DNA of 64,000 nt from Tagaea sp. (GTDB lineage: Bacteria; Pseudomonadota; Alphaproteobacteria; CACIAM-22H2): NCBI GenBank assembly GCA_965279525.1, contig CBDIIB010000005.1, positions 576,001 through 640,000 on the forward strand, read 5' to 3'. A model generated the notes under the pieces. The model was not told the origin of the DNA. It searched no databases and worked only from the letters and a program-made list of their open reading frames with translations. The translations under genes were made by a program, and so were the position numbers. Of this stretch, positions 1 through 64,000 are shown piece after piece (positions within the stretch are counted from its first letter, which is position 1; each line of letters starts with the position of its first letter).

Positions 1-344
1 TCCATCGCGGTGCCGGCGAACGCGTCGATCTCGCTGACGGTGACGTGGGCCGCCCCGGCCTTGGCCGCGGCGATGCCGGCGATCCCGCAGCCGGCGGCAA
101 AATCGAGCACGCGCTTTCCCCGGGCAAGCGCCGGCCGGTCGAGCAGCAGGCGCGCCAGTGCCCGCCCGCCCGGCCACGCGAAGGCCCAGTAGGGCGGCGG
201 CAGGCCGGTCGCTTCGAGCTTCGCTTCGGTCGCCTCCCACAGGTCGGTCGCGCGCGCGGCCAGATGCAGCACGATCTCGGGCACCAGCGGCGGGGCCTGG
301 AGACGCGTCTGGGTGCGGATGAAGGCAGCGCGGTCGAGGCTCAC
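1..344 (-). CDS. Class I SAM-dependent methyltransferase (Methyltransf_16-like), runs off the window
   Basis: Manual translation MSLDRAAFIRTQTRL...PPPYWAFAWPGG...VLDFAAGCG; GTG start overlaps the ubiA stop (GTGA). Confidence 0.85.
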   Translation of the reverse strand, partial: MSLDRAAFIRTQTRLQAPPLVPEIVLHLAARATDLWEATEAKLEATGLPPPYWAFAWPGGRALARLLLDRPALARGKRVLDFAAGCGIAGIAAAKAGAAHVTVSEIDAFAGTAM

Positions 345-1258
345 AAGCCGCCGAACCCGATCCCGGCAAGGACGAACCAGCCGACGATTCGGTTCGACTT
401 GAACTTGACGAGGCAGTCGGCCGGATCGTCGATGCGCCCCTCGCGGATCTGCCAGACGAGCTGGGCCGCCGCGACGACGAGGGCGGCGGTATAGGCCATG
501 CCCAGCCCGGCGACCGAACCGACCATCGCCAGCACGGCGATGGTGGCGCCGTAGAAGAAATAGAGGGCCGGCACGGTCTTCGTGCCCAGGCGCAGCGCCG
601 AGGATTTCACGCCGATCAGCGCGTCGTCCTCCTTGTCCTGGTGCGCATAGATCGTGTCGTAGCCCAGCGTCCAGAAGATGCCGGCGAGATAGAGCAGCAG
701 CGGCGCCTCGTCGAGGCCGCCCTTCACCGCCGCATAGCCCATCAGCGCGCCCCAGTTGAAGGCAAGCCCGAGGAAGAACTGCGGCCACCACGTGATGCGC
801 TTCATCAGCGGATAGGTGAAGACGAGCAGCAGCGACAGCACGCCAAGCCCGATGGAGAAGAGGTTGAGCTGCAGCAGGATGACGAGACCGACGAACAGTT
901 GCGCGACGAGCCAGAGAACCGCCGCGCGCACGCTGACCTGTCCCGACGGGATCGGCCGGTCTGCCGTGCGCGCCACCGCAGCATCGAACTCGCGGTCGAC
1001 CAGATCGTTGTAGGTGCAGCCCGCCCCGCGCATCACCAGAGCTCCCAACCCGAACAGGACGAAGAGCCACAGCGCTTCGCCCGGCGCAGGCCGCGCAAGC
1101 AGGATCGACCACCAGCACGGGAACAGCAGCAGCCACGTGCCGATCGGCCGGTCGAGGCGCGAAAGCCGCGCATAGGGGCGCCACGCAGCCGGCAGAAACC
1201 GGTCGACCCAGCCGTTCCGGGGAATGTCGCTTGCCGCAGTTTGCGCCGTATCGGTCAT
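341..1258 (-). CDS. ubiA: 4-hydroxybenzoate octaprenyltransferase
   Basis: RLDRPIGTWLL, NDLVDREFD, YDTIYAHQDKEDD motifs; multi-TM. Confidence 0.95.
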   Translation of the reverse strand: MTDTAQTAASDIPRNGWVDRFLPAAWRPYARLSRLDRPIGTWLLLFPCWWSILLARPAPGEALWLFVLFGLGALVMRGAGCTYNDLVDREFDAAVARTADRPIPSGQVSVRAAVLWLVAQLFVGLVILLQLNLFSIGLGVLSLLLVFTYPLMKRITWWPQFFLGLAFNWGALMGYAAVKGGLDEAPLLLYLAGIFWTLGYDTIYAHQDKEDDALIGVKSSALRLGTKTVPALYFFYGATIAVLAMVGSVAGLGMAYTAALVVAAAQLVWQIREGRIDDPADCLVKFKSNRIVGWFVLAGIGFGGL

Positions 1259-1274
1259 GTGCTAGCACGATCCC

Positions 1275-2057
1275 ATGTCCGTGCCGCCCGCGTCCAGCAC
1301 CCCGCCCCGGCCCCGCGCGCGCCTCTACGCGCCGGCGGATCTATCGGCCGCGAGCGTGCGGCTTGAAGGCGGGCCGGCGCACTACCTGCGCAACGTGCTG
1401 CGCCTGCCGACCGGCAGCCTCGTGGCACTGTTCAACGCGCGCGACGGCGAGCATGGCGCCGAGATCCTCGAATACGGCAAGCACAGCGTCGATTTCGCGC
1501 TGCGCGGCCTGCGGCGCGCGCCGGCACCCGAGCCCGACCTGTGGCTCGTGTTCGCGCCCATCAAGCGGGCACATCTCGATTTCGTCGCCGAGAAGGCGAC
1601 CGAGCTTGGCGTCTCCGCGCTGTGGCCCGTCATCACGCGCCACACGAACGTCGAGCGCGTCAACGAAGAGCGGTTGCTTGCCACGGCCATCGAGGCATCC
1701 GAGCAGAGCGAGCGGCTGAGCGTGCCGGAGATCCGCAGTTGCGTGCCGCTCGCAAAGGCGCTGGCCACCTGGCCGGCCGAGCGTGGAATCGTGCTGTGCG
1801 ACGAAGGCGGCGGGGGCAACGCCATCGCCGCGGTGCTCGCGAAAGAAGACCTTACGAAACCATGGGCCATTCTGACCGGCCCCGAGGGTGGTTTCGCCGC
1901 AGAAGAACTTGATATGCTGCGCAAACATTCCAATGTTAGACCGGTGGGACTGGGGCCGCGCGTGCTGCGCGCGGACACCGCATCCATCGCGGCACTCGCG
2001 GTGTTCCAGTCGCTCGCATCCGACGCGGACAAGAAGCCGCGCTTCGCGCCGACCTGA
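1275..2057 (+). CDS. rsmE: 16S rRNA m3U1498 methyltransferase
   Basis: HYLRNVLRL, EKATELGV, GPEGGF, LGPRVLRADTA. Confidence 0.95.
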   Translation: MSVPPASSTPPRPRARLYAPADLSAASVRLEGGPAHYLRNVLRLPTGSLVALFNARDGEHGAEILEYGKHSVDFALRGLRRAPAPEPDLWLVFAPIKRAHLDFVAEKATELGVSALWPVITRHTNVERVNEERLLATAIEASEQSERLSVPEIRSCVPLAKALATWPAERGIVLCDEGGGGNAIAAVLAKEDLTKPWAILTGPEGGFAAEELDMLRKHSNVRPVGLGPRVLRADTASIAALAVFQSLASDADKKPRFAPT

Positions 2058-2079
2058 AACAGAGTCCGGAAGAACCCTC

Positions 2080-3450
2080 ATGTCAGCTCCACCGACCTCC
2101 CGCGGCGAAGTCATCGTCTCGAAAAGCCAGCTGATCGACTGGATCGCGTCGGGCGAGAAGCCGAAGGCCGACTGGCGCATCGGCACCGAGCACGAGAAGT
2201 TCCTTTTCACGCTCGCCGACCACAAGCCGCTGCCCTACGAGGGCCAGAAGGCGAGCGTGCGCGCGATGATCGAGGGGCTGACGCGCTTCGGCTGGAACCC
2301 GGTCGAGGAGAACGGCAAGCCCATCGCGTTGCTGAAGGGCCTGTGTTCGGTCACGCTGGAACCCGGCGGCCAGTTCGAGCTGTCGGGCGCCCCGCTCGAG
2401 AACATCCACCAGACCTGCGACGAGACCAACCAGCACCTGGTCGAGTGCAAGACCGTCGCGGCCGAGATCGGCGTGGGCATGATCGGGCTGGGCTTCGCGC
2501 CCGAATGGCGGCGCGACGAGATCCACTGGATGCCCAAGGGCCGCACCAAGATCATGCGCGAATACATGCCCAAGCGCGGCAAGCTCGGGCTCGACATGAT
2601 GCTGCGCACCTGCACCGTGCAGGTCAATCTCGACTTCGCCAGCGAAGCCGACATGGTGAAGAAGTATCGCGCGTCGCTGGCCCTCCAGCCGGTCGCGACC
2701 GCCGTGTTCGCAAGCTCGCCCTTCCTCGAAGGCAAGCCGTCGGGATTCCTGAGCTACCGCAGCCAGATGTGGACCGACACCGATCCCGACCGCTGCGGCC
2801 TGCTCCCCTTCGTGTTCGAGCCGGGCATGGGTTACGAGCGCTACGTGGACTGGCTGCTCGACGTGCCGATGTATTTCGTCTATCGCGACGGCAAGTACAT
2901 CGACGCCGCGGGCCGCTCGTTCCGCAAGTTCATGGCGGGCGAATACAAGGATCTGGGTGCGGGCGAAGCCACGACCGGCGATTGGGCCGATCACGTGACG
3001 ACCGCGTTTCCCGAAGTGCGCCTCAAGAAGTATCTCGAGATGCGCGGGGCCGACGGCGGTCCGTGGAACCGCCTGTGCGCGCTGCCCGCTTTGTTCGTCG
3101 GCCTGCTCTACGACCAGACGGCGCTCGATGCGGCCCACGACCTCGTCAAGGACTGGACCATCGACGAGATGCAGGCCCTGCGCCGCGACGTGCCGCGCCT
3201 GGCGCTGAAGGCACCGTTCCGCAAGGGCACGGTATTGGACGTGGCACGCGAGATGGTCGCCATCGCCCGCAAGGGGCTTGCCGCACGCGCGAAGTTCAAC
3301 CGCATGGGCGACGGCGACGAGACCCACTTCCTCGAACCGCTGCAGCAGATCGTCGATACCGGCATCACGCCGGCCGAGCGCAAGCTCGCCCGCTTCCACG
3401 AGGCGTGGGGCGGCAAGGTGGACCCGATCTACGACGAGTTCGCGTACTGA
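2080..3450 (+). CDS. gshA: Glutamate--cysteine ligase (plant/alphaproteobacterial type)
   Basis: [37 protein letters not shown]; start trimmed to ATG 2080. Confidence 0.93.
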
Positions 3451-3452
3451 CG

Positions 3453-3803
3453 ATGGCCGACGACCTGAAATGTCCGCAGTGCGGCTCGGCGAACGTCTAT
3501 CAGGACGGCAGCCTGTGGACGTGCCCCGACTGCGCGCATGAATGGAACCCGGACGCGGTCGCCGATGCGGGCACGGACGCGCCGCCGGGCGTGCGCGACG
3601 CGCACGGCAATGCGCTTGCCGACGGCGACAGCGTGACCGTCATCAAGGACCTCAAGGTCAGGGGATCGTCCTCGGTCGTGAAGGTCGGTACCAAGGTCAA
3701 GGGCATCCAGCTGGTCGAGTCCTCCGACGGGCACAACATCGCGTGCCGGATCGACGGCATCGGCGCAATGAACCTCAAATCCGAGTTCGTGAAGAAGGCC
3801 TAG
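3453..3803 (+). CDS. Zinc-ribbon PhnA/YjdM family protein
   Basis: CPQC...[34 protein letters not shown]. Confidence 0.9.
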
Positions 3804-3862
3804 CGCCACTGGCCCGCGGCGGCCTCGCCCGCCCGGACTTCCGCACTATTTTCCATCCGGCC

Positions 3863-3890
3863 TGTCGAAATCGCGGGAGCCCGCGGCTCA
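3863..3890 (+). promoter_or_regulatory. Candidate ECF42-type promoter
   Basis: TGTCGA -35 hexamer upstream of the YciI/ECF pair; -10 match (GCTC) is weak. Confidence 0.4.
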
Positions 3891-3943
3891 TTGGCATGGA
3901 AGCGGCAAACGGGCCGCTGTCCTTACCCGGGATGGAGTGCGCG

Positions 3944-4306
3944 ATGCATTACATGATCATGTTCCACGAGACGGCCGCCCAGTTCGACGAACGGACCGAC
4001 CCTGAGAAGTCGCCGGCCTACTGGGGTGCCTGGGGCGCCTATGTGAAGGCGCTCAACGAATCCGGCAAGGTCGTCAGCGGTGCGGGCCTGCAGCCGCCCG
4101 AGACGGCGACGACCGTGCGCGTGCGCAAGGGCGAGCGCATCGTGCAGGACGGCCCGTTCGCCGACGCCAAGGAGCAGCTCGCCGGCTTCTTCGTGATCGA
4201 CGTGCCCGATCTGGATGCTGCCCTGGCGTGGGCCGCGCGCAGCCCGGCGGCGGCGGGTGCCGGCGTCGAGGTGCGCCCCGTCCTGCCGCCGCCGCCGATG
4301 GCGTGA
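3944..4306 (+). CDS. YciI/DGPF family protein
   Basis: DGPFADAKEQLAGFFVIDV motif; GGAG SD before ATG 3944. Confidence 0.9.
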   Translation: MHYMIMFHETAAQFDERTDPEKSPAYWGAWGAYVKALNESGKVVSGAGLQPPETATTVRVRKGERIVQDGPFADAKEQLAGFFVIDVPDLDAALAWAARSPAAAGAGVEVRPVLPPPPMA

Positions 4307-5535
4307 GCGACGCACCGGACATCGCGCGCCGCGCGGCCGAAATCGCGGCGCGCGATTCCTACGGCCGGCTGCTGGCCTTCCTGGCCGCACGCGCGCGCAA
4401 CATCGCGGCGTGCGAGGACGCGCTCGCCGACGCGTTCCGGGCGGCACTGGAAACGTGGCCTGCGCGCGGCGTGCCCGACCGGCCGGAGGCCTGGCTGCTG
4501 ACCGCCGCACGGCGCAATCTCCTGCATGGCTACCGGCACGACAAGGTGCGCGACGCGGCCGCACCCACGCTTGCCCTGCTCGGCGGCGAGGAAGGGCACG
4601 ATCCCCTGCAGGTCGACACGATCCCCGACGAACGCCTGAAACTGATGTTCGTGTGCGCGCATCCGGCCATAGACGCAGCCGCACGCACCCCGCTGATGCT
4701 GCAGACCGTGCTGGGGCTGGATGCCGCGCGCATCGCCTCGGCCTTCCTCGTGGCGCCCGCGACGATGGGCCAGCGGCTGGTGCGCGCGAAGGCGAAGATC
4801 CGCGATGCCGGCATCGCCTTCGCGATCCCTGCGGCCGACGAGCTTGCCGGCCGGCTCGATGCCGTGCTCGCCGCGATCTACGCGGCCTATTCGCGCGGGC
4901 TGGACGACCTGCCGGGTGCCGATGCGGACCGTGCCGGTCTTGCCGCCGAAGCTGTCTGGCTGGGCCGCGTGCTGGCAGGGCTGATGCCGGACGAGCCCGA
5001 AGCGCTCGGCCTGCTGGCGCTGATGCTCCATTGCGAAGCCCGGCGTGCCGCCCGGCGCGACGAAGCCGGCGCGTTCGTGCCGCTCGACCGCCAGCCGACG
5101 GCACGCTGGGACCGCGCGATGATGGACGAGGCCGAAACGCTGCTGGCCCGTGCGGCGGCATGCGCGCGCATGGGCCGCTACCAGCTTGAGGCGGCGATCC
5201 AGTCGGTCCACGCCCAGCGCGCGACGACCGGCATCACCGAATGGGCGGCCCTCGACATGCTCTATGCGGCACTTGGCGCGCTTGCACCCAGTGTCGGCGC
5301 CACCGTCAGCCATGCCGCCGTGCGCGCGCGGATCGCAGGTCCGGCGGCCGGCCTTGCCCTGCTCGACGCACTGGCACCCGACCTTGTCGCCGCATATCAG
5401 CCCTACTGGGTCGTGCGCGGCCATCTGCTGGCCGAGGCCGGCGACGGTGCTGCAAGCCGCGACGCCACCACGCGCGCGATCGGCCTTACCGAAGACCCGG
5501 CACTGCGCGCCTTCCTCGTCGCGAAAACGTTCTAG
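4303..5535 (+). CDS. ECF RNA polymerase sigma factor with C-terminal extension (ECF42-like)
   Basis: AEIAARDSYGRLLAFL, GVPDRPEAWL, DERLKLMFVCAHP, QRLVRAKAKI; coupled to DGPF gene. Confidence 0.88.
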   Translation: MSDAPDIARRAAEIAARDSYGRLLAFLAARARNIAACEDALADAFRAALETWPARGVPDRPEAWLLTAARRNLLHGYRHDKVRDAAAPTLALLGGEEGHDPLQVDTIPDERLKLMFVCAHPAIDAAARTPLMLQTVLGLDAARIASAFLVAPATMGQRLVRAKAKIRDAGIAFAIPAADELAGRLDAVLAAIYAAYSRGLDDLPGADADRAGLAAEAVWLGRVLAGLMPDEPEALGLLALMLHCEARRAARRDEAGAFVPLDRQPTARWDRAMMDEAETLLARAAACARMGRYQLEAAIQSVHAQRATTGITEWAALDMLYAALGALAPSVGATVSHAAVRARIAGPAAGLALLDALAPDLVAAYQPYWVVRGHLLAEAGDGAASRDATTRAIGLTEDPALRAFLVAKTF

Positions 5536-6659
5536 AGCGACTCTTCCAGCAGCATCTGCGCCGACGCCACGTCGAGCTTGCGCGGGTTGGTCGCCGCCGT
5601 GTGGTCAGCGAGGATATGCGGGATGAGGCCGGCGAAGCGCGAACGGTCCACACCCATCGCCGCAAGGCCGGTCGCGATCCCCAGCCGCGCATTGAGGTCG
5701 GCGATGAACGCGTCGAGCTTCGTGTCGGCCGCAAGGCCGAGGGCCACGCGCAGGCGCGCATACTTGTCGCCCGTCGCTGGCTCGTTGAAGCGCAGCACCG
5801 CCGGCATCACGACCGCGTTGAGCGTGCCGTGGTGCAGGTTGAGGTCCTTCAGGCTGCCCAGCGGATGCGAGAGCGCATGTACGGCGCCGAGCCCCTTCTG
5901 GAAAGCCATGGCGCCCTGCATGGCGCCCATCATCATGTGCCAGCGCGCCTCGCGGTCCTGCCCGTCCTTCGTCGCGCGCTCGATGTGCTTCACGACACGC
6001 ACCGCGCCATCCAGCGCGATCGCCTCGGCCGGCGGATTGATCGCGGGTGCCAGGAACGTCTCGATGCAGTGGGCAAGCGCGTCCATGCCGGTCGCGGCCG
6101 TGAGCCCCTTGGGCAGGCCGAGCGTGAGTTCGGGATCGCATACCGCGACACGCGGAATCAGGAACGGCGACACGATGCCAAGCTTGCGCCCGTCGGCGAA
6201 GACGAGGATTGCCCCGCGCCCGACTTCCGAGCCCGTCCCCGCCGTCGTCGGGATCGCGATGCTGGGGGCTATGTGCGCGCCGATGCGCGGCACGCCGCCT
6301 TCGATGGCCGCATAGCGCACGAGCGGTCCTTCGTGCGTGGCGCCAAGGGCCACGACCTTGGCAAGATCCATCGACGAGCCGCCGCCAAGCCCGATGCAGC
6401 TGTCCGCCTTCACGGCCTTGTAATGCGCGATGGCCGCCAGTGCCGCTTCCTCGGTCGGGTTGGCCGGCGTGCCGTCGAAGATGCCGGCCGGCTCCAGCCC
6501 GAGCTTCGCCAGCACGCGCGCGAGCAGGCCCGCCGCGACCACGCCCTTGTCGGTGACGATCAGCGGGCGCTTCGCCCCGATCAGCGCCAGCTCGGCCGCC
6601 AGCGTATCGAGGGCGCCGAAGTCGAACTGGATGCGGGTCAGATACTGGATCAGCGCCAT
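5532..6659 (-). CDS. Iron-containing alcohol dehydrogenase (4-hydroxybutyrate dehydrogenase-like)
   Basis: GGGSSMD, PTTAGTGSE, DALAHCIE, HALSH, HHGTLN. Confidence 0.92.
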   Translation of the reverse strand: MALIQYLTRIQFDFGALDTLAAELALIGAKRPLIVTDKGVVAAGLLARVLAKLGLEPAGIFDGTPANPTEEAALAAIAHYKAVKADSCIGLGGGSSMDLAKVVALGATHEGPLVRYAAIEGGVPRIGAHIAPSIAIPTTAGTGSEVGRGAILVFADGRKLGIVSPFLIPRVAVCDPELTLGLPKGLTAATGMDALAHCIETFLAPAINPPAEAIALDGAVRVVKHIERATKDGQDREARWHMMMGAMQGAMAFQKGLGAVHALSHPLGSLKDLNLHHGTLNAVVMPAVLRFNEPATGDKYARLRVALGLAADTKLDAFIADLNARLGIATGLAAMGVDRSRFAGLIPHILADHTAATNPRKLDVASAQMLLEESL

Positions 6660-6662
6660 GGT

Positions 6663-7265
6663 TCAGGCTCCGTAAACGAGGAACGCGAATGTCGTCTTGC
6701 CGTAGCTGCGGCTGTCGACCTTGGCGAAGCCGGCCGGCACCTCGAACGCCTCGTCCAGCGCAAGTTCGACGACACACACCGCGCCGGCCGCAAGCCAGCC
6801 GCGCGCGGCAAGGTCGGCAAGGGCCGCAGGCGCCAGGCCCGACCGGTACGGCGGATCGAGGAAGGCAAGACTGGCCGGCGCCCACGGGGCCGGCGGGGCG
6901 GCGGGCAGCTTCGTGGCGTCGGCGACGACGAAGCGCGCGCGCGGGCCGGCCGCGACGAGCTTGATGTTCGCCTCGATGGCGCGGCGTGCGGCGGGTGCGC
7001 GGTCGATGAACGCACATGTCGCGGCGTTGCGCGACAGGGCTTCGAGCCCCAGGGCGCCGGTGCCGGCGAACACGTCGAGCACGTGCGCGTCCTGCATCAT
7101 CGACACGCCGCCAGGGGCGAACTGGCCGTGGCCGAGGATGTCGAACAGCGCCTTGCGCTGGCGTTCGCCTGTCGGGCGGATCGCGTCGCCCTCGGGTACT
7201 GCGAGCTTTCGCCCACGCCACTGGCCCGCGACGATCCGGATGCTGCCTGCGTTCCTGTCGGCCAT
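6663..7265 (-). CDS. rsmD: 16S rRNA m2G966 methyltransferase
   Basis: IRIVAGQWRGRKL, IRPT, DVFAGTGALGLEALSR, DPPY. Confidence 0.93.
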   Translation of the reverse strand: MADRNAGSIRIVAGQWRGRKLAVPEGDAIRPTGERQRKALFDILGHGQFAPGGVSMMQDAHVLDVFAGTGALGLEALSRNAATCAFIDRAPAARRAIEANIKLVAAGPRARFVVADATKLPAAPPAPWAPASLAFLDPPYRSGLAPAALADLAARGWLAAGAVCVVELALDEAFEVPAGFAKVDSRSYGKTTFAFLVYGA

Positions 7266-7714
7266 CAGGCAGTCCGCCGCGGGGCGACGAGATCGGCGAC
7301 CAGCACCTGAACGACGTCGCCAGCGCTGTCGAACGTCGTGAAGCGCACCTTGACCATGCCGCGGTCGGGGCGCGATTTCGACGGGCGCACTTCGAGGATC
7401 TCGCTTTCCAGCCGGATCGTCTCGCCCGGGCGCAGCGCCTTGGGCCAGCTGATCGTCCCGCCCGCCCCGATCACGCCGCCGCCGACCGGCACGCCGGAAT
7501 CGACGATCAGGCGCATGGTGAGTGCCGCCGTGTGCCAGCCGCTGGCGGCAAGGCCGCCGAAGAACGTCGCCTTCGCCGCTTCCTCGTCGAGATGGAAGGG
7601 CTGCGGATCGTACTTCGCGGCGAATTCCTTGATCGCTGCGGCATCCACCGTCAGGGCACCGCCCTTGATCACGTCGCCGACCTTGAAATCGTCGAGATAC
7701 ATCGGCGGTCTCAT
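7265..7714 (-). CDS. MaoC family dehydratase
   Basis: YDPQPFHLDEEAAK, GLAASGWHT. Confidence 0.9.
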   Translation of the reverse strand: MRPPMYLDDFKVGDVIKGGALTVDAAAIKEFAAKYDPQPFHLDEEAAKATFFGGLAASGWHTAALTMRLIVDSGVPVGGGVIGAGGTISWPKALRPGETIRLESEILEVRPSKSRPDRGMVKVRFTTFDSAGDVVQVLVADLVAPRRTA

Positions 7715-8481
7715 GCGTTGGGCTTGCCCTTCTTCTGCGGCGGCCCTGCAAGGGCACCCAGCGTCTTGCGCAGTTCGCCCGGGCCCACTTCCTCGATGCC
7801 GCCGCGCGGCAGCCGTTCGAGGCCGAAGACGCCGTAGTCGGTGCGCATCAGCCGGTTGACCTGCAGGCCGAGCTGCTCGCACACGCGGCGCACTTCCCGG
7901 TTCTTGCCTTCGCTCAGCGCGAAGATGAGCCAGGCGTTCTTGCCCTCGGTCTTGCCGTCGATGCGCGCGTCGATCGAGCCGTACTGGATGCCGTCGATGG
8001 AAATGCCGTTCTTGAGCCGATCGAGCCGGTCCGGGTCGGGCGTGCCGTAGACGCGCACGCGATAGCGCCGCACGAGGCCGGAGGCCGGCAGCTCGAGATA
8101 ACGCTTGATCGCCCCGTCGTTGGTGAGAAGCAGCAAGCCCTCGGAGTTGAAGTCGAGCCTTCCGACCGGCATCAGGCGCGGCAGGTGTGCGGGCATGCCG
8201 TCATAGATCGTGCGGCGCCCCTGCGGGTCGCGCGTGGCGACGAGCACTTCGCGCGGCTTGTGGAAGCGGAACAGGCGCGGGCGCTCGCTGGCCGGCAGCT
8301 TCTTGCCGTCGACGACGATCTCGTCGCCCGGCTTCACGTTGTGCGCGGCCCGGCGCAGCTTCTCGCCATTGACGACGACGCGGCCCTGCTCGATCAGCAC
8401 CTCGGCCTCGCGGCGAGAGCACAATCCGGCGCGCGCGATCACCTTGGCGACGCGTTCGCCGCCGCTCGGCTCGTCGGTCAC
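7711..8481 (-). CDS. rluB: rRNA pseudouridine synthase (RluB-like, S4 domain)
   Basis: ERVAKVIARAGLCSRREAE, VGRLDFNSEGLLLLTNDG, EGKNREVRR. Confidence 0.88.
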   Translation of the reverse strand: MTDEPSGGERVAKVIARAGLCSRREAEVLIEQGRVVVNGEKLRRAAHNVKPGDEIVVDGKKLPASERPRLFRFHKPREVLVATRDPQGRRTIYDGMPAHLPRLMPVGRLDFNSEGLLLLTNDGAIKRYLELPASGLVRRYRVRVYGTPDPDRLDRLKNGISIDGIQYGSIDARIDGKTEGKNAWLIFALSEGKNREVRRVCEQLGLQVNRLMRTDYGVFGLERLPRGGIEEVGPGELRKTLGALAGPPQKKGKPNA

Positions 8482-9191
8482 TTCGCGCACGCCTTGATGA
8501 AGGCGACGAAAATGGCGCCGTCGCCCGGATCGATCGAATATTCCGGATGCCACTCGACGCCGAGGCAGAAGCGCTTGCCCGTGTGCTCGATCCCCTCGAT
8601 CACGCCGTCGGGTGCGCGCGCGTTGACGACCACGCCCGGCCCCACGTCCTTGACCGCCTGATGGTGCGCGGAATTGACGTTCATGTGCGCCTTGCCGACC
8701 ACGCGATGCAGCAGCGTGCCGGGCACGACATCGACCGCATGGCCCGCTTCGGTGCGCGGGTTGGGCTGCTCGTGCGCGAGACCGTTGGGGAACACGTCGG
8801 GCACGTGCTGGTGCAGCGTGCCGCCGAGCACGACGTTGAGCAGCTGCTCGCCGCCGCAGATCCCGAGGATCGGCATGTCGCGCAGAATCGCACCCTTGAC
8901 CATCGCGTATTCGAACGCGGTGCGCCGGTCCTTGGTCTTGACCGTCGCGTGCTTGGTGCCGTCGCCGAACAAGGCGGGGTCCACGTCGAAGGCGCCGCCG
9001 GTCACGAGCAGACCGTCCAGCCCGTCGAGATAGGCGCCGGCCAGTTCCGGCTCGTGCGGCAGCGGCAACGGCAGGCCGCCCACGTCGGCGACCGCACCGC
9101 AGTAGTTCTGGCGCAGCGCATACCACGGCATCTTGGACCAGCCGCCGGCGGGTTCGGAGTCGAGGGTGATGCCAATTCGGGGGCGATTCAT
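8478..9191 (-). CDS. Gamma-glutamyl-gamma-aminobutyrate hydrolase family (peptidase C26)
   Basis: LGICGGEQ nucleophile elbow, VNSAHHQAV, EWHPE. Confidence 0.9.
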   Translation of the reverse strand: MNRPRIGITLDSEPAGGWSKMPWYALRQNYCGAVADVGGLPLPLPHEPELAGAYLDGLDGLLVTGGAFDVDPALFGDGTKHATVKTKDRRTAFEYAMVKGAILRDMPILGICGGEQLLNVVLGGTLHQHVPDVFPNGLAHEQPNPRTEAGHAVDVVPGTLLHRVVGKAHMNVNSAHHQAVKDVGPGVVVNARAPDGVIEGIEHTGKRFCLGVEWHPEYSIDPGDGAIFVAFIKACAK

Positions 9192-9236
9192 GCGTCCCTC
9201 TTATCACGGCGGCGATTCCGGCGTAAACGCTTGGGC

Positions 9237-9686
9237 ATGACGGAAGGTTTCATGGATCGGGCATTGGCCGAGGCGCGCGCGGCCGCCGAGGCGGGCGAAG
9301 TGCCCGTGGGGGCTGTTCTCGTCGACGGGGCAAGCGGGGAAATCGTCGCGGCAGCACACAACCGAGTCGAGCGCGACCACGACCCGACGGCCCATGCCGA
9401 GATGCTGGCGATCCGGGCGGCCGCCCGCCGGCTGGGGGCCAAGCGGCTGGAAGGGCTCGACATGTATGTCACGCTCGAGCCCTGCCCGATGTGCGCGCAG
9501 GCCATCGCCTTCGCCCGCCTGCGCCGGCTCTATTGGGCCGCGTCCGATCCCAAGGCGGGCGGCGTGGAAAGCGGCCCGCGCATCTTCGCGCAACCCGGGT
9601 GCAACCACAGCCCCGAGCTTTACGGCGGAATCGGCGAAGCGGCGGCCGCCGGGATGCTGCGCGATTTCTTCAAGGCGCGCCGTTAG
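9237..9686 (+). CDS. tadA: tRNA adenosine deaminase
   Basis: GEVPVGAV, PTAHAE, TLEPCPMC. Confidence 0.9.
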   Translation: MTEGFMDRALAEARAAAEAGEVPVGAVLVDGASGEIVAAAHNRVERDHDPTAHAEMLAIRAAARRLGAKRLEGLDMYVTLEPCPMCAQAIAFARLRRLYWAASDPKAGGVESGPRIFAQPGCNHSPELYGGIGEAAAAGMLRDFFKARR

Positions 9687-10702
9687 GCCGAAACGAACTT
9701 CCACACGCCGTCCGCATCGCGCAAGCGCCGTGCCTGGCCGCGGCTTTCGATCAGGTGCAGGTGGGCGAGCGCTTCGCCGGTGGCGAGGCCCACATTGTGC
9801 GGGCCGATCTCGCGCCGGAACAGCAGCTTGAAGCAGTCGACGGCGCTGAGGCCTTCGGGGCGCTCGACCATCGCGGCGAGCAGCACGTCAAGGCGTTCTT
9901 CGTGGTGCGCGCGGATCGCCGCAATGCGGCCGTGCACGCCGCGATACGGGAAGCCGTGCGCCGGAAGCACCAGCGTGTCATCGGGCAGATGCGCGAAGCC
10001 GTCGAGGCACGCAAGATAGTCGTGCAGCGGATTGGCCATCGGCTCGGCCGGCCACACGCCGATATTGGGCGTGATGCGCGGCAGCAGGATGTCGCCGCCG
10101 ATCAGCACGCCGCGGGCCTTCGACCACAGGCACGCATGCTCGGGGCAGTGGCCGCGCCCGATGATCGGCTGCCAGTCCTCGTTGCCGACGCGCAGATCCA
10201 TGCGCGCATGGATGCGCCGGTAATGGGCGGGCAGTTCGGGCACGCCGCGCCGGTAGATGTTGTCGGGGCTGGCGAAGGGGCCGATCGCGTCGGGGCCGAT
10301 GCCGTTGGCGGTGTAGAACGCGACCTTGTGCGCGATGTCGGCGGGCGCGCCCTGCGCGTGGATGGCGCGCGCGGTGTAGTATTCGCCAAGCGTCGTCCAC
10401 AGCTCCACGCCGAAGCGTTCGCACAGCCACGCGGCGAGGCCCATGTGGTCGGGATGGAAATGCGTGCAGATGACGCGGCTGATCGTGTCGTCGCCGATCG
10501 CCGACAGCCAGTGCGCCTTGGTGTCCTCGCGCGAAAGCCCGGTATCCACGATGGCCGTGCCGGCGGCACCGTCGTCGAGCAGCCACAGGTTTATGTGGTC
10601 GGGCGGGAACGGCAGCGGCATGCGCACCCAGCGCAGGCCCGGCTGGATTTCCAGCGTGCCGCCCGGCTGGGGCGGCGTCTCGTGCGCGTAGGCGACGCTC
10701 AT
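9683..10702 (-). CDS. MBL-fold metallo-hydrolase
   Basis: THFHPDHMG, GHCPEH, LPAHG. Confidence 0.92.
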   Translation of the reverse strand: MSVAYAHETPPQPGGTLEIQPGLRWVRMPLPFPPDHINLWLLDDGAAGTAIVDTGLSREDTKAHWLSAIGDDTISRVICTHFHPDHMGLAAWLCERFGVELWTTLGEYYTARAIHAQGAPADIAHKVAFYTANGIGPDAIGPFASPDNIYRRGVPELPAHYRRIHARMDLRVGNEDWQPIIGRGHCPEHACLWSKARGVLIGGDILLPRITPNIGVWPAEPMANPLHDYLACLDGFAHLPDDTLVLPAHGFPYRGVHGRIAAIRAHHEERLDVLLAAMVERPEGLSAVDCFKLLFRREIGPHNVGLATGEALAHLHLIESRGQARRLRDADGVWKFVSA

Positions 10703-11973
10703 TTCTTTCCGGCGATCTGCCAGCCGATGTCGCGCCGGCAGAAACCTTCGGGCCAGTCGATCTTGTCGACGGCCGCATAGGCCTGCGTCTGCGCCGCTTT
10801 CGCGTCCCTGCCGCGCCCGACGATGCCGAGCACGCGCCCGCCATTGGCAAGCACGCGCGGCCCGTCCTGCTTCGTGCCGGCATGGAAAACCGTCACGCCG
10901 GGCACCTTGGCCGCTTCGCCGAGCCCCTTTATCTCGGTGCCCTTCTTCGGCGTTTCAGGATAGCCCTCGGCCGCCATCACGACGCAGAGCGCGGTGTCGT
11001 CGTGCCAGCGCAGTTCGAAACGGTCGAGCCCGCCGTCGGCCGACGCGATCAACGCGGGCAGCACGTCGGACTTCAGGCGCGGGATCAGGACCTGGGTTTC
11101 CGGATCGCCGAAACGCACGTTGAACTCGATGAGCTGCGGCCCCTTCGCCCCGATCATCAGGCCGACGAACAGCACGCCCTTGAAGGGGCTGCCTTCCTTC
11201 CTCATGCCGGCGAGCGTGGGAAGGACGATCTCGTCCATCACCCGCTTCTGCATGGCACCGTCGCACACGGGCGTGGGCGAATAGGCCCCCATGCCGCCGG
11301 TATTCGGGCCGGTGTCGCCGTCGCCCACGCGCTTGTGGTCCTGGGCGGCAGCGAGCGGCAGCGCGTTCGTGCCGTCGCACAGCGCGAAGAAGCTCGCTTC
11401 CACGCCGTCGAGGAAGCCTTCGATGACGAGTTCGGCGCCGGCCGCCCCGAAGCGCTTGTCGAGCATCGAGGCATCGATTGCGGCGAGCGCTTCTTCGACC
11501 GTCGTCGCCACGACCACGCCCTTGCCCGCGGCAAGCCCGTCGGTCTTCACGACGATGGGCGCGCCTTGCGCATGCACATACGCGATGGCCTTGTCGCGGT
11601 CGGTGAAGCGCGCATAGGCCGCGGTGGGAACACCGTGGCGCGCGCAGAAATCCTTCATGAAGCCCTTGGAGCCTTCAAGCCGCGCGGCCGCCGCGTTCGG
11701 CCCGAACGCCTTGATGCCGGCGGCGGCGAGCCGGTCGACGAGCCCGGCCGCCAGCGGGTCTTCGGGGCCGACGACGACGAAGTCGATCTTCTCGCGCTTC
11801 GCGAGATCCACGATGCCGTCAAGATCCATCGCCGCGACCGGCACGCATTCGGCCTCGGCCGCGATCCCGGCATTGCCGGGCGCACAGAACAGCTTGGTGC
11901 ATAGCGGCGATGCCGCGATCGACCAGCACAGCGCATGTTCGCGCCCGCCCGAACCGACGACCAGGATCCGCAT
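10699..11973 (-). CDS. purD: Phosphoribosylamine--glycine ligase
   Basis: MRILVVGSGGREHAL, QDHKRVGDGDTGPNTGGMGAY. Confidence 0.97.
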   Translation of the reverse strand: MRILVVGSGGREHALCWSIAASPLCTKLFCAPGNAGIAAEAECVPVAAMDLDGIVDLAKREKIDFVVVGPEDPLAAGLVDRLAAAGIKAFGPNAAAARLEGSKGFMKDFCARHGVPTAAYARFTDRDKAIAYVHAQGAPIVVKTDGLAAGKGVVVATTVEEALAAIDASMLDKRFGAAGAELVIEGFLDGVEASFFALCDGTNALPLAAAQDHKRVGDGDTGPNTGGMGAYSPTPVCDGAMQKRVMDEIVLPTLAGMRKEGSPFKGVLFVGLMIGAKGPQLIEFNVRFGDPETQVLIPRLKSDVLPALIASADGGLDRFELRWHDDTALCVVMAAEGYPETPKKGTEIKGLGEAAKVPGVTVFHAGTKQDGPRVLANGGRVLGIVGRGRDAKAAQTQAYAAVDKIDWPEGFCRRDIGWQIAGKK

Positions 11974-12034
11974 CCGACTCGGCACTCCCGCTATTCAAAC
12001 CGCACGGCTTGTATCATAAAGGCAGGACAACGCC

Positions 12035-13504
12035 ATGACCGACCCGCGCGGCAACCTGCCGGAATATTCCGTCTCCGAACTGTCCCAGGCCGTCAAACGC
12101 ACGGTCGAGGACAATTTCGAGATCGTGCGCGTGCGCGGCGAGATTTCCGGCTTCAAGCGCCACTCGTCGGGCCATCTCTATTTCTCGCTGAAGGACGCCG
12201 ATGCCGCCATCGACGGCGTGTGCTGGCGCGGCTCGGCCGGCAAGCTCGGCATCAAGCCCGAGGACGGCATGGAGGTCGTCGCGACCGGGCGGCTGACCAC
12301 CTATCCCGGCCGCTCGAAATACCAGATCGTCGTCGAGCGCATGGAACTGGCGGGCCAGGGTGCGCTGCTCAAGCTCATCGAGGACCGCAAGAAGCGTCTG
12401 GCGGCCGAAGGCCTGTTCGACTCGGGGCGCAAGCGCCGCCTGCCCTACCTGCCCGACGTCATCGGCGTCATCACGTCGCCGACCGGGGCGGTGATCCGCG
12501 ACATCCTGCACCGCCTCGCCGACCGCTTTCCGCGCCACGTCATCGTGTGGCCGGTCGCAGTACAAGGCGAAGGCGCGGCCGAGCAGGTCGCGACCGCGAT
12601 CCGCGGCTTCAACGCGCTCGTGCCCGGCGGCAAGGTGCCGCGCCCGGATGTGCTGATCGTCGCGCGCGGCGGCGGCAGCCTTGAAGACCTGATGGCCTTC
12701 AACGAGGAGATCGTCGTGCGCGCGGCGGCGGAAAGCGAGATCCCGCTGGTCTCCGCCGTCGGCCACGAGACCGACACGACGCTGATCGATTTCGCGTCGG
12801 ACGTGCGCGCCCCCACGCCGACCGCCGCCGCCGAGATGGTGGTACCCGTGCGCCAGGAACTGGCCGCCCGCATCGCGCGCGCCGGCGCCACGCTGGAAGC
12901 CAGCCTCGAACGCACGCTCGACGAGCGGCGCACGCGCATCGCCGCTGCCGCGCGCGCGCTGGGCGATCCCAAGCGGATGCTCGACGAGCGCGCACAGCGC
13001 GTGGACGAGCGCGGCGAACGGCTGAAGTTGGCAATCGTCGCCAGCCTCGATGCGCGCCGCCGCCGTACGCTGGAGCTGGGGGCGCGCCTGCCCGATCCCA
13101 AGACGCAGCTTGAACGCGCACGCGGCCAGTTGCTGCGCCTCGGCGGCTCGCTTGCCGCCAACGCGGGTGCCCGCAAGACCGCACTGGCGCGCGAAACCAC
13201 GCATCTGGTCGATCTGCTGGGGCGCGCGAAAGCAGGCTCGCTGCGCGGGCTCGACACGCGCGGCCAGCGCGTGAAATCGCTGGGCGAGCTGCTGGAAAGC
13301 TTCTCCTATAAGAAAGTGCTCGAACGCGGCTTCGCGCTCGTCAGCGACGCCGACGGCAAACCGATCCAATCCGTCACGAAGGCGAAGCCGGGTGCCGCCG
13401 TCACGCTCACCTTCGCCGACGGCAAGGCGGGCGCGACCATCGACGGTGAGAAAAAGAAGCACGGCCCCGGCACGCCGCCCGCCAAGCAAGGCTCGCTGCT
13501 GTGA
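12035..13504 (+). CDS. xseA: Exodeoxyribonuclease VII large subunit
   Basis: SGHLYFSLKD, ARGGGSLEDL, VGHETD, APTPTAAAE. Confidence 0.96.
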   Translation: MTDPRGNLPEYSVSELSQAVKRTVEDNFEIVRVRGEISGFKRHSSGHLYFSLKDADAAIDGVCWRGSAGKLGIKPEDGMEVVATGRLTTYPGRSKYQIVVERMELAGQGALLKLIEDRKKRLAAEGLFDSGRKRRLPYLPDVIGVITSPTGAVIRDILHRLADRFPRHVIVWPVAVQGEGAAEQVATAIRGFNALVPGGKVPRPDVLIVARGGGSLEDLMAFNEEIVVRAAAESEIPLVSAVGHETDTTLIDFASDVRAPTPTAAAEMVVPVRQELAARIARAGATLEASLERTLDERRTRIAAAARALGDPKRMLDERAQRVDERGERLKLAIVASLDARRRRTLELGARLPDPKTQLERARGQLLRLGGSLAANAGARKTALARETTHLVDLLGRAKAGSLRGLDTRGQRVKSLGELLESFSYKKVLERGFALVSDADGKPIQSVTKAKPGAAVTLTFADGKAGATIDGEKKKHGPGTPPAKQGSLL

Positions 13505-14307
13505 AACGCCTCGCGGTGCTGCTCGCACTGCTCGCGGTCCCGGCGGGCGCACAGGAGGTGCGCTTCGAAGGGCAGTTCGTGCAAGGCGGGCTCGTTTTCG
13601 GCACCACGCAACCCGGCGCTTCCGTCGCCCTCGACGGGCAGGCCGTGCGCGTGTCGCAAGGCGGGCGCTTCGTCATCGGCTTCGCGCGCGAAGCGCCGCG
13701 CGCCGCACGGCTCGACGTTTCGGCCGGCGGTGCGGGTCGCACGATCGAGCTTGCGATCGCCGCGCGCCGCTTCGACATCCAGCGCATCGATGGCCTGCCG
13801 GAAGCGAAAGTCACACCCGATCCCGCAGCACTGGCGCGCATCGCGGCGGAGAACGTGAAGCTCGTCGCGGCCCGCCGGCGCGACACGCCCGAAGCCCTGT
13901 TCGCCGGCGGTTTCCGCTGGCCGGCCACGGGGCCGATCAGCGGCGTCTATGGCAGCCAGCGCATCCTGAACGGCCAGCCGCGCGCCCCGCATCTGGGCGT
14001 GGACGTGGCGCGCCCGACCGGCACGCCCGTCGTGGCGGCGGCCGACGGGATCGTGTCGCTTGCCGAGCCCGATCTTTTCTTCACCGGCGGCACGCTGGTC
14101 ATCGACCATGGCCATGGGTTGAGCTCGATCTACGCGCACCTGTCGCGCATCGATGTCGGCCTGGGCCGGCGCGTGCGGCAGGGCGAGCCGGTCGCGGCCA
14201 TCGGCGCCACCGGGCGCGTGACGGGTGCGCATCTGCACTGGGGCCTGACCTGGTTCGACGTGCGCCTCGACCCCGCCCTCGTCGTGCCGCCGATGCCGGC
14301 GGACTGA
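13501..14307 (+). CDS. M23 family metallopeptidase
   Basis: Signal peptide; HLGVD, YAHLS, HLHW. Confidence 0.92.
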   Translation: MKRLAVLLALLAVPAGAQEVRFEGQFVQGGLVFGTTQPGASVALDGQAVRVSQGGRFVIGFAREAPRAARLDVSAGGAGRTIELAIAARRFDIQRIDGLPEAKVTPDPAALARIAAENVKLVAARRRDTPEALFAGGFRWPATGPISGVYGSQRILNGQPRAPHLGVDVARPTGTPVVAAADGIVSLAEPDLFFTGGTLVIDHGHGLSSIYAHLSRIDVGLGRRVRQGEPVAAIGATGRVTGAHLHWGLTWFDVRLDPALVVPPMPAD

Positions 14308-14308
14308 C

Positions 14309-14773
14309 ATGACGGCGACCTTCCGCCCCGCCCGCACCGACGAAGGACCGCTGCTGCGCGAGATCACGCGCATCGCCTATGCCAAGTGGGTCGAACCCAT
14401 CGGCCGCGAGCCGCGCCCGATGGTGGCCGACCACGACGCGGCCGTGCGCGAGCATCTCGTCGAGTTCGTCGAGATGGACGGCAAGGTCGTGGCCGCCGTC
14501 GAACTCGTGCCGCAGGAGGGTTACCTGCTGGTCGAAAACATCGCCGTGCGGCCCGAGGCCCAACGCCGCGGGCTTGGCGACACGATCCTCGAACGCGCCG
14601 AACAGGTCGCGCGCGAACTGAAGTTGCCGGTCATGCGCCTTTATACGCACAGCCGCATGGGCACGAATGTCGACTGGTACCTGAAGCGCGGCTACGCGAT
14701 CGAACGCGAGGAACCGTTCGGCAACGGCAATCGCGTCCACTTCGTCAAGACGCTGCCGGTGCAGGTCGCCTAG
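14309..14773 (+). CDS. GNAT family N-acetyltransferase
   Basis: VENIAVRPEAQRRGLG, YLKRGY. Confidence 0.9.
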   Translation: MTATFRPARTDEGPLLREITRIAYAKWVEPIGREPRPMVADHDAAVREHLVEFVEMDGKVVAAVELVPQEGYLLVENIAVRPEAQRRGLGDTILERAEQVARELKLPVMRLYTHSRMGTNVDWYLKRGYAIEREEPFGNGNRVHFVKTLPVQVA

Positions 14774-15501
14774 ACCAGCGGTACGCTGTGCATCAGCGCG
14801 ATGGCGTTGCGGTCCACGCGCAGCGCGCGCATGTCCGCCTGGCGGATGCCGTCGGTTTCCTCGGCGATCGCACGCACTGCATCGCGCTGGGCGATCGAGG
14901 CGACGATGCCCGAGAGCGACGCGACACCCTTGGCGACCGCAACCGAGACCATCGTGCTGCCGATCCACGGTTCGCGCGCGATGCGCTTGCGGATCGCCGC
15001 CGCGGCCGCGGCATCGTCGGCGGCATGGACGGCGACCTTGTCGTCGGCCGAGCGGACGAAGGCGGCGACGATGTCGGCGCGCGAGACCACGCCGACGACC
15101 TTGCCTTCGTCGACGATCGGGATGCGCTTGACCTTGTGCTGTTCCATCAGCTCGGCCAGCGCCACGACCGGCGTGCCGGGGGTGGCGAAGACGCAGCTGC
15201 GCGTCATCACGTCGGCCACGCGCCGCCCGTGCGCGCGCGCATACTGGCGAGCAAGGTCGCGGTCGGGCACGAGCAGGTTGAGCCACCACGAACCCTTCTT
15301 GCGCGATCCCAATTCGGCGCGGTGCACGAGATCGCCCTCGCTGACGATCCCGAGCAGCCGCTTCTTCGAATCGAGGACCAACAGCGCGCTGACCTTGCGC
15401 TTGAGCATGAATTCGGCCGCCAGCCGCACGCCGGCACCCGGCGCGATGGCGGCAAGCTTCGTCGACATGATGTCGCTGGCGAGAAGGGTCCTGGTGGCCA
15501 T
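14770..15501 (-). CDS. CBS-pair plus BON domain protein
   Basis: GIVSEGDL...VKRIPIV..GVVSRADI followed by a BON-like C-terminus. Confidence 0.88.
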   Translation of the reverse strand: MATRTLLASDIMSTKLAAIAPGAGVRLAAEFMLKRKVSALLVLDSKKRLLGIVSEGDLVHRAELGSRKKGSWWLNLLVPDRDLARQYARAHGRRVADVMTRSCVFATPGTPVVALAELMEQHKVKRIPIVDEGKVVGVVSRADIVAAFVRSADDKVAVHAADDAAAAAAIRKRIAREPWIGSTMVSVAVAKGVASLSGIVASIAQRDAVRAIAEETDGIRQADMRALRVDRNAIALMHSVPLV

Positions 15502-15502
15502 G

Positions 15503-15547
15503 GCGCGTTCCTCCGGTTTTTCGTATCCGGTATAGATAGGAACGCGC
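15503..15547 (-). promoter_or_regulatory. Leader hairpin occluding the SD of the CBS-BON gene
   Basis: GCGCGTTCCT...AGGAACGCGC perfect 10-bp inverted repeat plus inner CCGG/CCGG covering GGAGG. Confidence 0.45.
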
Positions 15548-15569
15548 GGGCCGTTTCGGTAGTGGCCGC

Positions 15570-17240
15570 TCAGGCGTCGGGGAGCTGGCGGGCATCCGCG
15601 ACGACGCGCACGGCGAGCGTGCCCTGCCGGCCGCGGATGTCCGTTGTCGCCTCGGGAAATGCAGACAGGTCGAGCCCGCTTGCCGCCACCGCGTCGGCCG
15701 AAAGCAGCAACTCCGCACCGAATTTCTTGGTCAGCGCTTCAAGCCGGCTGGCGGTATTGACCGTATCGCCGATGGCGGTGAACTGGCGCGCCTGCGCGTA
15801 GCCCATCTCGCCGACGATGGCCGGTCCCGTATGGATGCCGATGCCGATGCGCAACGGCGCCGGCAGGTCGTGCGACAGCGCGTCGTTCAGCGCCACGAGC
15901 CGTTCGATCATCGCCTTGGCGCCCGCGATCGCCTCGCGCGTGCCCTTGGCGGGGCCGCTTTCCACGCCGAACAGCGCCACGATGCCGTCACCGACGAACT
16001 TGTCGAGCCGCCCGCCGGATTTTTCGATGGCGGCCCCCATCTCGGCGAAATAGCGGTTGAGCAGGAACACGACGTCGTAGGGAAGCTTGGATTCCGACAG
16101 CGTGGTGAAGCCGCGCAGGTCGGCGAACATCACGGCGATGGTTTTTTCGCTGCCGGCGGAATCGCGCTCGGTGCGCCTTGCTGTCTGCGGGCCGGCATTG
16201 GCGGGCAGCAGCGGCAGCACCGCGACGTCGCCGGTGGGCCGCGCCTGGCAGGCCAGCCGCACGCCGGGCGGAGCGCCCACGCGTGCCAGCACGGCAAGTT
16301 CCTCGGGTGCAGCGGGCGGAACGTTCGCCTCGCCGCGCTCGATGCGCACGCGGCAGGTCGAGCAGCGCCCGCGCCCGCCGCACACGGAAGCATGTGCGAT
16401 TCGGGCCGACCGGCTCGCGTCGAGGATCGTCGCCCCCAGCGGCTGCACGACGACCTGCCCGTCGGGATAGGCGACCGCGAAGCGCCCGGCGCGATGCTCG
16501 GCCCAGTCGCGCACGCGGCGTGCGGCGAGCGCGCCCGCGATGGCCAGCGCCCAGACGAGATAGATCCAGTCCTTGATCGTCCCGAGCAGCGCCTGGCCGG
16601 CCGCGTCCGGCATCCGATAGCGCTGCGGCAGGCCTGCGCGCCACGCGGGGTCGGCATAGAGGGCCGCCACCTCGCGCGCACCGGCCTGATAGCCCGCGAT
16701 CGCGGCGGTCGCCAGCACCACCGCGAGGCCGAACAGGATCAGGCGCACGCGCGGATAGAAGGGCTTGAGGCGCAGCCAGTAGTGCATGCCGATGCAGCCA
16801 TGCGTCCACGCGAGCACGAGACCGCCCACGATCATCATTCCGCCGAGCGGATCGAAATTCGTGCCGATCAGCACGATCAGCGTGTGGAACGGCGTGGTGT
16901 CGAGCAGGGCGGGGCCAAGGCGTGCCGGCACGACGTGGCTCGCCATCAGCGGGATCACCAGCAGGCCGGCGGCAAGCTGCAGGATCTCGCCACGCGACAT
17001 CGCACGCAGATCACGCCGCGCATAGATCGCATAGAGTGCGAGCGCCAGATGCGTGGCGAGTGCCCCGTAGAGCAGGAACTGCACGGGCCACAGGCGCACG
17101 ATGGCGAACATCACGCCCGCGTAGGCTTCCGCCGCAGCGAGCGAGACCGCCATCGTCGCGTGGTTGGCGAGATGGAACGCGACATAGGTGAACAGCACGA
17201 GCCCGCTGGCAAGGCGCAGCTGGCGCACGGTGAACTTCAC
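15570..17240 (-). CDS. Membrane adenylate cyclase with 2Fe-2S ferredoxin domain (CyaC-like)
   Basis: His-containing TM region, CGGRGRCSTC...C, FADLRGFT, KFVGDG, GDTVNTASRLE. Confidence 0.92.
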   Translation of the reverse strand: MKFTVRQLRLASGLVLFTYVAFHLANHATMAVSLAAAEAYAGVMFAIVRLWPVQFLLYGALATHLALALYAIYARRDLRAMSRGEILQLAAGLLVIPLMASHVVPARLGPALLDTTPFHTLIVLIGTNFDPLGGMMIVGGLVLAWTHGCIGMHYWLRLKPFYPRVRLILFGLAVVLATAAIAGYQAGAREVAALYADPAWRAGLPQRYRMPDAAGQALLGTIKDWIYLVWALAIAGALAARRVRDWAEHRAGRFAVAYPDGQVVVQPLGATILDASRSARIAHASVCGGRGRCSTCRVRIERGEANVPPAAPEELAVLARVGAPPGVRLACQARPTGDVAVLPLLPANAGPQTARRTERDSAGSEKTIAVMFADLRGFTTLSESKLPYDVVFLLNRYFAEMGAAIEKSGGRLDKFVGDGIVALFGVESGPAKGTREAIAGAKAMIERLVALNDALSHDLPAPLRIGIGIHTGPAIVGEMGYAQARQFTAIGDTVNTASRLEALTKKFGAELLLSADAVAASGLDLSAFPEATTDIRGRQGTLAVRVVADARQLPDA

Positions 17241-17962
17241 CGCAGCGCCTCGGCTTCAAGACGTGTCGTCGCCGTCTCGATGCGCTGCTCGAGCTCGCGC
17301 ATGAACGCCGCGCGCGAAAGGCCCGGCTCAATCGGGTCCAGCACCTCGACCACGATGGTGCCCGCGCGCTTGACGAAACTGCGCCGGCCCCAGAAGACGC
17401 CTGAATTGAGCGCCACCGGCACGCAGCCGGCGCCGAGCTTCGAATAGAGGCCCGCCACGCCCGGATGGTAGGGCCAGTCGGCCGTCGATGCCCCCGGCGG
17501 CACGCGTGTACCCTGCGGGAAGATCACGATCTGCTGGCCGCCGGCAATGGCGGCCGTCGCGCGCTCGAGCATCCGCTTCAGCGCCGCCGCCCCGCCCTTG
17601 CGGTCGACCGGGATGTTGCCCTGCTTGTAGGCGAGCCAGCCATAGAGCGGGACCGACAGCAGCTCCTTCTTCATCACGTAGGCCGGATCGGGGCTGATCG
17701 TGTGGAAGATCATCGTGTCCCAAGCCGACTGGTGCTTGGCGGCGATCAGGCCGGGCTTGCGCAGCAACTCGACGCGTCCGCGCAGCTCGTAGCGCAGGCC
17801 ACAGAAGGTCGCGAGACCCCAGGTGAGGCCGCGCATCCACACCTTGCCGACCAGGCACGACCAGCGCCGCGCCATCAGGTGCGTGGGCAGCGTCAGCACG
17901 AGCAGCACCCATGTCAGCGCGAAGAACCAGATGTTGAAGAGCAGCGAACCCACGAACGTCAC
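17237..17962 (-). CDS. plsC: 1-acyl-sn-glycerol-3-phosphate acyltransferase
   Basis: KHQSAWD, FPQGTR, PVALNSG. Confidence 0.9.
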   Translation of the reverse strand: MTFVGSLLFNIWFFALTWVLLVLTLPTHLMARRWSCLVGKVWMRGLTWGLATFCGLRYELRGRVELLRKPGLIAAKHQSAWDTMIFHTISPDPAYVMKKELLSVPLYGWLAYKQGNIPVDRKGGAAALKRMLERATAAIAGGQQIVIFPQGTRVPPGASTADWPYHPGVAGLYSKLGAGCVPVALNSGVFWGRRSFVKRAGTIVVEVLDPIEPGLSRAAFMRELEQRIETATTRLEAEALR

Positions 17963-18597
17963 GGCGATTCTCCCGGAGCGGCGGCACCCGGTTCGATGCC
18001 GACGGGCGGCACATAGGGCCGCAGCACCGCGACAACATATTTGTGATACTCGGCCTGCACCAGCGCATAGGTGCCGGGCCAGCGCCACCACGCGTCGATG
18101 CGGAAGGCGTCGGGAAACACCGGGTGCGGCACGATCCCGATTTCGGGCATCGCGCGGCGGAACTCCAGCAGCGAGCGGCGCATGTGGTAGTTGGCGGTGA
18201 CGAGCCGCAGGCTCGAATACCCCTCGCGCGCCATCCAGGCCGCCGTTTCGGCGGCATTGCCGAACGTCGAATCGGCCGCGTAGCCGAGCTCGACGCAGCA
18301 TTCGACCGAGTCCGGTTCCTGGCGGGCCACGCGCAGCAGTTCCTGCACGTCCACGCCGCGATAGACGCCCGACACGAGCAGCTTCCTGCCCTTGCCTTCG
18401 GCCAGCAGGCGCAGACCCTCGCGCAGGCGTGCCGGCCCGCCGGTCAGCACGACGATGGCGTCTGTGGTGCGGGTCTCGTCGGCCGCCGCGCGCGGGATCG
18501 TCTGGGCAAACCACGCAAGCCCGCAGAAATAGAGCACGACCGCGCCCGCGATGGCGATCGCGACCCACGCGACCGGCCGGTTCGCGCGGCCCTTCAT
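17959..18597 (-). CDS. YdcF/DUF218 family protein
   Basis: DAIVVLTGG, STFGNA, VTANYHMRR. Confidence 0.9.
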   Translation of the reverse strand: MKGRANRPVAWVAIAIAGAVVLYFCGLAWFAQTIPRAAADETRTTDAIVVLTGGPARLREGLRLLAEGKGRKLLVSGVYRGVDVQELLRVARQEPDSVECCVELGYAADSTFGNAAETAAWMAREGYSSLRLVTANYHMRRSLLEFRRAMPEIGIVPHPVFPDAFRIDAWWRWPGTYALVQAEYHKYVVAVLRPYVPPVGIEPGAAAPGESP

Positions 18598-19145
18598 GCG
18601 CTGCCCTTGGACAGCAGCACCTCGACCGCGTCGGCCAGCGTCTCGTGGATCGCGACGGGCAGCGTTTCGGGTGGCAGGCCCTGGGCTTGCGTGCGCGCCC
18701 CATGCCCGGTGCGCACCAGATGGCGCGGGCAGCCGATCGATGCCGCCGCCTGCATGTCGGTCGCCGTGTCGCCGATGAACGGCGTGTCGCGCGCGGCAGC
18801 ACCGAAGCGCTGAAGCGCATCCGTCAGCATGCCGGGGGCGGGCTTGCGGCAGCGCGAGGGCCGGCCGGGCGCATCGGGGCAATGGAAGATCGCGTCGAGC
18901 CGGGCGCGCTCGCGCGCCAGTTCCGAGTACAGCTTCTCGTGGATGCGCGCCAGCATCGCCTCGTCGAAGATGCCGCGCCCGATGGGCGACTGGTTGGTGC
19001 ACACGGCGACAAGGATGCCCGCCGCGTTGAGCCGCGCCACGGCGGCGGCGGCACCCGGCAGCAGCACGAGCTCGCCGGGGTTGCGCACATAGTCCGCGCG
19101 GTCGACGTTCAGCACGCCGTCGCGATCGAGCAGCACGAGCTTCAT
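18594..19145 (-). CDS. gmhB: D-glycero-D-manno-heptose 1,7-bisphosphate phosphatase (HAD)
   Basis: LLDRDGVLN, TNQS, CRKPAPGM, IGD. Confidence 0.85.
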   Translation of the reverse strand: MKLVLLDRDGVLNVDRADYVRNPGELVLLPGAAAAVARLNAAGILVAVCTNQSPIGRGIFDEAMLARIHEKLYSELARERARLDAIFHCPDAPGRPSRCRKPAPGMLTDALQRFGAAARDTPFIGDTATDMQAAASIGCPRHLVRTGHGARTQAQGLPPETLPVAIHETLADAVEVLLSKGSA

Positions 19146-19156
19146 CGCCTGCCGTT

Positions 19157-20026
19157 CTACAGGATACGGCCGAGGTTGCGCATCACCGTCGAATAGGCGG
19201 CGGCCGCCGCCACGACCGTCGCGGCGAGCGGGATGCCGGCCAGCGCTACCCAGTCGAACGCGGTCAGCGCCGGCAGCGGAAAGGCCAGCGTGCCCGCCGA
19301 ACTGGCGATGGAATGCGCCAGTGCGAGCACGGCCGCCCCGCCGAGTGCGCCCGTCGCCGAGCCCGCGAAGGCAAGGCGCATCGCGGCATGCGCGAACTGG
19401 CCGGCAATGTAGCCGTCCTCGGCGCCGACGAGATGCAGGAGATCGACCGCCTCGCGATGCATGGCAAGGCCGGCGCGCGTGGCGAACGCAACGCAGCTTG
19501 CCGCCGCCAGCCCGACCGCGACGACGACGATGGACGCCACGATCAGGGCCGCACGCGCAAGTGCCAGGAACCCGCCCAGCCAGCGCGCATGGTCGTCGAC
19601 CGCCGTACCGGGGACCAAGGCTGCAAGGCGGGCTTCGAGCGCACGCACGTCGGGCGTGGCCCCGTCGCGCAGCTTGACGTCGACGAGACCCGGGATCGGC
19701 AAGCCGGCGAGATTGCCCGCCCCCAGCCACGGGGCCAGCAGCGCTTCGGCCCGGCGCCGGTCGATGGGCTCGACGCGCAGGACCGAAGGATCGGCGCGCA
19801 GTGCGCGCAGGACGGCGGTGTTGTCGGCACCGGCCGGCAGTTCGACCGTCAGCGTGCCCTGGAAGCTCGCCTGCCAGCGCCCGGCGGTGCCGGCAAGTGC
19901 CAGGGCAAGCCCGAGGGCAAGCGTGGCGAGGAAGGCGAGTGCGCCCACCACGGCCGCGATCCAGCGCCGTTCCTTGTCGCGTTCGAGGGCAAGCTCGCCG
20001 CCGAGGCCGAGACGGAAACCGATCAT
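19157..20026 (-). CDS. ftsX: Cell division permease FtsX
   Basis: Multi-TM protein after ftsE; LLHLVGAEDGYIA motif. Confidence 0.88.
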   Translation of the reverse strand: MIGFRLGLGGELALERDKERRWIAAVVGALAFLATLALGLALALAGTAGRWQASFQGTLTVELPAGADNTAVLRALRADPSVLRVEPIDRRRAEALLAPWLGAGNLAGLPIPGLVDVKLRDGATPDVRALEARLAALVPGTAVDDHARWLGGFLALARAALIVASIVVVAVGLAAASCVAFATRAGLAMHREAVDLLHLVGAEDGYIAGQFAHAAMRLAFAGSATGALGGAAVLALAHSIASSAGTLAFPLPALTAFDWVALAGIPLAATVVAAAAAYSTVMRNLGRIL

Positions 20027-20691
20027 GCGGCCTTCGCGTGCCGGCTGAGCGTGCCGTCGTCGAGCCGCAGCTCGGGATGGCGCGACTCGCGCACGAGCTG
20101 CAGGTTGTGGGTCGCGATCACGATGGTGGTGCCCAGCCTGTTCAGCTCCTCGAACAGGCGCATCAGGCGGATGGCGATGCGGTCGTCGACGTTGCCGGTC
20201 GGCTCGTCGGCGATCAGCAGCTGCGGGCGGCCGATGATCGCGCGCGCGATGGCCACGCGCTGCTTCTGCCCGCCCGACAGCGTGGGCGGCAGGGCGCCCA
20301 GATGCTCGCCGAGGCCGACCCAGGCCAGCAGCTCGGCCGCGTGCTCGCGCACCTGGCGCTCCTCGGTGCCCTGCACGCGCAGCGGAAGGGCCACGTTATC
20401 GACGACCGAAAGATGGTCGAGCAGGCGGAAATCCTGGAAGACGGTGCCGATCCGCCGGCGCAGGCCCGGCAGTTCGGCGCGCACGACGCGCGACACGTCG
20501 CGCCCGAACAGGTGGACCGTGCCGCGCGAGGGGACCCGCGCCAGATAGAGGAGCGACAGCAGCGAGGACTTGCCCGCCCCCGATGCCCCGGTCAGGAAAT
20601 GGAAGCTGCCGGGGGCAAGCTCGAAACTGACGTCGCGCAGGACTTCGGGCCCGAGGCCGTAGCGCAAACCCACCTGCTGGAAAATCACCAT
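20023..20691 (-). CDS. ftsE: Cell division ATP-binding protein FtsE
   Basis: GASGAGKS, VFQDFRLL, LSGGQKQR, ADEPTGNVD. Confidence 0.94.
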   Translation of the reverse strand: MVIFQQVGLRYGLGPEVLRDVSFELAPGSFHFLTGASGAGKSSLLSLLYLARVPSRGTVHLFGRDVSRVVRAELPGLRRRIGTVFQDFRLLDHLSVVDNVALPLRVQGTEERQVREHAAELLAWVGLGEHLGALPPTLSGGQKQRVAIARAIIGRPQLLIADEPTGNVDDRIAIRLMRLFEELNRLGTTIVIATHNLQLVRESRHPELRLDDGTLSRHAKAA

Positions 20692-20831
20692 TTCGAACGT
20701 CCCCGGCCACTGCGGGGATGGTTGCATGCACCGGACGGCACCCGCAAGCTTGCCCCCGCGCGCCGCGCCGACCTATAAAAGCATCTGGAATCCGCAACTT
20801 CGTCCAACCTAGAGCCCGTGTCGACCGGACC

Positions 20832-21728
20832 ATGATCCTCGCCTGCCCCAAATGCGCCACGCGCTTTCGCGTGCCCGACGAGGCGCTGGGCGATGCAGGG
20901 CGGTCCGTGCGCTGCGGCTCGTGCGGCAACAGCTGGGTCCAGCGTCCGCGCCAGGCGATCCTCGAGGTCAATCCGCGCTTCCCCAAGACCGCCAAGCGCA
21001 TGCGCCAGGGCATGGACGACGGCATCGAGGCACCGGCCGCCCCGCGCGGCCGCGCGGCGGAGCCGGCTTATGTCCCGCCGCCCCCGCCTCCACCGCCGCC
21101 GCCCCCGCCGCCGATCGCGGCCCCGCCGCCGCGGGCACCGCGCCCCGAGCCGGCGATGGTCGAGCCGGAAGCCGAGCTGCCGACGAAAAGTTTTGCCGAG
21201 TCGATGGAGGCGGCCCTTGCCGCCGCCGACGCGGAAGTCCCGTCGCGTCCGATGCAAGGCAAGGCATCCGACGTCGACGGGCATCCGCGCCGCTCGGTCG
21301 CCGCGGTCATCGGCTGGCTGCTGTTCGCGCTCGCCACGACGCTGATCGGCGTGGCGGTCTTCGCGCAGGGCGAGATCATGGCGCGCTTCCCCGAGACGCG
21401 CGCGATCTATCAGGCGATGCATTTCCCGATCCCGCCGCCGGGCGAAGGGCTGGAAGTGGTCGAACCCAGCCCCGCGCGCATCCTTGTCGACGGCACGCCG
21501 ACGCTTGAGATCAGCGGCAAGATCCGCAACACCGGCGGCATGGCGCGCCCGGTCCCCGGCCTTCGCGCCAGCCTGCGCGATGCCGACGGCAAGGAAATCG
21601 CGACCTGGGAATTCAGCGCCGACGAGCCGCGCCTGGAACCCGGCGCCGAAACGGCCTTCCGCACGACGCTGGCCAATCCGCCGACGGTGCCGGGCAAGCT
21701 CGATATCGTCTTCCGCGAAGCCTATTGA
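20832..21728 (+). CDS. MJ0042-type zinc-ribbon / DUF3426 membrane protein
   Basis: CPKC...VRCGSC, Pro-rich linker, TM segment, periplasmic domain. Confidence 0.87.
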   Translation: MILACPKCATRFRVPDEALGDAGRSVRCGSCGNSWVQRPRQAILEVNPRFPKTAKRMRQGMDDGIEAPAAPRGRAAEPAYVPPPPPPPPPPPPPIAAPPPRAPRPEPAMVEPEAELPTKSFAESMEAALAAADAEVPSRPMQGKASDVDGHPRRSVAAVIGWLLFALATTLIGVAVFAQGEIMARFPETRAIYQAMHFPIPPPGEGLEVVEPSPARILVDGTPTLEISGKIRNTGGMARPVPGLRASLRDADGKEIATWEFSADEPRLEPGAETAFRTTLANPPTVPGKLDIVFREAY

Positions 21729-21729
21729 A

Positions 21730-22326
21730 TCACGTCCGCGCGGTTCCCGGTACGGGGCCGCGCAGCACGCGCAGCAACTGCCGGGCGGCGGGCGAATCCC
21801 ATGCGGCCGCCCCTTCGAGCCGGCCGCGCTCGCGCCCCTCGCCATCCACCACGACCGTCGTCGGCAGGCCGCGCACGGCGAACGCGCGCATAGAAGCACC
21901 TGCCGGGTCGACATAGACCGGAAGGTTGCGCAGGTCGTGTGCGGCAAAGAACGGCGCCACCTGGCGCAGGCCGCCGCGATCGACCGAGATCGCGACCACT
22001 TCGATGCGCTCGGCCTTCAGGCCGGCGTGAAGCCGGTCGAGGGCGGGCATCTCCTCGACGCACGGCGCGCACCATGTCGCCCAGAAATTGACGACGGCAA
22101 GCCGGCCGCGGAAGTCGGCCAGCGTCAGGTCGCGCCCCTCGGCATCGCGAAACGCGATCGCGGGTGCGGGTACCGGATCGGCAAGCCGCTTGAACGGGCC
22201 CAACGCGCCGCGGAACTCCGGGCCCTGGGCGGCCGCCCCGTTCCCGAAAATCCTTGATCCGCCCGCGCCAAGCGCTAGGGTCGCGCCCGCGCCGAGCGCC
22301 AGAAAACCGCGCCGGTTCGAAGTCAT
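21730..22326 (-). CDS. TlpA family disulfide reductase
   Basis: VNFWATWCAPC, GLPTT; RRGFL twin-arginine-like leader; divergent from argH. Confidence 0.9.
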   Translation of the reverse strand: MTSNRRGFLALGAGATLALGAGGSRIFGNGAAAQGPEFRGALGPFKRLADPVPAPAIAFRDAEGRDLTLADFRGRLAVVNFWATWCAPCVEEMPALDRLHAGLKAERIEVVAISVDRGGLRQVAPFFAAHDLRNLPVYVDPAGASMRAFAVRGLPTTVVVDGEGRERGRLEGAAAWDSPAARQLLRVLRGPVPGTART

Positions 22327-22345
22327 AGCCGTAATATAGGTCGTC

Positions 22346-23782
22346 ATGGCCCGCCGCACAAAGTCCGTCGCCCCGAAGAAGTCCGCCGCCCCCGCCAATC
22401 CCGCCGCCAATCCGATGTGGGGCGGGCGCTTCGGCGTGGCGCCCGACGCGATCATGCAGAAGATCAACGCATCGATCGACGTCGACAGGCGCCTCTATGC
22501 CGAGGACATCGCCGGCTCGATCGCGCACGCGCGCATGCTCGCCCGCCAGAAGATCCTGTCGACGAAGGACGTGGCCGCCATCGTGAAGGGCCTGGACGCC
22601 GTGCGCCGCGAGATCGAGGGCGGCAGGTTCGTCTTCCGCACGGAACTCGAAGACATCCACATGAACGTCGAATCCAGGCTTGCCGAACTGATCGGCGAGC
22701 CGGCCAAGCGCCTGCATGTGGCGCGCTCGCGCAACGACCAGGTGGCGCTGGATTTCCGCCTGTGGGTGCGCGGGGCCTGCGACCGCGCGGACGCCGCCTT
22801 GCGCGAATTCCAGCGCGCCCTCATCGACCGCGCGGAAAAGCACGCCGGTGCCGTGATGCCCGGCTTCACGCATCTGCAGCCGGCCCAGCCCGTCACGTTC
22901 GGGCACCATCTGATGGCCTATGTCGAGATGGCCGGGCGCGACCGCGCGCGCTTTGCCGACGCGCGCCACCGGCTCAACGAATGCCCGCTCGGGGCGGCCG
23001 CCCTTGCCGGCACGTCGTTCCCGATCGACCGGCATTCGACCGCGCGCGAACTGGGGTTCGCCGCACCCACGGCCAACTCGCTCGACTCCGTCGCCGACCG
23101 CGATTTCGCGCTCGAGTTCCTGGCGGCAGCCGCGATCGCGTCAATCCATCTTTCGCGCCTGGCCGAAGAGCTGGTCATGTGGACCGGCCCGCAGTTCGGT
23201 TTCGCGCGTCTGTCCGACGCGTGGACGACCGGCTCCTCGATCATGCCGCAAAAGCGCAACCCCGACGCCGCCGAGCTCGTGCGCGCCACCACCGGACGCA
23301 TGTTCGGCTCGCTGATCGGGCTTGCGACCGTGATGAAAGGCCTGCCGCTGACCTATTCGAAGGACATGCAGGAAGACAAGGCGCGCACCTTCGCCGCCGC
23401 CGACGCGCTGATGCTGTCCATCGCCGCGATGACCGGCATGATCGACGATCTTTCCATCGACGCCGCGCGCATGAAGGAAGCGGCCGGTGCCGGCTTCACG
23501 ACCGCGACCGACCTTGCCGACTGGCTGGTGCGCGAACTCGCCATGCCGTTCCGCGAGGCGCACCACGTGACGGGGCGCATCGTGCGCCGCGCCGAGGAGA
23601 AGGGCTGCGACATTTCCGGCCTGCCGCTTTCCGACATGCGCGCGATCGAGCCGCGCATCGACAAATCCGTCTTCGCCGTGCTCGGCGTCGAAAACTCGGT
23701 CGCCAGCCGCACCAGTTTCGGCGGCACCGCACCCGCCAACGTGCGCCGTGCCGCGAAGGCCGCGCGCAAGAAGTTTCTCTAG
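22346..23782 (+). CDS. argH: Argininosuccinate lyase
   Basis: [25 protein letters not shown]. Confidence 0.97.
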
Positions 23783-23794
23783 GAGACGACGAGA

Positions 23795-23959
23795 ATGACC
23801 GCCCGCAACATCATCCTTCTGGCCCTGGTGCTGGCACTCGCCGCACCGCTGGCCGCGTGCGGGCGCAAGGGCCTGCCCGAAGCGCCGCCGGGGGCGGACG
23901 AGAGATATCCGCGCAGCTATCCCGCCGGTGCGGTTCCGGTTCCGGTGCCGGCCCAATGA
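23795..23959 (+). CDS. Small lipoprotein (LptM/YifL-like), 54 aa, missing from the ORF track
   Basis: AGGAG SD; MTARNIILLALVLALAAPLAACGRKG lipobox; stop overlaps the lysA ATG. Confidence 0.85.
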   Translation: MTARNIILLALVLALAAPLAACGRKGLPEAPPGADERYPRSYPAGAVPVPVPAQ

Positions 23960-25239
23960 CCAAGGGTTTCCATCGCAAGAACGGCGCACTCCACTGCGAC
24001 GGCGTGGCACTGGCGCGCATCGCGCGCGAGCACGGCACGCCCGCGTGGATCTACAGCCAGTCGGTGCTGGAGGCGCGCTGGCGCCTGTTCGCCGCATCCG
24101 TCGCCGATCTCGATCCGACGATCTGCTACGCGCTGAAGGCCAACTCCAACCAGGCGGTGATCGCGACGTTCGCGGCGCTGGGTGCGGGCGCCGACATCGT
24201 GTCGGCGGGCGAGCTCGCGCGCGCCCTTGCCGCCGGCGTTCCGGCCGCGAAGATCGTGTTCGCCGGCGTGGGCAAGAGCGAGGCGGAGATGGCCCTCGCG
24301 CTGGAAGCCGGCATCCTGCAGTTCAACGTCGAGTCCGCCCCCGAGCTCGCCCGCCTGTCGGCGGTGGCGCAGGCGATGAACACGACCGCCTCGGTCGCCA
24401 TCCGCGTCAACCCGGATGTCGACGCGAAGACCCACAAGAAGATCACGACCGGCAAGAGCGAGAACAAGTTCGGCGTGGAACTGGCGCAGGCGCGCGAGCT
24501 TGCGGTGGGTGCGCGCAAGCTCAAGGGTGTGCGGATCGAAGCGCTGTCCACGCATATCGGCAGCCAGATCACCGACGTGACACCCTATCGCGCGGCGTTC
24601 AAGCGCGTGGCCGATCTCGCAAAGGTCCTGCGCGCCGACGGCGTGCCGCTGAAGCGGCTCGATTTCGGCGGCGGGCTTGGCGTGGTCTATCGCGACGAAA
24701 CGCCGCCCGACCTCAAGGCCTATGCGGCGGCCGTGCGCGCGGCGATGAAGGGCACGGGCCTCGGGCTCGTGCTCGAACCCGGGCGCTGGCTCGTGGCCGA
24801 TGCGGGCGTGCTCGTCGCGCGCGTCGAATACGTCAAGCAGGGGACTGCCAAGCGCTACGCGATCCTCGATGCGGCGATGAACGACCTGATCCGCCCGACG
24901 CTCTACGAGGCGTGGATGCCGATCGAGCCGGTCGCCCGGCCACGCGCCGGCAAGAAGCGGCCCTACGACGTGGTCGGGCCGGTGTGCGAATCGGGCGACT
25001 TTTTCGCGCATGACCGCCTGCTGGCGCCGTTGGCCGAGGGCGATCTGGTCGCCGTCCGGCAGGCGGGCGCCTATGGCTCGGTCATGTCATCCACCTACAA
25101 CGCGCGCCCGCTGGCCCCGGAATTGCTGGTCAAGGGGGCCAAGGTTGCCGCGATCCGGGACCGCCAGTCGGTCGAGGCGCTTATCGCCCTCGATTCGCTG
25201 GCGCCCTGGCAGTCCGGGAAGACCCGACGCGGCGGCTAA
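23956..25239 (+). CDS. lysA: Diaminopimelate decarboxylase
   Basis: YALKAN, HIGSQI, EPGR, GPVCESGD, GAYG. Confidence 0.97.
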   Translation: MTKGFHRKNGALHCDGVALARIAREHGTPAWIYSQSVLEARWRLFAASVADLDPTICYALKANSNQAVIATFAALGAGADIVSAGELARALAAGVPAAKIVFAGVGKSEAEMALALEAGILQFNVESAPELARLSAVAQAMNTTASVAIRVNPDVDAKTHKKITTGKSENKFGVELAQARELAVGARKLKGVRIEALSTHIGSQITDVTPYRAAFKRVADLAKVLRADGVPLKRLDFGGGLGVVYRDETPPDLKAYAAAVRAAMKGTGLGLVLEPGRWLVADAGVLVARVEYVKQGTAKRYAILDAAMNDLIRPTLYEAWMPIEPVARPRAGKKRPYDVVGPVCESGDFFAHDRLLAPLAEGDLVAVRQAGAYGSVMSSTYNARPLAPELLVKGAKVAAIRDRQSVEALIALDSLAPWQSGKTRRGG

Positions 25240-25316
25240 TTTGGTGTGTGGACCCGCCCGCCGGTCGCGTTAGACTGGTCGGACAGGGTTCGCGACCTAT
25301 TTCTGCCGGGGTGAGG

Positions 25317-27911
25317 ATGACCGACAAGTCGCCTGAGCACCGCACTGGAACACCGGCCGTTCCCGGATTGGCCCGCCGGCTCTGGCTTGCCCGTCTCGCC
25401 ATCGCCTGGGAACGGGTCTGGCCCGCGATCTGGCCCGCCCTGACGGTCGGCGCCCTTTTCACCATCGTGGCGCTGCTCGATCTGCTGCCCCGCCTGCATT
25501 TCGCGCTGCATGGGGCAGCCCTTGTCCTGTTCGCTGCCGCCCTTGCCGCCGCCGTCTGGCGCATGCGGCGCGTATTCGCCCTGCCCGACCGCGCGGAAGC
25601 GCGCCGCCGGCTCGAACGGGCCAGCGGCTTCAGCCATCGCCCGCTTGCCGCCCTCGAGGACGACATGGCCGGCGGCAGCCAGGACCCCGCGACTCGGACG
25701 CTGTGGGAAACCCATCGCCGCCGCCTGCTCGCCCGCCTTGCCGACGTGCGGATCGGGCCGCCGCGTCCCGGCGTGCCGGCCCGCGATCCGCGCGCCTTGC
25801 GCGCCGTCCTCGTGCTCGGCCTTGCCGTGGCGATCGGCGTGGGCGGCGACCGGGCCGGGATCAATTTCGCGCGCGCCCTTGCACCCGGCGTCGATGTCGC
25901 GGCTGCACCGCTTGGCACGCTCGACCTGTGGATCACGCCGCCGGCCTATACGGGCCTGCCGCCCGTGCTGCCGCGCGCCGATGCAGCGTCGATCACCGTG
26001 CCGGTCGGCAGCCAGCTCATCGCGCAGGTTTCCGGCGGCAACGCGCCGCCGCGCCTGACGCTCGACGGCAAGCCCGTCCCGTTCGCACCGGTCGAGCTTG
26101 CCGCGGCACCTGCATCGACGGCACCGGGTGCCGCACCCGCGCCCAAGCTGCAGAGCTGGCGCGTGGCGAGCGAACTTGCCGCCGGTTCGCGCCTGACGGT
26201 CGAACAGGGTCCGCGCGCACTGGGGGCGTGGGACCTCACGCTCATTCCCGATGCCGCCCCGACGGTCGAGTTCGTGCAGCCGCCGCACTCCAGCCAGCGC
26301 GCCACGCTGCGCATGGAATACCGCGCGAAGGACGATTACGGCGTTGCCGGCGTGATGGCGGAAATCCGCCGCGACGTGGCCCCCGACAAGCCCGCCGGTG
26401 CCGGTGCACCCATCGATCTCGCCTTGCCGCTCGCGGCCGCCCGCTCGAAGGATTCGACCGCGGCGACCTTCTTCGATCTCACGGCCCATCCGTGGGCCGG
26501 CCTGCCGGTGACGGTGACGCTGAAGGCGACCGACGTCGCCGGCCAGACGGGCGCTTCGGAATCGATCCGCATCGTGCTTCCCGAGCGCGTGTTCCAGCAT
26601 CCGGTGGCGCGCGCAATCGTCGAACAGCGCAAGGTGCTGATCGCCGAACCCGCCCTGCGCCCGGTCGTGGCGCGCGCTCTCGCGGCGATCGCGTCCAACC
26701 CCGTGCAGTTCGCCGACGACCCGGTCGTGCTGCTGTCGCTGCGCATCGGCGCGCTGCGCCTGCAGAAATCCGGCGAGCCGGGCACCATCGACGAGATGCA
26801 GGCGCTGATGTGGGACACCGCGCTTCGCATCGAGGACGGCCGCCTGTCGGCCGCCGAGCGCGAACTTCGCGCCATCCAGCAGAAGCTGCAGGACGCGCTC
26901 GCCAACAACGCGCCGGACTCGGAAATCGAGAAGCTGATGGCCGAGCTCCAGCAGGCCATCGACAAGTTTCTCCAGTCGCTCGTCGAGCAGGCGATGAAGA
27001 ATCCCGGCGACCAGCGCCAGCAGCCGCAGGACCGCAACGCCCAGCGCCTCGACCGCAACGACCTGCAGAAGCTGCTCGACCAGGCCCGCCAGCTCGCCCG
27101 CACGGGGGCGCGCGACGCAGCCAAGGACCTGCTCGCCCGCCTGCAGGAGATGCTCGAGAACCTGCGCACGATGCAGGCCCAGCGCGGCAACCAGCAGCAG
27201 GGCCAGCCCGGCGACGGCCAGGCGCAGGAAATGATGAAGAGCCTGCAGGAGATGATGCAGCGCCAGCAGAGCCTGATCGACCGCACCTTCCGCCGCTCGC
27301 AGCAGAACCGGCCCGGCCAGTTCCGCCCCGGCCAGCAGGGACAGCGCGGCCAGCAGGGCCAACAGGGGCAGCAAGGCCAGCAGGGCCAAGGCCAGGGTGA
27401 AGGCGAGGGCGAAGGCGACGACGCGGGCGAACAGGACGCGCTGCGCGGCGCGCTCGCCGACATGATGCGCCAGCTCCAGGACATGATGGGCGGTGCGCCC
27501 GACGGCTTCGGACGTGCCGACCGCTCGATGGGCGAATCGGGCGACCAGCTCCGGCGCGGCGCGCCGGGCCGGGCACTGCGCCCGCAGATGGACGCGCTCG
27601 ACCAGCTGCGCGCGGGTGCGCGCGAAGCGCTGCGCCAGATGATGGAGCGCTTCGGCCAGGGCGAAGGCGACGGCATGGGCGACGAGGCGTTCGGCGAGCG
27701 CGAGCAGGCCGACCAGCGCGACCCGCTCGGCCGCAATCCCGAAGGCGACGGCACGTCGCTGTCGGACAATTTCCAGCGCATCCCGGGCGTGGGCGAAGGC
27801 CAGCTGCTGCGCTCGCAGGAAATCCTCGACGAGCTTATCCGCCGCCTTGGCGAACGCACGCGCCCGACGGCGGAGCGCGACTATCTTGAGCGGCTGCTGA
27901 GAAGGTTCTAG
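25317..27911 (+). CDS. DUF4175 (TIGR02302) family membrane protein
   Basis: WITPPAYTG, DDYGV, HPWAG, Q/G-rich tract, RDPLGR, ERDYLERLL; follows lysA. Confidence 0.9.
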   Translation: MTDKSPEHRTGTPAVPGLARRLWLARLAIAWERVWPAIWPALTVGALFTIVALLDLLPRLHFALHGAALVLFAAALAAAVWRMRRVFALPDRAEARRRLERASGFSHRPLAALEDDMAGGSQDPATRTLWETHRRRLLARLADVRIGPPRPGVPARDPRALRAVLVLGLAVAIGVGGDRAGINFARALAPGVDVAAAPLGTLDLWITPPAYTGLPPVLPRADAASITVPVGSQLIAQVSGGNAPPRLTLDGKPVPFAPVELAAAPASTAPGAAPAPKLQSWRVASELAAGSRLTVEQGPRALGAWDLTLIPDAAPTVEFVQPPHSSQRATLRMEYRAKDDYGVAGVMAEIRRDVAPDKPAGAGAPIDLALPLAAARSKDSTAATFFDLTAHPWAGLPVTVTLKATDVAGQTGASESIRIVLPERVFQHPVARAIVEQRKVLIAEPALRPVVARALAAIASNPVQFADDPVVLLSLRIGALRLQKSGEPGTIDEMQALMWDTALRIEDGRLSAAERELRAIQQKLQDALANNAPDSEIEKLMAELQQAIDKFLQSLVEQAMKNPGDQRQQPQDRNAQRLDRNDLQKLLDQARQLARTGARDAAKDLLARLQEMLENLRTMQAQRGNQQQGQPGDGQAQEMMKSLQEMMQRQQSLIDRTFRRSQQNRPGQFRPGQQGQRGQQGQQGQQGQQGQGQGEGEGEGDDAGEQDALRGALADMMRQLQDMMGGAPDGFGRADRSMGESGDQLRRGAPGRALRPQMDALDQLRAGAREALRQMMERFGQGEGDGMGDEAFGEREQADQRDPLGRNPEGDGTSLSDNFQRIPGVGEGQLLRSQEILDELIRRLGERTRPTAERDYLERLLRRF

Positions 27912-28930
27912 TAAATCAGCTCGTCCTCGCCGTCGCCGCGGCCGATCGCGATCTCGTTTTTCGCGGCGAGGTCCTTGGCGAGTTCGATGATGGCGTGCTG
28001 GGCGTCCGACACGTCCTTCACGCGAACGGGGCCGAGCTGTTCCATGTCGTCGCGCATCAGGCGGCCCGCGCGCTCGGACATGTTGGACAAGAACAGGTCG
28101 CGGATCAGGTCGGGGGCACCCTTCAGCGCCAATGCAAGCCTGCCCTTGTCGACCGCGCGCAGCAGCGTCTGCACGCCGGCGGGATCGAGGCGGGCGAGGT
28201 CCTCGAACTTGAACATGCTCTCGCGCACTTTCTGCGCGGCTTCCGGATTGCGGTCCTCGAGTGCGGAGAGGAACCGCTTTTCCGCGGCCGGATCGAGCGC
28301 GTTGAAGATCTCGGCGATCGATTCGTGCCGGTCCTTGCGCGGGTTCTTGGCGACGTTGGACATGAACTCGTTGCGCAGGATCGTCTCGACCTCGTCGAGC
28401 ACTTCCTTGGGCACGGTTTCCAGGCGCAGCATGCGCGTGATGACTTCCATCGCGAACCCGTCGGGGAGTTGCGAGAGCACCTTGGCGGCATGCTCGGGCG
28501 AGACCTTGGCGAGCACGACGGCGGCGGTCTGCGGATATTCGTTCTTGAGATAGCTCGCGAGCATCTGCTCGGGCACGTAGCCGAGCTTGTCCCATATCGT
28601 GCGGCCGCGGGGCCCGCGGATGTCCTCGAGGATGCCGTCGGCGCGCTTGCCCAGCACCTTGCCCAGGAACCGCTCGGTGCCTTCCATCGTGCCGGCGAGC
28701 GAGCTCGACTGGCCCATCTGCTCGGCGAACTCGACGATCAGCTGCTCGATGACGTTGGCGTTGACCGTGCCGAGGCCGGCCATGACGAGGGAAAGCTCCT
28801 TGATCTCCTCGTCGTCCATCATCGCGAAGACCTTGGACGCACTCTCCTCGCCGACGGCGAGCAGCAGGATCGCCGCCTTCTCCGAGCCGGTCAGCTGCCG
28901 GTAGTCATCGAGGTTTCTTGGTGCCGCCAT
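27908..28930 (-). CDS. fliG: Flagellar motor switch protein FliG
   Basis: KAAILL, EYPQT, MFKFEDL, NMSERA, GPVRVKDV. Confidence 0.93.
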   Translation of the reverse strand: MAAPRNLDDYRQLTGSEKAAILLLAVGEESASKVFAMMDDEEIKELSLVMAGLGTVNANVIEQLIVEFAEQMGQSSSLAGTMEGTERFLGKVLGKRADGILEDIRGPRGRTIWDKLGYVPEQMLASYLKNEYPQTAAVVLAKVSPEHAAKVLSQLPDGFAMEVITRMLRLETVPKEVLDEVETILRNEFMSNVAKNPRKDRHESIAEIFNALDPAAEKRFLSALEDRNPEAAQKVRESMFKFEDLARLDPAGVQTLLRAVDKGRLALALKGAPDLIRDLFLSNMSERAGRLMRDDMEQLGPVRVKDVSDAQHAIIELAKDLAAKNEIAIGRGDGEDELIY

Positions 28931-29017
28931 GATTCCGATTCTATGATGAAAACCTGATTCGTGCGAAGCGCGCGGACGTATGCCGGGGCCGGCGTCGGTT
29001 GCCCTGCCCGGCATTCT

Positions 29018-29035
29018 GTGACATTTTCGTTACAT
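29018..29035 (-). promoter_or_regulatory. Candidate Pho box
   Basis: ATGTAACGAAAATGTCAC resembles CTGTCAT-N4-CTGTCAT (11-bp period); upstream of a phosphate symporter. Confidence 0.5.
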
Positions 29036-29067
29036 TCCTGCCACCGCCCCATCCGGAGGACCCGAAA

Positions 29068-30762
29068 ATCGGCGCGACTTCGATCCTGATCCACCTTGTC
29101 GGTGGTGTTGCCCTGCTGCTGTGGGGCCTGCGCATGGTGCGCACGGGCGTGATGCGCGCGTTCGGCGGCGACCTGCGCGCCGCCATCGGCTCGGCACTGG
29201 GCAACCGCTTCCTCGCCTTCGGCTGCGGGCTTGGCGTGACGGCCCTGCTGCAGAGCTCGACCGCGACGGCGCTGATGACCGCGTCGTTCGCCGCGCGCGG
29301 CTTCGTGGGCACGGCGATGGCGCTGGCCGTCATGCTGGGCGCCGACGTGGGCACGTCGCTGGTCGCACAGCTTGTCTCGTTCAATCTCGCTATCCTGTCG
29401 CCGGTGCTGATCACGGTCGGCGTGGCGCTGTTCTCGAGCACGCTTGCCACGCGCTGGCGCGATCTGGGGCGTGCCGGCGTGGGCCTGGGCATGATGCTGC
29501 TGGCCCTGAAGCTCATCGTGAGCGCGACGCATCCGTTGCGTGACTCCGTCGTCATGCACGAGGTGCTCGCCGCCCTTGCCGACGAACGCCTGCTCGTCGT
29601 GCTGATCGCCGCATGCCTCACCTGGCTCGTCCATTCGAGCCTCGCGATGGTGCTGCTGGCGGTCTCGCTTGCCGATATCGGACTGCTGCCCGTCCCGCTG
29701 GCGCTGACGGTCGTGCTCGGCGCCAACCTCGGCGGCGCCCTGCCCGCGCTGATCGCGACCTGGTCGTCCGACGCCGGGGCGCGGCGCGTGACGATCGGCA
29801 ACGCGGCCTTCCGCGTCATCGGGGTCTGCGTGGCGCTGCCGCTGCTCGGCTATGCGGTCACCTATCTGCCGCTCGTCGAAACCGGCATCGGCCGCCAGAT
29901 CGCCAACTTCCACATGGGTTTCAACCTGGCGCTCGCGTGTCTGTTCCTGCCGCTGGTCGGGCTTGCGGCCAAGCTGCTCGACAGGCTGGTCGTGCCGCGC
30001 GAAGACCCGGCGAACCCGGCGATCGCGCGCTATCTCGACGAGTCCGCGCTGGAATCGCCGAACCTGGCGCTGGCCGCCGCCTCGCGCGAGGTGCTGCGCA
30101 TGGGCGACGCGCTCGAATCGATGCTGCGCGACAGCATCACCGTGTTCAAGACCGACGACCGCAAGCTTGCCGACGAGATCATCAAGCGCGACGACGTGGT
30201 CGACCGGCTGTGCGAGGACGTGAAGCACTATCTATTGCGCATCTCGACCGATTCGATGGGCGAGAAGGACCAGCGCCGCGCGATGGAAATCCTGCAGTTC
30301 GCCACCAACCTCGAGCACGCGGGCGACATCGTCGAGAAGAACCTGATCGAGCTTGCCGTCAAGAAGATGAAGAACCGGCTGCGATTCTCCGACGAGGGCA
30401 TGGCCGAGATCGAGGCACTGCACGTGATGCTGCTCGACACGCTGCGCCTGGCGCTTGCCGTGTTCATCCAGGGCGATGCCAAGATGGCCCGCCAGATGCT
30501 GGCCGAAAAGGTCGAGTTCCGCGAGCGCGAACGCCAGGCGGCGGACATGCACATCGCGCGGCTGCGCGGGCGCAACCCCGACACGATCGAGACCAGCTCG
30601 CTGCATCTCGACGTGCTGCGAGACCTGAAGCGCATCCACTCGCACCTCGTCTCGGTCGCCTACCCGCTGCTCGAGGCGTCGGGCGACCTGCGCCAGAGCC
30701 GGCTTGCGCCCGAGCGCGCGGCCCGCAAGCCCCGCGCCAAGCCCGCCGAAGGCACGTTCTGA
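29068..30762 (+). CDS. Na/Pi cotransporter (YjbB-like) with PhoU domains; apparent ATC start
   Basis: QSSTATAL, GADVGT, GANLG, PhoU-like C-terminus; GGAGGA SD 7 nt before ATC. Confidence 0.9.
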   Translation: MGATSILIHLVGGVALLLWGLRMVRTGVMRAFGGDLRAAIGSALGNRFLAFGCGLGVTALLQSSTATALMTASFAARGFVGTAMALAVMLGADVGTSLVAQLVSFNLAILSPVLITVGVALFSSTLATRWRDLGRAGVGLGMMLLALKLIVSATHPLRDSVVMHEVLAALADERLLVVLIAACLTWLVHSSLAMVLLAVSLADIGLLPVPLALTVVLGANLGGALPALIATWSSDAGARRVTIGNAAFRVIGVCVALPLLGYAVTYLPLVETGIGRQIANFHMGFNLALACLFLPLVGLAAKLLDRLVVPREDPANPAIARYLDESALESPNLALAAASREVLRMGDALESMLRDSITVFKTDDRKLADEIIKRDDVVDRLCEDVKHYLLRISTDSMGEKDQRRAMEILQFATNLEHAGDIVEKNLIELAVKKMKNRLRFSDEGMAEIEALHVMLLDTLRLALAVFIQGDAKMARQMLAEKVEFRERERQAADMHIARLRGRNPDTIETSSLHLDVLRDLKRIHSHLVSVAYPLLEASGDLRQSRLAPERAARKPRAKPAEGTF

Positions 30763-30883
30763 CCTGAAGCGCCGGCGGCCGGACAGGGCTCCGGCACCTG
30801 CCCCCTCAAGTTGCTCAAACACAATTGTTATGTTCTGATCTGGCCGCCGGAACCCGAAAAAGGGCCGGATGCCGCGGGGTTGC

Positions 30884-33800
30884 ATGAATATTCGTTCGCT
30901 TTCGGCGCGGATCGTCGCTTTCGTCGCCCTGCTCTGCATGCTGACCGGCTTGCTCGTCGCCGGGCTGTCGGCCGCCCAGTCGTATAACCGCCTGCTCCGG
31001 ACGGCCGAGCGCAGCGTCGAGGACATCCGCAACGCGATCGCGAGCGGAATCCGGACCAACATCGCCGACAACGTCGCGGCCCTGCGGGTCGCGACCATCA
31101 ACCCGGCATTGCGCGCGCAGTTTTCCGATCTCTCCAACGCGTTCGCGCAGCTCAACGAAACCGACCGCCGCCAGGTCGTCCAGCGCTTCGCAGGGTCCCA
31201 GGCAGGCCCGTACGAAATGCGCTCGGCCGGCGAGAATGCCGGCACCGGCACGACCTACGACGCGTTCCATGCGGCCTACCATCGCCACTGGCTGCGCTGG
31301 ACGCAGGAAACCGGTGCACCCGACCTGCTATTCGTGGATCGCGCGGGCCACGTCTTCTATTCGGTGCGCAAGCGCGCGGATTTCGGCGTCAACCTCATCG
31401 CCGACATGCCCGACAGCCTCGCCGCAAAGGCGTTCGTCGGCGCGATGGCGTCCAATCCGCCGCACCAGCCGGCCTTTTCCGACATCGCGGCCTATTCGCC
31501 CGGCGGCAGCGACCGCACCGCCATCGTGGCCCTGCCGGTCGTCGACGGTTCCGACCGCGCCGTCGGCGCGGTCTTGATGCTGGTTCCCGACGCGAATTTC
31601 AGCGCCGTGATCCGCTCGGCGCCGGCACTGGGCGACACCGGCGAAGTGCTGATCGTCGGCGAAGACATGGTCCTGCGCAACGAGCCGCGCTTCTCGCCGG
31701 GTTCGGCGCTTTCGCAGCGCATCGCGACGGAAGGCGTGCGCCGGGCGATGGGCGGTGAGACGGGCATCGTCCACTATGTCGACTATCGCGGCGAAAACAC
31801 GATCGCCGCGGTCATGCCCTTCGACATCTACGGCGTGCGCTGGGCGATCGTCGCGAAAAGCGACACGAGCGAGATCGAGCGCCGGATCTACGGGGCGCTT
31901 GCCGTCAACTTCACCGCGGCCCTGCTGCTGAGCATGGCGATCGCCGCAATCGCCGGCCTCTTCGCGCGCGGGATCGGCTCCCCGCTTTCGACCCTGACCG
32001 ACACGCTTGCGCGTCTCACGTCCGGCCAGCACGAGATGGACGTGCCGTTCACCAACCGCAAGGACGAGATCGGCCGGCTCGCCAGCGGCATGGTCGCGTT
32101 CCGCGAAGCGCTGATCGAGACCGACCGCCTCACCGAGCGGCTGCGGGAAGGCGAAGCGCGTCTCGTCTCGCTCCTCGACAGCGGGCCGGCGGGCGCCATC
32201 GTCGCCAAGCTCGACGGAAAATCCGTGATGTTCGCGAGCGAGCGCGCGGCCACGCTGCTCGGACGCGCGAAGCGGGATCTTGTCGGCGGCGCGCTGGCAC
32301 TCAAGCTTGCCGACGGCGATGCCGACGCCGTCGAGCAGATATTCCAGAAGCTCCGCCGCCAGTCTGTCGTCCCCGCGACGGAATTCCGCGTCGATATCGG
32401 CGACGGGACGGTACCGATCTTCCAGGTTTCCGCCGAACGCATCGAGTTCCACGACGAAGCCTGCGCGCTGCTCTGGATCCTCGACGTGACCGAGCAGCGC
32501 GCCTCGGAAGAAGCCGCACGGCACGAACGCGAGCGGACGGAGGCTTTGCTCGACAGCACGCCCGACGCGGTGCTGATCGTCGACAGGACCGGCCATATCC
32601 GGTTCGTCAACCGGCAGGGCGAAGCGCTGTTCGCCTACCGGCGCGAGGAGCTGGTCGGCAAGCCGATCGAGACGCTGATCCCGGCGAAATTCCACGGCAA
32701 GCATGTCGGCCTGCGCAGCGGCTATTCCGCGAATCCGAGCGCGCGCGAAATGGGATCGGGGCGCGAACTGCTCGCCGTCGACGCCAAGGGCCGCGAATTT
32801 CCGGTCGAGATCAGCCTCAACCCGATTCCCGGCGGCGAGCTCGTTTCCGCCGCCATCCGCGACGTGACCGAGCGCAAGAAGGCGGAGACCGAGCTGCGCC
32901 GCGTCCACTACGCGCTCGAGCACGCGGCCGACGGCATCATCTGGATCGGCCGCGACGGCACCGTGGTCGAGGCCAACGTCGCAGCCGGCACGCTGATCGG
33001 CCTGCCGCATGGCGAACTGCCGGGCAGGCAGGTCCGCGATCTCGTGCAGGGAATCGACGCGCGCGTCTGGGAAATCGTCTGGAACAAGGTCTCGACCCGG
33101 CCGACAGACGAGCCGGGCGAGCAGGTGCTGCTGCGCGCCGACGGATCGACGCTCGACGTCGAGACACTGTCCAAGTTCATCGATTTCGGCGGCAAGCAGT
33201 ACCTCCTGGTCTTCATGCGCGACATCACCGCGCGCAAGGCCGCGGAAGCGGCACTCGCCGAGGAACGCAAGCGCCTGCAGTCGGTACTCGACAAGGGGCC
33301 GATCTGCGTTTCGATCACCTCAATGGAAGGAATAGCGCTGTTCGCCAATCCGATCGCGACCAAACTGTTCGGCCTCGCCATCGGCCAGAAGGTGCAGTCG
33401 GCCTATGTCGATCCGGCCCGGCGCGACGAGCTTCTTGCCCGCCTCAAGGCCGAAGGAACGGTGCGCGACTTCGAGGTCGAGGTCTACGACACCGACCGCC
33501 AGCGCCGCACGATGATGATGACGGCGATCCTCGTCGACTACGCCGGCCAGAAGGCCCTGATGGTCTGGCAGGTCGACATCACCGAAAGGCGCAAGAACGA
33601 AGAGCAGATCAAGCGTGCGAATTTCCTCACCGACATCGCGCTGGAACTGACCGGCAGCGGCCACTGGTACGTCGACTACAGCGATCCGGACTACTACTAC
33701 CAGTCCGAGCGGGCGGCCACGATCCTGGGCGAACCCCTGAAATCCGACGGCCGCTATCACCTCATGGACGAATGGTACGCCCGCCTGGTCGAAGCCGACC

Positions 33801-36077
33801 CTGAGAAGGCCAAGGAGGCGAGCGCCCACTATCAAGGCGCCATCGACGGCAAGTATTCGCAGTACGACATGATCTATCCGTATCGGCGTCCGATCGACGG
33901 GAAGATCGTCTGGATCCATGCCGCCGGCAAGCTCGTGCGCGACGAAGCGACCGGAAAACCCCTGTTCATGTACGGTGCCTATCAGGACATCACCGCGCAG
34001 AAGGCCGTGGAAGTCGAGATCCTCGCAGCCAAGGCGACCGCAGAAGAGGCCCGGCGGCAGGCCGAGATGTCGGCCCAGTGGCTCGAACAGTCGAACAAGG
34101 ACCTCGACGAGGCCCGCCTGCTCGCCGAAGACGCGACGAAGGCGAAGTCGAGCTTCCTTGCGACGATGAGCCACGAAATCCGCACGCCGATGAACGGCGT
34201 CATGTCGATGGCCGAGATGCTCGACCAGACCGAGCTCAGCGCCGACCAGCGCGAGATGTCGAAGGTGATCCGCACGTCGGCCGAAGCGCTGATGACGATC
34301 CTCAACGACATCCTCGACTTCTCGAAGATCGAGGCGGGCCGGATCGAGTTCGAACGCCTGCCGCTCGACATCGGCGACGTGGTCGAGGAAGCGGCCGAAC
34401 TCGTCGCGAGCCGGGCCGACGAGAAGGGGCTCGATTTCGTCGTCGAGATCGATCCGAAGCTTCCCGGCGCGCGTGCTCGGCGACCCGACGCGCATCCGGC
34501 AGATCGTGCTCAACTATCTGTCGAACGCGCTGAAATTCACCGAGACCGGAAGCGTCGTGGCCAGCGTGCGCCTGGAAGCCGAGCCGCTCGGCGACATGCC
34601 CGAGCGCGTGCTCATCGAGGTGCGTGACACCGGCATCGGCATGACGCCCGAACAGACGGCCAAGATGTTCCGGGCCTTCACGCAAGCCGACTCCTCCACG
34701 TCGCGCAAGTTCGGCGGTTCGGGCCTCGGCCTTTCCATCAGCCAGCGCCTGGCCGAGCTGATGGGCGGCACGGTCGGCGTCGAATCCGAACCGGGACGCG
34801 GCTCGACCTTCTGGCTGCGGCTGCCGGCGGAGATCGTCGAGCGGGCACCGCCCACACCCGCCGTCGACATTTCCGACGCGGCGGTCGCCGCCCTCGGGTT
34901 CGACGGGCCGACGCGTGGTGCTCTGGTCTCGATCCTCGGGACGGCGGGCATCCGGCCGCTGTTCCTGGGTGAAGCGGATCTTGCCGACATGCCGAAGGGC
35001 TCGGTGCCGATCGCGATGCTGCGCGGCACGTCGAGTGCCGCCATCGCGGCCTCCAAGCGCATCATCGAGGCCCATCCGGCCGCCCGCGCGATCCTCGCCG
35101 CCCCGCGCTCGCTCGCCTCGACCCTCAAATCCGCGTCCGATGCCGGCGCCTTCGACGCGATCACGATGCCGCTGCGCCGGCAGCGCGTCTGGCTGGCGGT
35201 CGCCGCCGCCCTCGACCGTGCCTCGCTGTCGGATGCGCAGAAGCCTTCCGGCGGCGCCAGCGAGCGGTTCGTGGCCCCCGATCTCGCCGTCGCGCGCGCG
35301 GCGAACGCCGCCGTCCTCGTCGCGGAGGACAACAAGACGAACCAATACGTCATCAAGCGCGTGCTCGACCGCGTCGGGTTCGCCTCGCGCTTCGTGTTCA
35401 ACGGCGTCGAAGCGCTGGCCGCCCTCGCCGAGGAGCCGGGCTACGGCATCCTTTTGACCGACTACCACATGCCGGAAATGGACGGGATCGAGCTTGCGAC
35501 GGCGATCCGCGCAAGCGAGGCCGGGGGCAAGAAGCCGCGGCTTCCCATCGTCGTGCTGACGGCCGACGCGCTGCCGGAAACCGGCCGGCTCGTGGCACAG
35601 GTCGGTGCGGACGGGTACCTGACCAAGCCGATGCGCTACGAGGTCGTGAAGGCGGAGCTCGAGCGCTGGCTGCCGCAGGGCGTCAAGCTGCGCCGGTCCG
35701 CCAGCGCACCGGCACCGGTACCGGAACCGGTCCCCGTCGACGACAAGCCGCCGATCGACCGGTCCGTGCTCGAGGACCAGATCGGCACCAACAGCGACGA
35801 CGACATCCGCGCGGCGCTGCAGTTCTTCTGGGAAACCTCGGCGAGCGGGCCGGACGAACTCGACGCCGCAGTGGCGACGGGCAAGGCCACCGCCGTGCGC
35901 GAGGTGGCGCACGCGCTCAAAGGGGCGACCGCCTCGGTCGGCGCCGGCTGGCTGGCCGACCTGTGCAAGCAAGTGGAGATCGCGGCAAGCAAGGGCGATC
36001 TGGCACCGGCGCAGGCGCTGGCCGGGCAAATCCGCGAGGGCTACACCCGGCTCGGCGCCTACATCGCGAAATTCTGA
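30884..36077 (+). pseudogene. Hybrid sensor histidine kinase (Cache-like, HAMP, multiple PAS, HisKA, HATPase, REC, Hpt) split by a +1 frameshift near 34463
   Basis: Frame 1 holds MSHEIRTPMNG; frame 2 continues [27 protein letters not shown]; removing one C from CTTCCCGG rejoins them. Confidence 0.88.
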
Positions 36078-36093
36078 CGAGGAAGGCGAAACC

Positions 36094-36912
36094 ATGGCTC
36101 CCCCCAACGACCGACCCTTTTCGGGCCTGAAAGTGCTGGTCGTCGACGACCAGAAATTTATCCGCGGCCTGGTGACGCAAGGCCTCAAGGCGAGCGGCGC
36201 GCAGGTTACCGAAGCGGCGGACGGGTTCGAGGCGCTGTCGATCCTGGGCATCGGCGACCAGCTCGAGGGCGGCTCGGTTGAAGCGCTCAAGCGCGAACGC
36301 CCGGACATGTTCCAGGGCATCGTGCACACGCGCAAGGACATCGACGTCATCGTCAGCGACATCCGCATGCTGCCGATGAACGGTCTCGAGATGCTGAAGG
36401 CGGTCCGCTCGGGCCTGACGTCCGCCCACCGGGGCCTGCCCGTCGTCATCATGTCGGCCCATTCGGACGAAGCGCTGATCGGTGCGGCGATCGCGCTCGA
36501 CGCGCACGGCTTCGTCGCCAAGCCGGTGAGCCAGAAGGCGATCGGCGACCGGATCCATCGCGCGCTGTCGATGAAGATCGCCACCAAGCCGGCCGAAGTC
36601 TACCGGATGCTGATCATCCCCGAGCTCGATTCCGCGACGCTGGAAACCGATGTCGGCCGGGCGGCCGAGAGCCTTGTCGCCGTGATCCGGGCCGGCGACG
36701 TCGCCATCGCGTCGGGCCAGCGCGCGATCAATGTCAGATGGCAGGAGATCGTGCTGGGCGACGTGCTCAACGAGAATTTCACGACCAAGACCGGAAAGCT
36801 GGTGGCCCCCGCCGGCACGCGCGTGACCGAGGTGCTGATGGCGGCCGTGCAGGACCTTTCGACCGTCACCGACCTGTCGGACATGGTCTCGATCCGCCGG
36901 AAAGTCATCTAG
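36094..36912 (+). CDS. Response regulator with REC insertion and atypical C-terminal domain
   Basis: VLVVDD, SDIRMLPMNG, FVAKP; GAGGAAGG SD. Confidence 0.88.
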   Translation: MAPPNDRPFSGLKVLVVDDQKFIRGLVTQGLKASGAQVTEAADGFEALSILGIGDQLEGGSVEALKRERPDMFQGIVHTRKDIDVIVSDIRMLPMNGLEMLKAVRSGLTSAHRGLPVVIMSAHSDEALIGAAIALDAHGFVAKPVSQKAIGDRIHRALSMKIATKPAEVYRMLIIPELDSATLETDVGRAAESLVAVIRAGDVAIASGQRAINVRWQEIVLGDVLNENFTTKTGKLVAPAGTRVTEVLMAAVQDLSTVTDLSDMVSIRRKVI

Positions 36913-37017
36913 GCCGGGTTCCCGGCCCCGGAACCGCCCGGTAACGCCGAACGCCTTGCAATCGGCGTGAAATTCCCTACATGAAGGGCGCCCAAACGGA
37001 CGGGGGACCGGCACGAC

Positions 37018-37968
37018 ATGTCGTCAATGATCGAAATCAGGGGCCTCAAGAAGCATTTCGGCCCGATCCGCGCGGTCGAGGACGTGTCGTTCAACGTCAT
37101 GCGCGGCGAGGTCCTCGGCTTCCTCGGGCCCAACGGGGCCGGCAAGTCGACGACCATGAAGATGATCACCGGCTTCCTCGCCCCCACGGCCGGGTCCGCC
37201 TCGGTGTGCGGCTTCGATGTCGAACGCGACCCGATCGAGGCCAAGCGCCGGATCGGCTACCTGCCCGAGGGGGCCCCTGCCTATCCCGACATGACGGCCG
37301 CCGCCTTCCTCGATTTCGTCGGCGCCATCCGCGGCTTCGACGGCGCTTCGCGCGCCAAGCGCGTGGCGCTGGCGGTCGAGCGCACGCAGCTCGAAGGCAT
37401 TCTCAACCAGCCGATCGACACGCTTTCCAAGGGCTTCAAGCGCCGCGTGGGCCTTGCCCAGGCGCTGCTGCACGACCCCGAGGTGCTGATCCTCGACGAG
37501 CCGACCGACGGGCTCGATCCCAACCAGAAGCACGAGGTACGCGGCCTGATCCGCTCGATGGCGGCCGACAAGGCCATCGTCATCTCGACCCACATCCTCG
37601 AGGAAGTCGACGCGATCTGCTCGCGCGCGGTCGTCATCGCGCGCGGCCGCCTGCTGGCCGACGGCACGCCCGAATCGCTCGAGAAGCGCTCGCGCTGGCA
37701 CCATGCGGTATCGCTCGTGGCGTCGGCCGGCGACATCGAGCGGCTGCGCGCGGCGATCGCCGCGCACGACGGCGTGGGCGGCTTCGAGCGCGTCGACGGC
37801 GAGGACGGCCTTGCGATGCTCACTGCCTTCCCGAAGGCCGGCAAGCCGATGCTGGCCGAGATCGGCGCGCTGGCGCGCGCGACGGGCATCCGGATCGACG
37901 AGATCCGCGAGGAACGCGGCCGCCTCGACGAGGTGTTCCGCGACATCACGACCGGCACGAAAGCCTGA
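37018..37968 (+). CDS. ABC transporter ATP-binding protein (GldA-like)
   Basis: GPNGAGKST, LSKGFKRR, DEPTDGLDPNQ. Confidence 0.93.
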   Translation: MSSMIEIRGLKKHFGPIRAVEDVSFNVMRGEVLGFLGPNGAGKSTTMKMITGFLAPTAGSASVCGFDVERDPIEAKRRIGYLPEGAPAYPDMTAAAFLDFVGAIRGFDGASRAKRVALAVERTQLEGILNQPIDTLSKGFKRRVGLAQALLHDPEVLILDEPTDGLDPNQKHEVRGLIRSMAADKAIVISTHILEEVDAICSRAVVIARGRLLADGTPESLEKRSRWHHAVSLVASAGDIERLRAAIAAHDGVGGFERVDGEDGLAMLTAFPKAGKPMLAEIGALARATGIRIDEIREERGRLDEVFRDITTGTKA

Positions 37969-37980
37969 GGAACGGGGAAC

Positions 37981-38715
37981 ATGCGCAACGTCCGCTACAT
38001 CTTCAAGCGCGAGCTCGGCGGCTATTTCGCCACCCCCGTCGCCTACGTGTTCCTCGTCATCTTCCTGGTGCTCGCGAGCACGTTCACCTTCTACCTCGGC
38101 AACTTCTTCGAGCGCGGGCAGGCCGACCTGCAGGCCTTCTTCTCGTTCCACCCGTGGCTCTACCTGTTCCTGATCCCGGCCATCTCGATGCGCCTGTGGT
38201 CGGAAGAGCGCCGCGCGGGCACGATCGAGCTGTTCTTGACGCTGCCGATCACGATCGGCGAGGCGGTGCTCGGCAAGTTCCTTGCCGCGTGGGCGTTCGT
38301 GGGCATCGCCCTTGCGCTGACATTCCCGATCTGGATCACCGTCAACATGCTGGGCGATCCCGACAACGGCATCATCGTGGCGGGCTATGCCGGTTCGCTG
38401 ATGATGAGTGCGGGCTACCTCGCCATCGGCAGCTGCGTATCGGCCATGACCAAGAGCCAGGTCATCGCGTTCGTCGTCGCGGCCGCCGCGTGCTTCGTCT
38501 TCACGGTCTCCGGCACGCCGCTGGTCATCGCATTCTTCTCGGGCTGGGCGCCAACGGCGGTCGTCGAAGCGGTCGCGGGCCTGAGCTTCCTCACCCACTA
38601 CAACGCGATCATGCGCGGGGTCATCGACATCCGCGACCTCATCTATTTCGTCAGTCTCGTGGCGGCGTTCCTGTTCGCGAACGCGGCCATCGTGGAAATG
38701 AAGAAGGCGGGCTGA
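37981..38715 (+). CDS. ABC-2 permease (GldF-like)
   Basis: YFATPVAY, MRLWSEERRAGTIE; multi-TM. Confidence 0.92.
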   Translation: MRNVRYIFKRELGGYFATPVAYVFLVIFLVLASTFTFYLGNFFERGQADLQAFFSFHPWLYLFLIPAISMRLWSEERRAGTIELFLTLPITIGEAVLGKFLAAWAFVGIALALTFPIWITVNMLGDPDNGIIVAGYAGSLMMSAGYLAIGSCVSAMTKSQVIAFVVAAAACFVFTVSGTPLVIAFFSGWAPTAVVEAVAGLSFLTHYNAIMRGVIDIRDLIYFVSLVAAFLFANAAIVEMKKAG

Positions 38716-38718
38716 TCC

Positions 38719-40638
38719 ATGGCGAGCAAGGCGACCACGCGCTCCGCACTCACCGGCCTCGGCATCCTGTTCGCGGCCATCCTGTTCGTCGCGGTCAACG
38801 TGCTGGCGGGCACGCTCTTCCAGGGCACGCGGCTCGATCTTACGGCCGACCGGCTCTTCACGCTGAGCCAGGGCACGCGCGCGATCCTGGCGAAGATCGA
38901 CGAACCGATCGTGCTGCGCTTCTATTATTCCGAACGGCTGGGCCGCGAGATCCCGAGCTATGGCGTCTACGCCCAGCGCGTGCGCGAGATGCTCGAGGAA
39001 TACCGCGACGCCGCGCGCGGCAAGCTGCGCCTCGAGCGCATCGACCCGCCCGCCTTCTCCGACGAGGAGGACCGCGCGGTCGCCTTCGGCCTGCAGGCGG
39101 TCCCGCTCAACCAGCAGGGCGAGACGGTCTATTTCGGGCTTGCCGGCACCAACGGCGCCGACCGCGAGGAAGTCATCGCGTTCTTCCAGCCCGAGCGCGA
39201 GCGCTTCCTCGAATACGACCTCACCAAGATCGTCTACAACCTGTCGGTCACGAAGAAGCCGCAGGTCGGCCTGCTGTCGTCGCTGCCGATGGAAGGCGAG
39301 TTCCGCGGCCGCGGGCAGCCCACGCCGCCGTGGGCCGTCTATTCCCAGCTCGGCCAGTTCTTCGATATCCGCCCGGTGGCGCGCGACGCGGCCGAGATCC
39401 CGGCCGAGATCGGCGTGCTGATGGTCGTGCACCCCAAGAACCTCTCCGACACGACGCTCTATGCGATCGACCAGTTCGTGCTGCGCGGCGGGCGCGCACT
39501 CGTGTTCGTCGATCCGCATGCCGAGGGCGAGCTTGCGCGCGGCGGCCAGGCGGCGATGGGCATGCCGACGGATTCGAACCTGACGAAGCTGTTCGACGCG
39601 TGGGGCCTCTCCATGGCCGACGACAAGCTCGCCGGCGACCGGGTTGCCGCACGGCGCGTCAATGCCGGCGGCCAGGGCCGCGTGCAGGCGGTCGACTACG
39701 TGCTGTGGCTCAGCTTGCGCGACGTCAATTTCGACCGGTCGGACGTGCTGCTGACCGAAGCCAACGTCATCCAGCTTGCGTCCGCCGGCATCCTCAAGCC
39801 CAAGGACGGGGCGACGACGAAGTTCGTGCCGCTGATCCGCACGTCCGAGCAGTCGCAGGAGATCGTCGCCGACGAGGTGCGCCTGCAGCCCGATCCCGCC
39901 AAGCTGCTGGCCGACTTCAAGCCCTCGGGCGAGCGGCTGACGCTGGCCGCGCGCATCAGCGGGCCGGTCAAGTCGGCGTTCGAGAAAGCACCCGAGCCCG
40001 AAAAGCCCGCCGAAGGCCAGCCGGCCCCGCCGGCGCTGCCCGCCGTGCCGCACCGCGCGCAGTCCGAAGGCCCCATCAACGTCATCGTCGTCGCCGACAC
40101 CGACATGCTGGAGGACCGCTTCTGGGTCCAGATGCAGGAATTCTTCGGCCAGCGCGTGGCGACACCCGGGGCCTATAACGGCGACTTCGTCGTCAACGCG
40201 GTCGACAACCTGCTGGGATCAAGCGACCTGATCAGCTTGCGCGGCCGTGGCCTGTCGCAGCGCCCGTTCACGCTGCTGGCCGACATCCAGCGCGAGGCCG
40301 AGCTCAAGTTCCGCGCCAAGGAACGCGAGCTGACCGAAACGCTGAAGGAAGCCGAGAAGCGCCTGTCGGAACTCCAGGGCCGCGGCGGGGCGGCCGCCGA
40401 CGCGAACCGCTCGATCCTGTCGGGCGAGCAGCAGGCCGAGATCGAGAAGTTCCGCGCCGAGATGCTGGTCGTGCGCCGCGCGCTACGCGACGTGCAGCTC
40501 GAACTTCGCCGCGACATCGAAGGCGTGCAGACGCGCGCGCGCATCGCCAACATCGGTGCCGTCCCGGCCATCGTCGCGATCGTCGCCTTCGTGCTGGGCT
40601 GGCTGCGCGTGCGCAGCCGCCGGCCGGCCGGGCGCTGA
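38719..40638 (+). CDS. GldG-like ABC auxiliary protein
   Basis: RLDLTADRLFTLSQGT, LEYDLT, IDQFVLRGG. Confidence 0.9.
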   Translation: MASKATTRSALTGLGILFAAILFVAVNVLAGTLFQGTRLDLTADRLFTLSQGTRAILAKIDEPIVLRFYYSERLGREIPSYGVYAQRVREMLEEYRDAARGKLRLERIDPPAFSDEEDRAVAFGLQAVPLNQQGETVYFGLAGTNGADREEVIAFFQPERERFLEYDLTKIVYNLSVTKKPQVGLLSSLPMEGEFRGRGQPTPPWAVYSQLGQFFDIRPVARDAAEIPAEIGVLMVVHPKNLSDTTLYAIDQFVLRGGRALVFVDPHAEGELARGGQAAMGMPTDSNLTKLFDAWGLSMADDKLAGDRVAARRVNAGGQGRVQAVDYVLWLSLRDVNFDRSDVLLTEANVIQLASAGILKPKDGATTKFVPLIRTSEQSQEIVADEVRLQPDPAKLLADFKPSGERLTLAARISGPVKSAFEKAPEPEKPAEGQPAPPALPAVPHRAQSEGPINVIVVADTDMLEDRFWVQMQEFFGQRVATPGAYNGDFVVNAVDNLLGSSDLISLRGRGLSQRPFTLLADIQREAELKFRAKERELTETLKEAEKRLSELQGRGGAAADANRSILSGEQQAEIEKFRAEMLVVRRALRDVQLELRRDIEGVQTRARIANIGAVPAIVAIVAFVLGWLRVRSRRPAGR

Positions 40639-40653
40639 ACGGAGACCGGAGCC

Positions 40654-41721
40654 ATGCAGAGCCGCACCCTCGCCATCCTCGCCTTGTCGGCCGCCATCGT
40701 CGGCGGGGCCGCCGTGATCGCCACCGGCGGGCGCAACGACGCGTCCGACGCCGATCCCGCGGGCAAGCTCGTGTTCCCCAACCTGCCCGCGCGCATCGAC
40801 GGCGTGGCGCGCATCGAGATCGAGCGCGGCGGCGAGAAGTTCGAGCTGGTGCGCGACGCCGCCGGCCACTGGACGATGCCGGCCAAAGCGGGCTATCCGG
40901 CCGATTTCCAGCTTGTCCGCCGGCTGGCGCTCGACATGGCGAACATGCGCATCCTCGAGGCGCGCACCGCGAGCAAGGCGCTGCATGCCGACATCGATCT
41001 CGACGGTTCGGGCAAGGACCAGAAGGCCGTGCGCGTGGCGCTGTCCGGCGCGCAGACCGAGCAGTTCGCCAGCGTGCTCGTGGGGCGCACGCGCTTCGGC
41101 CGGCAGGGCAATGCCGGCGACGGCACGTTCGTGCGCCGCGAGGGCGAGGACCAGGTTTGGTTCGTCCAGGGACGTGTGGGCGTGGAACGCGAACAGACCA
41201 AATGGCTTGAAAAGCGCATCGTCGACGTGGTGCGCGAGCGCGTGGCCAAGGCCGTCGTCGTGACGGCCGACGGGGCACGCCTCGAAATATCGCGCGCCAA
41301 GCACGACCAGCAGGATTTCGATCTGGCGGCGGTCCCCGCCGACAAGAAGATCAAGACGGCGTTCGACGTGAACCTCATTGCATCCGCCATCGAAGCCCTC
41401 GACCTCGAGGACGTGCGCAAGGCCGACGGCCTCGCCTTCCTCGGCCAGCGCGACTTCGCCGAATTCACGACGTTCGACGGCCTTGCCGTGCGCGTCGAAT
41501 TCGCCAAGGACGGCGCCGACATCTGGGCGCGCTTCACCGCACGCCACGCGGCTCCGGCCACGCCGGTCGAAGGCGACAAGCTGAAGAAGCCCGACGAGGT
41601 TGCCGCCGAAGCCGCACAGATCGCCAAGCGCACCCACGGCTGGGCCTACCGCGTGCCGGCCTACAAGGCCGAGCAGATGAGCCGGAAGATCGCCGACCTC
41701 GTCGAGGACAAGGGCGCCTGA
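40654..41721 (+). CDS. DUF4340 domain protein
   Basis: N-terminal TM, GYPAD motif; fourth gene of a Gld-like operon. Confidence 0.85.
   Translation: MQSRTLAILALSAAIVGGAAVIATGGRNDASDADPAGKLVFPNLPARIDGVARIEIERGGEKFELVRDAAGHWTMPAKAGYPADFQLVRRLALDMANMRILEARTASKALHADIDLDGSGKDQKAVRVALSGAQTEQFASVLVGRTRFGRQGNAGDGTFVRREGEDQVWFVQGRVGVEREQTKWLEKRIVDVVRERVAKAVVVTADGARLEISRAKHDQQDFDLAAVPADKKIKTAFDVNLIASAIEALDLEDVRKADGLAFLGQRDFAEFTTFDGLAVRVEFAKDGADIWARFTARHAAPATPVEGDKLKKPDEVAAEAAQIAKRTHGWAYRVPAYKAEQMSRKIADLVEDKGA
41707..41721 (+). repeat. Left direct repeat (att-like) GACAAGGGCGCCTGA
   Basis: 14/15 identical to 42860-42874; it is the last four codons plus stop of the DUF4340 gene. Confidence 0.8.
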
Positions 41722-41751
41722 ACGAGGTCAGGCTCCAGCTCGAATCCCTTA

Positions 41752-41764
41752 CAATACATTGATT
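41752..41764 (-). promoter_or_regulatory. IHF-like site
   Basis: AATCAATGTATTG matches WATCAANNNNTTR exactly. Confidence 0.5.
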
Positions 41765-41939
41765 TAGTTTATATTTTTACGCTCGCCGGCATATCAAGTG
41801 AGCCGCGCGCCACCCCCATTCGTGGTATTCCAATTTTGAGATAGCCCCTACCCATTGTGGTGCGCTAGCGTGTTAGGTATATGGCCGAATTGCAATTTTT
41901 GATTCGCAATCGCTGTGCAGGTCAGATTAGAATGTTGGA

Positions 41940-42446
41940 ATGCACTGCGAGACCCTCGCCAAAAACGCGCCTTCGGGCGCGATCCCGGTTGCTATCGAAG
42001 AGCTCTTCGAGAAGCTGCGCCTTGCGCGTGTCAATCGGGAAAAGGCCGAAGCGACGGTCGAAGAAGAACAGGCCAATGCCATCCAGCTCGAGCGTCTGAT
42101 CGCTGGACTGGTCGCTCTTCTCCCGGCGGCCGATCAATCCAAATACCGCGCTAGGCTGAGTCCGGCGGCACCGTCGAAGGGCGGCATTGTCTTCGACAAC
42201 GTCGTCAGCCTTTTCCGCGATGCTCCGAATCAACAGTGGACGCCGACGAGCGTTCAGGCGGCGCTTGAAAAAAAGGGCGTCAGTGCCGACACAAAAGCAA
42301 TCGCAAATATCCTCGCCTATTTGGCGCGGTCCGGAAAACTGGTGCGAGCTGCTCGCGGACATTACGTCTCGCAAGGCTGGATGATCGTCACGAGCGACGA
42401 AATCGAAGCCGATGAGATGAGCCGCGAAAAGTTCGCCGAACTGTAA
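41940..42446 (+). CDS. Hypothetical protein: N-terminal coiled coil plus C-terminal winged-helix-like domain
   Basis: Amphipathic helix LRLARVNREKAEATVEEEQANAIQLERLI; WTPTSVQAAL...IANILAYLARSGKLVRAARGHY wHTH-like pattern. Confidence 0.75.
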   Translation: MHCETLAKNAPSGAIPVAIEELFEKLRLARVNREKAEATVEEEQANAIQLERLIAGLVALLPAADQSKYRARLSPAAPSKGGIVFDNVVSLFRDAPNQQWTPTSVQAALEKKGVSADTKAIANILAYLARSGKLVRAARGHYVSQGWMIVTSDEIEADEMSREKFAEL

Positions 42447-42451
42447 GGAGG

Positions 42452-42483
42452 AAAAGAAAACGCCGCCGGTTGGATCGGCGGCG
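42452..42483 (-). terminator. Intrinsic terminator-like hairpin (minus strand)
   Basis: CGCCGCCGGT-TGG-ATCGGCGGCG stem, followed on the minus strand by TTTTCTTTT. Confidence 0.6.
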
Positions 42484-42491
42484 TCAGGAAA

Positions 42492-42577
42492 ACCAGGGTG
42501 GCGAAAATGGTAGACGCAACAGAGTTGGATTCTGTGGGTCCGTGGTGGCCGTGTGGGTTCGAGTCCCGCCCCTGGTA
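42492..42577 (+). tRNA. Irregular type II tRNA: Leu-type body with UGG (Pro) anticodon
   Basis: ACCAGGG/CCCTGGT acceptor, A73; D arm GCG-AAAATGGTAGA-CGC; anticodon arm ACAGA-GTTGGAT-TCTGT; variable stem; T arm GTGGG-TTCGAGT-CCCGC; CCA not encoded. Confidence 0.85.
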
Positions 42578-42602
42578 CATATGTTGAGCGTTCGGTTCTT
42601 GT

Positions 42603-42705
42603 GCCCCTGTGGTGCAATTGGAAAGACACGGCGGTGGCTACACCGCCGTCCCTAGAAGCTGGCCGGCTTCGAAGGACTGTGCAGGTTCGAATCCTGTCAG
42701 GGGCA
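42603..42705 (+). tRNA. Irregular tRNA-like RNA: Leu-type body, no canonical anticodon loop, very long variable arm
   Basis: GCCCCTG/CAGGGGC acceptor, A73; D arm GTG-CAATTGGAAAGA-CAC; GCGGTG-GCTA-CACCGC arm; variable arm GTCC..GAAGCT-GGCC-GGCTTC..GGAC; T arm GCAGG-TTCGAAT-CCTGT. Confidence 0.8.
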
Positions 42706-42761
42706 CCCTTAGCAGTCAACACTAAACTCTTGGATTCATTGTCGAATAGAAATTCGGACTC

Positions 42762-42774
42762 TTTCAATCACTTA
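42762..42774 (+). promoter_or_regulatory. IHF-like site
   Basis: TTTCAATCACTTA, one mismatch to WATCAANNNNTTR. Confidence 0.4.
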
Positions 42775-42859
42775 GCTAGCGCCTAGGCCTGCGTCTGCTG
42801 CGCGTTCTCCAACGTACTGCTTCCAAAGGCCTTCGACTCGACAAGAATCCCGTAGCCAA

Positions 42860-42874
42860 GACAAGGGCGCGTGA
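42860..42874 (+). repeat. Right direct repeat (att-like) GACAAGGGCGCGTGA
   Basis: 14/15 identical to 41707-41721; also reads D-K-G-A-stop. Confidence 0.8.
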
Positions 42875-42878
42875 GCCT

Positions 42879-43322
42879 CTAGCCGACGACGTTCCCGCGC
42901 ACCCATTTGCGCACGATCGTGTCGTCGGACGGCCAGTGCATCGGCTGCACGCCGGTCAGCTGCGCCAGCACGCATTTCCACGTGCCGCCCTCGCGCACAT
43001 AGGTGTCGGTGTAGCGGGTCATGCCGGTCACTTCGGTGCCCTCGCGCACGCGCACCCATTTGGTGGCCGAACTCACCAGTGCCATGTCGCCGAAGATCTC
43101 GATCCGCTCGTCGCGATAGTCCCAGTAGACGATCACGGCCGGATCGAAGCCGGTCGCCCATTCGACCAGATAGGCCGCGCGGTCGGTGCGCGAGCCGTCG
43201 GAATTGATGCAGGTGAAACGCGGATGGATGATCGCGTCGTGCGACGGCACGTCGTTGGTGACGAAGTTCTCGATGAACTTCGCGTTCAGCGCGCGCAGGG
43301 CGGCAAGGGTGTCGGCGGTCAT
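42879..43322 (-). CDS. Nuclear transport factor 2 (DUF4440) family protein
   Basis: IEIFGDMALV, TRYTDTYVREGGTWKCVLAQ. Confidence 0.85.
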   Translation of the reverse strand: MTADTLAALRALNAKFIENFVTNDVPSHDAIIHPRFTCINSDGSRTDRAAYLVEWATGFDPAVIVYWDYRDERIEIFGDMALVSSATKWVRVREGTEVTGMTRYTDTYVREGGTWKCVLAQLTGVQPMHWPSDDTIVRKWVRGNVVG

Positions 43323-43333
43323 GTCGCAGATTA

Positions 43334-43427
43334 CCCTCACCCCGGCCCTCTCCCGCAAGCGGGAGAGGGGGATGACAAAACGCGGTGGGTCCCCTCTCCC
43401 GCTAGCGGGAGAGGGTTAGGGTGAGGG
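43334..43427. repeat. REP-like inverted doublet (CCCTCACCC...CCCTCTCCCGCAAGCGGGAGAGGG family)
   Basis: Two palindromic units in inverted orientation separated by ~20 bp. Confidence 0.85.
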
Positions 43428-43469
43428 CGGTTGCTGTGAGTCCCGGGGATAAGTCGAAAGATCCATGAC

Positions 43470-43485
43470 CCCCAAAATCTTGTGG
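43470..43485. promoter_or_regulatory. NrdR box candidate
   Basis: CCCCAAAATCTTGTGG resembles acaCwAtATaTwGtgt, directly upstream of an RNR gene. Confidence 0.6.
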
Positions 43486-43578
43486 GTCTGGACACTGTGG
43501 AAACATATCAAGAACAAACATTTGCCGGAAGCCGGGGCGAGGCATAAACTCGCGCCCGCAACTGAGCCAGGAACCGAC

Positions 43579-45987
43579 ATGCGCCCGATCGCCGCCATTT
43601 CCCAGCAGATCTGGGACATGAAGTACCGCTTCAAGGCCGCCGACGGCGCCCCGATCGACAAGTCGATCGAGGATACGTGGATGCGCGTGGCGACGTCGCT
43701 GGCGAGCGTCGAGAAGGAGCCCGAGCTGTGGGCCAAGCGCTTCTACGAAGCGCTCGACGGCTTCAAGTTCATCCCCGCGGGCCGCATCGTCGCAGGCGCC
43801 GGAACCGCGCGCCACGTCACCCTCTTCAACTGCTTCGTCATGGGCACGGTGCCCGACGACATGGGCGGCATCTTCGGCCATCTGCGCGAGGCGGCCCTGA
43901 CGATGCAGCAGGGCGGTGGCATCGGCTACGACTTCTCCACGCTGCGCCCGAAGGGTGCCGCCGTGAAGGGCGTGGGCGCCGACGCGTCGGGCCCGCTCAC
44001 CTTCATGGACGTGTGGGACGCGATGTGCCGCACCATCATGTCGGCCGGCCACCGGCGCGGCGCCATGATGGCGACGATGCGCTGCGACCATCCGGACATC
44101 GAGGCCTTCGTCGAGGCCAAGCGCGAGCCCGGCCGGCTGCGCATGTTCAACCTCTCCGTCCTCGTCACCGACGCCTTCATGACGGCCGTAAAGGAGGACG
44201 CGCCCTGGCAGCTCGTCTTCGGCGGCACGCATTACAAGACGCTGCGCGCGCGCGAGCTGTGGGACAAGATCATGCGCGCCACGTTCGCCTATGCCGAACC
44301 GGGCGTGATCTTCATCGACCGGATCAACCGCACCAATAACCTATGGTACGCGGAGTCCATCGCGGCGACGAACCCGTGCGGCGAGCAGCCGCTGCCGCCC
44401 TATGGTGCGTGCCTGCTGGGCTCGATCAACCTCGCCGCCCTTGTGTCCGACCCGTTCGGCGACAACGCGGCACTCGACGAATCCGAGCTTGAACGGCTTG
44501 TACCTCTCGCCGTGCGGATGATGGACAACGTGACCGACGTGTCGCGCTTCCCGCTGCCCGAGCAGGAGCACGAGGCGCGCGCCAAGCGGCGCATCGGCCT
44601 TGGCGTGACCGGGCTCGCGGATGCACTTCTGATGTGCAAGTCGCGCTACGGCTCGGAAGGGGCCGTGGCACTGACCGAACGCTGGATGATGCTGATCCGC
44701 AAGGCGGCGTACCGCGCGTCGGTCGATCTCGCGCGCGAGAAGGGCGCCTTCCCGCTGTTCGACCGCGAGAAATACCTGCAAGGCCCGGCCATCGAGGCGC
44801 TGGACGAGGAAACGCGCGCAGGCATCGCCGAACACGGCATCCGCAATGCGCTGCTGACCTCGATAGCACCCACCGGCACGATCTCGCTGATGGCCGACAA
44901 CGTGTCGTCGGGGCTCGAGCCCGTCTTCTCGTTCAGCTACACGCGCACGGTGCTGATGCCGGATGGCACGCGCCGCGACGAGGAAGTGTCGGACCACGCC
45001 TACCGGCTCTACAAGCGCATGTTCGGCGACAACGCGCAGCTGCCCGACTATTTCGTCGATGCGCAGCGCCTGACCCCCGCCGAGCATGTCGTGATGCAGG
45101 CGGCGGTGCAGAAATACATCGACGCGTCGATCTCCAAGACGATCAACTGCCCGGAGGACATGTCCTTCGACGCGTTCAAGGACATCTACACGCAGGCTTA
45201 CGCGCTGGGCTGCAAGGGCTGCACGACCTACCGGCCCAACGACATCACCGGCTCGGTGCTGACGGTCAAGAAGGACGACAAGAAATCGCCCGTGCAGCAC
45301 TCGCTGCCGCTGGGCAAGGCGCCGGCCAAGCACGCCGACGCGTTCGAGGCGGGCGGCGTGGTCTACATGACGCGCCCGCTCGACCGGCCCGAAGCGCTGC
45401 CCGGCCAGACCTACAAGATCAAATGGGCGGATGCCGAGCACGCGCTCTACATCACGATCAACGACGTGGTCACCGACGGGCGGCGGCGGCCGTTCGAAGT
45501 GTTCATCAACTCGAAGAACATGGAGCACTACGCCTGGACCGTGGCGCTGACGCGGATGATCTCGGCGGTGTTCCGGCGCGGCGGCGACGTGTCGTTCGTG
45601 GTCGAGGAGCTCAAGGCCGTGTTCGACCCGCGCGGCGGCCAGTGGATGAACGGGCGCTATGTCCCCTCGCTGCTCGCCGCGATCGGCGAGGTGATCGAAC
45701 GCCACATGATCCAGATCGGCTTCCTGCGGGCCGGCGAAGCGCTGGCCCAGGACCCCGTCGCCGAAATCCTGCCGATGGCGATGCTGGGCGGGGCCGGTGC
45801 CGTCGAAACGCCGGCGTCGTCCGCGTCGTCCTCAAGCGTCGCCGCCCTCTTCGCCGACCAACCGGCCGACGGCCCCCGCCCGCGCCTTGCCGGCTCGCGC
45901 TCCTGCCCCAAATGCCAGGCGCCGACGCTGATCAAGATGGAAGGCTGCGACACCTGCACGAGCTGCGGGTATTCGAAGTGCGGGTGA
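43579..45987 (+). CDS. nrdJ: Class II (adenosylcobalamin-dependent) ribonucleotide reductase
   Basis: TLFNCFV, TNPCGEQPL, IAPTGTIS, TSCPD-like domain and C-terminal CPKC..CTSC zinc ribbon. Confidence 0.95.
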   Translation: MRPIAAISQQIWDMKYRFKAADGAPIDKSIEDTWMRVATSLASVEKEPELWAKRFYEALDGFKFIPAGRIVAGAGTARHVTLFNCFVMGTVPDDMGGIFGHLREAALTMQQGGGIGYDFSTLRPKGAAVKGVGADASGPLTFMDVWDAMCRTIMSAGHRRGAMMATMRCDHPDIEAFVEAKREPGRLRMFNLSVLVTDAFMTAVKEDAPWQLVFGGTHYKTLRARELWDKIMRATFAYAEPGVIFIDRINRTNNLWYAESIAATNPCGEQPLPPYGACLLGSINLAALVSDPFGDNAALDESELERLVPLAVRMMDNVTDVSRFPLPEQEHEARAKRRIGLGVTGLADALLMCKSRYGSEGAVALTERWMMLIRKAAYRASVDLAREKGAFPLFDREKYLQGPAIEALDEETRAGIAEHGIRNALLTSIAPTGTISLMADNVSSGLEPVFSFSYTRTVLMPDGTRRDEEVSDHAYRLYKRMFGDNAQLPDYFVDAQRLTPAEHVVMQAAVQKYIDASISKTINCPEDMSFDAFKDIYTQAYALGCKGCTTYRPNDITGSVLTVKKDDKKSPVQHSLPLGKAPAKHADAFEAGGVVYMTRPLDRPEALPGQTYKIKWADAEHALYITINDVVTDGRRRPFEVFINSKNMEHYAWTVALTRMISAVFRRGGDVSFVVEELKAVFDPRGGQWMNGRYVPSLLAAIGEVIERHMIQIGFLRAGEALAQDPVAEILPMAMLGGAGAVETPASSASSSSVAALFADQPADGPRPRLAGSRSCPKCQAPTLIKMEGCDTCTSCGYSKCG

Positions 45988-45993
45988 GGTCGA

Positions 45994-46022
45994 GACGGCG
46001 CTGACGCGCCGTCGCGCTTTTT
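45994..46022 (+). terminator. Intrinsic terminator candidate after nrdJ
   Basis: GACGGCGC-TGAC-GCGCCGTC followed by GCGCTTTTT. Confidence 0.55.
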
Positions 46023-46044
46023 ATCTACAGGACTCACCTCCACC

Positions 46045-46327
46045 CGTCATGCCCGGGCTTGACCCGGGCATCCACGACTTCAACACGCATGACGGGAAAT
46101 ATTATGGGTTTAATTTCTTTACAACTAGAACGGGTTCCGGCAGGATCGCGGAAGGTCCGCCGTGCTCTTTGACAAGTGAATATGGCTTGTGAAAACGCCG
46201 CAAATCTGGCGTTACACGAAGTGCGCGTTACGTTACATGCGTGCAACTTCAAGGGGATAAATAGGTTACGGTAACCAGTGGTAACCTATTGTCGGCGTGG
46301 ATGGCCGGGTCAAGCCCGGCCATGACG
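46045..46327. repeat. Inverted REP pair (CGTCATGCCCGGGCTTGACCCGGGCATCCACG) enclosing a ~220-bp AT-rich spacer
   Basis: 32-bp units at 46045-46076 and 46296-46327 in inverted orientation. Confidence 0.85.
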
Positions 46328-46353
46328 TTCGTGCGGCATGCGCCGCGCAAACG

Positions 46354-46938
46354 TCACTTCTTCCCGTTCTCCTGCGGGTCGATATAGCCGCGTTCGATCG
46401 CGCGGTGCAGCGCCTCGTAGGCCTTCACGCCTTCCTCGAACAGCGCGCGCTTCTCCTGCACGTTCTGGAGCTGCTCGGGGTCGGACTTGTCGTCGAGGAA
46501 GCAGTCCATCGCCGCCTGCAGGTAGTCCGCGCGCAGCTTGGCGACCGATGCGGCGAACTCGATGAAGCGTTCGCGCGTGAGGCCGGGGATCTGCGCGTGG
46601 ATGATCTCGCGGTTGACGAGCCGGATCGACTTGTCGAGATAGGCGAGCATCTTCTTGAGATCCTCCGTCGGCGCCCAAGGATCGGTGCTCATCTTCTGTC
46701 TCCTTCCGAATTTCTTTTTTGGCGGTGGCAGGCGTGCGGGGTCCACCGCGAATTCGTGCACGGGCAGGTCGGCTTCCTCGGCCAGCAGGCCCGAGCGGCC
46801 GAGCGAGGCCGTGAAGGCCGCTAGTGTTTCGTCCGTGCCGCGCGCGATCACGTCGGCGACCACGCCGCCGCGCAGCTGGCGGATCTGGTCGATGGCCCGC
46901 GTGCGCCGCTCCGGTTCGATCGGCGCGATGGCGGTCAT
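46354..46938 (-). CDS. Hypothetical protein(s); probably two genes (second start ATG 46692) joined in frame
   Basis: ATGA coupling at the 5' end; internal AAGGAG SD before ATG 46692. Confidence 0.7.
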   Translation of the reverse strand: MTAIAPIEPERRTRAIDQIRQLRGGVVADVIARGTDETLAAFTASLGRSGLLAEEADLPVHEFAVDPARLPPPKKKFGRRQKMSTDPWAPTEDLKKMLAYLDKSIRLVNREIIHAQIPGLTRERFIEFAASVAKLRADYLQAAMDCFLDDKSDPEQLQNVQEKRALFEEGVKAYEALHRAIERGYIDPQENGKK

Positions 46939-47234
46939 TTCGCCGGCTTCTTCGCGCCCGTGCTCGCGGCAAGGGCGGTGGCGCCGGCAGCACCCTTGGC
47001 ACCCAGCATCTGCACGACGCGCGAATAGACCAGCGGCGGCGCGGGCGCGTCGATCTCGCGCAGCAGCTTCACGGTGGGTTCCACCTCCTGCAGGATCGCG
47101 CGCGCGTTGTGCACGAGCAGGCGGTTGCGCAGGTGGATTTCCTTGTTGAGCGCGTCGATCTTCTCGGCGTCGTCGAGGCTGAAATTCTTCACCTCGTCGT
47201 CCTTCGGCGAGCGGTAGTCCTCGAGGAACTTCAT
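46935..47234 (-). CDS. Hypothetical protein (99 aa)
   Basis: GGAGGG SD; ATGA overlaps at both ends; typical GC-rich codons. Confidence 0.75.
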   Translation of the reverse strand: MKFLEDYRSPKDDEVKNFSLDDAEKIDALNKEIHLRNRLLVHNARAILQEVEPTVKLLREIDAPAPPLVYSRVVQMLGAKGAAGATALAASTGAKKPAK

Positions 47235-47821
47235 GCGCCCTCCTTCACCGCCGCGAGCAGCGTGTGCAGGCGGCGGTCGCGGATGCCGAGCCGGTCGAGA
47301 TGCTCGACCGTGTTTTCCAGATACACGCGGTTGGCGCCCCGCTGGCCGACCGAATGGCGGATGCGCGCGGCGGTCTCGGCGACCGCGAGCTTGCCGGCAT
47401 AACCCGGCCGCGCACGGTCGACCACGAAGGTGCGCGCCACCACCTCGCGCCCGTCGGCGAGCGTCACCGGCAGATCCATGCAATGGTAAGAACTGTTAAG
47501 CATCTCGCGGTCCCACAGATAGGCCATCGTCTTGTCGCCGTCGGCCTTGGCCACGCGATAGGCGATGCCGCGGCACGAGCCGCCCTTGTCGAGGCCCAGC
47601 ACCAGGCCCGGCTTTTCCGGCGTGCCGCGATAGCGCGTCGAGTTGATGCAGAAGGCGCGGTGGAAGCCCATCAGGCGGGCGGGTCGCGCCTCCTCGTAGG
47701 GGAAGCCCGGATCCCAGATCAGCGAGCCGTAGGCGAAGACCCAGAATTCGTCGGCCTCGGGCGGCGGCGGACAGCCTTCGCACGGCGCGATCTTCCCGGT
47801 CCTCTTCTTGGCTTGCGCCAT
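47231..47821 (-). CDS. chaC: Gamma-glutamylcyclotransferase (ChaC family)
   Basis: WVFAYGSLIW, YRGTPEKPGLVLGL, YLWDRE. Confidence 0.9.
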   Translation of the reverse strand: MAQAKKRTGKIAPCEGCPPPPEADEFWVFAYGSLIWDPGFPYEEARPARLMGFHRAFCINSTRYRGTPEKPGLVLGLDKGGSCRGIAYRVAKADGDKTMAYLWDREMLNSSYHCMDLPVTLADGREVVARTFVVDRARPGYAGKLAVAETAARIRHSVGQRGANRVYLENTVEHLDRLGIRDRRLHTLLAAVKEGA

Positions 47822-47826
47822 TACTC

Positions 47827-48705
47827 TTAACCTCGCTGAACGAGCGCCACCCCTGCCGCCGCGACCGCCATGCCGGCCAGCGCCAGCACCCCCAGCGTCT
47901 CGCCGAACAGCAGCCACGCCACCACCGCCGTGCAGGGCGGGACGAGATAGAAGAAGCTCGCCACCTTCGCCGCCGCCCCCTGGCGCACCAGCACCATCAA
48001 GAGGCTGACGGCCCCCACCGAAAGCACGACGACCAGCCAGGCCATCGCGACAACGAACTCGGGCGTCCAGCGTATCGCCATCGTCTCGAAAGTCAAAGCG
48101 AAGGGCAGCAGGAACGCCGTCGCCGCGACATACTGGATGACGGCGCCGGTCCTCAGGTCCACGTTCGGGCAGTGCCGCTTCTGGTAGAGCGTGCCGGCCG
48201 CGATCCCGCCAAGGGCCACGACCGACGGCCACACCGCGACCAGCGGGATGCCCTCGAAGGCGAGCTTCTCCCACAGCACGGCGAGCACGCCAGCAAGCCC
48301 CATCCACAGGCCGATCCACTGGCGCCCGTTGACGCGCTCGCCCAGCAGCGGGCCGACGACCGTGGCGGTCAGCAGCGGCTGCACGCCCACGATCAGCGCC
48401 GACACGCCCGCCGGCAGTCCCCACGCGATCGACACGAACACGCCGCCCAGATAGAAGCCGTGCAGCACGACGCCCACGACCGCGACATGCCCCCACAGCC
48501 GGCGCTCGGGCCACGGGGCGCGCGTGACGATGACGATGGCGGCGAAGATCGCGATGACCATCGCGAAGCGCACGACCAGGAACGTGACCGGCTCGGCATA
48601 GGGGATGCCCAGCTTCGAGCCGATGAAGCCCGTCGACCACAGCACGACGAACACGAACGGTGCGGCGGCGGTCCAGGAAGCGGCGAATGTGCGGGGGTCT
48701 GCCAA
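47827..48705 (-). CDS. DMT/EamA family transporter
   Basis: LWSTGFI; multi-TM EamA repeat pattern. Confidence 0.9.
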   Translation of the reverse strand: MADPRTFAASWTAAAPFVFVVLWSTGFIGSKLGIPYAEPVTFLVVRFAMVIAIFAAIVIVTRAPWPERRLWGHVAVVGVVLHGFYLGGVFVSIAWGLPAGVSALIVGVQPLLTATVVGPLLGERVNGRQWIGLWMGLAGVLAVLWEKLAFEGIPLVAVWPSVVALGGIAAGTLYQKRHCPNVDLRTGAVIQYVAATAFLLPFALTFETMAIRWTPEFVVAMAWLVVVLSVGAVSLLMVLVRQGAAAKVASFFYLVPPCTAVVAWLLFGETLGVLALAGMAVAAAGVALVQRG

Positions 48706-48746
48706 AGCGGGTCGACATTATCCGGTGCGCGCGATAAGCCAAAGCG

Positions 48747-49790
48747 ATGAAGCGCCCGCTCCGCATGACCGCCATCGTTGCCACCCTTGCGCTGTTCGCA
48801 TGGACGGTGGCGTGGACGATGGCCGCGCGCCATGTCGGTGCCCGCTTCACCGAGTGGACGAAGGCGCAGGAGGCCGCCGGCGTGGCGGTCGGCTACGAAT
48901 CGTTCGACGTGAAGGGCTGGCCCTTCGGCTGGCGCGCGGTGATCGAGAATCCGTCGGTCAAGGGGGCGGGTGCCGCCGGCTGGGCGTGGTCGGGGACGCG
49001 CCTCGTCGCCTCGGTCGATCCGCGCGACTTGTCACGCGTGTCGATCCGCCTGCCGGGCGAACATCTCGTGCGCTTCGGGGCCGGCGACCTTGCCACCAGG
49101 CTTGCGATGCGCGCGGCCAAGCCGGAAGGCACGCTCGCGTTCGACACGGCCGGCCGCGTGACGCGCCTCGATCTCGATCTTGAAGCGCTGGAGCTGCGCA
49201 TCGACGCGATGGCCGAGCCCCTGCAGGTCCGCGCCCTCGTCGCCACGCTCGCCCCGCACCGGCCCGACAACCCGACGCACACGACCGACACGCTCGACAT
49301 CCGGTTCCGCGCCGACGGCGTGCGCCTGCCCGCGCCCGTCGCCCCGCTCGCGGCACTGGGCCGCGACATCGCGTCGGCCGAGCTCGACGCGCGCGTGAAG
49401 GGCCGCATCGCCGGGAGCCGGCTTGCCGAAGCGCTGGCGATCTGGCGCGACGACGGCGGCACGCTCGACGTGGCGAAGGCCGTCCTCGCGTGGGGCCCGC
49501 TGCATTTCGCGGGCGACGGCACGCTGGCGCTTGACGAAAAGAACCGCCCGCTCGGGGCCGCGACCGCGCGCGTCGCCGGCTTCGTCGAGACGATCGATGC
49601 GCTCGCCGGTGCCGGCGCCATCCCGCCGACGACCGGGGCGGTGATGAAGATCGCGCTGTCGGTGCTGGCGCGCGAGAACCCGCAGAACGCCAACCGGCCG
49701 ACCGTCACGGTGCCGATCACGGCGCAGGACGGCGCGCTCAGCGTCCAGCGCTTCCGGCTGTTCGCGATCCCGCCGCTCGATCTCGACTGA
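48747..49790 (+). CDS. DUF2125 domain protein
   Basis: N-terminal TM, GWPFG, WRDDGGTL, GTLALD; near chaC. Confidence 0.82.
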   Translation: MKRPLRMTAIVATLALFAWTVAWTMAARHVGARFTEWTKAQEAAGVAVGYESFDVKGWPFGWRAVIENPSVKGAGAAGWAWSGTRLVASVDPRDLSRVSIRLPGEHLVRFGAGDLATRLAMRAAKPEGTLAFDTAGRVTRLDLDLEALELRIDAMAEPLQVRALVATLAPHRPDNPTHTTDTLDIRFRADGVRLPAPVAPLAALGRDIASAELDARVKGRIAGSRLAEALAIWRDDGGTLDVAKAVLAWGPLHFAGDGTLALDEKNRPLGAATARVAGFVETIDALAGAGAIPPTTGAVMKIALSVLARENPQNANRPTVTVPITAQDGALSVQRFRLFAIPPLDLD

Positions 49791-51434
49791 TCACATGTTC
49801 GGGTAGTTGGGCCCGCCACCGCCCTCGGGCACGACCCAGTTGATGTTCTGGGTCGGATCCTTGATGTCGCATGTCTTGCAGTGCACGCAGTTCTGCGCGT
49901 TGATCTGCAGGCGCGGGTTCGTCGCGGCATCGACGATCTCGTAGACGCCGGCCGGGCAATAGCGCTGCTCGGGCGCGTCATAGATCGCGAGATTGTGCGC
50001 GACAGGCACCGACGCGTCCTTCAGCGTGAGATGTGCGGGCTGGTTCTCCTCGTGGTTGGTGCTCGAGAGGAACACCGAGGAAAGCCGGTCGAACGACACC
50101 TTGCCGTCGGGCTTCGGATACGCGATGGGCATCGACGCGGCGGCGGGCCTGAGCGATTCGTTGTCGGGATGGTGGCCGAAGGTCCACGGTGCCTTGCCGC
50201 GCAGCAGGTACGTGTCGATGGCGCCATAGGCCATGCCGACCCACAGGCCCTTCGTGAAGGCGGGCCGGATGTTGCGCACGGCCGAAAGTTCTTCCCACAC
50301 CCACGATGCCTTGAGCTTTTCGGGATAGGCCGTGGGCGCGTCGATGCGCCCCGGGCATCCGCCCAGCGCTTCGAACACCGCTTCTGCGCACAGCATGCCG
50401 GACTTCATCGCCGTGTGGCTGCCCTTGATCTTGGGCACGTTCACGAAGCCCGCCGAGCAGCCGACGATGGCGCCGCCCGGGAACACGAGCTTCGGGATCG
50501 CCTGCAGCCCGCCTTCGTTGATGGCGCGCGCCCCATAGGCGATGCGCCGTCCGCCCTCGAAGGTCGGGCGGATCGCGGGGTGCGTCTTGAAGCGCTGGAA
50601 TTCCTCGAACGGCGACAGATACGGGTTCTTGTAATCGAGGCCGACGACATAGCCGACCGCGACCTGGTTGTCGGCGAGGTGATAGAGGAACGACCCGCCA
50701 TAGGTTTCCCAGTCGAGCGGCCAGCCCACCGTGTGCACGACGCGCCCGGCATGGTGCTTGGCCGGATCGATCTCCCACAGCTCCTTGATGCCGAGGCCGA
50801 ACGTCTGCGGTGCGGCGCCTTCGCGCAGGCCGAACTTCGCGAACAGCGACTTTGTCAGCGAGCCGCGCACGCCTTCGGCGAAGATCGTGGCGCGGCCGTG
50901 GATCTCCACGCCGGGCGTGAAGTTCGCGGTCTTGCCGCCGTCCTTGCCGATGCCCATGTCGCCGGTGGCGACACCGGAGACGGCACCGTCTTCGCCGTAG
51001 AGAATTTCGGCCGCCGCGAAGCCGGCGAAGATTTCCACGCCGAGCCCCTCGGCCTGCTGGGCAAGCCAGCGGCACAAGTTGCCGAGGCTGGCGATGTAGT
51101 TTCCTTCGTTGTGCATCTGCGGCGGCGTCGGCAGCCGGATCGAGTACTTCTTCGTCAGGAACAGGAAGCGGTCCTCGACGACGGGCGTGTCGAGGGGTGC
51201 ACCGTTCGCCTTCCAGTCGGGCAGCAGTTCGTCGAGCGCGCGCGGTTCGACGACCGCACCCGACAGGATGTGGGCACCCACCTCCGAGCCCTTCTCGAGC
51301 ACGCAGACCGAAACCTCGCGGCCGGCCGCGGCGGCCAGCTGCTTCATCCGGATCGCCGCCCCCAGACCCGACGGTCCGGCGCCGACGATGACGACGTCAT
51401 AGTCCATCCGTTCGCGGTCGGTGCGGGTGCTCAT
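49791..51434 (-). CDS. Electron transfer flavoprotein-ubiquinone oxidoreductase
   Basis: [40 protein letters not shown]. Confidence 0.97.
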
Positions 51435-51500
51435 GCGGACTCCCTGGTGGCCACGAACCTCATACTCGATCCGCCGGCCTCCGTGGTAGGGTCGCGGCCG

Positions 51501-52319
51501 ATGAGCGACCTCGCCACCCTGCGCTGGCTGATCGAGGCCGGGGCGGACGAGGCGGTCCTCGACACCCCCCTCGACCGGTTTTCCGCCCCGCCGCCCGTCG
51601 CCGTTCCGGCGACCGTCCGGCCGGCGCCGCGAATCGTGCCCGACATTCCCGCCGTCCCGGCCCCGACCCTCGCCGCCCCCCAGCCGGCGGCGCAGGCGGT
51701 CGTCTCGGCCCGCACCGCCGCCGCCGCCGCCCGCACTCTCGACGAGCTCAAGGCCGCCCTCGTCGCCTTCGAGGGCTGCGCCCTCAAGGCCACCGCGACC
51801 AACCTCGTCTTCGCCGACGGCAATCCCGCCGCCAAGATCATGCTGGTCGGCGAGGCCCCCGGGGCGGACGAGGACCGGCAGGGCAAACCTTTCGTCGGCG
51901 TCTCCGGCCAGCTCCTCGACCGGATGCTGGCGGCGATCGGCCTCGACCGGACAAGCGTCTACATCACCAACGTGGTCCCCTGGCGCCCGCCGGCCAACCG
52001 CACGCCAAGCGCCACGGAGCTGGCGATGTGCCTGCCCTTCGTGCAGCGGCACATCGCGCTGGTGAACCCGCAAGTTCTTGTTCTGGTAGGTGGAATTTCG
52101 GCAAAGGCCCTGCTCGACACGACCGAGGGGATCATGCGGCTGCGCGGCCGCTGGCGGACCTACCGCACCCCCGATATGGCGGCGGACATACCCGTGTTGC
52201 CGACATATCACCCTGCCTATTTGTTGCGCCAGCCCTCCCAAAAAAGGGATTCGTGGCGCGATTTATTGTCGATCAAACAAAAGATCACCAACAATATAAA
52301 TAACCCGGCAAGTAATTAG
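51501..52319 (+). CDS. Uracil-DNA glycosylase family 4
   Basis: [31 protein letters not shown]. Confidence 0.94.
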
Positions 52320-52407
52320 TGCCATCTATACTTTGAGCTAAGCTTGTGGAAAACTTGATATTTCTGCTTGCCTTGACCGGATATATTCGACTACCACTTC
52401 GCCAACC

Positions 52408-54444
52408 ATGAACAAATCGTTAATCTATATTTCCCGGTTGGCATATTTTTTCGGCACGGGCCTCTTCGGCCTGTCGCTGACCCTCTCCGCATCCGCAAAT
52501 GCCCAGACACGCGTCGAGACGGCGGCCCTGCCGCGCTTCGACGTCCAGCTCGACCGGACGGCCGAGCTGCCGCAGCCGCTGACCGCCGCCGATGTGCAGG
52601 CCTACCGGCAGGCATTCCAGCTCCAGCTCCGGGGCGCCTATGCCGATGCCGACATGGTCCTGCGGGGGGTCAAGAACCGCATGCTCGTCGGCCATGTGCT
52701 GGCCGAGCGCTATCTGAGCTCCCGCTACCGGTCCAGTGTGGAAGAACTGTCGAACTGGCTGCGGGACTACGCCGACCAGCCCGACGCGCGCGCCCTCTAT
52801 TCGCTGGCCGTCCGACGCCAGGGTGGCAAGGCCGCCAACCTGACCCGGCCGCGTGGCGAAGCTTCGTTCGCCGAACGCGCCTCGGCCGACGATCTGGGCC
52901 CGTCGCTCAACCGGCCGATCCCGCCGGGCAAGGGCGCGCCCGGGGCACCGGCGCTGCGCAACCGGCTCAAGGACCTGCTCGGCGACGGCAAGTTCGATGC
53001 GGCCGAGCGCATTCTGGTCGCCCGGGAAACAACTCACACGCTGTCGGCCGGCGAGATCGACCATTTCAAGGCGATGCTGGCCGCCGGCTGGTTCGCCCGC
53101 GGCGACGACGCCCAGGCGATCGAGTTCGCCGGCGCGGCCGCCGCACGCTCGGGCGCGCTGGTGCCGCGCGCCCACTGGATCGCCGGCCTCGCCCGCTTCC
53201 GCCAGGGCGACTACAACCGCGCGGTCGGACATTTCGAGACGCTCGCCCGCCTGCCGCAGGGCCAGCCCTGGGACATCGCGGCCGGCGCGTTCTGGGCAGC
53301 GCGCACGCATCTGCATGCCCGCCGGCCCGACGTCTACAATTCCTGGCTTGCCCTGGCGGCCGAGCATCCGCGCACGTTCTACGGCCTGCTCGCCGCGCGC
53401 ACGCTGGGCATCGATCCGGGCCTCAACTGGAACCCGCCCGCGCTCAGCCAGTCGGAGATCGACCAGCTCCAGCGCTATCCCGGCGCGCAACGCGTGTTCG
53501 CCCTGCTGCAGGTCGGACAGGACCGCCGCGCCGAGGCCGAGCTGCGCCGCGTCTACGCGCAGAGCGGCTCGGGCATCGTGCGCGCGATCCTTGCCGTCGC
53601 CATGCGCGCCAACATGCCCGGCCTCGCGATGCGCCTGGCGCGCGAGATCGCCGATCTCGACGGACGGCGCTTCGACGGCGCCTTCTACCCGATCCCGAAC
53701 TGGCAGCCGATCGGCGGCTACGACATCGACCCGGCCCTCGTCTTCGCGTTCATGCGCGTCGAATCCGCGTTCAATCCGGCGGCCCTCAGCCCGGCGGGTG
53801 CCCGCGGCCTCATGCAGCTGATGCCGGCGACGGCGGCGGCGATGGACGGCCGCTCGTTCCGCGGGCGGCTCGAACTGCTGCTCGAGCCCGAGGTCAATGT
53901 CACGCTCGGCCAGCGCTATATCCGCCATCTGCTCGACGAGCCGCTGGTGGGCGGCGAGATGGTCCGTCTCGCCGCGGCGTATAACGGCGGCATCGGCAAT
54001 CTCTCGCGCTGGAAGCGCCTGCAGGACAATCGCGGCGAGAAGCGCGAGGACGCGCTGCTGTTCATCGAAAGCCTGCCTGCGGCCGAGACGCGCCAGTTCA
54101 TCGCGCGCCTGCTCTATTCCTACTGGATGTACGCCGAACGGCTTGGCCAGGCCACGCCGTCGCTCGACCAGGTGGCGCAGGGCGAATGGCCGATCTACGT
54201 CGCGTCCGCCCCCGTCGCGACTCGGCCCGTCGCACCGGTCGCGCGCGATTCGGTCCAGCCGCCGCCGCCGCCGCCCGTGCTCGCCCCGCGCGACCAGACG
54301 ACGCTCGCGGCCCTCGCTGCCCCCGTGTTGCCGGCACCCGTTGCACCGGCACCCGTTGCAAGACCGGCCCCGGCTCCGGCAGTCTCGGTCCTGCCGCTGC
54401 CGCCCAGCCCCGCTCCCCGTCGCGAGGCCCGCGCGCGGCGCTAG
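52408..54444 (+). CDS. Lytic transglycosylase (SLT domain, TPR-like helices)
   Basis: RVESAF, ARGLMQLMPAT, AYNGG, ETR. Confidence 0.92.
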   Translation: MNKSLIYISRLAYFFGTGLFGLSLTLSASANAQTRVETAALPRFDVQLDRTAELPQPLTAADVQAYRQAFQLQLRGAYADADMVLRGVKNRMLVGHVLAERYLSSRYRSSVEELSNWLRDYADQPDARALYSLAVRRQGGKAANLTRPRGEASFAERASADDLGPSLNRPIPPGKGAPGAPALRNRLKDLLGDGKFDAAERILVARETTHTLSAGEIDHFKAMLAAGWFARGDDAQAIEFAGAAAARSGALVPRAHWIAGLARFRQGDYNRAVGHFETLARLPQGQPWDIAAGAFWAARTHLHARRPDVYNSWLALAAEHPRTFYGLLAARTLGIDPGLNWNPPALSQSEIDQLQRYPGAQRVFALLQVGQDRRAEAELRRVYAQSGSGIVRAILAVAMRANMPGLAMRLAREIADLDGRRFDGAFYPIPNWQPIGGYDIDPALVFAFMRVESAFNPAALSPAGARGLMQLMPATAAAMDGRSFRGRLELLLEPEVNVTLGQRYIRHLLDEPLVGGEMVRLAAAYNGGIGNLSRWKRLQDNRGEKREDALLFIESLPAAETRQFIARLLYSYWMYAERLGQATPSLDQVAQGEWPIYVASAPVATRPVAPVARDSVQPPPPPPVLAPRDQTTLAALAAPVLPAPVAPAPVARPAPAPAVSVLPLPPSPAPRREARARR

Positions 54445-54465
54445 CCCCGGAAGGTGCCGCGCCCG

Positions 54466-55023
54466 ATGCCCAAGCTCGACGAATCCCGCCCCTTCCTTGC
54501 CTGCAACATCGCGGTCCTGACCGTTTCGGACACGCGCGATCCGGCGTCCGACCGCTCGGGCAACGCGCTTGGCGAGATGATCGCGCGCGACGGACACCGC
54601 GTGGCCGCACGCGCGATCGTGCGCGACGAGATCGCGCTCATCCAGGCGCAGCTCAAGGCCTGGATCGCCGATCCGGCGATCGACGTGGTGATCTCCACGG
54701 GCGGTACCGGCGTCACCGGGCGCGACGTGACGCCCGAGGCGTTCGAGCCGCTCTACGAGAAGAAGATCGACGGCTTCGGCGAGATGTTCAGGATGATCAG
54801 CTTCGGCAAGGTCGGCACGTCGGCGCTGCAGAGCCGTGCGACAGGCGGCGTTGCCGGCGGGACCTACCTGTTCGCGTTGCCGGGCTCGCCCTCGGCGTGT
54901 CGCGACGGCTGGGACGAGATCCTGAAATGGCAGCTCGACAATCGCCATCGCCCCTGCAACCTCGTGGAGCTGATGCCGCGCCTGCAGGAGCATCTGGCGG
55001 TCAAGCCGAAGGCGACGGTCTGA
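54466..55023 (+). CDS. moaB: Molybdenum cofactor biosynthesis protein B
   Basis: IAVLTVSD, TGGTGVTGRDVTPEA, LPGS. Confidence 0.94.
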   Translation: MPKLDESRPFLACNIAVLTVSDTRDPASDRSGNALGEMIARDGHRVAARAIVRDEIALIQAQLKAWIADPAIDVVISTGGTGVTGRDVTPEAFEPLYEKKIDGFGEMFRMISFGKVGTSALQSRATGGVAGGTYLFALPGSPSACRDGWDEILKWQLDNRHRPCNLVELMPRLQEHLAVKPKATV

Positions 55024-55027
55024 CGCC

Positions 55028-55819
55028 TCACGCGATTTCGAACAGATGCGCGTCGATCCGGTGGACGATGTCGAATTCCGGCGGGGCGATGCGTGCGAGC
55101 AACTCGGCGTGCGCCGCGTCGAACGCGGCGACGGCCGCGTCATCCAGCGTGGCTCCCACGCCGCGGCATGCGCGCATGCGCCCGCGCCAGCTTTCGGCCG
55201 TGAAGCGGACAGGCGCGTCGAACCAGAACATCGCGCGCAGGTTCAGTCCGCGTCTGGCTGCCCAGTCCGGGACCGGCGGGACCGTCCCCACCCAGTCGCC
55301 GCCGCGCCAGGCGGGGTTGAACTCGAGCACCAGCGCCTCGCTCGCCTGCGCGATCGGATTGAGGCGCGGCAGCCAGGTGAAATGGCTCGTCGACAGCGTG
55401 CCGCCGGGAACGAGCACGCGGCGCAACTCGGCAAGCGTGCGATCGGGATCGAAATAGAGCCAGCACTGGTTGGCGGTCGCCACGTCGAACGAACGGGCCT
55501 CGAACGGCGTGGTTTCGGCCGGCGCCACCTCGAAACGGCCGGCAAGCCCTTCGTCGGCCGCAAGCCGGCGCGCGGCCTCGATCTGGCCGGCGGCGATGTC
55601 GATCCCGGCGACGACGCTGCCCTGGCGCGCGAACTGGCGGGCCAGCAGCCCGGTCCCGGTCGCAAGGTCGAGGACGCGCTGGCCGGGCAGGCCGATGCCG
55701 AGGGCGGCCAGTCGCCGGAAAAATTCTTCCGGCGGCCCCGGCCGATGGCGGGCATAGTCGGCGCTCGTCCGGCTCCAGTCGATGGCGCGGCCCGGATCGA
55801 TGTTGGAAATCCCGTGCAT
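55028..55819 (-). CDS. Class I SAM-dependent methyltransferase
   Basis: VLDLATGTG, FDVATANQ, LVPGG. Confidence 0.9.
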   Translation of the reverse strand: MHGISNIDPGRAIDWSRTSADYARHRPGPPEEFFRRLAALGIGLPGQRVLDLATGTGLLARQFARQGSVVAGIDIAAGQIEAARRLAADEGLAGRFEVAPAETTPFEARSFDVATANQCWLYFDPDRTLAELRRVLVPGGTLSTSHFTWLPRLNPIAQASEALVLEFNPAWRGGDWVGTVPPVPDWAARRGLNLRAMFWFDAPVRFTAESWRGRMRACRGVGATLDDAAVAAFDAAHAELLARIAPPEFDIVHRIDAHLFEIA

Positions 55820-55888
55820 GGGCCCAAGCATGGCCCGGCTTCAAGCCAATCGCCAAGTGCTACAAAAACATTGTAGAAACGCCGGACC

Positions 55889-56899
55889 ATGACGATGCCC
55901 GCTTCCACCGCCGTTTTCGCCGCCCTGCGCGCCCTACCGCGATTCGCCGAGCTGCCGGAAAATTCGCTTGTCCCGCTCGAACGCAAGGGACTGGCGCACG
56001 CCCATTTGCGCGTCACCGGCGGAAGGGCACTCGTGCGCATCCCGCTTGCGGCGTTCGGCGGTCTCGACGCGCCGTCGAGCCTCGCGCGCGAAGCCGAGTG
56101 TTTCGCGCGCGCGCAGCTTTCCGACGCCACGCCGCGCCTGCTTGGCGTGCTGCCGGTTTCGGGCGACCTGCCGTTCGGCGCCCTCGTCGTCGACGACATT
56201 CCGGGCGGTGCCCCGCGCCTGCCGGGCGAGCTGCCGGCGATCGCCAGCGCGCTTGCCGCGATCCACAAGCTGAAGCTGCCCGACGCCGCCGCGCGTGCCC
56301 CCATCGATTCGCCCGCCGATCCGATCGGCGACATCGTCGCCGGCATCGACGCGAACCTGAAGCTCGTCGACAAGGCCGGCCTCGACCCCAAGGTCAAGCT
56401 GGCGTTCGGCCACGAGATCGTCTGGGCGAAGGACTTCGCGGCGACCAACGCCAAGCGCTTCGCCACGCTGACGCGGGCTCTGTGCCTGGTCGATACGCAT
56501 CCGGGCAATTTCGTCGCGGCCCCCGGGGCCCGCGCCTATGCGGTCGATCTGGAAAAATGCATCTACGGCCTGCCGGGGCTGGACGTCGTCCACGCGATCA
56601 TCCTGCCATCGACGAGCTGGGATCCGGACTGTGCCGCAACGCTCGATTCCGGCCAGATCGACGGATTCCTGCGCGCGTGGGCGAACAAGGTCGGCGATCC
56701 GATCGCGCGCGAAACAGTCTCGCTGCTGCGCCCGTTCCGCCGGCTCGTGTGGCTGCGCACCACATCGGTGTTCCTGCGCTTCAAGGTCGAAGGCACGCAC
56801 AAGGCGCTCGACCCGCGTCCCGCCGAACACGCCCAGCGCGCGATCGACGCGGCCCTCGATCCCGCGACCGTCGCCAGCCAGCGCAAGGCGTGGAGCTGA
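55889..56899 (+). CDS. Aminoglycoside phosphotransferase-like kinase
   Basis: LAAIH, VDTHPGN (Brenner-like), VDLEK. Confidence 0.75.
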   Translation: MTMPASTAVFAALRALPRFAELPENSLVPLERKGLAHAHLRVTGGRALVRIPLAAFGGLDAPSSLAREAECFARAQLSDATPRLLGVLPVSGDLPFGALVVDDIPGGAPRLPGELPAIASALAAIHKLKLPDAAARAPIDSPADPIGDIVAGIDANLKLVDKAGLDPKVKLAFGHEIVWAKDFAATNAKRFATLTRALCLVDTHPGNFVAAPGARAYAVDLEKCIYGLPGLDVVHAIILPSTSWDPDCAATLDSGQIDGFLRAWANKVGDPIARETVSLLRPFRRLVWLRTTSVFLRFKVEGTHKALDPRPAEHAQRAIDAALDPATVASQRKAWS

Positions 56900-56903
56900 A
56901 CGC

Positions 56904-57173
56904 CTAGGCCCGAAGGCCGAGGCGCACGCCGTCATGGAAGATGTCGGCCTTGGTCACGTCGACCGGCCGCGGATCCTCGATCCATTCCTCAGTCACGATC
57001 CGCGTTTCATCGGCGAACGCGATGGTCCAGGTGCGGGACCCGTCTTCCGAAAATTCGATCGACATGATCGAGATCGCGCGGCGGTTGAGCAGCGCGTGGC
57101 GCTCGATCGCGGCGGCGACCTTTGAGGCTTCGTAGCGGGGCGCCGCATGCAGCTTCAAGGCGGGTGCACTCAT
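56904..57173 (-). CDS. Small hypothetical protein
   Basis: GGAG SD, GC-rich codon usage; no recognisable motif. Confidence 0.6.
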   Translation of the reverse strand: MSAPALKLHAAPRYEASKVAAAIERHALLNRRAISIMSIEFSEDGSRTWTIAFADETRIVTEEWIEDPRPVDVTKADIFHDGVRLGLRA

Positions 57174-57266
57174 CTGGAACGGGAACTCCAAGGGGTCGGG
57201 TGTGTATGGCGTCGTCAGTTAAGCCCGGCCGGGTTTCGAATTTCCTAAGGTGGTCAGAACCCTTAA

Positions 57267-57281
57267 GTTCTTGAAATGTTC
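57267..57281 (+). promoter_or_regulatory. Alphaproteobacterial LexA (SOS) box
   Basis: GTTC-TTGAAAT-GTTC, exact GTTC-N7-GTTC, ending 26 bp before the ATG. Confidence 0.8.
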
Positions 57282-57307
57282 TCATTGGCGATATAGGCTC
57301 TCCCCCG

Positions 57308-58390
57308 ATGGTCGATATCCTTCCAGATCGTGCGCACAAGGGCCGCGGGGCGGTTTCAAACCAGGTCGGCCGCTTCGAGGCCCAGGCCCGCGTGGCCGTC
57401 GATGACGGCTGGGAACCGGACCCCGAGGACGAACTGCCGACCTTGCGCACGCATGTCGCGCGCGACGCCACGCGCACGATCATCAGCCGCAACGAATCGC
57501 CCGACATCCCGTTCACCCAGTCGATCAATCCCTATCGCGGCTGCGAGCATGGCTGCGTGTATTGCTACGCTCGGCCCACGCACGCCTATCTCGGCCTGTC
57601 GCCGGGCCTCGATTTCGAGACGAAGCTGTTCGCCAAGCCGGAAGCCGCGATGCTGCTGGCGGCCGAGCTGCGCAAGCCCGGCTACAAGCCGATGGCCATC
57701 GCGATGGGCACCAACACCGATCCCTACCAGCCGGTCGAGCGCGAGCACCGGATCACCCGCCAGATCCTCGAGACGCTGCGCGATTTCGGCCATCCGTTCT
57801 CGATCGTCACCAAGTCCGCACTTGTCCTTCGCGATCTCGACATCATCGGGCCGATGGCCGCGCGCAACCTCGCGCACGTGTTCGTGTCGGTCACCACGCT
57901 CGACCGCGAGCTCGCGCGCACGATGGAGCCGCGCGCGTCCACGCCCGGCCGGCGGCTCGACGCGATCCGCGGGCTGGCGGCGGCCGGCGTCAAGGTCGGC
58001 GTGATGGCCGCTCCGATGATCCCCGCGCTCAACGACATGGAATTGGAAGCCATCCTCGAAGCCGCGCGCGATGCCGGTGCCACCAGTGCGGGCTACACGC
58101 TGCTGCGCCTGCCGCTGGAGCTGAAGGAACTGTTCGACGAATGGCTGGAGACACACGTCCCGCTCAAGCGCAGCCACGTTCTGTCGCTGGTGCGCGACAT
58201 GCGCGGCGGCGCGCTCAACAGCGCCCAGTTCGGCAAGCGCTTCACGGGCGAAGGGGCCTATGCCGAAATGGTCTCGAAGCGCTTCCGCGCGGCGCGGGCA
58301 CGCCTCGGTCTCGACCGCAACGACTGGACCTACGACCTCGCGCAGTTCCGCCCCCCGCCGCAGGCCGGCGACCAGATGGCGCTGTTCTAG
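57308..58390 (+). CDS. PA0069/Rv2578c family radical SAM protein (SPL-like)
   Basis: NPYRGCEHGCVYCYAR, TDPYQP. Confidence 0.93.
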   Translation: MVDILPDRAHKGRGAVSNQVGRFEAQARVAVDDGWEPDPEDELPTLRTHVARDATRTIISRNESPDIPFTQSINPYRGCEHGCVYCYARPTHAYLGLSPGLDFETKLFAKPEAAMLLAAELRKPGYKPMAIAMGTNTDPYQPVEREHRITRQILETLRDFGHPFSIVTKSALVLRDLDIIGPMAARNLAHVFVSVTTLDRELARTMEPRASTPGRRLDAIRGLAAAGVKVGVMAAPMIPALNDMELEAILEAARDAGATSAGYTLLRLPLELKELFDEWLETHVPLKRSHVLSLVRDMRGGALNSAQFGKRFTGEGAYAEMVSKRFRAARARLGLDRNDWTYDLAQFRPPPQAGDQMALF

Positions 58391-59247
58391 CCCCGGTCCT
58401 TGAACCGGTACGGGTGTGCCGGATAGACGCCGATGATCTTGACCATGTCGGAGAAGAACGCGAGTTCCTCCAGCGCCAATTCGAGCGACCGGTCGGCGGG
58501 ATGGCCCTCGACGTCGGCATAGAACTGCGTGGCGGTGAAGCGCCCGCCCATCATGTAGCTCTCGAGCTTCGTCATGTTGACGCCGTTCGTCGCGAAGCCG
58601 CCCATCGCCTTGTAGAGCGCTGCCGGGCGGTTCTTGACGCGGAACACGAACGTGGTGACTGCGGTGCCCTTGCCCGGATCGGCGATCTGCGACTTCTTCG
58701 ACAGGATCACGAAGCGCGTCGTGTTGTGGTCTTCGTCCTCGACATCCTTGCGCAGCGACCTGAGGCCGTAGATCTCGCCAGCAAGGGACGACGCGATCGC
58801 CGCGCGCGTGGGATCGTTCGCGCGCGCGATCTCGGCGGCGGAACCCGCCGTGTCGGCGCCCACGACGCGCTTCAGGCCCAGCTTCTTCATCGATCCGCGG
58901 CACTGGTCGAGCGCCTGGACGTGGCTCTGCACCGTGCGGATCGTCTCGAGCGTGGCGCCGCGCGGGGCGAGCAGATGGTGGTTCACGCGCTGGAAATGTT
59001 CGCCCACGATGTGCAGGCCCGCTTCCGGGATCAGGTGGTGGATTTCCGCCACGCGACCGGCCAGCGAATTCTCGATCGGGATCATCGCGAGGGCCGCACG
59101 GCCCCGGCGTACCGCCTCGAACGCGTCCTCGAAGCTCGGGCACGGCAGCGGCTCGAACGCCGGCCGGGCCGCCTTGCAGGCGAGGTGCGAATAGGCGCCC
59201 GGAACGCCCTGGAAGGCGATCCGTGCGGGCGGTTTGCGTTGGGGCAT
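58387..59247 (-). CDS. pheA: Prephenate dehydratase
   Basis: IAFQGVPGAYS, PIENS, NTTRF, ACT domain NMTKLES. Confidence 0.94.
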   Translation of the reverse strand: MPQRKPPARIAFQGVPGAYSHLACKAARPAFEPLPCPSFEDAFEAVRRGRAALAMIPIENSLAGRVAEIHHLIPEAGLHIVGEHFQRVNHHLLAPRGATLETIRTVQSHVQALDQCRGSMKKLGLKRVVGADTAGSAAEIARANDPTRAAIASSLAGEIYGLRSLRKDVEDEDHNTTRFVILSKKSQIADPGKGTAVTTFVFRVKNRPAALYKAMGGFATNGVNMTKLESYMMGGRFTATQFYADVEGHPADRSLELALEELAFFSDMVKIIGVYPAHPYRFKDRG

Positions 59248-59457
59248 GCGCGTTTACCTTGTCGGGGCCAAGTGACGGGGCGCGGAGTATCGGGGCCGCG
59301 CCCCACGCGCGTCAACAGCCCCCCTGCGGCAGGACGCCGCAGGCGGGGCCAAGCCGCGTGAGGGTTGCACGGGCCGCCGGTCGCCTCTAGATTGCCGCAA
59401 TTCGAGCCGGGTCAGACCCTTGGGCCCGGGGACGCATTTCGACACGAGAGCGGGATC

Positions 59458-59997
59458 ATGAACGCTTACGAACTCAACAAGATCTTCGGCGCGGTCGTTT
59501 CGTCGATCCTCGCGGTGACGGTGATCGGCTTCCTCGCCAACATGCTCGTGCATCCCCGCCTGCTCGAGAAGAGCGTCATCGACATCAAGGTCGCCGATGA
59601 GCCGGCCGCCGGCGGTGCCGCTGCCGCTGCCCCGGTCGCCCTCGACCCGATCGCACCCTTGCTGGCCAAGGCCGACGCCGACGCCGGCAAGGCCGTCACC
59701 AAGAACTGCACGTCGTGCCACTCGTTCGACAAGGGCGGGAAGAACGGCGTGGGCCCCAATCTGTGGGACGTCGTCGGGAACAAGCAGGCGCACATTTCCG
59801 GCTTCGGCTATTCGCCGGCCCTCCAGGGCGCGGGTGGCACCTGGGACTACGAAAAGATCAACGCGTTCCTCGCCAACCCGAAGGCAGCCGTGCCGGGCAC
59901 GCGCATGGCGTTCGCGGGCCTGCGCCGCGCCGACGACCGGGCCAACCTGATCGCCTACATGCGCAGCCTGTCGGACAGCCCCAAGCCGCTTCCGTAG
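59458..59997 (+). CDS. Membrane-anchored cytochrome c (CycM/c2 family)
   Basis: N-terminal TM, CTSCH, GPNL, PGTRM. Confidence 0.93.
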   Translation: MNAYELNKIFGAVVSSILAVTVIGFLANMLVHPRLLEKSVIDIKVADEPAAGGAAAAAPVALDPIAPLLAKADADAGKAVTKNCTSCHSFDKGGKNGVGPNLWDVVGNKQAHISGFGYSPALQGAGGTWDYEKINAFLANPKAAVPGTRMAFAGLRRADDRANLIAYMRSLSDSPKPLP

Positions 59998-60051
59998 CGT
60001 AGACTCCGTCGGCGGATTTCCGCCGACCTTCGCGACAAGAACGAGACGGCA

Positions 60052-60321
60052 ATGGCCGAGCAGACATTCAACGTTTCCGTCGTGCCGATCGGCGGCGTGC
60101 AGATCGCCATCGTGCATGTCGACGCCGCCTCGTGCTCGACGCCCGAGATGCAGTCGCGCTCGATGAAATTCTTCCAGGCGCGCCTCCAGGGCAAGCAGGT
60201 CGTGCTGATGTATGTCGACCTGACGCGCAAGCCCGTGTTCATCGGCCCCGCCCATCTCGCCACGGCCCTGCGCGGCAAGGGCCTGTCGGAGTTCCAGTGG
60301 CAGAAGGCGGTCTTCCGCTGA
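60052..60321 (+). CDS. Small hypothetical protein
   Basis: 89-aa ORF with GC-rich codons, ends 1 bp before the creatininase ATG. Confidence 0.7.
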   Translation: MAEQTFNVSVVPIGGVQIAIVHVDAASCSTPEMQSRSMKFFQARLQGKQVVLMYVDLTRKPVFIGPAHLATALRGKGLSEFQWQKAVFR

Positions 60322-60322
60322 C

Positions 60323-61129
60323 ATGAGCCGGCTCCCGAAGCGCTACTGGCAGGACATGACGTGGCCGGAGTTCGACGCGCTCGACAAGGAGCGCGTCATC
60401 GCCGTGCTGCCGGTGGCCGCGATCGAGCAGCACGGGCCGCATCTGCCGGTCTATGTCGACACCTGCATCAATGCCGGCATCGTCGCGCGCACGGTCGAAT
60501 TGCTGCCCGACGACCTGCCGGTGACGTTCCTGCCGGCGATGCCGGTGGGCAAGTCGAACGAGCACATCTCGTTCCCGGGCACGCTGACGCTGTCGGCCGA
60601 GACGCTGACGCGCCTGTGGACCGAGATCGGCGACTCGGTCGCGCGCGCGGGCATCCGCAAGTTCGTCATCTTCAACAGCCATGGCGGCCAGCCGCAGGTC
60701 GCCGAGATCGTCTGCCGGGACCTGCGCGTGCGTCACAAGATGTTCGCGGCCACGATCAACACCTACGGCCTCGGCAAGCCGCCGGGCATCTTCCCGGCCG
60801 ACGAGCTGCGCTTCGGCATCCATGCCGGCTCGAGCGAGACGTCGGTGATGATGCATCTACGCGGCGACCTGGTTAAGGAATCCGAATGCCGGAACTTCGA
60901 GCCGCTGACCGCGAAGCTTTCCAAGGAGAGTCCGATCCTGGCCGGCGAGGGGCGCATCCTCTTCGGCTGGGAAGTGCAGGACCTCAACCCTGCCGGTGCG
61001 TGCGGTAACGCGCTCGACGCCGACGCCGAGCGCGGCCGGCAGGTCGTCGATCATGCGGCCCGGCGGTTCGTCCAGGCGCTTGGCGAGATCGACAGGTATC
61101 CGCTGACGAACATCGTCGTGCGGAAATAG
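60323..61129 (+). CDS. Creatininase family amidohydrolase
   Basis: EQHGPHLP, EHISFPGT, NSHGG, HAGSSETS. Confidence 0.92.
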   Translation: MSRLPKRYWQDMTWPEFDALDKERVIAVLPVAAIEQHGPHLPVYVDTCINAGIVARTVELLPDDLPVTFLPAMPVGKSNEHISFPGTLTLSAETLTRLWTEIGDSVARAGIRKFVIFNSHGGQPQVAEIVCRDLRVRHKMFAATINTYGLGKPPGIFPADELRFGIHAGSSETSVMMHLRGDLVKESECRNFEPLTAKLSKESPILAGEGRILFGWEVQDLNPAGACGNALDADAERGRQVVDHAARRFVQALGEIDRYPLTNIVVRK

Positions 61130-61151
61130 CCCACAAGGGCAATTGGCAGGT

Positions 61152-61168
61152 TGCCGTTTTTTCGGGCA
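61152..61168. promoter_or_regulatory. Candidate NtrC-type enhancer site
   Basis: TGCCGTTTTTTCGGGCA: 17-bp TGC-N11-GCA with T-rich core. Confidence 0.45.
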
Positions 61169-61218
61169 GCCTTATATTCGGTTTCCCAAGCAGCGCGCGG
61201 TTTTCGTGCCGGCGACCA

Positions 61219-61234
61219 TGGTACGGGAATTGCT
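61219..61234 (+). promoter_or_regulatory. Sigma-54 promoter
   Basis: TGGTACGGGAATTGCT, GG-N10-GC spacing. Confidence 0.7.
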
Positions 61235-61291
61235 GTTCGAGCCTACGCGCAACGCCCCCTTGAGTATCCCTGCCCGACAAGGAGCAAACCC

Positions 61292-62305
61292 ATGAGCGGA
61301 AACCGCATTTCGCGTCGCCAGTCCCTCGGCCTGTTCGGTGCCGCAGCGGCCGCAGCGACGCTTCCGGCGCCGGCCTTGCGCGCCCAGACACTCGACAAGT
61401 TCTCCTACCAGACCAACTGGCGCGCCCAGGCCGAGCATGGCGGCTTCTATCAGGCCGTCGCGACGGGCATCTACCGCAAGTACGGCATCGATGCCGACAT
61501 CAAGATGGGCGGTCCGCAACAGGATCCCAACCAGCTTCTCGTCGGCGGGCGCGTCGACGCGATCATGTCGAACTCGTTCGCCGGCTTCAATTACGCGCGC
61601 GAGAACCTGCCCTTCGTCGTGGTCGCCGCGGTGATGCAGAAGGACCCGCAGGTGCTGATCTCGCACCCGGGCATGGGCAACGACACGCTGCCCGCTCTCA
61701 AGGGCAAGCCGGTGCTGATCGGCGCCGGCGGCCGCTCGTCGTACTGGCCTTGGCTCAAGTCCAAGTTCGGCTTCAACGACGAGCAGATCCGCCCCTACAC
61801 CTTCAACATGGCGCCGTTCCTCGCGGACAAGACGCTCTCGCAGCAGGGCTTCCTGTCGAGCGAGCCGTTCGCCATCGAACAGGCCGGCGTCAAGCCGGTC
61901 GTGCACCTGCTCGCCGACTACGGCTTCGACAACTACCAGACGACCATCAACTCGTCGTGGAAGCTGGTCAACGAGAAGCCCGATCTCGTTCAGCGCTTCG
62001 TCAGCGCCTCGATCGAGGGCTGGGTCTCCTACCTCAAGGGCGATCCGGCACCGGCCAACGCGCTCATCAAGCGCGACAACCCCGACATGGACGACGTCAA
62101 GATCGCCTACGCGCACAAGGCGATGAACGACAAGGGCATCGTCGACTCGGGCGACTCCAAGACGCTCGGCGTGGGTTGCATGACCGACGCGCGCTGGAAG
62201 GGCTTCTACGAGGCGATGGTTGCCGCCGGCGCGCAGCCGGCCGGCCTCGACCTCGCGAAGGCCTATACGCTGCGCTTCGTGAACAAGCGCGTCGGGATGG
62301 GATGA
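61292..62305 (+). CDS. ABC substrate-binding protein (NMT1/THI5 family)
   Basis: Tat signal SRRQSL; WRAQAEHGGFYQA; AAGGAG SD. Confidence 0.92.
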   Translation: MSGNRISRRQSLGLFGAAAAAATLPAPALRAQTLDKFSYQTNWRAQAEHGGFYQAVATGIYRKYGIDADIKMGGPQQDPNQLLVGGRVDAIMSNSFAGFNYARENLPFVVVAAVMQKDPQVLISHPGMGNDTLPALKGKPVLIGAGGRSSYWPWLKSKFGFNDEQIRPYTFNMAPFLADKTLSQQGFLSSEPFAIEQAGVKPVVHLLADYGFDNYQTTINSSWKLVNEKPDLVQRFVSASIEGWVSYLKGDPAPANALIKRDNPDMDDVKIAYAHKAMNDKGIVDSGDSKTLGVGCMTDARWKGFYEAMVAAGAQPAGLDLAKAYTLRFVNKRVGMG

Positions 62306-63138
62306 GCGCTGAGGGCCTGACGATCGAAGCCGCCGGACAGCCGGCCGGGCGCGCCGCCCGGCCGGTCGTCAGCTGCCGGGGTGTGGCCAAGCTGTTCTCG
62401 AACGGCACGCTGGCGCTCCAGAACGTCGATCTCGACATCGGCCGGCACCAGTTCGTCTCGCTGCTCGGGCCGTCGGGCTGCGGCAAGTCGACATTGCTGC
62501 GCCTGATCGCAGGGCTTGGCGAGGCGTCCGCCGGCACGATCGACTGGCCGGAGGCCGAGCACGATTCGACCGGTGCGGCCCTGCCGAGCCTCTCCTTCGT
62601 CTTCCAGGAGCCCACGCTGATGCCGTGGGCCAACGCGATCAAGAACGTGATGCTGCCGCTGAAGCTTGCCGGCGTGAAGCCGGACGAACAGCGTGCGCGC
62701 GCGGCCGAAGCGCTGCGCATGGTCGGCCTCGCCTCGTTCGAGAACGCCTATCCGCGCGAGCTGTCGGGCGGCATGAAGATGCGCGTGTCGATCGCGCGCG
62801 CGATGGTCACGCGCCCGCAGGTCCTGCTGATGGACGAGCCGTTCGCGGCACTGGACGAGATCACGCGCTTCAAGCTCAACAACGACCTGCTGGAGCTCTG
62901 GCACGCGTCGAACTTCACCGTCGTGTTCGTCACCCACTCGGTCTTCGAAAGCGTGTTCCTGTCCCAGCGCATCGTGACGATGGCCGCCCGGCCGGGGCGC
63001 GTCATCGCCGACATGGACGTGACCGCCCCCTATCCGCGGGCATCCGACTACCGGACCTCGCCGCTCTACAACGCCCATTGCAAGCGCGCGTCGGAAGCGC
63101 TCGAGCGCGCGATGGGCCATGCGATCGGGGCGCACTGA
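62302..63138 (+). CDS. ABC ATP-binding protein (TauB/SsuB type)
   Basis: GPSGCGKST, LSGGMKMR, DEPFAALD. Confidence 0.94.
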   Translation: MSAEGLTIEAAGQPAGRAARPVVSCRGVAKLFSNGTLALQNVDLDIGRHQFVSLLGPSGCGKSTLLRLIAGLGEASAGTIDWPEAEHDSTGAALPSLSFVFQEPTLMPWANAIKNVMLPLKLAGVKPDEQRARAAEALRMVGLASFENAYPRELSGGMKMRVSIARAMVTRPQVLLMDEPFAALDEITRFKLNNDLLELWHASNFTVVFVTHSVFESVFLSQRIVTMAARPGRVIADMDVTAPYPRASDYRTSPLYNAHCKRASEALERAMGHAIGAH

Positions 63139-63139
63139 C

Positions 63140-64000
63140 ATGCCGGATACGGCCCCCGCCCCCGTCATCACGATCGGCGACGATGCCCCGCCGGTGGTCC
63201 TTCGCGAACGCCGGATCCTTGGCGTGCCGGCCTCGACCTGGCCCAAGGTGCTGATGCCCTTGCTCGTCGGCGTGCTGGCGGTCGCGGTCTGGGAAATCCT
63301 CGTGCGCGTCAACGAGATCCCCGCCTATATCCTGCCCGGCCCCTTCCTGATCGCCCAGACGATGGTGACCGACTGGGGAACACTGTCGGGCTCGCTGTGG
63401 ATCACGCTGTCGATCAGCCTTGCAGCATTGTGCGTGGCCGTCCTGCTGGGCGTATCGCTGTCGGTGCTGTTCGCGCAGTCGAAATGGGTCGAGCTGTCGT
63501 TCTTTCCCTACGCCGTGATCCTGCAGGTGACGCCCATCGTGGCGATCGCACCGCTGATCATCATCTGGGTCAACGACGTGAAGCTCTCGCTGCTGATCTG
63601 CGCGTGGATCGTCGCGTTCTTCCCGATCCTTTCCAACACCACGCTCGGCCTCAACTCGGCCGACCACAACCTGCTCAACCTCTTCCAGCTCTACAAGGCG
63701 ACGCGCTTCCAGACGCTGCTGCACCTGCGCCTGCCGTCGGCCCTCCCCTACTTCCTCGGCGGCCTCAAGATCTCGGGCGGCCTCTCGCTGATCGGCGCCG
63801 TCGTCGCCGAGTTCGTCGCCGGGACCGGCGGCAGCCAGTCGGGCCTCGCCTACCGGATCCTGGAATCCGGATATCAGCTGCGCATCCCCCGCATGTTCGC
63901 CGCCCTGTTCATGATCTCGATCTCCGGGATCGTGATCTTCCTGTGCCTGTCCACGCTGTCGCACATGGTGCTGCGGCGCTGGCACGAAAGCGCGCTCAAG
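63140..64000 (+). CDS. ABC permease (TauC/SsuC type), runs off the window
   Basis: Manual translation ...ILQVTPIVAIAPL...LRLPSALPYFLGGL...GAVVAEF. Confidence 0.9.
   Translation, partial: MPDTAPAPVITIGDDAPPVVLRERRILGVPASTWPKVLMPLLVGVLAVAVWEILVRVNEIPAYILPGPFLIAQTMVTDWGTLSGSLWITLSISLAALCVAVLLGVSLSVLFAQSKWVELSFFPYAVILQVTPIVAIAPLIIIWVNDVKLSLLICAWIVAFFPILSNTTLGLNSADHNLLNLFQLYKATRFQTLLHLRLPSALPYFLGGLKISGGLSLIGAVVAEFVAGTGGSQSGLAYRILESGYQLRIPRMFAALFMISISGIVIFLCLSTLSHMVLRRWHESALK

What the first reader, a model, noticed from the sequence alone, without database searches (positions are those of the whole stretch)
41707..42874. Candidate new system: integrated islet with a wHTH gene and two irregular Leu-body tRNAs
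Seen: a ~1.15 kb AT-richer segment holding only a 168-aa coiled-coil/wHTH gene, a hairpin and two tandem tRNA-like genes, all on +. Acceptor, D and T arms are fully paired while both anticodon arms are abnormal in the same way (G at 32 able to pair with a pyrimidine at 38). That pattern fits selection for tRNA shape rather than random decay. Known: bacterial LeuRS largely ignores the anticodon; irregular tRNAs (allo-tRNAs) occur in mobile DNA but have 8/4 or 9/3 folds, whereas these are 7/5. Inference: a mobile regulator-plus-RNA module acting by inducible mistranslation, as decoy/antitoxin RNAs, in phage defence, or as non-ribosomal Leu donors.
Basis: partly seen in the sequence, partly recalled or inferred. 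Interest (0 to 1): 0.9.

Follow-up and report, generated by a model that had tools for sequence, protein, structure and literature searches.

The report
Mobile regulator gene with odd tRNAs
A 1.15-kb piece of foreign DNA carries a small DNA-binding regulator gene followed by two structurally conserved but non-standard leucine-type tRNA genes, and the same pairing recurs in many related bacteria, pointing to an undescribed use of tRNA look-alikes.

Summary
Window 41722-42859 is a precise insertion of about 1.15 kb, flanked by a 15-nt direct repeat (41707-41721 and 42860-42874). Same-genus relatives have the empty site.

The insert holds:
- a 168-aa gene, with a long helix plus a winged helix;
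- a GC-rich hairpin;
- two class-II tRNA-like genes, scoring 47 and 33.8 bits against the Rfam tRNA model (threshold 29).

X1 has a Leu-type body with loop GUUGGAU. That gives a UGG anticodon and G32, which none of the genome's 45 ordinary tRNAs has. It has no encoded CCA. X2 has a 7-bp stem with a 4-nt loop and an arm of about 30 nt, so it cannot decode.

The ORF belongs to an unnamed alphaproteobacterial family. In 25 of 57 other loci, one or two irregular tRNA genes follow it on the same strand, in 24 of them 40-72 nt after the stop. The same was seen in 0 of 110 control loci. The X1 and X2 types recur with compensatory base changes. Acceptor and T arms stay intact while anticodon arms vary.

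The function is untested. I favour an autorepressed operon that makes tRNA mimics acting through their body. Regulated Pro-to-Leu mistranslation is the main rival. The closest precedent is the irregular tRNA polycistrons of Mukai et al. 2017.

The parts
41707..41721 (.). Left copy of the 15-nt direct repeat (GACAAGGGCGCCTGA). It is also the last codons and stop of the DUF4340 gene.
   Evidence: family D8; relatives have a single copy at the empty site
41722..41939 (+). AT-richer leader of the islet, holding the promoter-like region of the ORF. TTCGCA lies at 41903-41908 and TTAGAAT at 41927-41933, ending 7 nt before the ATG. This corresponds to the family motif GATTCGAC ... TAAGAAT-GTCAG-ATG.
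   Evidence: The generic scan found a different sigma-70-like site at 41748-41775.
41940..42446 (+). 168-aa gene with an N-terminal long helix and a C-terminal winged helix. It belongs to an unnamed family of proteins of about 165-180 aa.
   Evidence: Only weak AbiEi wHTH similarity.
42460..42484 (.). GC-rich hairpin between the ORF and the first tRNA-like gene. It is preceded by an A-run, so it reads as an intrinsic terminator only on the minus strand.
   Evidence: An equivalent hairpin follows nearly every family ORF.
42492..42577 (+). X1: a class-II, Leu-type tRNA-like gene. Anticodon loop GUUGGAU (UGG, G32, A37, U38), A73, no encoded CCA.
   Evidence: Homologues L119_1 and L209_1 have the same or nearly the same loop (GUUGGAU, GUUGGGU) with covarying stems.
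42603..42705 (+). X2: a 103-nt tRNA-like gene. It has a Leu-like D arm, a 7-bp stem with a 4-nt loop in place of an anticodon arm, a branched variable arm of about 30 nt, A73, followed by CCC.
   Evidence: Homologues are L031_2, L192_2 and L209_2 (and one in L119), with 7 of 32 pairs changed on both sides.
42706..42790 (.). AT-rich stretch after X2 with motifs shared by four loci (GTCAA .. TTGATT .. TCAATSACTTA). No stable RNA fold. It may be a protein-binding or recombination site.
42860..42874 (.). Right copy of the 15-nt direct repeat (GACAAGGGCGCGTGA). The islet ends here, 4 nt before the stop of the convergent DUF4440 gene.

Best explanation
The segment is a horizontally acquired mini-element of about 1.15 kb with no recombinase of its own. 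It forms one transcription unit:
- a conserved promoter whose -10 element sits just before the start codon, giving a near-leaderless mRNA;
- a coiled-coil plus winged-helix protein that most likely represses its own promoter as a dimer;
- a hairpin that does not terminate on this strand;
- two tRNA-shaped RNAs, released from the 3' end of the transcript by RNase P and 3' trimming, then completed by the CCA-adding enzyme.

Both RNAs keep the parts of a tRNA that enzymes recognise: the acceptor/T minihelix, a Leu-type D arm, A73 and a long variable arm. They have lost ordinary decoding features. I therefore read them as tRNA mimics that act through their body. They would probably be bound, and possibly leucylated, by LeuRS and other tRNA-handling proteins. 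Their output would be set by the regulator. The most likely setting is a genetic conflict, with the RNA acting as a decoy or substitute for tRNA-targeting enzymes, or as a harmful tRNA held in check.

Shown: the insertion, the anatomy, the recurrence of the module, and the structural conservation of the RNAs.
Inferred: co-transcription, autorepression, processing, charging, and the cellular role.
For: Insertion:
- It is precise, with empty sites in relatives.
- No integrase or transposase ORF lies in the islet.

Protein family:
- The family is real: 177 representatives at E<=1e-3, of which 55 at E<=1e-10.
- All ten homologues looked up are either named 'hypothetical protein' or carry no name.

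Linkage to tRNA-like genes:
- 6 of 17 genome loci and 19 of 40 metagenome loci have same-strand tRNA-like genes after the stop, 40-72 nt away in 24 and 143 nt away in L187.
- 0 of 110 non-family loci drawn by the same pattern do.
- A class-II tRNA-like gene followed by an X2-type gene occurs in 5 loci: own, L119, L209, L031 and L192.

Structural conservation of the RNAs:
- 11 of 25 pairs (X1 group, 5 sequences) and 7 of 32 pairs (X2, 4 sequences) show changes on both sides that keep the pair.
- In 39 linked RNAs the acceptor stem is 7/7 in 31 and 6/7 in 8, and the T stem is 5/5 in 37.
- Anticodon arms are mispaired or carry loops of non-standard length in many of them.
- X2 loops differ in length among the 4 homologues.

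Transcription unit:
- The 45-nt gap between the ORF stop and X1 is filled by the hairpin, leaving no room for a separate promoter.
- The hairpin has a U-tract only on the minus strand.

Autorepression:
- 22 of 55 family loci have CTGA-N12-19-TCAG in the 45 nt before the start codon. Shuffles gave a mean of 0.16 and a maximum of 1.

Maturation:
- The genome encodes a member of the CCA-adding enzyme family.

Precedent:
- Irregular tRNAs from soil metatranscriptomes were charged in vitro but not used in translation, and some related RNAs were toxic in E. coli (PMC5389517, section 16).
Against: - No expression, processing or charging data exist for this locus. No RNA run was listed (see Tried and rejected).
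- 26 of the 57 homologous loci with enough downstream sequence lack any tRNA-like gene. The protein therefore has a role independent of the RNAs.
- The own ORF's closest relative, L061, lacks them.
- The strict CTGA...TCAG operator palindrome is not present in this window's own promoter.
- X1 keeps a regular 7-nt loop. That loop is identical in L119_1 and one base different in L209_1, although the stems differ. This points to selection on the loop sequence and fits decoding as well as a body-only role.
- No tRNA-targeting toxin was identified as a counterpart. An AbiEii search of the genome (97% complete) found none.
- How the islet moved is unexplained.
Confidence: 0.4

Rival explanations
1. 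Regulated mistranslation. X1 is charged with leucine, because LeuRS ignores the anticodon, and reads proline CCA/CCG codons. G32 and U38 attenuate decoding. The regulator sets the dose. X2 is an accessory or an inactive copy.
For: - X1 has a Leu-type D arm, A73 and a long variable arm resembling the genome's five tRNA-Leu genes.
- X1 has a regular 5-bp stem, a 7-nt loop and U33.
- The loop is GUUGGAU in own X1 and L119_1 and GUUGGGU in L209_1, with covarying stems.
- Other linked RNAs also combine a body of one identity with the anticodon of another. L174_1 has a Ser-like body, G73, an encoded CCA and a GUU (Asn) anticodon.
- A review states that natural mistranslating tRNAs carry attenuating loop changes such as G33 or A33 (PMC11415595, passages). 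L192_1 has G33.
Against: - X2 and many linked RNAs cannot decode, because their loops are not 7 nt long or their anticodon stems are mispaired.
- The close homologues L031_1 and L192_1 share a body but have unrelated loops.
- Pro-to-Leu substitution at the very common CCG codon of a 66% GC genome would be highly damaging (inference).
Confidence: 0.25
2. Non-ribosomal amino-acid donors. X1 and X2 are leucylated and feed a tRNA-dependent transferase (for example an L/F-transferase, or cell-wall or lipid aminoacylation). They are kept off the ribosome by their defective anticodon arms.
For: - Leu-type bodies with intact acceptor and T arms.
- Degenerate anticodon arms.
- The genome encodes an L/F-transferase.
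Against: - No transferase gene is linked to the module in this islet or in the neighbouring genes examined.
- Aat is a housekeeping enzyme that uses ordinary Leu-tRNA (established knowledge).
- The linked RNAs in other loci have Thr-, Cys-, Ser- and Asn-like bodies, so no single donor chemistry fits them all.
Confidence: 0.1
3. A cis-acting processing or stability device. The tRNA shapes only recruit RNase P, so that the regulator's mRNA ends at the protective hairpin. The released RNAs have no function of their own.
For: - The acceptor and T arms, which form the RNase P substrate, are the best-kept parts.
- The hairpin sits directly before the first tRNA-like gene in the tRNA-bearing loci.
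Against: - Loci without tRNA-like genes have the hairpin alone.
- Two tandem RNAs, conserved D arms and a covarying 30-nt variable arm in X2 exceed what RNase P needs.
Confidence: 0.1
4. Decaying passenger tRNA genes, or footprints of integration at tRNA genes, with no present function.
For: - Genuine high-scoring tRNA genes flank several related islets: L174, L184, L197, L133 and L040.
- IS1595-family transposase genes lie next to the ORF in L042 and L070.
- There is no encoded CCA.
Against: - In this window both RNAs lie inside the inserted DNA, not in the host target.
- They are complete cloverleaves.
- They are not copies of the neighbouring genuine tRNA in L174 or L184.
- Compensatory changes across all helices argue against decay.
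Confidence: 0.1

Closest known systems
Polycistrons of irregular tRNAs (tRNA0/1/2) from acidobacterial soil metatranscriptomes (Mukai et al. 2017, PMC5389517; section 16 and passages read)
   Same: - Tandem non-canonical tRNA genes, including 7/5 forms.
- Mismatch between body identity and anticodon.
- An identity triplet shifted to positions 35-37. Here the Cys-like, U73 RNAs with loop CUUGCAC in L047_2 and L073_1 show the same shift.
- Location near toxin-antitoxin-like or transposon genes.
[quoted passage not shown]
   Different: - That work concerns a different phylum.
- The text I could read names no conserved upstream regulator family.
- It features extra loops and G-1, which are not seen here.
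- Its Figure 4A and the supplements, which show the gene neighbourhoods, were not available to me.
Allo-tRNAs (Mukai et al. 2017; Krahn et al. 2020, PMC7609411, passages read)
   Same: - Long variable arm.
- Highly diverse, non-cognate anticodons.
- Occurrence in accessory DNA.
- Suspected non-translational roles for part of them.
   Different: - Allo-tRNAs have 8/4 or 9/3 acceptor/T branches, a Sec-like D arm and mostly Ser identity (G73).
- X1 and X2 are 7/5, with a Leu-like D arm and A73.
tRNAProX / ProRSx mistranslating tRNAs of Streptomyces (PMC10404621; search listing and abstract only)
   Same: Naturally encoded bacterial tRNAs whose anticodon and amino-acid identity disagree.
   Different: - As I recall, those come with a dedicated synthetase paralogue and are class-I Pro tRNAs of Actinobacteria.
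- No synthetase gene is linked here.
AbiEi antitoxins of type IV toxin-antitoxin systems
   Same: The C-terminal winged helix gives repeated weak matches to AbiEi models. Autoregulation by a wHTH is plausible for both.
   Different: - All matches are below the cut-offs: Pfam 17.5 bits against 25, and NCBIfam at most 12.3 bits against 150 for two homologues (none for the ORF itself).
- Domain order differs. Here the wHTH is C-terminal, after a coiled coil.
- No AbiEii partner lies in the islet or in the genome.
tRNA-Other of Bacillus cereus (mentioned in PMC5389517; details recalled)
   Same: A chromosomal tRNA-like RNA that is charged but serves regulation rather than decoding.
   Different: Unrelated sequence, host and gene context. 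Not mobile. No linked wHTH gene.
Phage tRNAs with altered anticodon loops that escape anticodon nucleases
   Same: tRNA genes on mobile DNA whose anticodon-loop changes matter in a genetic conflict.
   Different: - Those remain functional decoders and lie in phage tRNA arrays.
- This ORF family was not found in phage or plasmid records.
- Only one distant hit appeared in 2.9 million viral contigs.

Membership tests
Rfam tRNA (RF00005) | Score at or above the gathering threshold of 29 bits over the full model | tested here: met
   X1 scores 47 bits and X2 33.8 bits, both over model positions 1-71
Canonical bacterial tRNA-Leu | Class-II body, A73 and a Leu-type D arm | tested here: met
   Aligned with the genome's five tRNA-Leu genes; cloverleaf
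Canonical bacterial tRNA-Leu | Leu anticodon in a 7-nt loop with a pyrimidine at position 32 | tested here: not met
   X1 has UGG and G32. X2 has a 4-nt or 6-nt loop. 0 of 45 genomic tRNAs have G32.
Canonical bacterial tRNA-Leu | Encoded 3' CCA, as in the host's own tRNA genes | tested here: not met
   X1 is followed by CAT and X2 by CCC. 42 of 45 host tRNAs are called as ending in CCA.
Canonical bacterial tRNA-Leu | Aminoacylation by LeuRS | not testable with these tools
   Needs an in vitro charging assay or an acid-gel assay
Allo-tRNA | 8/4 or 9/3 acceptor/T-stem arrangement | tested here: not met
   Both RNAs are 7/5
Allo-tRNA | Long variable arm and a non-cognate anticodon | tested here: met
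Irregular tRNA polycistrons (Mukai 2017) | Two or more tandem non-canonical tRNA genes on one strand | tested here: met
   X1 and X2 are 25 nt apart on the + strand. Tandem pairs also occur in 13 other loci.
Irregular tRNA polycistrons (Mukai 2017) | Transcription as one polycistron | not testable with these tools
   No RNA run was listed for this sequence
AbiEi antitoxin (PF13338 / NF047376) | Score above the curated cut-off | tested here: not met
   Pfam 17.5 bits against 25 for the ORF; NCBIfam no match for the ORF and at most 12.3 bits against 150 for two homologues
AbiEi antitoxin (PF13338 / NF047376) | Adjacent AbiEii nucleotidyltransferase toxin | tested here: not met
   None in the islet and none in the genome
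Integrase-borne genomic island | Direct repeats at both ends and an empty site in relatives | tested here: met
Integrase-borne genomic island | Own integrase or transposase gene | tested here: not met
   The only credible ORF is the 168-aa gene

The most novel reading that the evidence does not exclude
Alphaproteobacteria carry a previously unrecognised family of tiny mobile modules. In each, an autorepressor controls one or two purpose-built tRNAs. The forms seen are:
- a Leu body with a Pro anticodon;
- a Ser body with an Asn anticodon;
- a Cys body with the GCA triplet shifted by one position;
- Thr tRNAs with a U55C T-loop or a 15-18-nt insertion in the D loop;
- the non-decoding X2 form.

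On this reading the RNAs are effectors. They either reprogramme specific codons on demand or serve as decoys against tRNA-directed toxins and nucleases. That would be a new class of RNA-based conflict system.
Probability: 0.3. Interest if true: 0.9.

Novelty: new variant of a known kind. Interest (0 to 1): 0.72.

Why it matters
Irregular tRNA genes on accessory DNA have been noted before, but without a recurrent genetic partner and without a tractable host. This work supplies three things:
- a conserved, unnamed regulator family linked to several distinct and structurally conserved classes of non-standard 7/5 tRNAs;
- a defined promoter/operator motif;
- a clean insertion with an empty-site control.

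Together these give a concrete genetic handle for asking what such tRNA look-alikes do, whether that is mistranslation, decoy, donor or signal. They also provide natural scaffolds of interest for tRNA engineering. If the RNAs turn out to be effectors in conflicts between mobile elements, phages and hosts, that would add an RNA-only payload type to known defence and addiction systems.

Tried and rejected
Searches that came back empty or weak:
- The search for homologous proteins (word-based) returned only the query itself. The exhaustive HMMER search was needed to find the family.
- A BLAST search with X2 over 401 class-level genomes gave only generic T-arm matches. That set includes the unpublished genome G076, on which no claim here rests.
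- The ORF family is rare in sampled genomes: 1 of 49 others in the order and 1 of 400 in the class.
- tblastn of the ORF against plasmid and phage records gave no match.
- The protein pattern in viral contigs gave one distant hit, L210, E=3.6e-13. The X2 pattern in viral contigs gave 0 hits.
- Foldseek against the PDB found only generic winged helices such as Rok, Fur, CRP, Z-alpha and SelB, with E>=9e-3.
- The protein atlas returned unnamed clusters only.
- The look-up of sequencing runs listed no RNA holder. Read laying was therefore not used, and expression remains untested.

Ideas rejected:
- That the tRNA-like genes are att duplicates of neighbouring genuine tRNAs. In L174 and L184 they are not copies.
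- That the module lies between IS1595 inverted repeats. Only one 14-nt pair at chance level was found.
- That ARAGORN's six other long 'tRNAs' in this genome are real. Rfam does not confirm them.
- That the stretch after X2 folds as an RNA. The z-score is 0.3 on both strands.

Not done or not available:
- Six literature searches found no description of this regulator-tRNA module. Supplements were closed, so the gene maps of Mukai et al. (Figure 4A, Supplementary Figure S6) could not be compared.


Full report
**What is there.**
- Between a DUF4340 gene (40654-41721, +) and a convergent DUF4440/SnoaL gene (42879-43358, -) lies a segment of lower GC. GC is 0.50-0.61 there, against about 0.63-0.76 in the flanks.
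- The segment is bounded by a 15-nt direct repeat, GACAAGGGCGC[C/G]TGA, at 41707-41721 and 42860-42874.
- In four same-genus genomes (L080, L081, L083, L084) the two flanking genes abut, with a single copy of the repeat.
- The islet DNA matched none of 20 same-genus genomes; six more distant relatives matched only about 70 nt of X1 at 74-75% identity.
- It is therefore a precise insertion of about 1,153 bp. It contains no integrase or transposase and occurs once in the genome.

**The gene.**
- ORF 41940-42446 encodes 168 aa.
- The AlphaFold model has pLDDT 83.5. It shows a 46-residue helix, a short helix and a winged helix.
- Structure search returns only generic winged helices.
- Sequence libraries give weak, sub-threshold AbiEi wHTH matches.
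- An exhaustive HMMER search found 177 cluster representatives of similar length at E<=1e-3.
- They align with a conserved C-terminal motif, RGGxVFxNVVxLF..W..VQxAL..G..AD.KAIxNVLxYLARxGRLxRVxRGxY.
- All ten looked up are 'hypothetical protein' or unnamed.

**The RNAs.**
- X1 (42492-42577) and X2 (42603-42705) both exceed Rfam's tRNA threshold, at 47 and 33.8 bits. They are the only irregular entries among the 47 tRNA matches in the genome.
- X1 is a 7/5 class-II cloverleaf whose D arm and A73 resemble the host's tRNA-Leu genes.
- X1 carries the loop GUUGGAU, which gives a UGG anticodon. Its G32 is seen in 0 of 45 ordinary tRNAs of this genome, and it has no encoded CCA.
- The genome has its own normal tRNA-Pro(UGG) elsewhere.
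- X2 has intact acceptor, D and T arms and a branched variable arm of about 30 nt. Where the anticodon arm should be, it has a 7-bp helix capped by GCUA.

- I back-translated the conserved wHTH motif into a degenerate pattern. It matches once in the window and in 0 of 100 shuffles.
- Scanning genome contigs gave 47 loci, of which hmmsearch confirmed 17 non-self family members, all Alphaproteobacteria.
- ARAGORN and Rfam found same-strand tRNA-like genes after the ORF stop in 6 of the 17 and 19 of the 40, 40-72 nt away in 24 loci and 143 nt away in L187.
- Six further loci hold fewer than 125 nt downstream. By eye, L040 and L118 show the first bases of such a gene at the contig end.
- 26 loci have none. 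L161 and L200 were checked with ARAGORN only.
- In 110 non-family loci drawn by the same pattern, no same-strand tRNA starts within 400 nt downstream.
- Three metagenome proteins are identical to others in the set (L178=L041, L197=L099, L157=L063), so the loci are not all independent.

**Kinds of linked RNAs**.
- The X1 type recurs in L119 and L209 with loops GUUGGAU and GUUGGGU and different, compensating stems.
- L031 and L192 have the same class-II body with unrelated loops, CUGCUAC and GGAUCAG.
- The X2 type recurs in L031, L192, L209 and L119, always after a class-II tRNA-like gene, and its loop length varies.
- 11 of 25 pairs (five sequences) and 7 of 32 pairs (four sequences) changed on both sides while keeping the pair.
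- Other loci carry:
  - Thr-like RNAs with a UCCGA T-loop (U55C);
  - Thr-UGU RNAs with a 15-18-nt insertion in the D loop;
  - Cys-like RNAs (U73) with GCA shifted by one position or with enlarged loops;
  - Asn-GUU-like RNAs;
  - a Ser-like RNA with a GUU anticodon.
- Over all 39 RNAs the acceptor stem is 7/7 in 31 and 6/7 in 8, and the T stem is 5/5 in 37. Many anticodon arms are mispaired or of abnormal loop length.

**Transcription unit.**
- Nearly every family ORF, with or without RNAs, is followed by a GC-rich hairpin preceded by an A-run.
- In the window this hairpin reads as a terminator only on the minus strand. It leaves no room for a separate promoter before X1.
- Upstream, the family shares GATTCGAC ... 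TAAGAAT-GTCAG-ATG.
- 22 of 55 loci have a CTGA-N12-19-TCAG palindrome in the 45 nt before the start codon, where the -10-like element lies. Shuffles gave a mean of 0.16 and a maximum of 1.
- The window's own copy is degenerate and does not match the strict pattern.
- I infer a near-leaderless, autorepressed operon whose 3' part is processed into the RNAs.
- The genome has a member of the CCA-adding enzyme family.

**Phylogeny and context.**
- The tree was built from 52 of 58 rows. Three exact duplicates were left out, as were three rows with fewer than 120 matched residues (L047, L123, L158).
- One clade, supported at 100/98, has RNAs in 18 of 23 rows, with 3 more truncated.
- Outside that clade, 5 of 29 rows have RNAs, including this window's gene. 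The sister of this window's gene, L061, has none.
- The class-II plus X2 pair sits with four separate ORF lineages. It has therefore been exchanged or lost repeatedly.
- Neighbouring genes vary:
  - IS1595-family transposase directly upstream in L042 and L070;
  - comM next to L041 and L063;
  - a SMODS cyclase near L035;
  - genuine tRNA genes beside L174, L184, L197, L133 and L040.
- L041 is a similar islet of about 1.1 kb, flanked by an 18-of-19-nt repeat at the comM 3' end.
- The linked RNAs are not copies of adjacent genuine tRNAs.

**Interpretation.**
- Shown: mobility of the islet, its anatomy, the recurrence of the module, and the structural conservation of the RNAs.
- Inferred: the function. 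The pattern is that the parts of a tRNA read by RNase P, the CCA-adding enzyme, synthetases and EF-Tu are kept, while anticodon arms are free to vary.
- That pattern points to RNAs that work through their body. I put 0.4 on an autorepressed operon producing tRNA mimics used in a conflict setting.
- I put 0.25 on regulated Pro-to-Leu mistranslation by X1, whose loop is the same or nearly the same in three lineages.
- The remaining rivals, each at 0.1, are non-ribosomal donors, a cis processing device, and functionless remnants.
- An AbiE-type pairing is unlikely here, because no AbiEii was found in the 97%-complete genome.

**Comparison with the literature.**
- The nearest precedent is Mukai et al. 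2017 (PMC5389517; section 16 and passages read).
- These lay near toxin-antitoxin or transposon genes. Some were charged but not used in translation.
- X1 and X2 fail the defining 8/4 or 9/3 feature of allo-tRNAs. They fit the looser 'irregular polycistron' description.
- Six literature searches found no account of a conserved regulator family linked to such RNAs.
- That paper's figures and supplements were not visible to me and could bear on this claim.
- I therefore rate the finding as a new variant of a known kind, of high interest to tRNA and mobile-element biologists, with its function still open.

Noticed in passing
window 42459-42495: The hairpin between the ORF and X1 has its U-tract only on the minus strand. 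It would stop read-through from the convergent DUF4440 gene after that transcript has crossed the antisense of X2 and X1. The same A-run plus hairpin layout follows most family ORFs.
   Followed up: partly
window 42706-42790; L031 5167-5250; L192 215-298 (-); L119 1336-1420: An AT-rich stretch after the X2-type gene shares the motifs GTCAA .. TTGATT .. TCAATSACTTA in four loci. It has no stable fold. It may be an operator or a recombination site.
   Followed up: partly
L041 1328-1347 and 2428-2448: A family islet of about 1.1 kb without tRNA-like genes is flanked by an 18-of-19-nt direct repeat at the 3' end of comM. This mirrors the 15-nt repeat in the window, although the target sequence is different.
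   Followed up: partly
L042 6273-7247 (-); L070 5775-6626 (-): IS1595-family transposase genes (zinc ribbon plus DDE) lie directly upstream of the family ORF on the same strand. The end of this upstream gene also aligns with the corresponding region of L056.
   Followed up: partly
L117 7967-8055; L138 753-841 (-); L152 962-1053; L042 5470-5559 (-); L161 9331-9419 (-); L184 853-940; L187 4629-4719 (-): A recurrent tRNA-Thr-like form, with UGU in six and UAG in L187. It has a normal anticodon loop but an insertion of about 15-18 nt in the D loop, and in six of the seven G73 followed by CCTT.
   Followed up: no
L063 3194-3267 (-); L128 464-537; L099 4458-4529 (-); L133 104-175 (-): Thr-like RNAs whose T-loop reads UCCGA instead of UUCGA (U55C). 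Some have a 6-nt anticodon loop (UUCGUA), and one has an AGU anticodon.
   Followed up: no
L035 2579-3607 (-): A SMODS-domain (CBASS-type cyclase) gene lies about 700 nt downstream of a family ORF that has no tRNA-like gene. This suggests a defence-island context in that genome.
   Followed up: no
G000:C5:749716-749811 and five other places in the genome: ARAGORN calls six further long 'tRNAs' with odd anticodons. Rfam does not confirm any at E<=0.01, so they are probably false positives of a GC-rich genome. The one at C5:749716 does have a TTCGAAT loop.
   Followed up: partly

What the first reader, a model, noticed from the sequence alone, without database searches (positions are those of the whole stretch)
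42492..42577. tRNA with leucine identity elements but a proline anticodon (UGG)
Seen: type II cloverleaf with A73, A15:U48, A20a/G21 and a D arm close to tRNA-Leu (GGTAGACGC). It lacks tRNA-Pro features (C1:G72, G37, short variable loop), yet the anticodon is UGG. G32-U38 and U33-A37 could zip the loop to 3 nt. Inference: if charged by LeuRS it would insert Leu at CCA/CCG codons; if the loop is zipped it is a chargeable non-decoding tRNA.
Basis: partly seen in the sequence, partly recalled or inferred. Interest (0 to 1): 0.85.

Follow-up and report, generated by a model that had tools for sequence, protein, structure and literature searches.

The report
Transposon-borne leucine-type tRNA reading proline codons
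The odd tRNA is real and belongs to a previously undescribed family of leucine-shaped tRNAs with proline anticodons that ride inside IS1595-type jumping genes, whose transposase genes keep two special codons matching that tRNA; the copy here has lost its transposase.

Summary
Window 42492-42577 is an intact type-II tRNA gene with anticodon UGG (ARAGORN; Rfam 47 bits). It has the full E. coli-type leucine identity set, and its nearest relatives are tRNA-Leu genes.

It is not a mutated host tRNA. It lies in a 1.14-kb, low-GC insertion absent from 20 of 20 same-genus genomes. Relatives in MAGs, metagenomes and viral contigs show the same module: small winged-helix ORF, hairpin, Leu-like tRNA(UGG), and sometimes an anticodon-less second tRNA-like RNA. 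In them it lies inside the inverted repeats of IS1595-family transposons.

Across 55 members, 22 of 24 cloverleaf pairs show compensatory changes. tRNA-linked transposases keep two site-specific CCA codons. An element whose tRNA has AGG has CCT at both sites.

Best reading: a cargo tRNA, probably charged by LeuRS, that decodes sentinel proline codons of its own transposase. The window copy is an orphan with no transposase and no inverted repeats. The amino acid it carries and its expression are untested. I found no prior description in six literature searches.

The parts
41707..41721 (.). Left copy of the 15-nt imperfect direct repeat GACAAGGGCGC[C/G]TGA. It contains the stop codon of the DUF4340 gene.
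   Evidence: Read. In G019, G011 and G017 one copy joins the two flanks directly.
41722..42859 (.). 1.14-kb insertion of lower GC (0.48-0.61 against about 0.70), unique in the genome.
   Evidence: No match in 20 of 20 same-genus genomes. Flanks abut in relatives. GC and uniqueness.
41748..41775 (+). Sigma-70-like promoter match (CTTACA-16-TATATT) upstream of the small ORF.
   Evidence: This is a consensus match only; 2 were found against 0.4 expected.
41940..42446 (+). Small ORF P0001 (168 aa): a long N-terminal helix followed by a C-terminal winged helix. It occupies the position of the small ORF found in all module relatives.
   Evidence: Translation. 177 library representatives at E<=1e-3. 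AlphaFold model pLDDT 84 with a winged helix at residues 82-144. Only weak PDB matches, to the Rok, Fur and CooA DNA-binding domains.
42459..42485 (.). Conserved GC-rich hairpin 6 nt upstream of the tRNA. Its loop GUUGGAU equals the anticodon loop. The T-tract is on the minus strand, so it looks like a terminator for antisense or convergent transcripts.
   Evidence: The stem covaries among window, L016, L028, L036 and L041.
42492..42577 (+). Type-II, Leu-identity tRNA with anticodon UGG (42526-42528), A37 and A73. All 24 modelled pairs are intact.
42603..42705 (+). tRNA-like 2: 7-bp acceptor, D-arm, 7-bp 'anticodon' helix with a 4-nt loop (no anticodon loop), about 31-nt variable arm, canonical T-arm, discriminator A.
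   Evidence: Rfam 33.8 bits. Missed by ARAGORN. Folds of window, L028, L056 and L057 share the design.
42714..42737 (+). Conserved 3' boundary motif AGTCAAC...TAAAC..TTGGATTC that closes the RNA module.
   Evidence: Seen in the printed module sequences. Homology to relatives ends at about 42736.
42860..42874 (.). Right copy of the 15-nt direct repeat.

Best explanation
The gene is an intact but orphaned copy of the cargo tRNA of a lineage of IS1595-family transposons.

In complete elements the following parts lie between terminal inverted repeats of the type GGCGATTAT....TTGACAAACCC:
- a small winged-helix ORF;
- a hairpin;
- a type-II tRNA with a tRNA-Leu body and a proline anticodon (mostly UGG);
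- sometimes a second, anticodon-less tRNA-like RNA;
- the DDE transposase.

Shown:
- The tRNA is under selection as a cloverleaf.
- Its leucine identity nucleotides and its NGG anticodon are conserved across phyla.
- The transposase genes beside it keep two site-specific codons that match the anticodon by Watson-Crick pairing. Site A follows the HRIRxAM helix. Site B is near the C-terminus.

Inferred:
- The tRNA is processed, receives CCA, and is charged by the host LeuRS, which does not read the anticodon.
- It competes with the host tRNA-Pro at these sentinel codons. The element therefore sets the make-up or the rate of synthesis of its own transposase. I judge a dose-dependent Pro-to-Leu switch most likely; its direction is unknown.

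In this genome the transposase and the inverted repeats are gone. If the tRNA is still expressed, it can only act on host CCA (and perhaps CCG) codons as a low-level Pro-to-Leu mistranslator.
For: Leu identity:
- A73, A15-U48, G18G19, A20a and C2-G71 are present in the window copy. This is the set given for E. coli tRNA-Leu in the passages seen of PMC9976931.
- A15, G18, G19 and A20a are invariant, and U48 and A73 are at least 90% conserved, in 55 family members.
- The nearest own-genome tRNAs are the five tRNA-Leu genes.
- 7 of 7 weak DNA matches in other genomes are tRNA-Leu.

Selected structure:
- 96.6% of 1320 cells are paired.
- 22 of 24 pairs show changes on both sides.
- Covariation score is 0.788, against 0.216 for shuffles (0 of 500 reach it) and 0.11-0.18 for slid controls.

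Transposon cargo:
- Pfam DDE_Tnp_IS1595 plus Zn_ribbon_IS1595 lie beside the module.
- tblastn finds the transposase in 37 of 61 tRNA-first loci from many phyla.
- Inverted repeats enclose ORF, tRNA and transposase in L036, L054 and L059. The 8-nt flanks are 7/8 identical in L054 and L059.

Anticodon constancy without pattern bias (transposase-first samples):
- L077 has UGG.
- Among viral loci, L113, L138 and L179 have UGG and L140 has AGG. The exceptions are L134 (GGA) and L158 (UAA-like).

Codon coupling:
- CCA makes up 96 of 344 Pro codons in linked transposases. It makes up 134 of 1328 in flanking ORFs of the same loci and 22 of 366 in unlinked transposases.
- Site A is CCA in 16 of 18 aligned prolines and site B in 15 of 17.
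- 28 of 29 UGG-linked transposases have CCA at site A and/or B, against 9 of 106 without a called tRNA. Two of those 9 turned out to have the tRNA.
- L140 (anticodon AGG) has CCT at exactly sites A and B, and these are its only two CCT codons.
- L113, from a low-GC host (CCT x5), keeps one CCA, at site A.
- Within the main transposase clade, the 3 members with no nearby type-II tRNA have CCG, CCC or CCT at site A.

Orphan status here:
- No IS1595 transposase in the window or genome.
- No inverted repeat with up to 3 mismatches.
- Homology to relatives covers only 42442-42736.
Against: - No aminoacylation or expression data exist for any member.
- Where sites A and B are not CCA, they carry other proline codons (CCC, CCG, CCT) and never a leucine codon. 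Proline is therefore acceptable there, and leucine is not shown to be wanted.
- At 15 conserved-Leu columns the linked transposases never have Pro. There is no wholesale Leu-by-CCA recoding.
- G35, G36 and A73 are proline determinants. The review passage also lists A37, which this tRNA has.
- The AGG covariation rests on one element. Its anticodon stem has only 3 clean pairs (read).
- The counts come from related sequences and are not independent.
- The depletion of CCA at the two universally conserved Pro columns also occurs, more weakly, in tRNA-less relatives: 2/46 against 99/314 in linked, 6/182 against 89/936 in tRNA-less.
- P0001 in the window has no CCA codon.
- The 15-nt flanking repeat does not fit the 8-nt duplications seen in L054 and L059.
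Confidence: 0.5

Rival explanations
1. It is a functional proline tRNA in an unusual type-II body. ProRS charges it through G35, G36 and A73. The element simply brings an extra decoder for CCA codons, as phages bring tRNAs for their preferred codons.
For: - Sites A and B are replaced only by synonymous Pro codons.
- The anticodons of linked tRNAs are nearly all NGG.
- The review passage names G35, G36, A73 and A37 as proline determinants.
- CCA is enriched throughout the linked transposases.
Against: - G72 and the G15-C48 pair of the bacterial proline set are missing. The window copy has A1:U72, the family is variable at 1:72, and A15-U48 is conserved.
- The conserved features are exactly the leucine set.
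- The long variable arm is foreign to tRNA-Pro.
- Every host is expected to have its own tRNA-Pro(UGG), as G000 does. A plain supply role does not explain why two particular positions keep the exact-match codon even in a host where CCA is not rare (L113).
- L134 and L034 carry Leu-like cargo tRNAs with serine anticodons. This fits an anticodon-blind synthetase.
Confidence: 0.2
2. In this genome the gene is dead cargo: a leftover of a decayed transposon that is not transcribed or matured and does nothing, whatever it did in intact elements.
For: - The transposase and inverted repeats are lost.
- The piece is unique and confined to this one genome among 21 of the genus.
- The hairpin directly upstream has its T-tract on the opposite strand.
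- There is no encoded CCA.
Against: - All 24 modelled pairs and all invariant family nucleotides are intact.
- The small ORF is open and belongs to a family with 177 library representatives.
- A promoter-like site lies upstream.
- Lack of an encoded CCA is the rule in the family.
Confidence: 0.15
3. The tRNA-like RNAs are not decoders. They serve as structural or processing signals: RNase P/Z punctuation that releases and stabilises the ORF and transposase messages, or an RNA cofactor of transposition.
For: - tRNA-like 2 has no anticodon loop yet keeps its acceptor, D and T arms.
- The hairpin sits 5-9 nt before the tRNA 5' end in the module relatives.
- The module can lie in either orientation relative to the transposase.
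Against: - A processing signal needs no conserved anticodon. It would not predict matching codons at fixed sites of the transposase, nor their change to CCT with an AGG anticodon.
- The 7-nt anticodon loop with U33 (C33 in a few) is kept in tRNA 1.
Confidence: 0.1
4. It is a host tRNA-Leu gene copy that picked up anticodon mutations by chance, or it is an assembly error.
For: The body is 0.71 identical to the genome's tRNA-Leu(CAG).
Against: - It lies in foreign, low-GC DNA absent from relatives.
- It has closer homologues, with flanks included, in other organisms.
- Contigs of three runs agree with the sequence.
- Four loop positions differ from the Leu(CAG) loop (read).
Confidence: 0.02

Closest known systems
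allo-tRNAs (Mukai et al., Nucleic Acids Res 2017, PMC5389517; passages seen)
   Same: Natural bacterial type-II tRNAs whose body points to one amino acid (there serine) while their anticodons correspond to many other codons. Found mostly in environmental genomes.
   Different: - allo-tRNAs have 8/4 or 9/3 acceptor/T branches and serine identity. This tRNA is 7/5 with leucine identity.
- The passages seen do not mention a proline (UGG) anticodon, a transposon link or matched codons in a neighbouring gene; only those passages were read.
- Supplementary sequence lists could not be opened.
tRNAProX / ProRSx of Streptomyces and other Actinobacteria
   Same: Naturally encoded bacterial tRNAs in which identity and anticodon disagree, giving deliberate missense decoding.
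   Different: The polarity is reversed: a proline body with Ala/Thr/Asn anticodons, paired with a dedicated synthetase gene. Here a leucine body has a proline anticodon, there is no synthetase gene nearby, and the carrier is a transposon.
Nematode nev-tRNAs
   Same: Type-II, leucine-charged tRNAs with Gly or Ile anticodons: a Leu body with a non-Leu anticodon.
   Different: They are eukaryotic and chromosomal, with no linked gene carrying matching codons.
bldA tRNA-Leu(UAA) and TTA codons in Streptomyces (recalled)
   Same: A single tRNA gene controls genes that keep a particular codon at a few positions in a high-GC genome.
   Different: bldA is a cognate tRNA for its codon and is a host regulator. 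Here the tRNA is probably non-cognate and regulates the element that carries it.
tRNA genes of phages and other mobile elements matched to the element's codon usage
   Same: A mobile element brings a tRNA whose anticodon fits codons enriched in its own genes.
   Different: - Those tRNAs are cognate.
- The carriers are large elements rather than 2-3-kb insertion sequences.
- No fixed sentinel positions are known to me.
Engineered tRNA-Ser(UGG) mistranslators in yeast and flies (search listing and abstracts: PMC6827378, PMC9258585)
   Same: An anticodon-blind synthetase charges a type-II tRNA that carries the proline anticodon UGG, giving missense at proline codons.
   Different: Man-made, with serine rather than leucine.
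IS10 RNA-OUT multicopy inhibition (recalled)
   Same: A trans-acting RNA made by each copy of an insertion sequence tunes translation of its transposase.
   Different: That is antisense pairing at the ribosome-binding site, not decoding by a tRNA.

Membership tests
Bacterial tRNA-Leu (LeuRS substrate, E. coli-type identity set as given in PMC9976931 passages) | Discriminator A73 | tested here: met
   A at 42577 follows the 7-bp acceptor stem. At least 90% conserved in 55 members.
Bacterial tRNA-Leu (LeuRS substrate, E. coli-type identity set as given in PMC9976931 passages) | A15-U48 pair, G18G19 and A20a in the D loop, U8:A14 | tested here: met
   D-arm GUGGCGAAAAUGGUAGACGC, with U before the T stem. 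A15, G18, G19 and A20a are invariant; U48 is at least 90% conserved.
Bacterial tRNA-Leu (LeuRS substrate, E. coli-type identity set as given in PMC9976931 passages) | Type-II architecture (long variable arm, 3-bp D stem) and C2-G71 against SerRS | tested here: met
   17-nt variable region with a covarying 4-bp stem. C2:G71 present.
Bacterial tRNA-Leu (LeuRS substrate, E. coli-type identity set as given in PMC9976931 passages) | Anticodon for a leucine codon (NAG or YAA) | tested here: not met
   The anticodon is UGG.
Bacterial tRNA-Leu (LeuRS substrate, E. coli-type identity set as given in PMC9976931 passages) | Aminoacylation with leucine | not testable with these tools
   Needs charging assays or mass spectrometry.
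Bacterial tRNA-Pro | Anticodon NGG with G35 G36, and A73 | tested here: met
   UGG and A73.
Bacterial tRNA-Pro | C1:G72, G15-C48 pair, G37, short variable loop | tested here: not met
   A1:U72, A15-U48, A37 and a 17-nt variable arm. The genome's canonical tRNA-Pro genes are 76-77 nt and start CGGAGCG.
allo-tRNA (PMC5389517) | 12-bp acceptor branch split 8/4 or 9/3 | tested here: not met
   7-bp acceptor and 5-bp T stem, both covarying.
IS1595-family insertion sequence (as cargo of one) | DDE_Tnp_IS1595 transposase with an N-terminal zinc ribbon next to the module | tested here: not met
   Absent from the window and the genome. Present beside the homologous module in relatives: 37 of 61 loci, with Pfam hits.
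IS1595-family insertion sequence (as cargo of one) | Terminal inverted repeats and a short target duplication around the whole unit | tested here: not met
   No inverted repeat in the window with up to 3 mismatches; instead a 15-nt imperfect direct repeat. Met in relatives L036, L054 and L059.
IS1595-borne Leu-like tRNA(NGG) module (family defined here) | Homology of hairpin, tRNA, tRNA-like 2 and 3' motif, in the same order downstream of a small winged-helix ORF | tested here: met
   Window 42442-42736 aligns to L054, L057, L036, L028, L016, L056 and others.

The most novel reading that the evidence does not exclude
A lineage of IS1595 insertion sequences, spread over many bacterial phyla, encodes its own missense tRNA: a leucine body with a proline anticodon. 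It keeps two sentinel codons in its transposase gene for that tRNA to read.

The element thereby applies a private decoding rule to itself. The share of Leu against Pro at two hinge positions would report how many tRNA-expressing copies are in the cell, and would switch transposase activity. This would be copy-number sensing by programmed mistranslation.

The small winged-helix protein and the hairpin that mimics the anticodon loop would gate the tRNA. Orphaned copies, such as the one in this window, would be free-running Pro-to-Leu mistranslators of the host proteome.
Probability: 0.3. Interest if true: 0.95.

Novelty: new variant of a known kind. Interest (0 to 1): 0.82.

Why it matters
- Natural tRNAs whose identity and anticodon disagree are rare, and they are the raw material of genetic-code change. 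Here such a tRNA recurs in dozens of organisms from many phyla and stays under selection. It is tied to a testable partner: two fixed codons in a neighbouring transposase gene that follow the anticodon.
- This gives a concrete system for asking whether deliberate missense decoding is used as a regulatory device by a selfish element.
- It would add a new kind of passenger to insertion sequences.
- It would explain a class of 'tRNA-Pro' calls with long variable arms that annotation pipelines currently label as ordinary proline tRNAs.
- Orphan copies like this one are candidate sources of proteome-wide Pro-to-Leu errors.
- The family offers ready-made tRNA scaffolds that are blind to their anticodon.

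Tried and rejected
- **Private code for the transposase (CCA meaning Leu at conserved Leu positions): rejected.** 0% Pro at 15 conserved-Leu columns. CCA codons sit at columns where homologues have K/S/N/D/A/T/P; Leu weight is 1.0 of about 74.
- **Programmed frameshift at CCN: no sign.** tblastn gives full-length single-frame matches, and the contexts of the CCA sites share no slippery pattern.
- **Extended pairing of the 7-nt anticodon loop with the mRNA: rejected.** The bases flanking the CCA sites are not conserved.
- **P0001 as a marker of the module: failed.**
  - The word-based search found only the protein itself.
  - There was no plasmid or phage match.
  - None of 80 family members matched the 41 tRNA loci, apart from one weak hit.
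  - The small ORFs of L016, L028 and L036 are not related to it by HMM.
- **Fold search of the P0001 model:** only generic winged-helix matches, best E 3e-3.
- **Upstream hairpin as a family-wide anticodon mimic: not upheld.** Only the alphaproteobacterial subfamily, and perhaps L039/L048, show it.
- **Plasmid-borne transposase relatives:** 4 of 189 matching records were fetched. They carry no tRNA, and two carry a hypothetical gene plus a PIN/VapC gene instead.
- **Wider anticodon pattern in viral contigs:** it found further Leu-like tRNAs with GGG/CGG/UGG, but without the transposase in the DNA held, except for the L140 contig.
- **CCA depletion at universally conserved prolines:** stronger in linked genes but present in both sets, and based on only two columns. 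I treat it as weak.
- **Expression:** no RNA holder is listed for the stretch. The three holders are DNA-type contigs. This says nothing about expression.
- **Literature:** searches with 'allo-tRNA/anticodon', 'mistranslation/leucine/proline codons', 'IS1595/tRNA', 'insertion sequence/passenger/tRNA gene/ISXO2', 'transposase/rare codon/encoded tRNA' and 'tRNALeu/proline anticodon' listed no paper describing a transposon-borne Leu-type tRNA with a proline anticodon. Only listings and abstracts were seen, except for passages of PMC5389517, PMC9569102 and PMC9976931. Supplements are closed and may hold relevant tRNA lists, in particular those of PMC5389517.
Full report
**1. Observation**

ARAGORN finds a single tRNA in the 64-kb window, at 42492-42578 on the plus strand, anticodon tgg. 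The Rfam tRNA model scores 47.0 bits (E 1.3e-8, gathering score 29) at 42492-42577.

Read against the cloverleaf, the gene has:
- a 7-bp acceptor stem beginning A1:U72 and C2:G71;
- U8 and a 3-bp D stem;
- the D loop AAAAUGGUAGA, with A14, A15, G18G19 and A20a;
- a 5-bp anticodon stem and the loop G-U-UGG-A-U;
- a 17-nt variable region with a 4-bp stem, and U48;
- a 5-bp T stem and A73, with no encoded CCA.

Logan contigs of three DNA runs cover 42300-42900 without a difference. These runs represent at most two samples of one study and may be the assembly's own source. The anticodon is therefore TGG as far as DNA data go.

The genome (4.35 Mb, 5 contigs) already has canonical tRNA-Pro UGG, CGG and GGG and five tRNA-Leu genes. 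The gene is supernumerary.

**2. Identity**

With the anticodon masked, the five most similar tRNAs of the same genome are its five tRNA-Leu genes (0.67-0.71 identity). The best tRNA-Pro scores 0.61. The only weak DNA matches in 60 related genomes are tRNA-Leu genes, 7 of 7.

The passages I read of the identity review PMC9976931 give the following.
- For E. coli tRNA-Leu, A73 is crucial. The A15-U48 pair, G18G19 and A20a are essential, and C2-G71 acts against SerRS. Neither the anticodon nor the variable arm matters.
- For proline: G72, G35, G36, A73, the G15-C48 pair and (as printed there) A37.

The window tRNA has the whole leucine set. Of the proline set it has only G35, G36, A73 and A37.

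**3. Genomic setting**

None of 20 genomes of the same genus has a match to 42480-42720. In the closest ones (G019, G011, G017) the end of the DUF4340 gene runs directly into the segment that starts at window 42858-42860. Window 41722-42859 is therefore a 1.14-kb insertion. It is flanked by a 15-nt imperfect direct repeat (41707-41721 and 42860-42874). It has lower GC (0.48-0.61 against about 0.70) and is unique in the genome.

The insertion holds, in order:
- a promoter-like site;
- a 168-aa ORF (P0001);
- a GC-rich hairpin at 42459-42485;
- the tRNA;
- a second tRNA-like gene at 42603-42705 (Rfam 33.8 bits; missed by ARAGORN);
- a short conserved motif at 42714-42737.

**4. A family**

A pattern was scanned over one genome for each of 185,579 species. 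It demanded a Leu-type D arm, U33-UGG-A37, a long variable region and a T loop. It matched 41 loci. ARAGORN calls a type-II 'tRNA-Pro(tgg)' of 83-99 nt in 38 of the 41. The hosts are Acidobacteriota, Gemmatimonadota, Chloroflexota, Alpha- and Gammaproteobacteria, Bacteroidales, Planctomycetota and others, nearly all MAGs.

Four of the loci (L016, L028, L036, L041) are homologous to the window beyond the tRNA. They share the upstream hairpin and, in L016 and L028, the second tRNA-like gene. A second pattern built on hairpin plus tRNA found 15 more loci in metagenome contigs. The first pattern found 5 in viral contigs. Homology of the window to all of these covers 42442-42736 only.

**5. The carrier is a transposon**

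Next to the module lie genes with Pfam DDE_Tnp_IS1595 and Zn_ribbon_IS1595. This transposase cluster occurs in 11 of the 20 hairpin-module sources, window included. tblastn finds it in 37 of the 61 loci L012-L072, across the phyla named above and in two viral contigs. Several of the other loci are cut close to the tRNA.

Terminal inverted repeats of the type GGCGATTAT....TTGACAAACCC enclose the small ORF, hairpin, tRNA(s) and transposase:
- L036: 2783 bp;
- L054: 2016 bp;
- L059: 2151 bp.

The 8 nt outside the repeats are 7/8 identical in L054 and L059, and 5/8 in L036. This is as expected for a target duplication.

The window has none of this. There is no transposase in the window or anywhere in the genome, and no inverted repeat with up to three mismatches. 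The window copy is an orphaned piece of such an element. How it came to lie between 15-nt repeats is unexplained.

**6. The tRNA is under selection**

I aligned 55 distinct members, the window included, and counted pairs on the cloverleaf I wrote from the window row.
- 96.6% of 1320 cells form standard pairs.
- 22 of 24 pairs show changes on both sides.
- The covariation score is 0.788, against 0.216 in shuffles (0 of 500 reach it) and 0.11-0.18 when partners are slid by 1-3 columns.
- All five helices covary, the variable-arm stem included.
- A15, G18, G19, A20a, G35, G36 and the T loop are invariant. U48, A37 and A73 are at least 90% conserved.

The patterns forced parts of the D arm, U33-UGG-A37 and the T loop in most rows. 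Conservation of those letters is therefore partly by construction. The stems, A15, U48 and A73 were not forced.

**7. Is the proline anticodon constant without that bias?**

I sampled by transposase instead.
- Among 401 genomes of the class, 78 have a match at E<=1e-30. Of the 30 loci returned (29 without L105, from the unpublished genome G275), only the closest (L077, 59% identity) has a neighbouring tRNA. It is a Leu-like type-II tRNA with UGG.
- Among the 80 best viral-contig loci, Leu-like type-II tRNAs lie beside the transposase in L113, L138 and L179 (UGG), L140 (AGG), L134 (GGA, a serine anticodon) and L158 (UAA-like, a leucine anticodon beside a transposase of the unlinked type).
- Four plasmid relatives, including Methylobacterium oryzae pMOC1 and a Roseomonas marmotae plasmid, have no tRNA. 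Two carry a hypothetical gene plus a PIN/VapC gene as passengers.

So the tRNA passenger marks a sub-lineage, and its anticodon is nearly always NGG. On a FastTree of 133 transposases, 19 of the 26 with an adjacent UGG or AGG tRNA fall in one clade (support 0.94). That clade holds four other members: three with no nearby type-II tRNA and L034, which carries both UGA and UGG tRNAs. Seven linked ones lie outside it.

**8. Codon coupling (the main new result)**

In tRNA-linked transposases CCA makes up 96 of 344 proline codons (28%). In long flanking ORFs of the same loci it makes up 134 of 1328 (10%). In unlinked transposases it makes up 22 of 366 (6%). The Fisher odds ratio is 3.4, but the sequences are related, so the p-value overstates.

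The excess is concentrated at two alignment positions.
- Site A directly follows the conserved HRIRxAM helix and precedes the first catalytic motif. It is CCA in 16 of 18 prolines.
- Site B lies a few codons before the stop (GKRLxYxx-P). It is CCA in 15 of 17.

In a larger set of 138 distinct transposases, 28 of the 29 with an adjacent UGG tRNA have CCA at site A and/or B. Only 9 of 106 without a called tRNA do. Two of those nine, L012 and L154, do have the tRNA and were missed by my filter.

Further observations point the same way.
- The three clade members with no nearby type-II tRNA have CCG, CCC or CCT at site A.
- The one element whose tRNA has anticodon AGG (L140) has CCT at exactly sites A and B. 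These are the only two CCT codons of the gene.
- L113, from a low-GC host that otherwise uses CCT, keeps its single CCA at site A.
- L034 carries two Leu-like tRNAs (UGA and UGG). It has a single TCA codon, directly after a CCA codon.

I take this as good evidence that the cargo tRNA reads these codons on the ribosome.

**9. Which amino acid?**

This is not shown.

For leucine:
- the conserved leucine identity set;
- the lack of G72 and G15-C48;
- the type-II body;
- cargo tRNAs of the same build with serine anticodons (L134, L034), which fits a synthetase that ignores the anticodon.

For proline, or at least against a need for leucine:
- where sites A and B are not CCA they hold other proline codons, never leucine codons;
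- linked transposases never have Pro at 15 conserved-Leu columns.

CCA codons lie mostly at variable columns. They are scarce at the two universally conserved prolines: 2 of 46 against 99 of 314 elsewhere. A weaker bias of the same kind exists in tRNA-less relatives, 6 of 182 against 89 of 936.

My reading is as follows. The host LeuRS charges the tRNA. It competes with the host tRNA-Pro at the sentinel codons. The resulting Pro/Leu mixture, or the decoding rate, tunes the transposase. A dose-dependent, copy-number-reporting switch is the most attractive version, but it is speculation.

**10. Other parts of the module**

*The small ORFs.* They belong to at least four groups unrelated by BLAST or HMM. 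They always end 10-25 nt before the hairpin. P0001 has 177 library representatives at E<=1e-3. Its model (pLDDT 84) is a long helix followed by a winged helix, with only weak matches to DNA-binding domains of Rok, Fur and CooA.

*The hairpin.* Its stem covaries, and in the alphaproteobacterial subfamily it carries the same 7-nt loop as the anticodon arm. In L041 the first loop letter is C in both. Other subfamilies have unrelated hairpins. Its T-tract is on the minus strand, so it may stop convergent transposase transcripts. The loop identity is unexplained.

*tRNA-like 2.* It keeps its acceptor, D and T arms and a discriminator A. Its 'anticodon' arm, however, is a 6-8-bp helix closed by 3-4 nt, in the window, L028, L056 and L057. 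It cannot decode.

**11.

The G32-U38 and U33-A37 pairs are possible in the window and its close relatives. Most family members have C/U32 and A38. The codon coupling also argues for an open, decoding loop.

**12. Comparison and novelty**

The tRNA is not an allo-tRNA, because it is 7/5 rather than 8/4 or 9/3. It fails the acceptor, core and variable-loop features of tRNA-Pro. It fails only the anticodon criterion of tRNA-Leu.

The nearest known phenomena are:
- allo-tRNAs;
- the recalled tRNAProX/ProRSx system, which has the opposite polarity;
- the recalled nematode nev-tRNAs;
- the recalled bldA/TTA switch;
- phage tRNAs matched to phage codon usage.

Six full-text searches listed no description of an insertion sequence carrying such a tRNA. 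Supplements could not be read.

I rate the tRNA as a new variant of a known kind, namely natural tRNAs whose identity and anticodon disagree. The transposon-tRNA-sentinel-codon arrangement as a whole has no counterpart that I know of.

**13. Limits**

- Everything here is computational.
- Most relatives are MAG or metagenome contigs.
- The counts are over related sequences.
- The AGG case is single, and its anticodon stem is weak.
- Expression and charging are unknown for every member. No RNA run holding the stretch was listed, which is no evidence either way.

Noticed in passing
window 42603-42705: A second tRNA-like gene 25 nt downstream of the finding. It has a cloverleaf with canonical acceptor, D and T arms and a discriminator A. 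Its 'anticodon' helix is 7 bp with a 4-nt loop, and its variable arm is about 31 nt. The same design occurs in L028, L056 and L057. It passes the Rfam tRNA threshold (33.8 bits) but ARAGORN misses it.
   Followed up: partly
window 42459-42485: The hairpin just upstream of the tRNA has the same loop, GUUGGAU, as the anticodon loop. Its stem covaries among relatives. In L041 the first loop base is C in both the hairpin and the anticodon loop. No explanation found.
   Followed up: partly
window 43333-43427: A palindromic, MITE-like repeat of about 95 nt. It has many copies (both strands match) in this genome and in several, but not all, genomes of the genus.
   Followed up: no
own genome G000:C5:749716-749811 (minus strand, outside the window): ARAGORN calls a 96-nt 'tRNA-Ile(tat)' with a 5-6-bp D stem, a 4-nt D loop, a 6-bp anticodon stem and a long variable arm. 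It is not among the 47 Rfam tRNA matches. It resembles the allo-tRNA(UAU) class described in PMC5389517.
   Followed up: no
L034:1962-2148 and its transposase: This element carries two Leu-like type-II tRNAs side by side (anticodons UGA and UGG). Its transposase has a single TCA codon, directly after a CCA codon (aa 239-240).
   Followed up: partly
L016:7570-7657; transposase matches: The second tRNA of L016 has a CUA (amber-reading) anticodon according to ARAGORN. Several IS1595 transposase matches in class genomes carry one in-frame TAG. A link was not examined.
   Followed up: no
L187, L189, L199, L201, L203 (identical tRNA); L192, L194, L196: Viral contigs with other Leu-like type-II tRNAs bearing GGG, CGG or UGG anticodons. 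No IS1595 transposase lies in the DNA held.
   Followed up: no
L073 (Methylobacterium oryzae pMOC1) and L074 (Roseomonas marmotae plasmid): Transposase relatives (44-47% identity) carry different passengers in place of the ORF-tRNA module: a hypothetical protein of about 270-290 aa, a PIN/VapC-family gene and a small ORF.
   Followed up: no

Follow-up and report, generated by a model that had tools for sequence, protein, structure and literature searches.

Within the 64,000-nt stretch of Tagaea sp. DNA that we analysed (the window, whose numbering is used throughout), a 1,153-bp insertion of low GC content carries an open reading frame, ORF168, and two tRNA-shaped genes, X1 and X2. A 15-nt direct repeat lies at its borders (repeat family D5; 14 of 15 positions identical, spacing 1153), and its junctions were compared with genus relatives. 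The left copy, GACAAGGGCGCCTGA (41707..41721, + strand), forms the final 15 nt of the host DUF4340 gene (40654-41721), and the right copy, GACAAGGGCGCGTGA (42860..42874, + strand), lies 5 nt before the stop codon of a convergent DUF4440 gene on the - strand (42879-43358). GC content is 0.586-0.590 over 41500-42999 versus 0.63-0.72 in the surroundings. The insertion is missing, and DUF4340 and DUF4440 are adjacent, in each of the six genus relatives for which a position was obtained for both flanking genes; the two genes are 4 nt apart in G019 and G017. Pieces of the insert had no match among 19 genus loci, and X2 was found in one genome of the genus only, that of the host. A blastn search of the insert returned no match among plasmids and one among phages, in which the X1 part aligned to a phage tRNA-Leu.

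The inserted cassette itself (41722..42859, + strand) comprises a promoter-like region, ORF168, a hairpin, X1, X2 and a conserved downstream block. It is about 1 kb long and has no recombinase of its own, and no gene for a toxin, a nuclease or a transferase that might act as a partner was found in the 1.15-kb insert. A consensus scan placed a sigma-70-like promoter match, CTTACA-16-TATATT, at 41748..41775 (+ strand; 9 of 12 positions, a pattern match only), and the region holds 2 such consensus sites against 0.7 expected. ORF168 (41940..42446, + strand) is followed by a strong hairpin (42459..42485, + strand; -20.0 kcal/mol, z -4.9) that ends 6 nt 5' of X1 and is kept along with X1 in soil and aquatic contigs. 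This hairpin scored as a terminator only for the - strand, and the terminator scan detected no + strand terminator between ORF168 and X1; since the hairpin has no + strand T-run, transcription of ORF168 probably reads through. On the 3' side of X2, a conserved block (42736..42775, + strand) consisting of TCATTG, about 20 nt and TTTCAATCACTTAG is common to the relatives L270, L273 and L264, and a 13-mer of it lies 49-58 nt past the RNA in 4 of 4 loci. The motif TTCAATGACTTAG was considered as a terminal repeat of the cassette and rejected, as it occurs downstream of the RNA only (4 of 4 loci).

X1 (42492..42577, + strand) is a class II, Leu-like tRNA with a canonical 7-nt loop, GUUGGAU, and the proline anticodon UGG. 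It has A1-U72 and A73 and no genomic CCA, the following bases being CAT. It scores 47 bits with the Rfam tRNA model and is called by ARAGORN as tRNA-Pro(tgg), 87 nt. Its nearest DNA matches are tRNA-Leu genes, and its anticodon-arm 23-mer had 0 matches in genome_contigs.

Fold and leucine-type features of X2

X2 (42603..42705, + strand) is a 103-nt, Leu-type, tRNA-shaped RNA with an anticodon loop of 6 nt, separated from the discriminator of X1 (42577) by a 25-nt gap on the same strand. Its acceptor stem pairs GCCCCUG (42603-42609) with CAGGGGC (42698-42704) over 7 bp, with A73 at 42705, and its T arm, GCAGG-UUCGAAU-CCUGU (42681-42697), has a 5-bp stem that includes one G.U pair. With the GUUCGAAUC T loop and G18G19 in the D loop, X2 thus has the cloverleaf of the Rfam tRNA model (RF00005). 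The fold, the family alignment and the pair counts place the anticodon-arm hairpin, GGCGGUG-GCUA-CACCGCC, at 42630..42647 (+ strand), where a 7-bp helix (42630-42636 / 42641-42647) is capped by GCUA (42637-42640). In the register of the family described below, the same arm is a 5-bp anticodon stem, GCGGU/ACCGC, with a 6-nt loop, GGCUAC; the 7 bp and the tetraloop arise because a G-C pair at the loop end and G26-C44 lengthen the 5-bp stem. The extra (variable) arm (42648..42677, + strand; 30 nt) is made of two helices according to the fold and to covariation in the family (helices 4 and 5): a basal one of 4 bp, GUCC/GGAC, and an apical one of 6 bp, GAAGCU/GGCUUC, with a 3x3 internal loop, CUA/GAA, between them and a GGCC apical loop. 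The first-pass annotation had described intact acceptor and T stems (7 and 5 bp) with A73, an anticodon stem of 6-7 bp with a GCTA tetraloop and no U33, the two variable-region helices (GTCC/GGAC and GAAGCT/GGCTTC) and the 25-nt spacing from the upstream tRNA, and the sequence and MFE fold bear it out on each point, the family register adding the 5-bp stem and 6-nt loop.

The MFE of X2 is -50.3 kcal/mol versus a shuffle mean of -37.6 (z -3.33), and 1 of 200 shuffles was as good. X2 scores 33.8 bits with RF00005 (gathering score 29; E 0.0028 in the 64-kb window), the lowest Rfam tRNA score among the 47 hits in the host genome, and ARAGORN called no tRNA at its position. Canonical decoding calls for a 7-nt loop, U33 and a purine at position 37; the X2 loop has 6 nt, or 4 nt when closed, and its U33 position holds no U.

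Judged by its sequence, the body of X2 is Leu-type, and the loop and the extra arm are its variable parts. It resembles bacterial tRNA-Leu in its D arm (A14 A15 U U G18 G19), the GU before the T stem that places a U with A15, A73, C2-G71 and a long extra arm. It differs from tRNA-Leu in having no leucine anticodon (NAG or YAA; the loop reads GGCUAC), a 6-nt loop without U33, one additional D-loop base (an A, relative to the host tRNA-Leu genes), no genomic CCA, and an extra arm of about twice the tRNA-Leu length with two helices. The identity set described for E. coli tRNA-Leu consists of A73, A15-U48, G18G19, the A20a region and the tertiary pairs between D and T loops, and the same account gives the anticodon arm and extra arm as dispensable for charging by LeuRS (PMC9976931). 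Every one of these E. coli elements is present in X2 at the level of primary sequence. After A73 the genome reads CCC. CCA is encoded in 41 of the 47 host Rfam tRNA hits, and because three ordinary host genes end in CCG, CCA must be completed post-transcriptionally in this organism, which has one PF01743 nucleotidyltransferase.

The family of X2-type RNAs

We defined the X2-type RNA family by a D arm of the form GGUGCAAUUGG(N2-4)GACAC, a long extra arm and a leave-one-out model score well above that of the host tRNAs. A scan with the D-arm pattern returned 13 relatives, with 2 loci in genome_contigs and 11 in metagenome_contigs; viral_contigs gave 0 matches to the RNA pattern. The strict pattern is scarce, occurring at 2 loci in a collection of one genome per species that spans 185,579 species. 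A covariance model built from 11 relatives, with X2 excluded, scored X2 at 83.9 bits (E 7e-17, genome), versus 48.6-56.9 bits for the host tRNA-Leu genes, which were the next-best matches of the model, and 49.1 bits for X1. A covariance model and a genome search had been named in the first-pass annotation among the ways to check X2, with an absence of homologues and of expression among the outcomes that would count against it; homologues were found.

Twelve family sequences could be aligned over their full length. The anticodon loop has 6 nt in 9 of the 12, 8 nt in one, and 7 nt in two (L262 and L268), whose canonical loops carry the anticodon GAU. Fifteen of 31 pairs changed on both sides, a level that 0 of 500 shuffles reached, and 96.2% of cells are paired across the family versus 31-43% in slid controls. 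The anticodon stem and both extra-arm helices (helices 3-5) are retained through compensatory changes, and X2 has no broken stem. Because G.U pairs are frequent in the family, the structure can be assigned to the + strand. The earlier statement that X2 cannot decode normally is thus supported, the short loop being a family trait (9 of 12), and the cloverleaf maintained by compensatory changes sides with the earlier description of a tRNA mimic rather than a wreck.

Sequence change is unevenly distributed over the molecule. In an 8-member subclade, identity is 89-100% in the body, 53% in the loop and 65% in the extra arm. Change concentrated in the loop and the extra arm is unlike the spread-out change of decay, and X2 shows neither the broken stems nor the changes throughout the molecule that mark a pseudogene. 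Fast change of these two parts would fit a role in specificity; the first-pass annotation had suggested that the extra arm may bind a protein. The whole family keeps all stems and the leucine identity set, yet has a six-base anticodon loop; a leucine identity shared by all members is not assured, as the discriminator is G in 2 of the 12 aligned members and CCA is genomically encoded in 5 of the 13 relatives. Genes neighbouring the relatives include a DUF5615/PIN-like gene, which adjoins L270, an IS1595 transposase and a phage morphogenesis gene.

Two further searches added no members. The exact 18-mer of the X2 anticodon hairpin occurs in at least 118 stretches of genome_contigs; none of the matches listed lies in a tRNA context, so these are taken as chance GC-rich matches. 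A broad Leu-like pattern gave a heterogeneous set of at least 116 matches in at least 114 stretches, and the first 100 of the 114 loci listed were scored with the model, L248-L261 being left out. Among these 100 only L232 exceeded 70 bits; the other scored loci fell at 48.7-66.2 bits, the range of ordinary tRNA-Leu, and the broad-pattern loci are kept out of the family count.

ORF168 and the linked winged-helix proteins

The ORF168 product (P0001) belongs to an uncharacterised family with a long N-terminal helix and a C-terminal winged helix; its AF2 model has a pLDDT of 85.2 and contains no second domain. Its C-terminal tail and stop codon lie in a second, degenerate copy of the host DUF4340 3' end (42407..42456, + strand), recognised by a local alignment score of 34 versus a shuffle mean of 14.1 (sd 2.3, maximum 22) and covered by repeat families D2, D3 and D10. 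A single-query search of genome_contigs with P0001 returned nothing and a word-indexed protein search returned only P0001 itself. Pairwise and profile searches ruled out that it is an orphan: BLASTP matched it at 4e-9 and 3e-7 to the ORFs directly 5' of the L273 and L270 RNAs, and the profile of its family, A5, found 348 representatives at E<=1e-3. A5 occurs in 2 of 400 genomes of the class.

L264 is the RNA closest to X2, and the ORF 5' of it falls in a different family, A1 (98.7% probability), which comprises 79 clusters. In the models, a long helix is joined to a winged helix in A1 and A5 alike, and hhalign found no relation of A1 to P0001 or to the L273 ORF (probability 0.3% and 0.1%); as far as models and alignments can tell, the two families have the same architecture and no detectable sequence homology. 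A Foldseek search of the A1 model against the PDB returned generic winged-helix proteins only, with 0 matches at E<=0.001, and the A1 profile gave 0 confirmed hits in viral_contigs.

An ORF of family A1 or A5 ends 4-45 nt before the first tRNA-like gene in 8 of the 10 RNAs with enough upstream sequence to be judged, a linkage that is partly a product of how the loci were found. At a ninth locus, L272, the 3' end of such an ORF is retained, and L269 lacks one. In the host (G000), ORF168 counts as directly upstream, with X1 between it and X2. The one strong A5 homologue that came from the protein search (L275, in G086) has no tRNA-like gene in the next 687 nt. Among the broad-pattern matches listed, only L232 has an A1 or A5 ORF, and BLASTP at 1e-3 of the upstream ORFs of the 116 listed matches against P0001 found none related.

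We also considered ORF168 as an AbiEi antitoxin. Eight of 55 members of its family match the AbiEi_4 winged helix weakly; the Pfam score of ORF168 is 17.5 bits (cut-off 25), PADLOC gave E 0.0025-0.042, the protein has a single domain, and the assignment was rejected. No AbiEii nucleotidyltransferase gene was found in the insert. In the Protein Atlas the nearest clusters are unnamed, and those of the AbiEi_4 and RNase R winged helices, at <0.9, serve as leads only.

Interpretation of X2 and comparison with known systems

We lean, with a little more confidence than doubt, towards X2 being a functional RNA from a small family of leucine-type (class II, 7/5), non-decoding tRNA mimics that moves horizontally, with a role as decoy or regulator favoured. 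The best reading of the locus is a processed non-decoding tRNA mimic on a mobile two-gene module, and it is from the features above that we infer its function, transcription, processing, charging and decoy role; none of the sequencing runs listed for the locus was an RNA run. X2 would be co-transcribed with the upstream ORF168 and X1, excised by the ordinary tRNA-processing enzymes and supplied with CCA by the host CCA-adding enzyme. It is probably leucylated, since the identity elements are kept and LeuRS needs neither the anticodon nor the extra arm. The anticodon loop, cut to six nt, would be shut into the extended helix and tetraloop; with no U33 and a 6-nt loop X2 has no normal anticodon, and would thus act outside decoding, as a tRNA mimic. 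It may serve as a decoy or regulator for a tRNA-binding enzyme in an accessory module akin to toxin-antitoxin systems or defence islands, in which the winged-helix protein would regulate by binding DNA, with specificity set by the variable loop and the extra arm.

An alternative that we regard as unlikely, if worth taking seriously, makes X2 a cis-acting signal that processes or stabilises the 3' end of the ORF168 mRNA: a cut by RNase P would leave a hairpin-ended mRNA, and the released RNA would have no job, following the logic of MALAT1 and mascRNA. At 6 of the 8 linked loci 4-7 nt separate the ORF stop codon from the RNA that follows, a stable hairpin occupies the 45 nt 5' of the first tRNA-like gene at 7 of 10 loci (z -2.1 to -5.2), the hairpin is without a + strand terminator tail, and a freely varying loop would be expected if only RNase P had to recognise the element. 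However, recognition by RNase P takes no more than the acceptor/T minihelix and the elbow, yet helices 3-5 are maintained by compensation. In the host, moreover, it is X1 that adjoins the hairpin, X2 lying 156 nt past the stop codon, and there is no significant upstream hairpin at L270, L273 and L280 (z -0.2, 0.0 and +1.4).

It is also unlikely that X2 is a decaying relic, that is, an acquired, once-decoding and possibly mistranslating Leu-like tRNA that was disabled by a 1-nt loop deletion and persists as a passenger of the cassette. A tRNA made toxic by mistranslation would be disarmed most simply by such a deletion, the loop is a canonical one of 7 nt in two members (L262 and L268), and X2 itself has no genomic CCA, the lowest of the 47 Rfam tRNA scores and a presence in one genome of the genus. 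Against this, the 9 of 12 members with a 6-nt loop differ from one another by compensatory changes in the acceptor, anticodon, extra-arm and T stems, and a short loop common to so many compensated members is not expected of independent wrecks. The conserved body beside a loop of 53% identity, the intact stems of X2 and the family-wide pairing likewise speak against decay.

The non-decoding mimic that we favour can be drawn more boldly, as a new two-gene mobile module in which a chargeable tRNA-Leu mimic, with its hypervariable loop and extra arm as specificity determinants, is paired with a long-helix/winged-helix partner; we hold this fuller version to be distinctly unlikely. X2 could in that case be an RNA antidote, bait or sensor for nucleases or transferases that hit anticodon loops or acceptor ends, and X1, with its Leu body and Pro anticodon, could supply the toxic side of the module by mistranslating.

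That X2 is an unconventional ribosomal decoder strikes us as very unlikely. It might read a doublet, giving a -1 frameshift, or present a 5-bp stem, GGCGG/CCGCC, with an 8-nt loop, UGGCUACA, that reads a quadruplet; the family loop length does vary (6, 7 and 8 nt), the X2 loop has GCU followed by A, and doublet decoding and expanded-loop frameshift suppressors are described as studied phenomena. But there is no U33, predicted G-C and U-A pairs leave just four loop bases open in a fold of -50 kcal/mol, and the loop sequences are too diverse for one codon; we know of no recoding target for X2. The last alternative, in which X2 is an ordinary tRNA but for an indel introduced by assembly or sequencing, is barely credible, although the first-pass annotation had cautioned that an assembly indel could shorten the loop: Logan contigs from two samples of one study, at a low depth (2-3.2) and possibly derived from the same data as the assembly, cover 42440-42760 with 0 differences and 0 gaps, a base put back into X2 would still yield neither a leucine anticodon nor U33, and 8 further family members, obtained from other sources, likewise have a 6-nt loop.

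To our knowledge, non-decoding tRNA-shaped RNAs are known only from scattered cases. The mascRNA at the MALAT1 3' end and viral 3' tRNA-like structures stand at the end of a longer transcript, are recognised by tRNA-processing enzymes and have a non-decoding anticodon arm; they are eukaryotic or viral, with no Leu-type class II body and no bacterial mobile cassette. The tRNA(Other) of Bacillus cereus is reportedly chromosomal, tRNA-shaped and charged, with a Lys/Trp-like class and identity, and is said to work outside translation; we know of no report of it as mobile or linked to a winged-helix gene. It has no sequence relation to X2. It is mentioned as a non-decoding tRNA-like regulator in PMC5389517. 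YrlA (Rfam RF02553) is described as a bacterial Y RNA with a tRNA-like domain, which imitates the elbow and acceptor of a tRNA and thereby engages proteins that bind tRNA. X2 was rejected as a YrlA RNA, with 14 bits in the Rfam model (gathering score 69, E 5.5). It lacks a Ro-binding stem, and neither rsr nor rtcB was found in the insert.

A precedent is given by the irregular tRNA polycistrons near toxin-antitoxin systems, some of whose products are described as charged and unused in translation (Mukai et al. 2017, NAR, PMC5389517). As described, these and inactive allo-tRNA-like genes share with X1 and X2 the tandem arrangement of non-canonical tRNA-shaped genes with long extra arms, a location on patchily distributed accessory DNA of soil bacteria and a suspected non-translational role (PMC5389517, PMC7609411). 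X1 and X2, on one strand and 25 nt apart, are likewise tandem irregular tRNA genes. By their descriptions, the tRNAs of Mukai et al. have 8/4 (or 9/3, Sec-like) acceptor branches, or a G-1 or extra loop, and Ser or His identity (PMC5389517), whereas X2 is 7/5 and Leu-type, has a 6-nt loop and is tied to two winged-helix ORF families. X2 thus lacks the 12-bp acceptor branch (8/4 or 9/3) of an allo-tRNA.

The family is linked to two uncharacterised protein families (348 representative clusters and 79 clusters). With its apparent movement between bacteria beside a gene for a small, putative DNA-binding protein, X2 points to an undescribed task for tRNA-shaped RNAs beyond ordinary protein synthesis. 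If it is charged and yet kept from the ribosome, it would offer a natural scaffold on which to study the requirements of LeuRS, RNase P, the CCA-adding enzyme and EF-Tu, and a candidate player in the conflicts of tRNA-targeting toxins with their targets. If LeuRS charges X1, in turn, leucine would be placed at proline codons. The literature that we searched yielded no description of Leu-bodied tRNAs with non-leucine anticodons. In our wider scan, many such tRNAs were present among the matches listed.

Structure, relatives and loop length of the X2 RNA family

X2, the 103-nt tRNA-shaped RNA at window 42603-42705 (+), is a genuine, conserved member of a family, not described before, of Leu-type tRNA mimics whose anticodon loop has six bases. 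At these coordinates, the sequence reads as the first-pass annotation described it. The Rfam tRNA model covers X2 over its full length and scores 33.8 bits, against a gathering score of 29; the alignment is poor at the anticodon arm only, and 31 nt are inserted in the variable region. ARAGORN makes no tRNA call on it. The MFE fold is a cloverleaf (-50.3 kcal/mol, z -3.33; 1 of 200 shuffles was as good). Its acceptor stem has 7 bp and its D stem, which is weak, 3 bp; the anticodon helix of 7 bp is capped by GCUA, the extra arm has helices of 4 and 6 bp, and the T arm has 5 bp.

Exact-motif searches failed to find relatives of X2. A broad pattern (Leu-type D arm, over-long middle) returned at least 114 heterogeneous stretches, and among the matches listed L232 has the rare GGUGCAAUUGG D arm of X2. 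Searching with a GGUGCAAUUGG-arm pattern yielded two loci in species-representative genomes (L232, from an alphaproteobacterial MAG, and L262, from Bradyrhizobium), 11 loci in metagenome contigs and no match in viral contigs. In all, 12 X2-type RNAs could be aligned over their full length. L264 (marine metagenome) is identical to X2 in the T arm and in the 3' strand of the acceptor, and L273 in the D arm. A model built from the 11 relatives without X2 gives X2 83.9 bits, compared with 48.6-56.9 for the host tRNA-Leu genes and 49.1 for X1, the odd tRNA upstream of X2. When we ran the family model R1 on the first 100 of the at least 114 broad-pattern loci, only L232 exceeded 70 bits; the others scored 48.7-66.2.

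The structure of the family is under selection. In the 12-sequence alignment, standard pairs occupy 96.2% of cells and 15 of 31 pairs show both-sided changes; none of 500 shuffles reached any of five measures, and sliding the 3' partners as a control dropped pairing to 31-43%. Compensatory changes are seen in the acceptor stem, the anticodon stem, both extra-arm helices and the T stem, and the many G.U pairs identify the + strand as the structured strand.

The short loop is a family trait. Counted from the conserved 5-bp anticodon stem, the loop has six bases in 9 of the 12 members: GGCUAC in X2, UGGCAG in L273, UUGCCG in L232 and L267, UGCCAG in L263 and L266, UGGCCG in L265 and L271, and CUGCCA in L270, which has a 6-bp stem. 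L264 has an 8-nt loop (UGGUAUGG), and L262 and L268 have the canonical 7-nt loop CUGAUAC with anticodon GAU. First and last loop bases are pairable in 8 of the 9 six-base members (U.G; G-C in X2), resulting in the extended helix and tetraloop of the first-pass annotation. Within the 8-member A1-linked subclade, identity is 89-100% in the acceptor, D, anticodon-stem and T regions, 53% in the loop and 65% in the extra arm; change is thus concentrated where a tRNA mimic would carry specificity, not scattered as gene decay would leave it. The caveat that an assembly indel had shortened the loop is untenable, since Logan contigs of two samples agree with the assembly over 42440-42760.

A mobile cassette with a winged-helix gene

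X2, X1 and ORF168 (protein P0001; 41940-42446 (+)) lie in a region, 41722-42859, that is an insertion. GC content dips to 0.59 over 41500-42999 versus 0.63-0.72 in the surroundings. To its left lie genes for ABC_transp_aux and DUF4340 (40654-41721 (+)), and to its right a convergent DUF4440 gene (42879-43358 (-)) and a ribonucleotide reductase gene. The DUF4340 gene was found in 20 of 21 genus genomes, and the DUF4340 and DUF4440 genes abut in all six relatives where both could be placed; in two of them, G019 and G017, the junction reads TGA-GCGC-CTA. Pieces of 41722-42878 had no match in any of 19 other genus loci, and ARAGORN found no tRNA there. Direct repeats of 15 nt flank the insert at 41707-41721 and 42860-42874, matching at 14 of 15 positions with a spacing of 1153. 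Inside the insert, at 42407-42456, is an unexpected third copy, degenerate, of roughly the final 46 nt of the DUF4340 gene (score 34 versus a shuffle maximum of 22); it supplies the C-terminal tail and last codons of ORF168. This internal copy suggests either that one site took two insertions in succession or that the end of the target was captured. Relatives of X1, ~88-90% identical and with the upstream hairpin, occur in soil and aquatic metagenome contigs, and their similarity spans 42451-42587 only. Together, the flanking repeat, the internal copy and these similarity limits suggest that a hairpin-plus-X1 unit and an ORF unit may have come together stepwise, through successive events at a single attachment site.

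P0001 appeared to be an orphan in single-query searches, and its relatives were found later via RNA-linked ORFs. It is homologous to the ORFs before L273 (BLASTP 4e-9) and L270 (3e-7), and a profile of these three proteins retrieves 348 representatives at E<=1e-3, of which 183 reach E<=1e-10 (family A5). The ORFs before L232, L262, L268, L271 and L264 form family A1 (98.7% hhalign probability for the L264 ORF), whose 79 clusters are all named hypothetical and contain no Pfam domain. We found no sequence relation between A1 and A5; their predicted models are alike, each with a single long helix at the N terminus joined by a linker to a winged helix at the C terminus. Foldseek matches are limited to generic MarR-, Fur- or Zalpha-type winged helices, and weak AbiEi-type winged-helix matches occur in 8 of 55 A5 members. 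An A1 or A5 ORF ends 4-45 nt before the first tRNA-like gene in 8 of the 10 RNAs with enough upstream sequence, a link that is partly an effect of how the loci were found; of the other two, L272 retains the 3' end of such an ORF and the divergent RNA L269 lacks one. Protein searches detected A5 in 2 of 400 other genomes of the class and A1 in 4 of 300 other genomes of one family. In one of these four, G520, an A1 ORF precedes a Leu-like tRNA of X1 type with anticodon UGG (L280); X1-type and X2-type RNAs alike are thus cargo of these ORFs. The cassette that carries the X2 family is small and mobile and includes a winged-helix protein gene. The DNA around the related RNAs is accessory and mobile: L270, for example, has a DUF5615/PIN-like gene as a neighbour, L267 an IS1595 transposase, L265 a phage morphogenesis gene and L268 a rhodanese gene.

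Genome G086, which has a strong A5 match, contains no tRNA-like gene in the 687 nt that follow. Downstream of the P0001 homologue there are a terminator-like hairpin and a 51-aa ORF, small and basic (MSSKTHKAGRDARTGKF...; L275 2115-2270 (+)). At L281 2502-2610 (-), a 109-nt tRNA-like match (26.6 bits with R1) has a 42-nt insertion in the anticodon region; some 600 nt away is an A1-like ORF that contains an internal stop.

A promoter-like site (pattern match) is located at 41748-41775. The hairpin at 42459-42485 has a T-run on the - strand only, so that ORF168, X1 and X2 are probably transcribed as one RNA. Of 10 loci tested, 7 carry a stable hairpin in the 45 nt that precede the first tRNA-like gene (z -2.1 to -5.2). 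All four loci of the X2 subgroup share a conserved block 49-58 nt after the RNA, TCATTG and later TTTCAATGACTTAG. Another pattern match, TTGAAA-18-GACAAT at 42738-42767 (-), is directed into X2; with the - strand T-run, it makes an antisense transcript across X2 and X1 conceivable.

Charging and possible role of X2

By its sequence, X2 is unable to decode normally. Leucine identity in E. coli, as outlined in PMC9976931, comprises A73, A15-U48, G18G19, A20a and D/T-loop contacts. X2 carries this full set plus C2-G71; two family members have G73, so Leu identity may not be uniform across the family. Genomic CCA is present in 41 of the 47 Rfam tRNA matches of the host genome and absent from X1 and X2 (three ordinary genes have CCG); the host has one PF01743 nucleotidyltransferase gene. 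Given known enzyme requirements, X2 would be processed, CCA-completed and leucylated. By context and analogy, we favour a role as decoy or regulator of a tRNA-binding enzyme in a toxin-antitoxin or defence-type module. The main rival is that X2 acts purely in cis, in the processing of the mRNA 3' end. The closest precedent is the irregular tRNA polycistrons reported near toxin-antitoxin systems, some of whose RNAs are charged in vitro yet inactive in translation (PMC5389517; review PMC7609411). Those RNAs differ from X2 in their acceptor branches, which are 8/4 or 9/3, and in their identities. We found no description in the literature of tRNA-like RNAs with tetraloop anticodon arms on mobile elements.

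X1 and other unusual tRNAs

Since the host genome (4.35 Mb, 5 contigs, 65-67% GC) already has an ordinary tRNA-Pro(UGG) as well as five tRNA-Leu and four tRNA-Ser genes, X1 and X2 count as extras; among its 47 Rfam tRNA matches, X1 scores third-lowest and X2 lowest. X1 (42492-42577 (+); 47 bits) ends 25 bases upstream of X2 and combines a class II Leu-like body with a normal 7-nt loop, GUUGGAU, and the Pro anticodon UGG. The D arms of X1 and X2 resemble those of host tRNA-Leu genes, and the DNA sequences closest to X1, found in relatives and in a phage at 73-78% identity, are those of tRNA-Leu genes. If LeuRS charges X1, leucine would be placed at CCN codons.

Among the matches listed, many Leu-bodied class II tRNA genes with anticodon UGG occur in diverse phyla, often with very long extra arms (L149, L150, L182, L216, L222, L225, L227, L231, L236, L248, L259, L280; also L190 and L255, with C33). 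Others, from Rhodobacteraceae/Paracoccaceae and elsewhere, have Ala, Gly, Asp or Arg anticodons (L153, L164, L181, L186, L193, L205, L237, L252). Our literature search found no description of Leu-bodied tRNA genes with non-Leu anticodons, nor of natural Leu-bodied tRNAs with Pro anticodons. Bacteroidota have a highly conserved Leu-like tRNA-shaped gene of ~105 nt, with acceptor GUAGGG.../...CCCUAC, loop CUGUCUC and a long bipartite extra arm (L148, L154, L159, L168, L169, L183, L184, L208, L218, L229, L235 and others).

Outside the window, the host genome contains a 97-nt Sec-like tRNA shape at G000:C5:749716-749812 (-) (L147 1017-1113 (-)), with an 8-bp acceptor, a 6-bp anticodon stem, a long extra arm and anticodon UAU (fold z -2.95). 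Its Rfam tRNA-Sec score is 24.2 bits, under the gathering score of 47. A weak-HTH ORF ends 27 nt upstream, and an AAA_13 (PF13166) ATPase gene (E 1.6e-40) is next downstream. The shape recalls the allo-tRNA(UAU) group of Mukai 2017.
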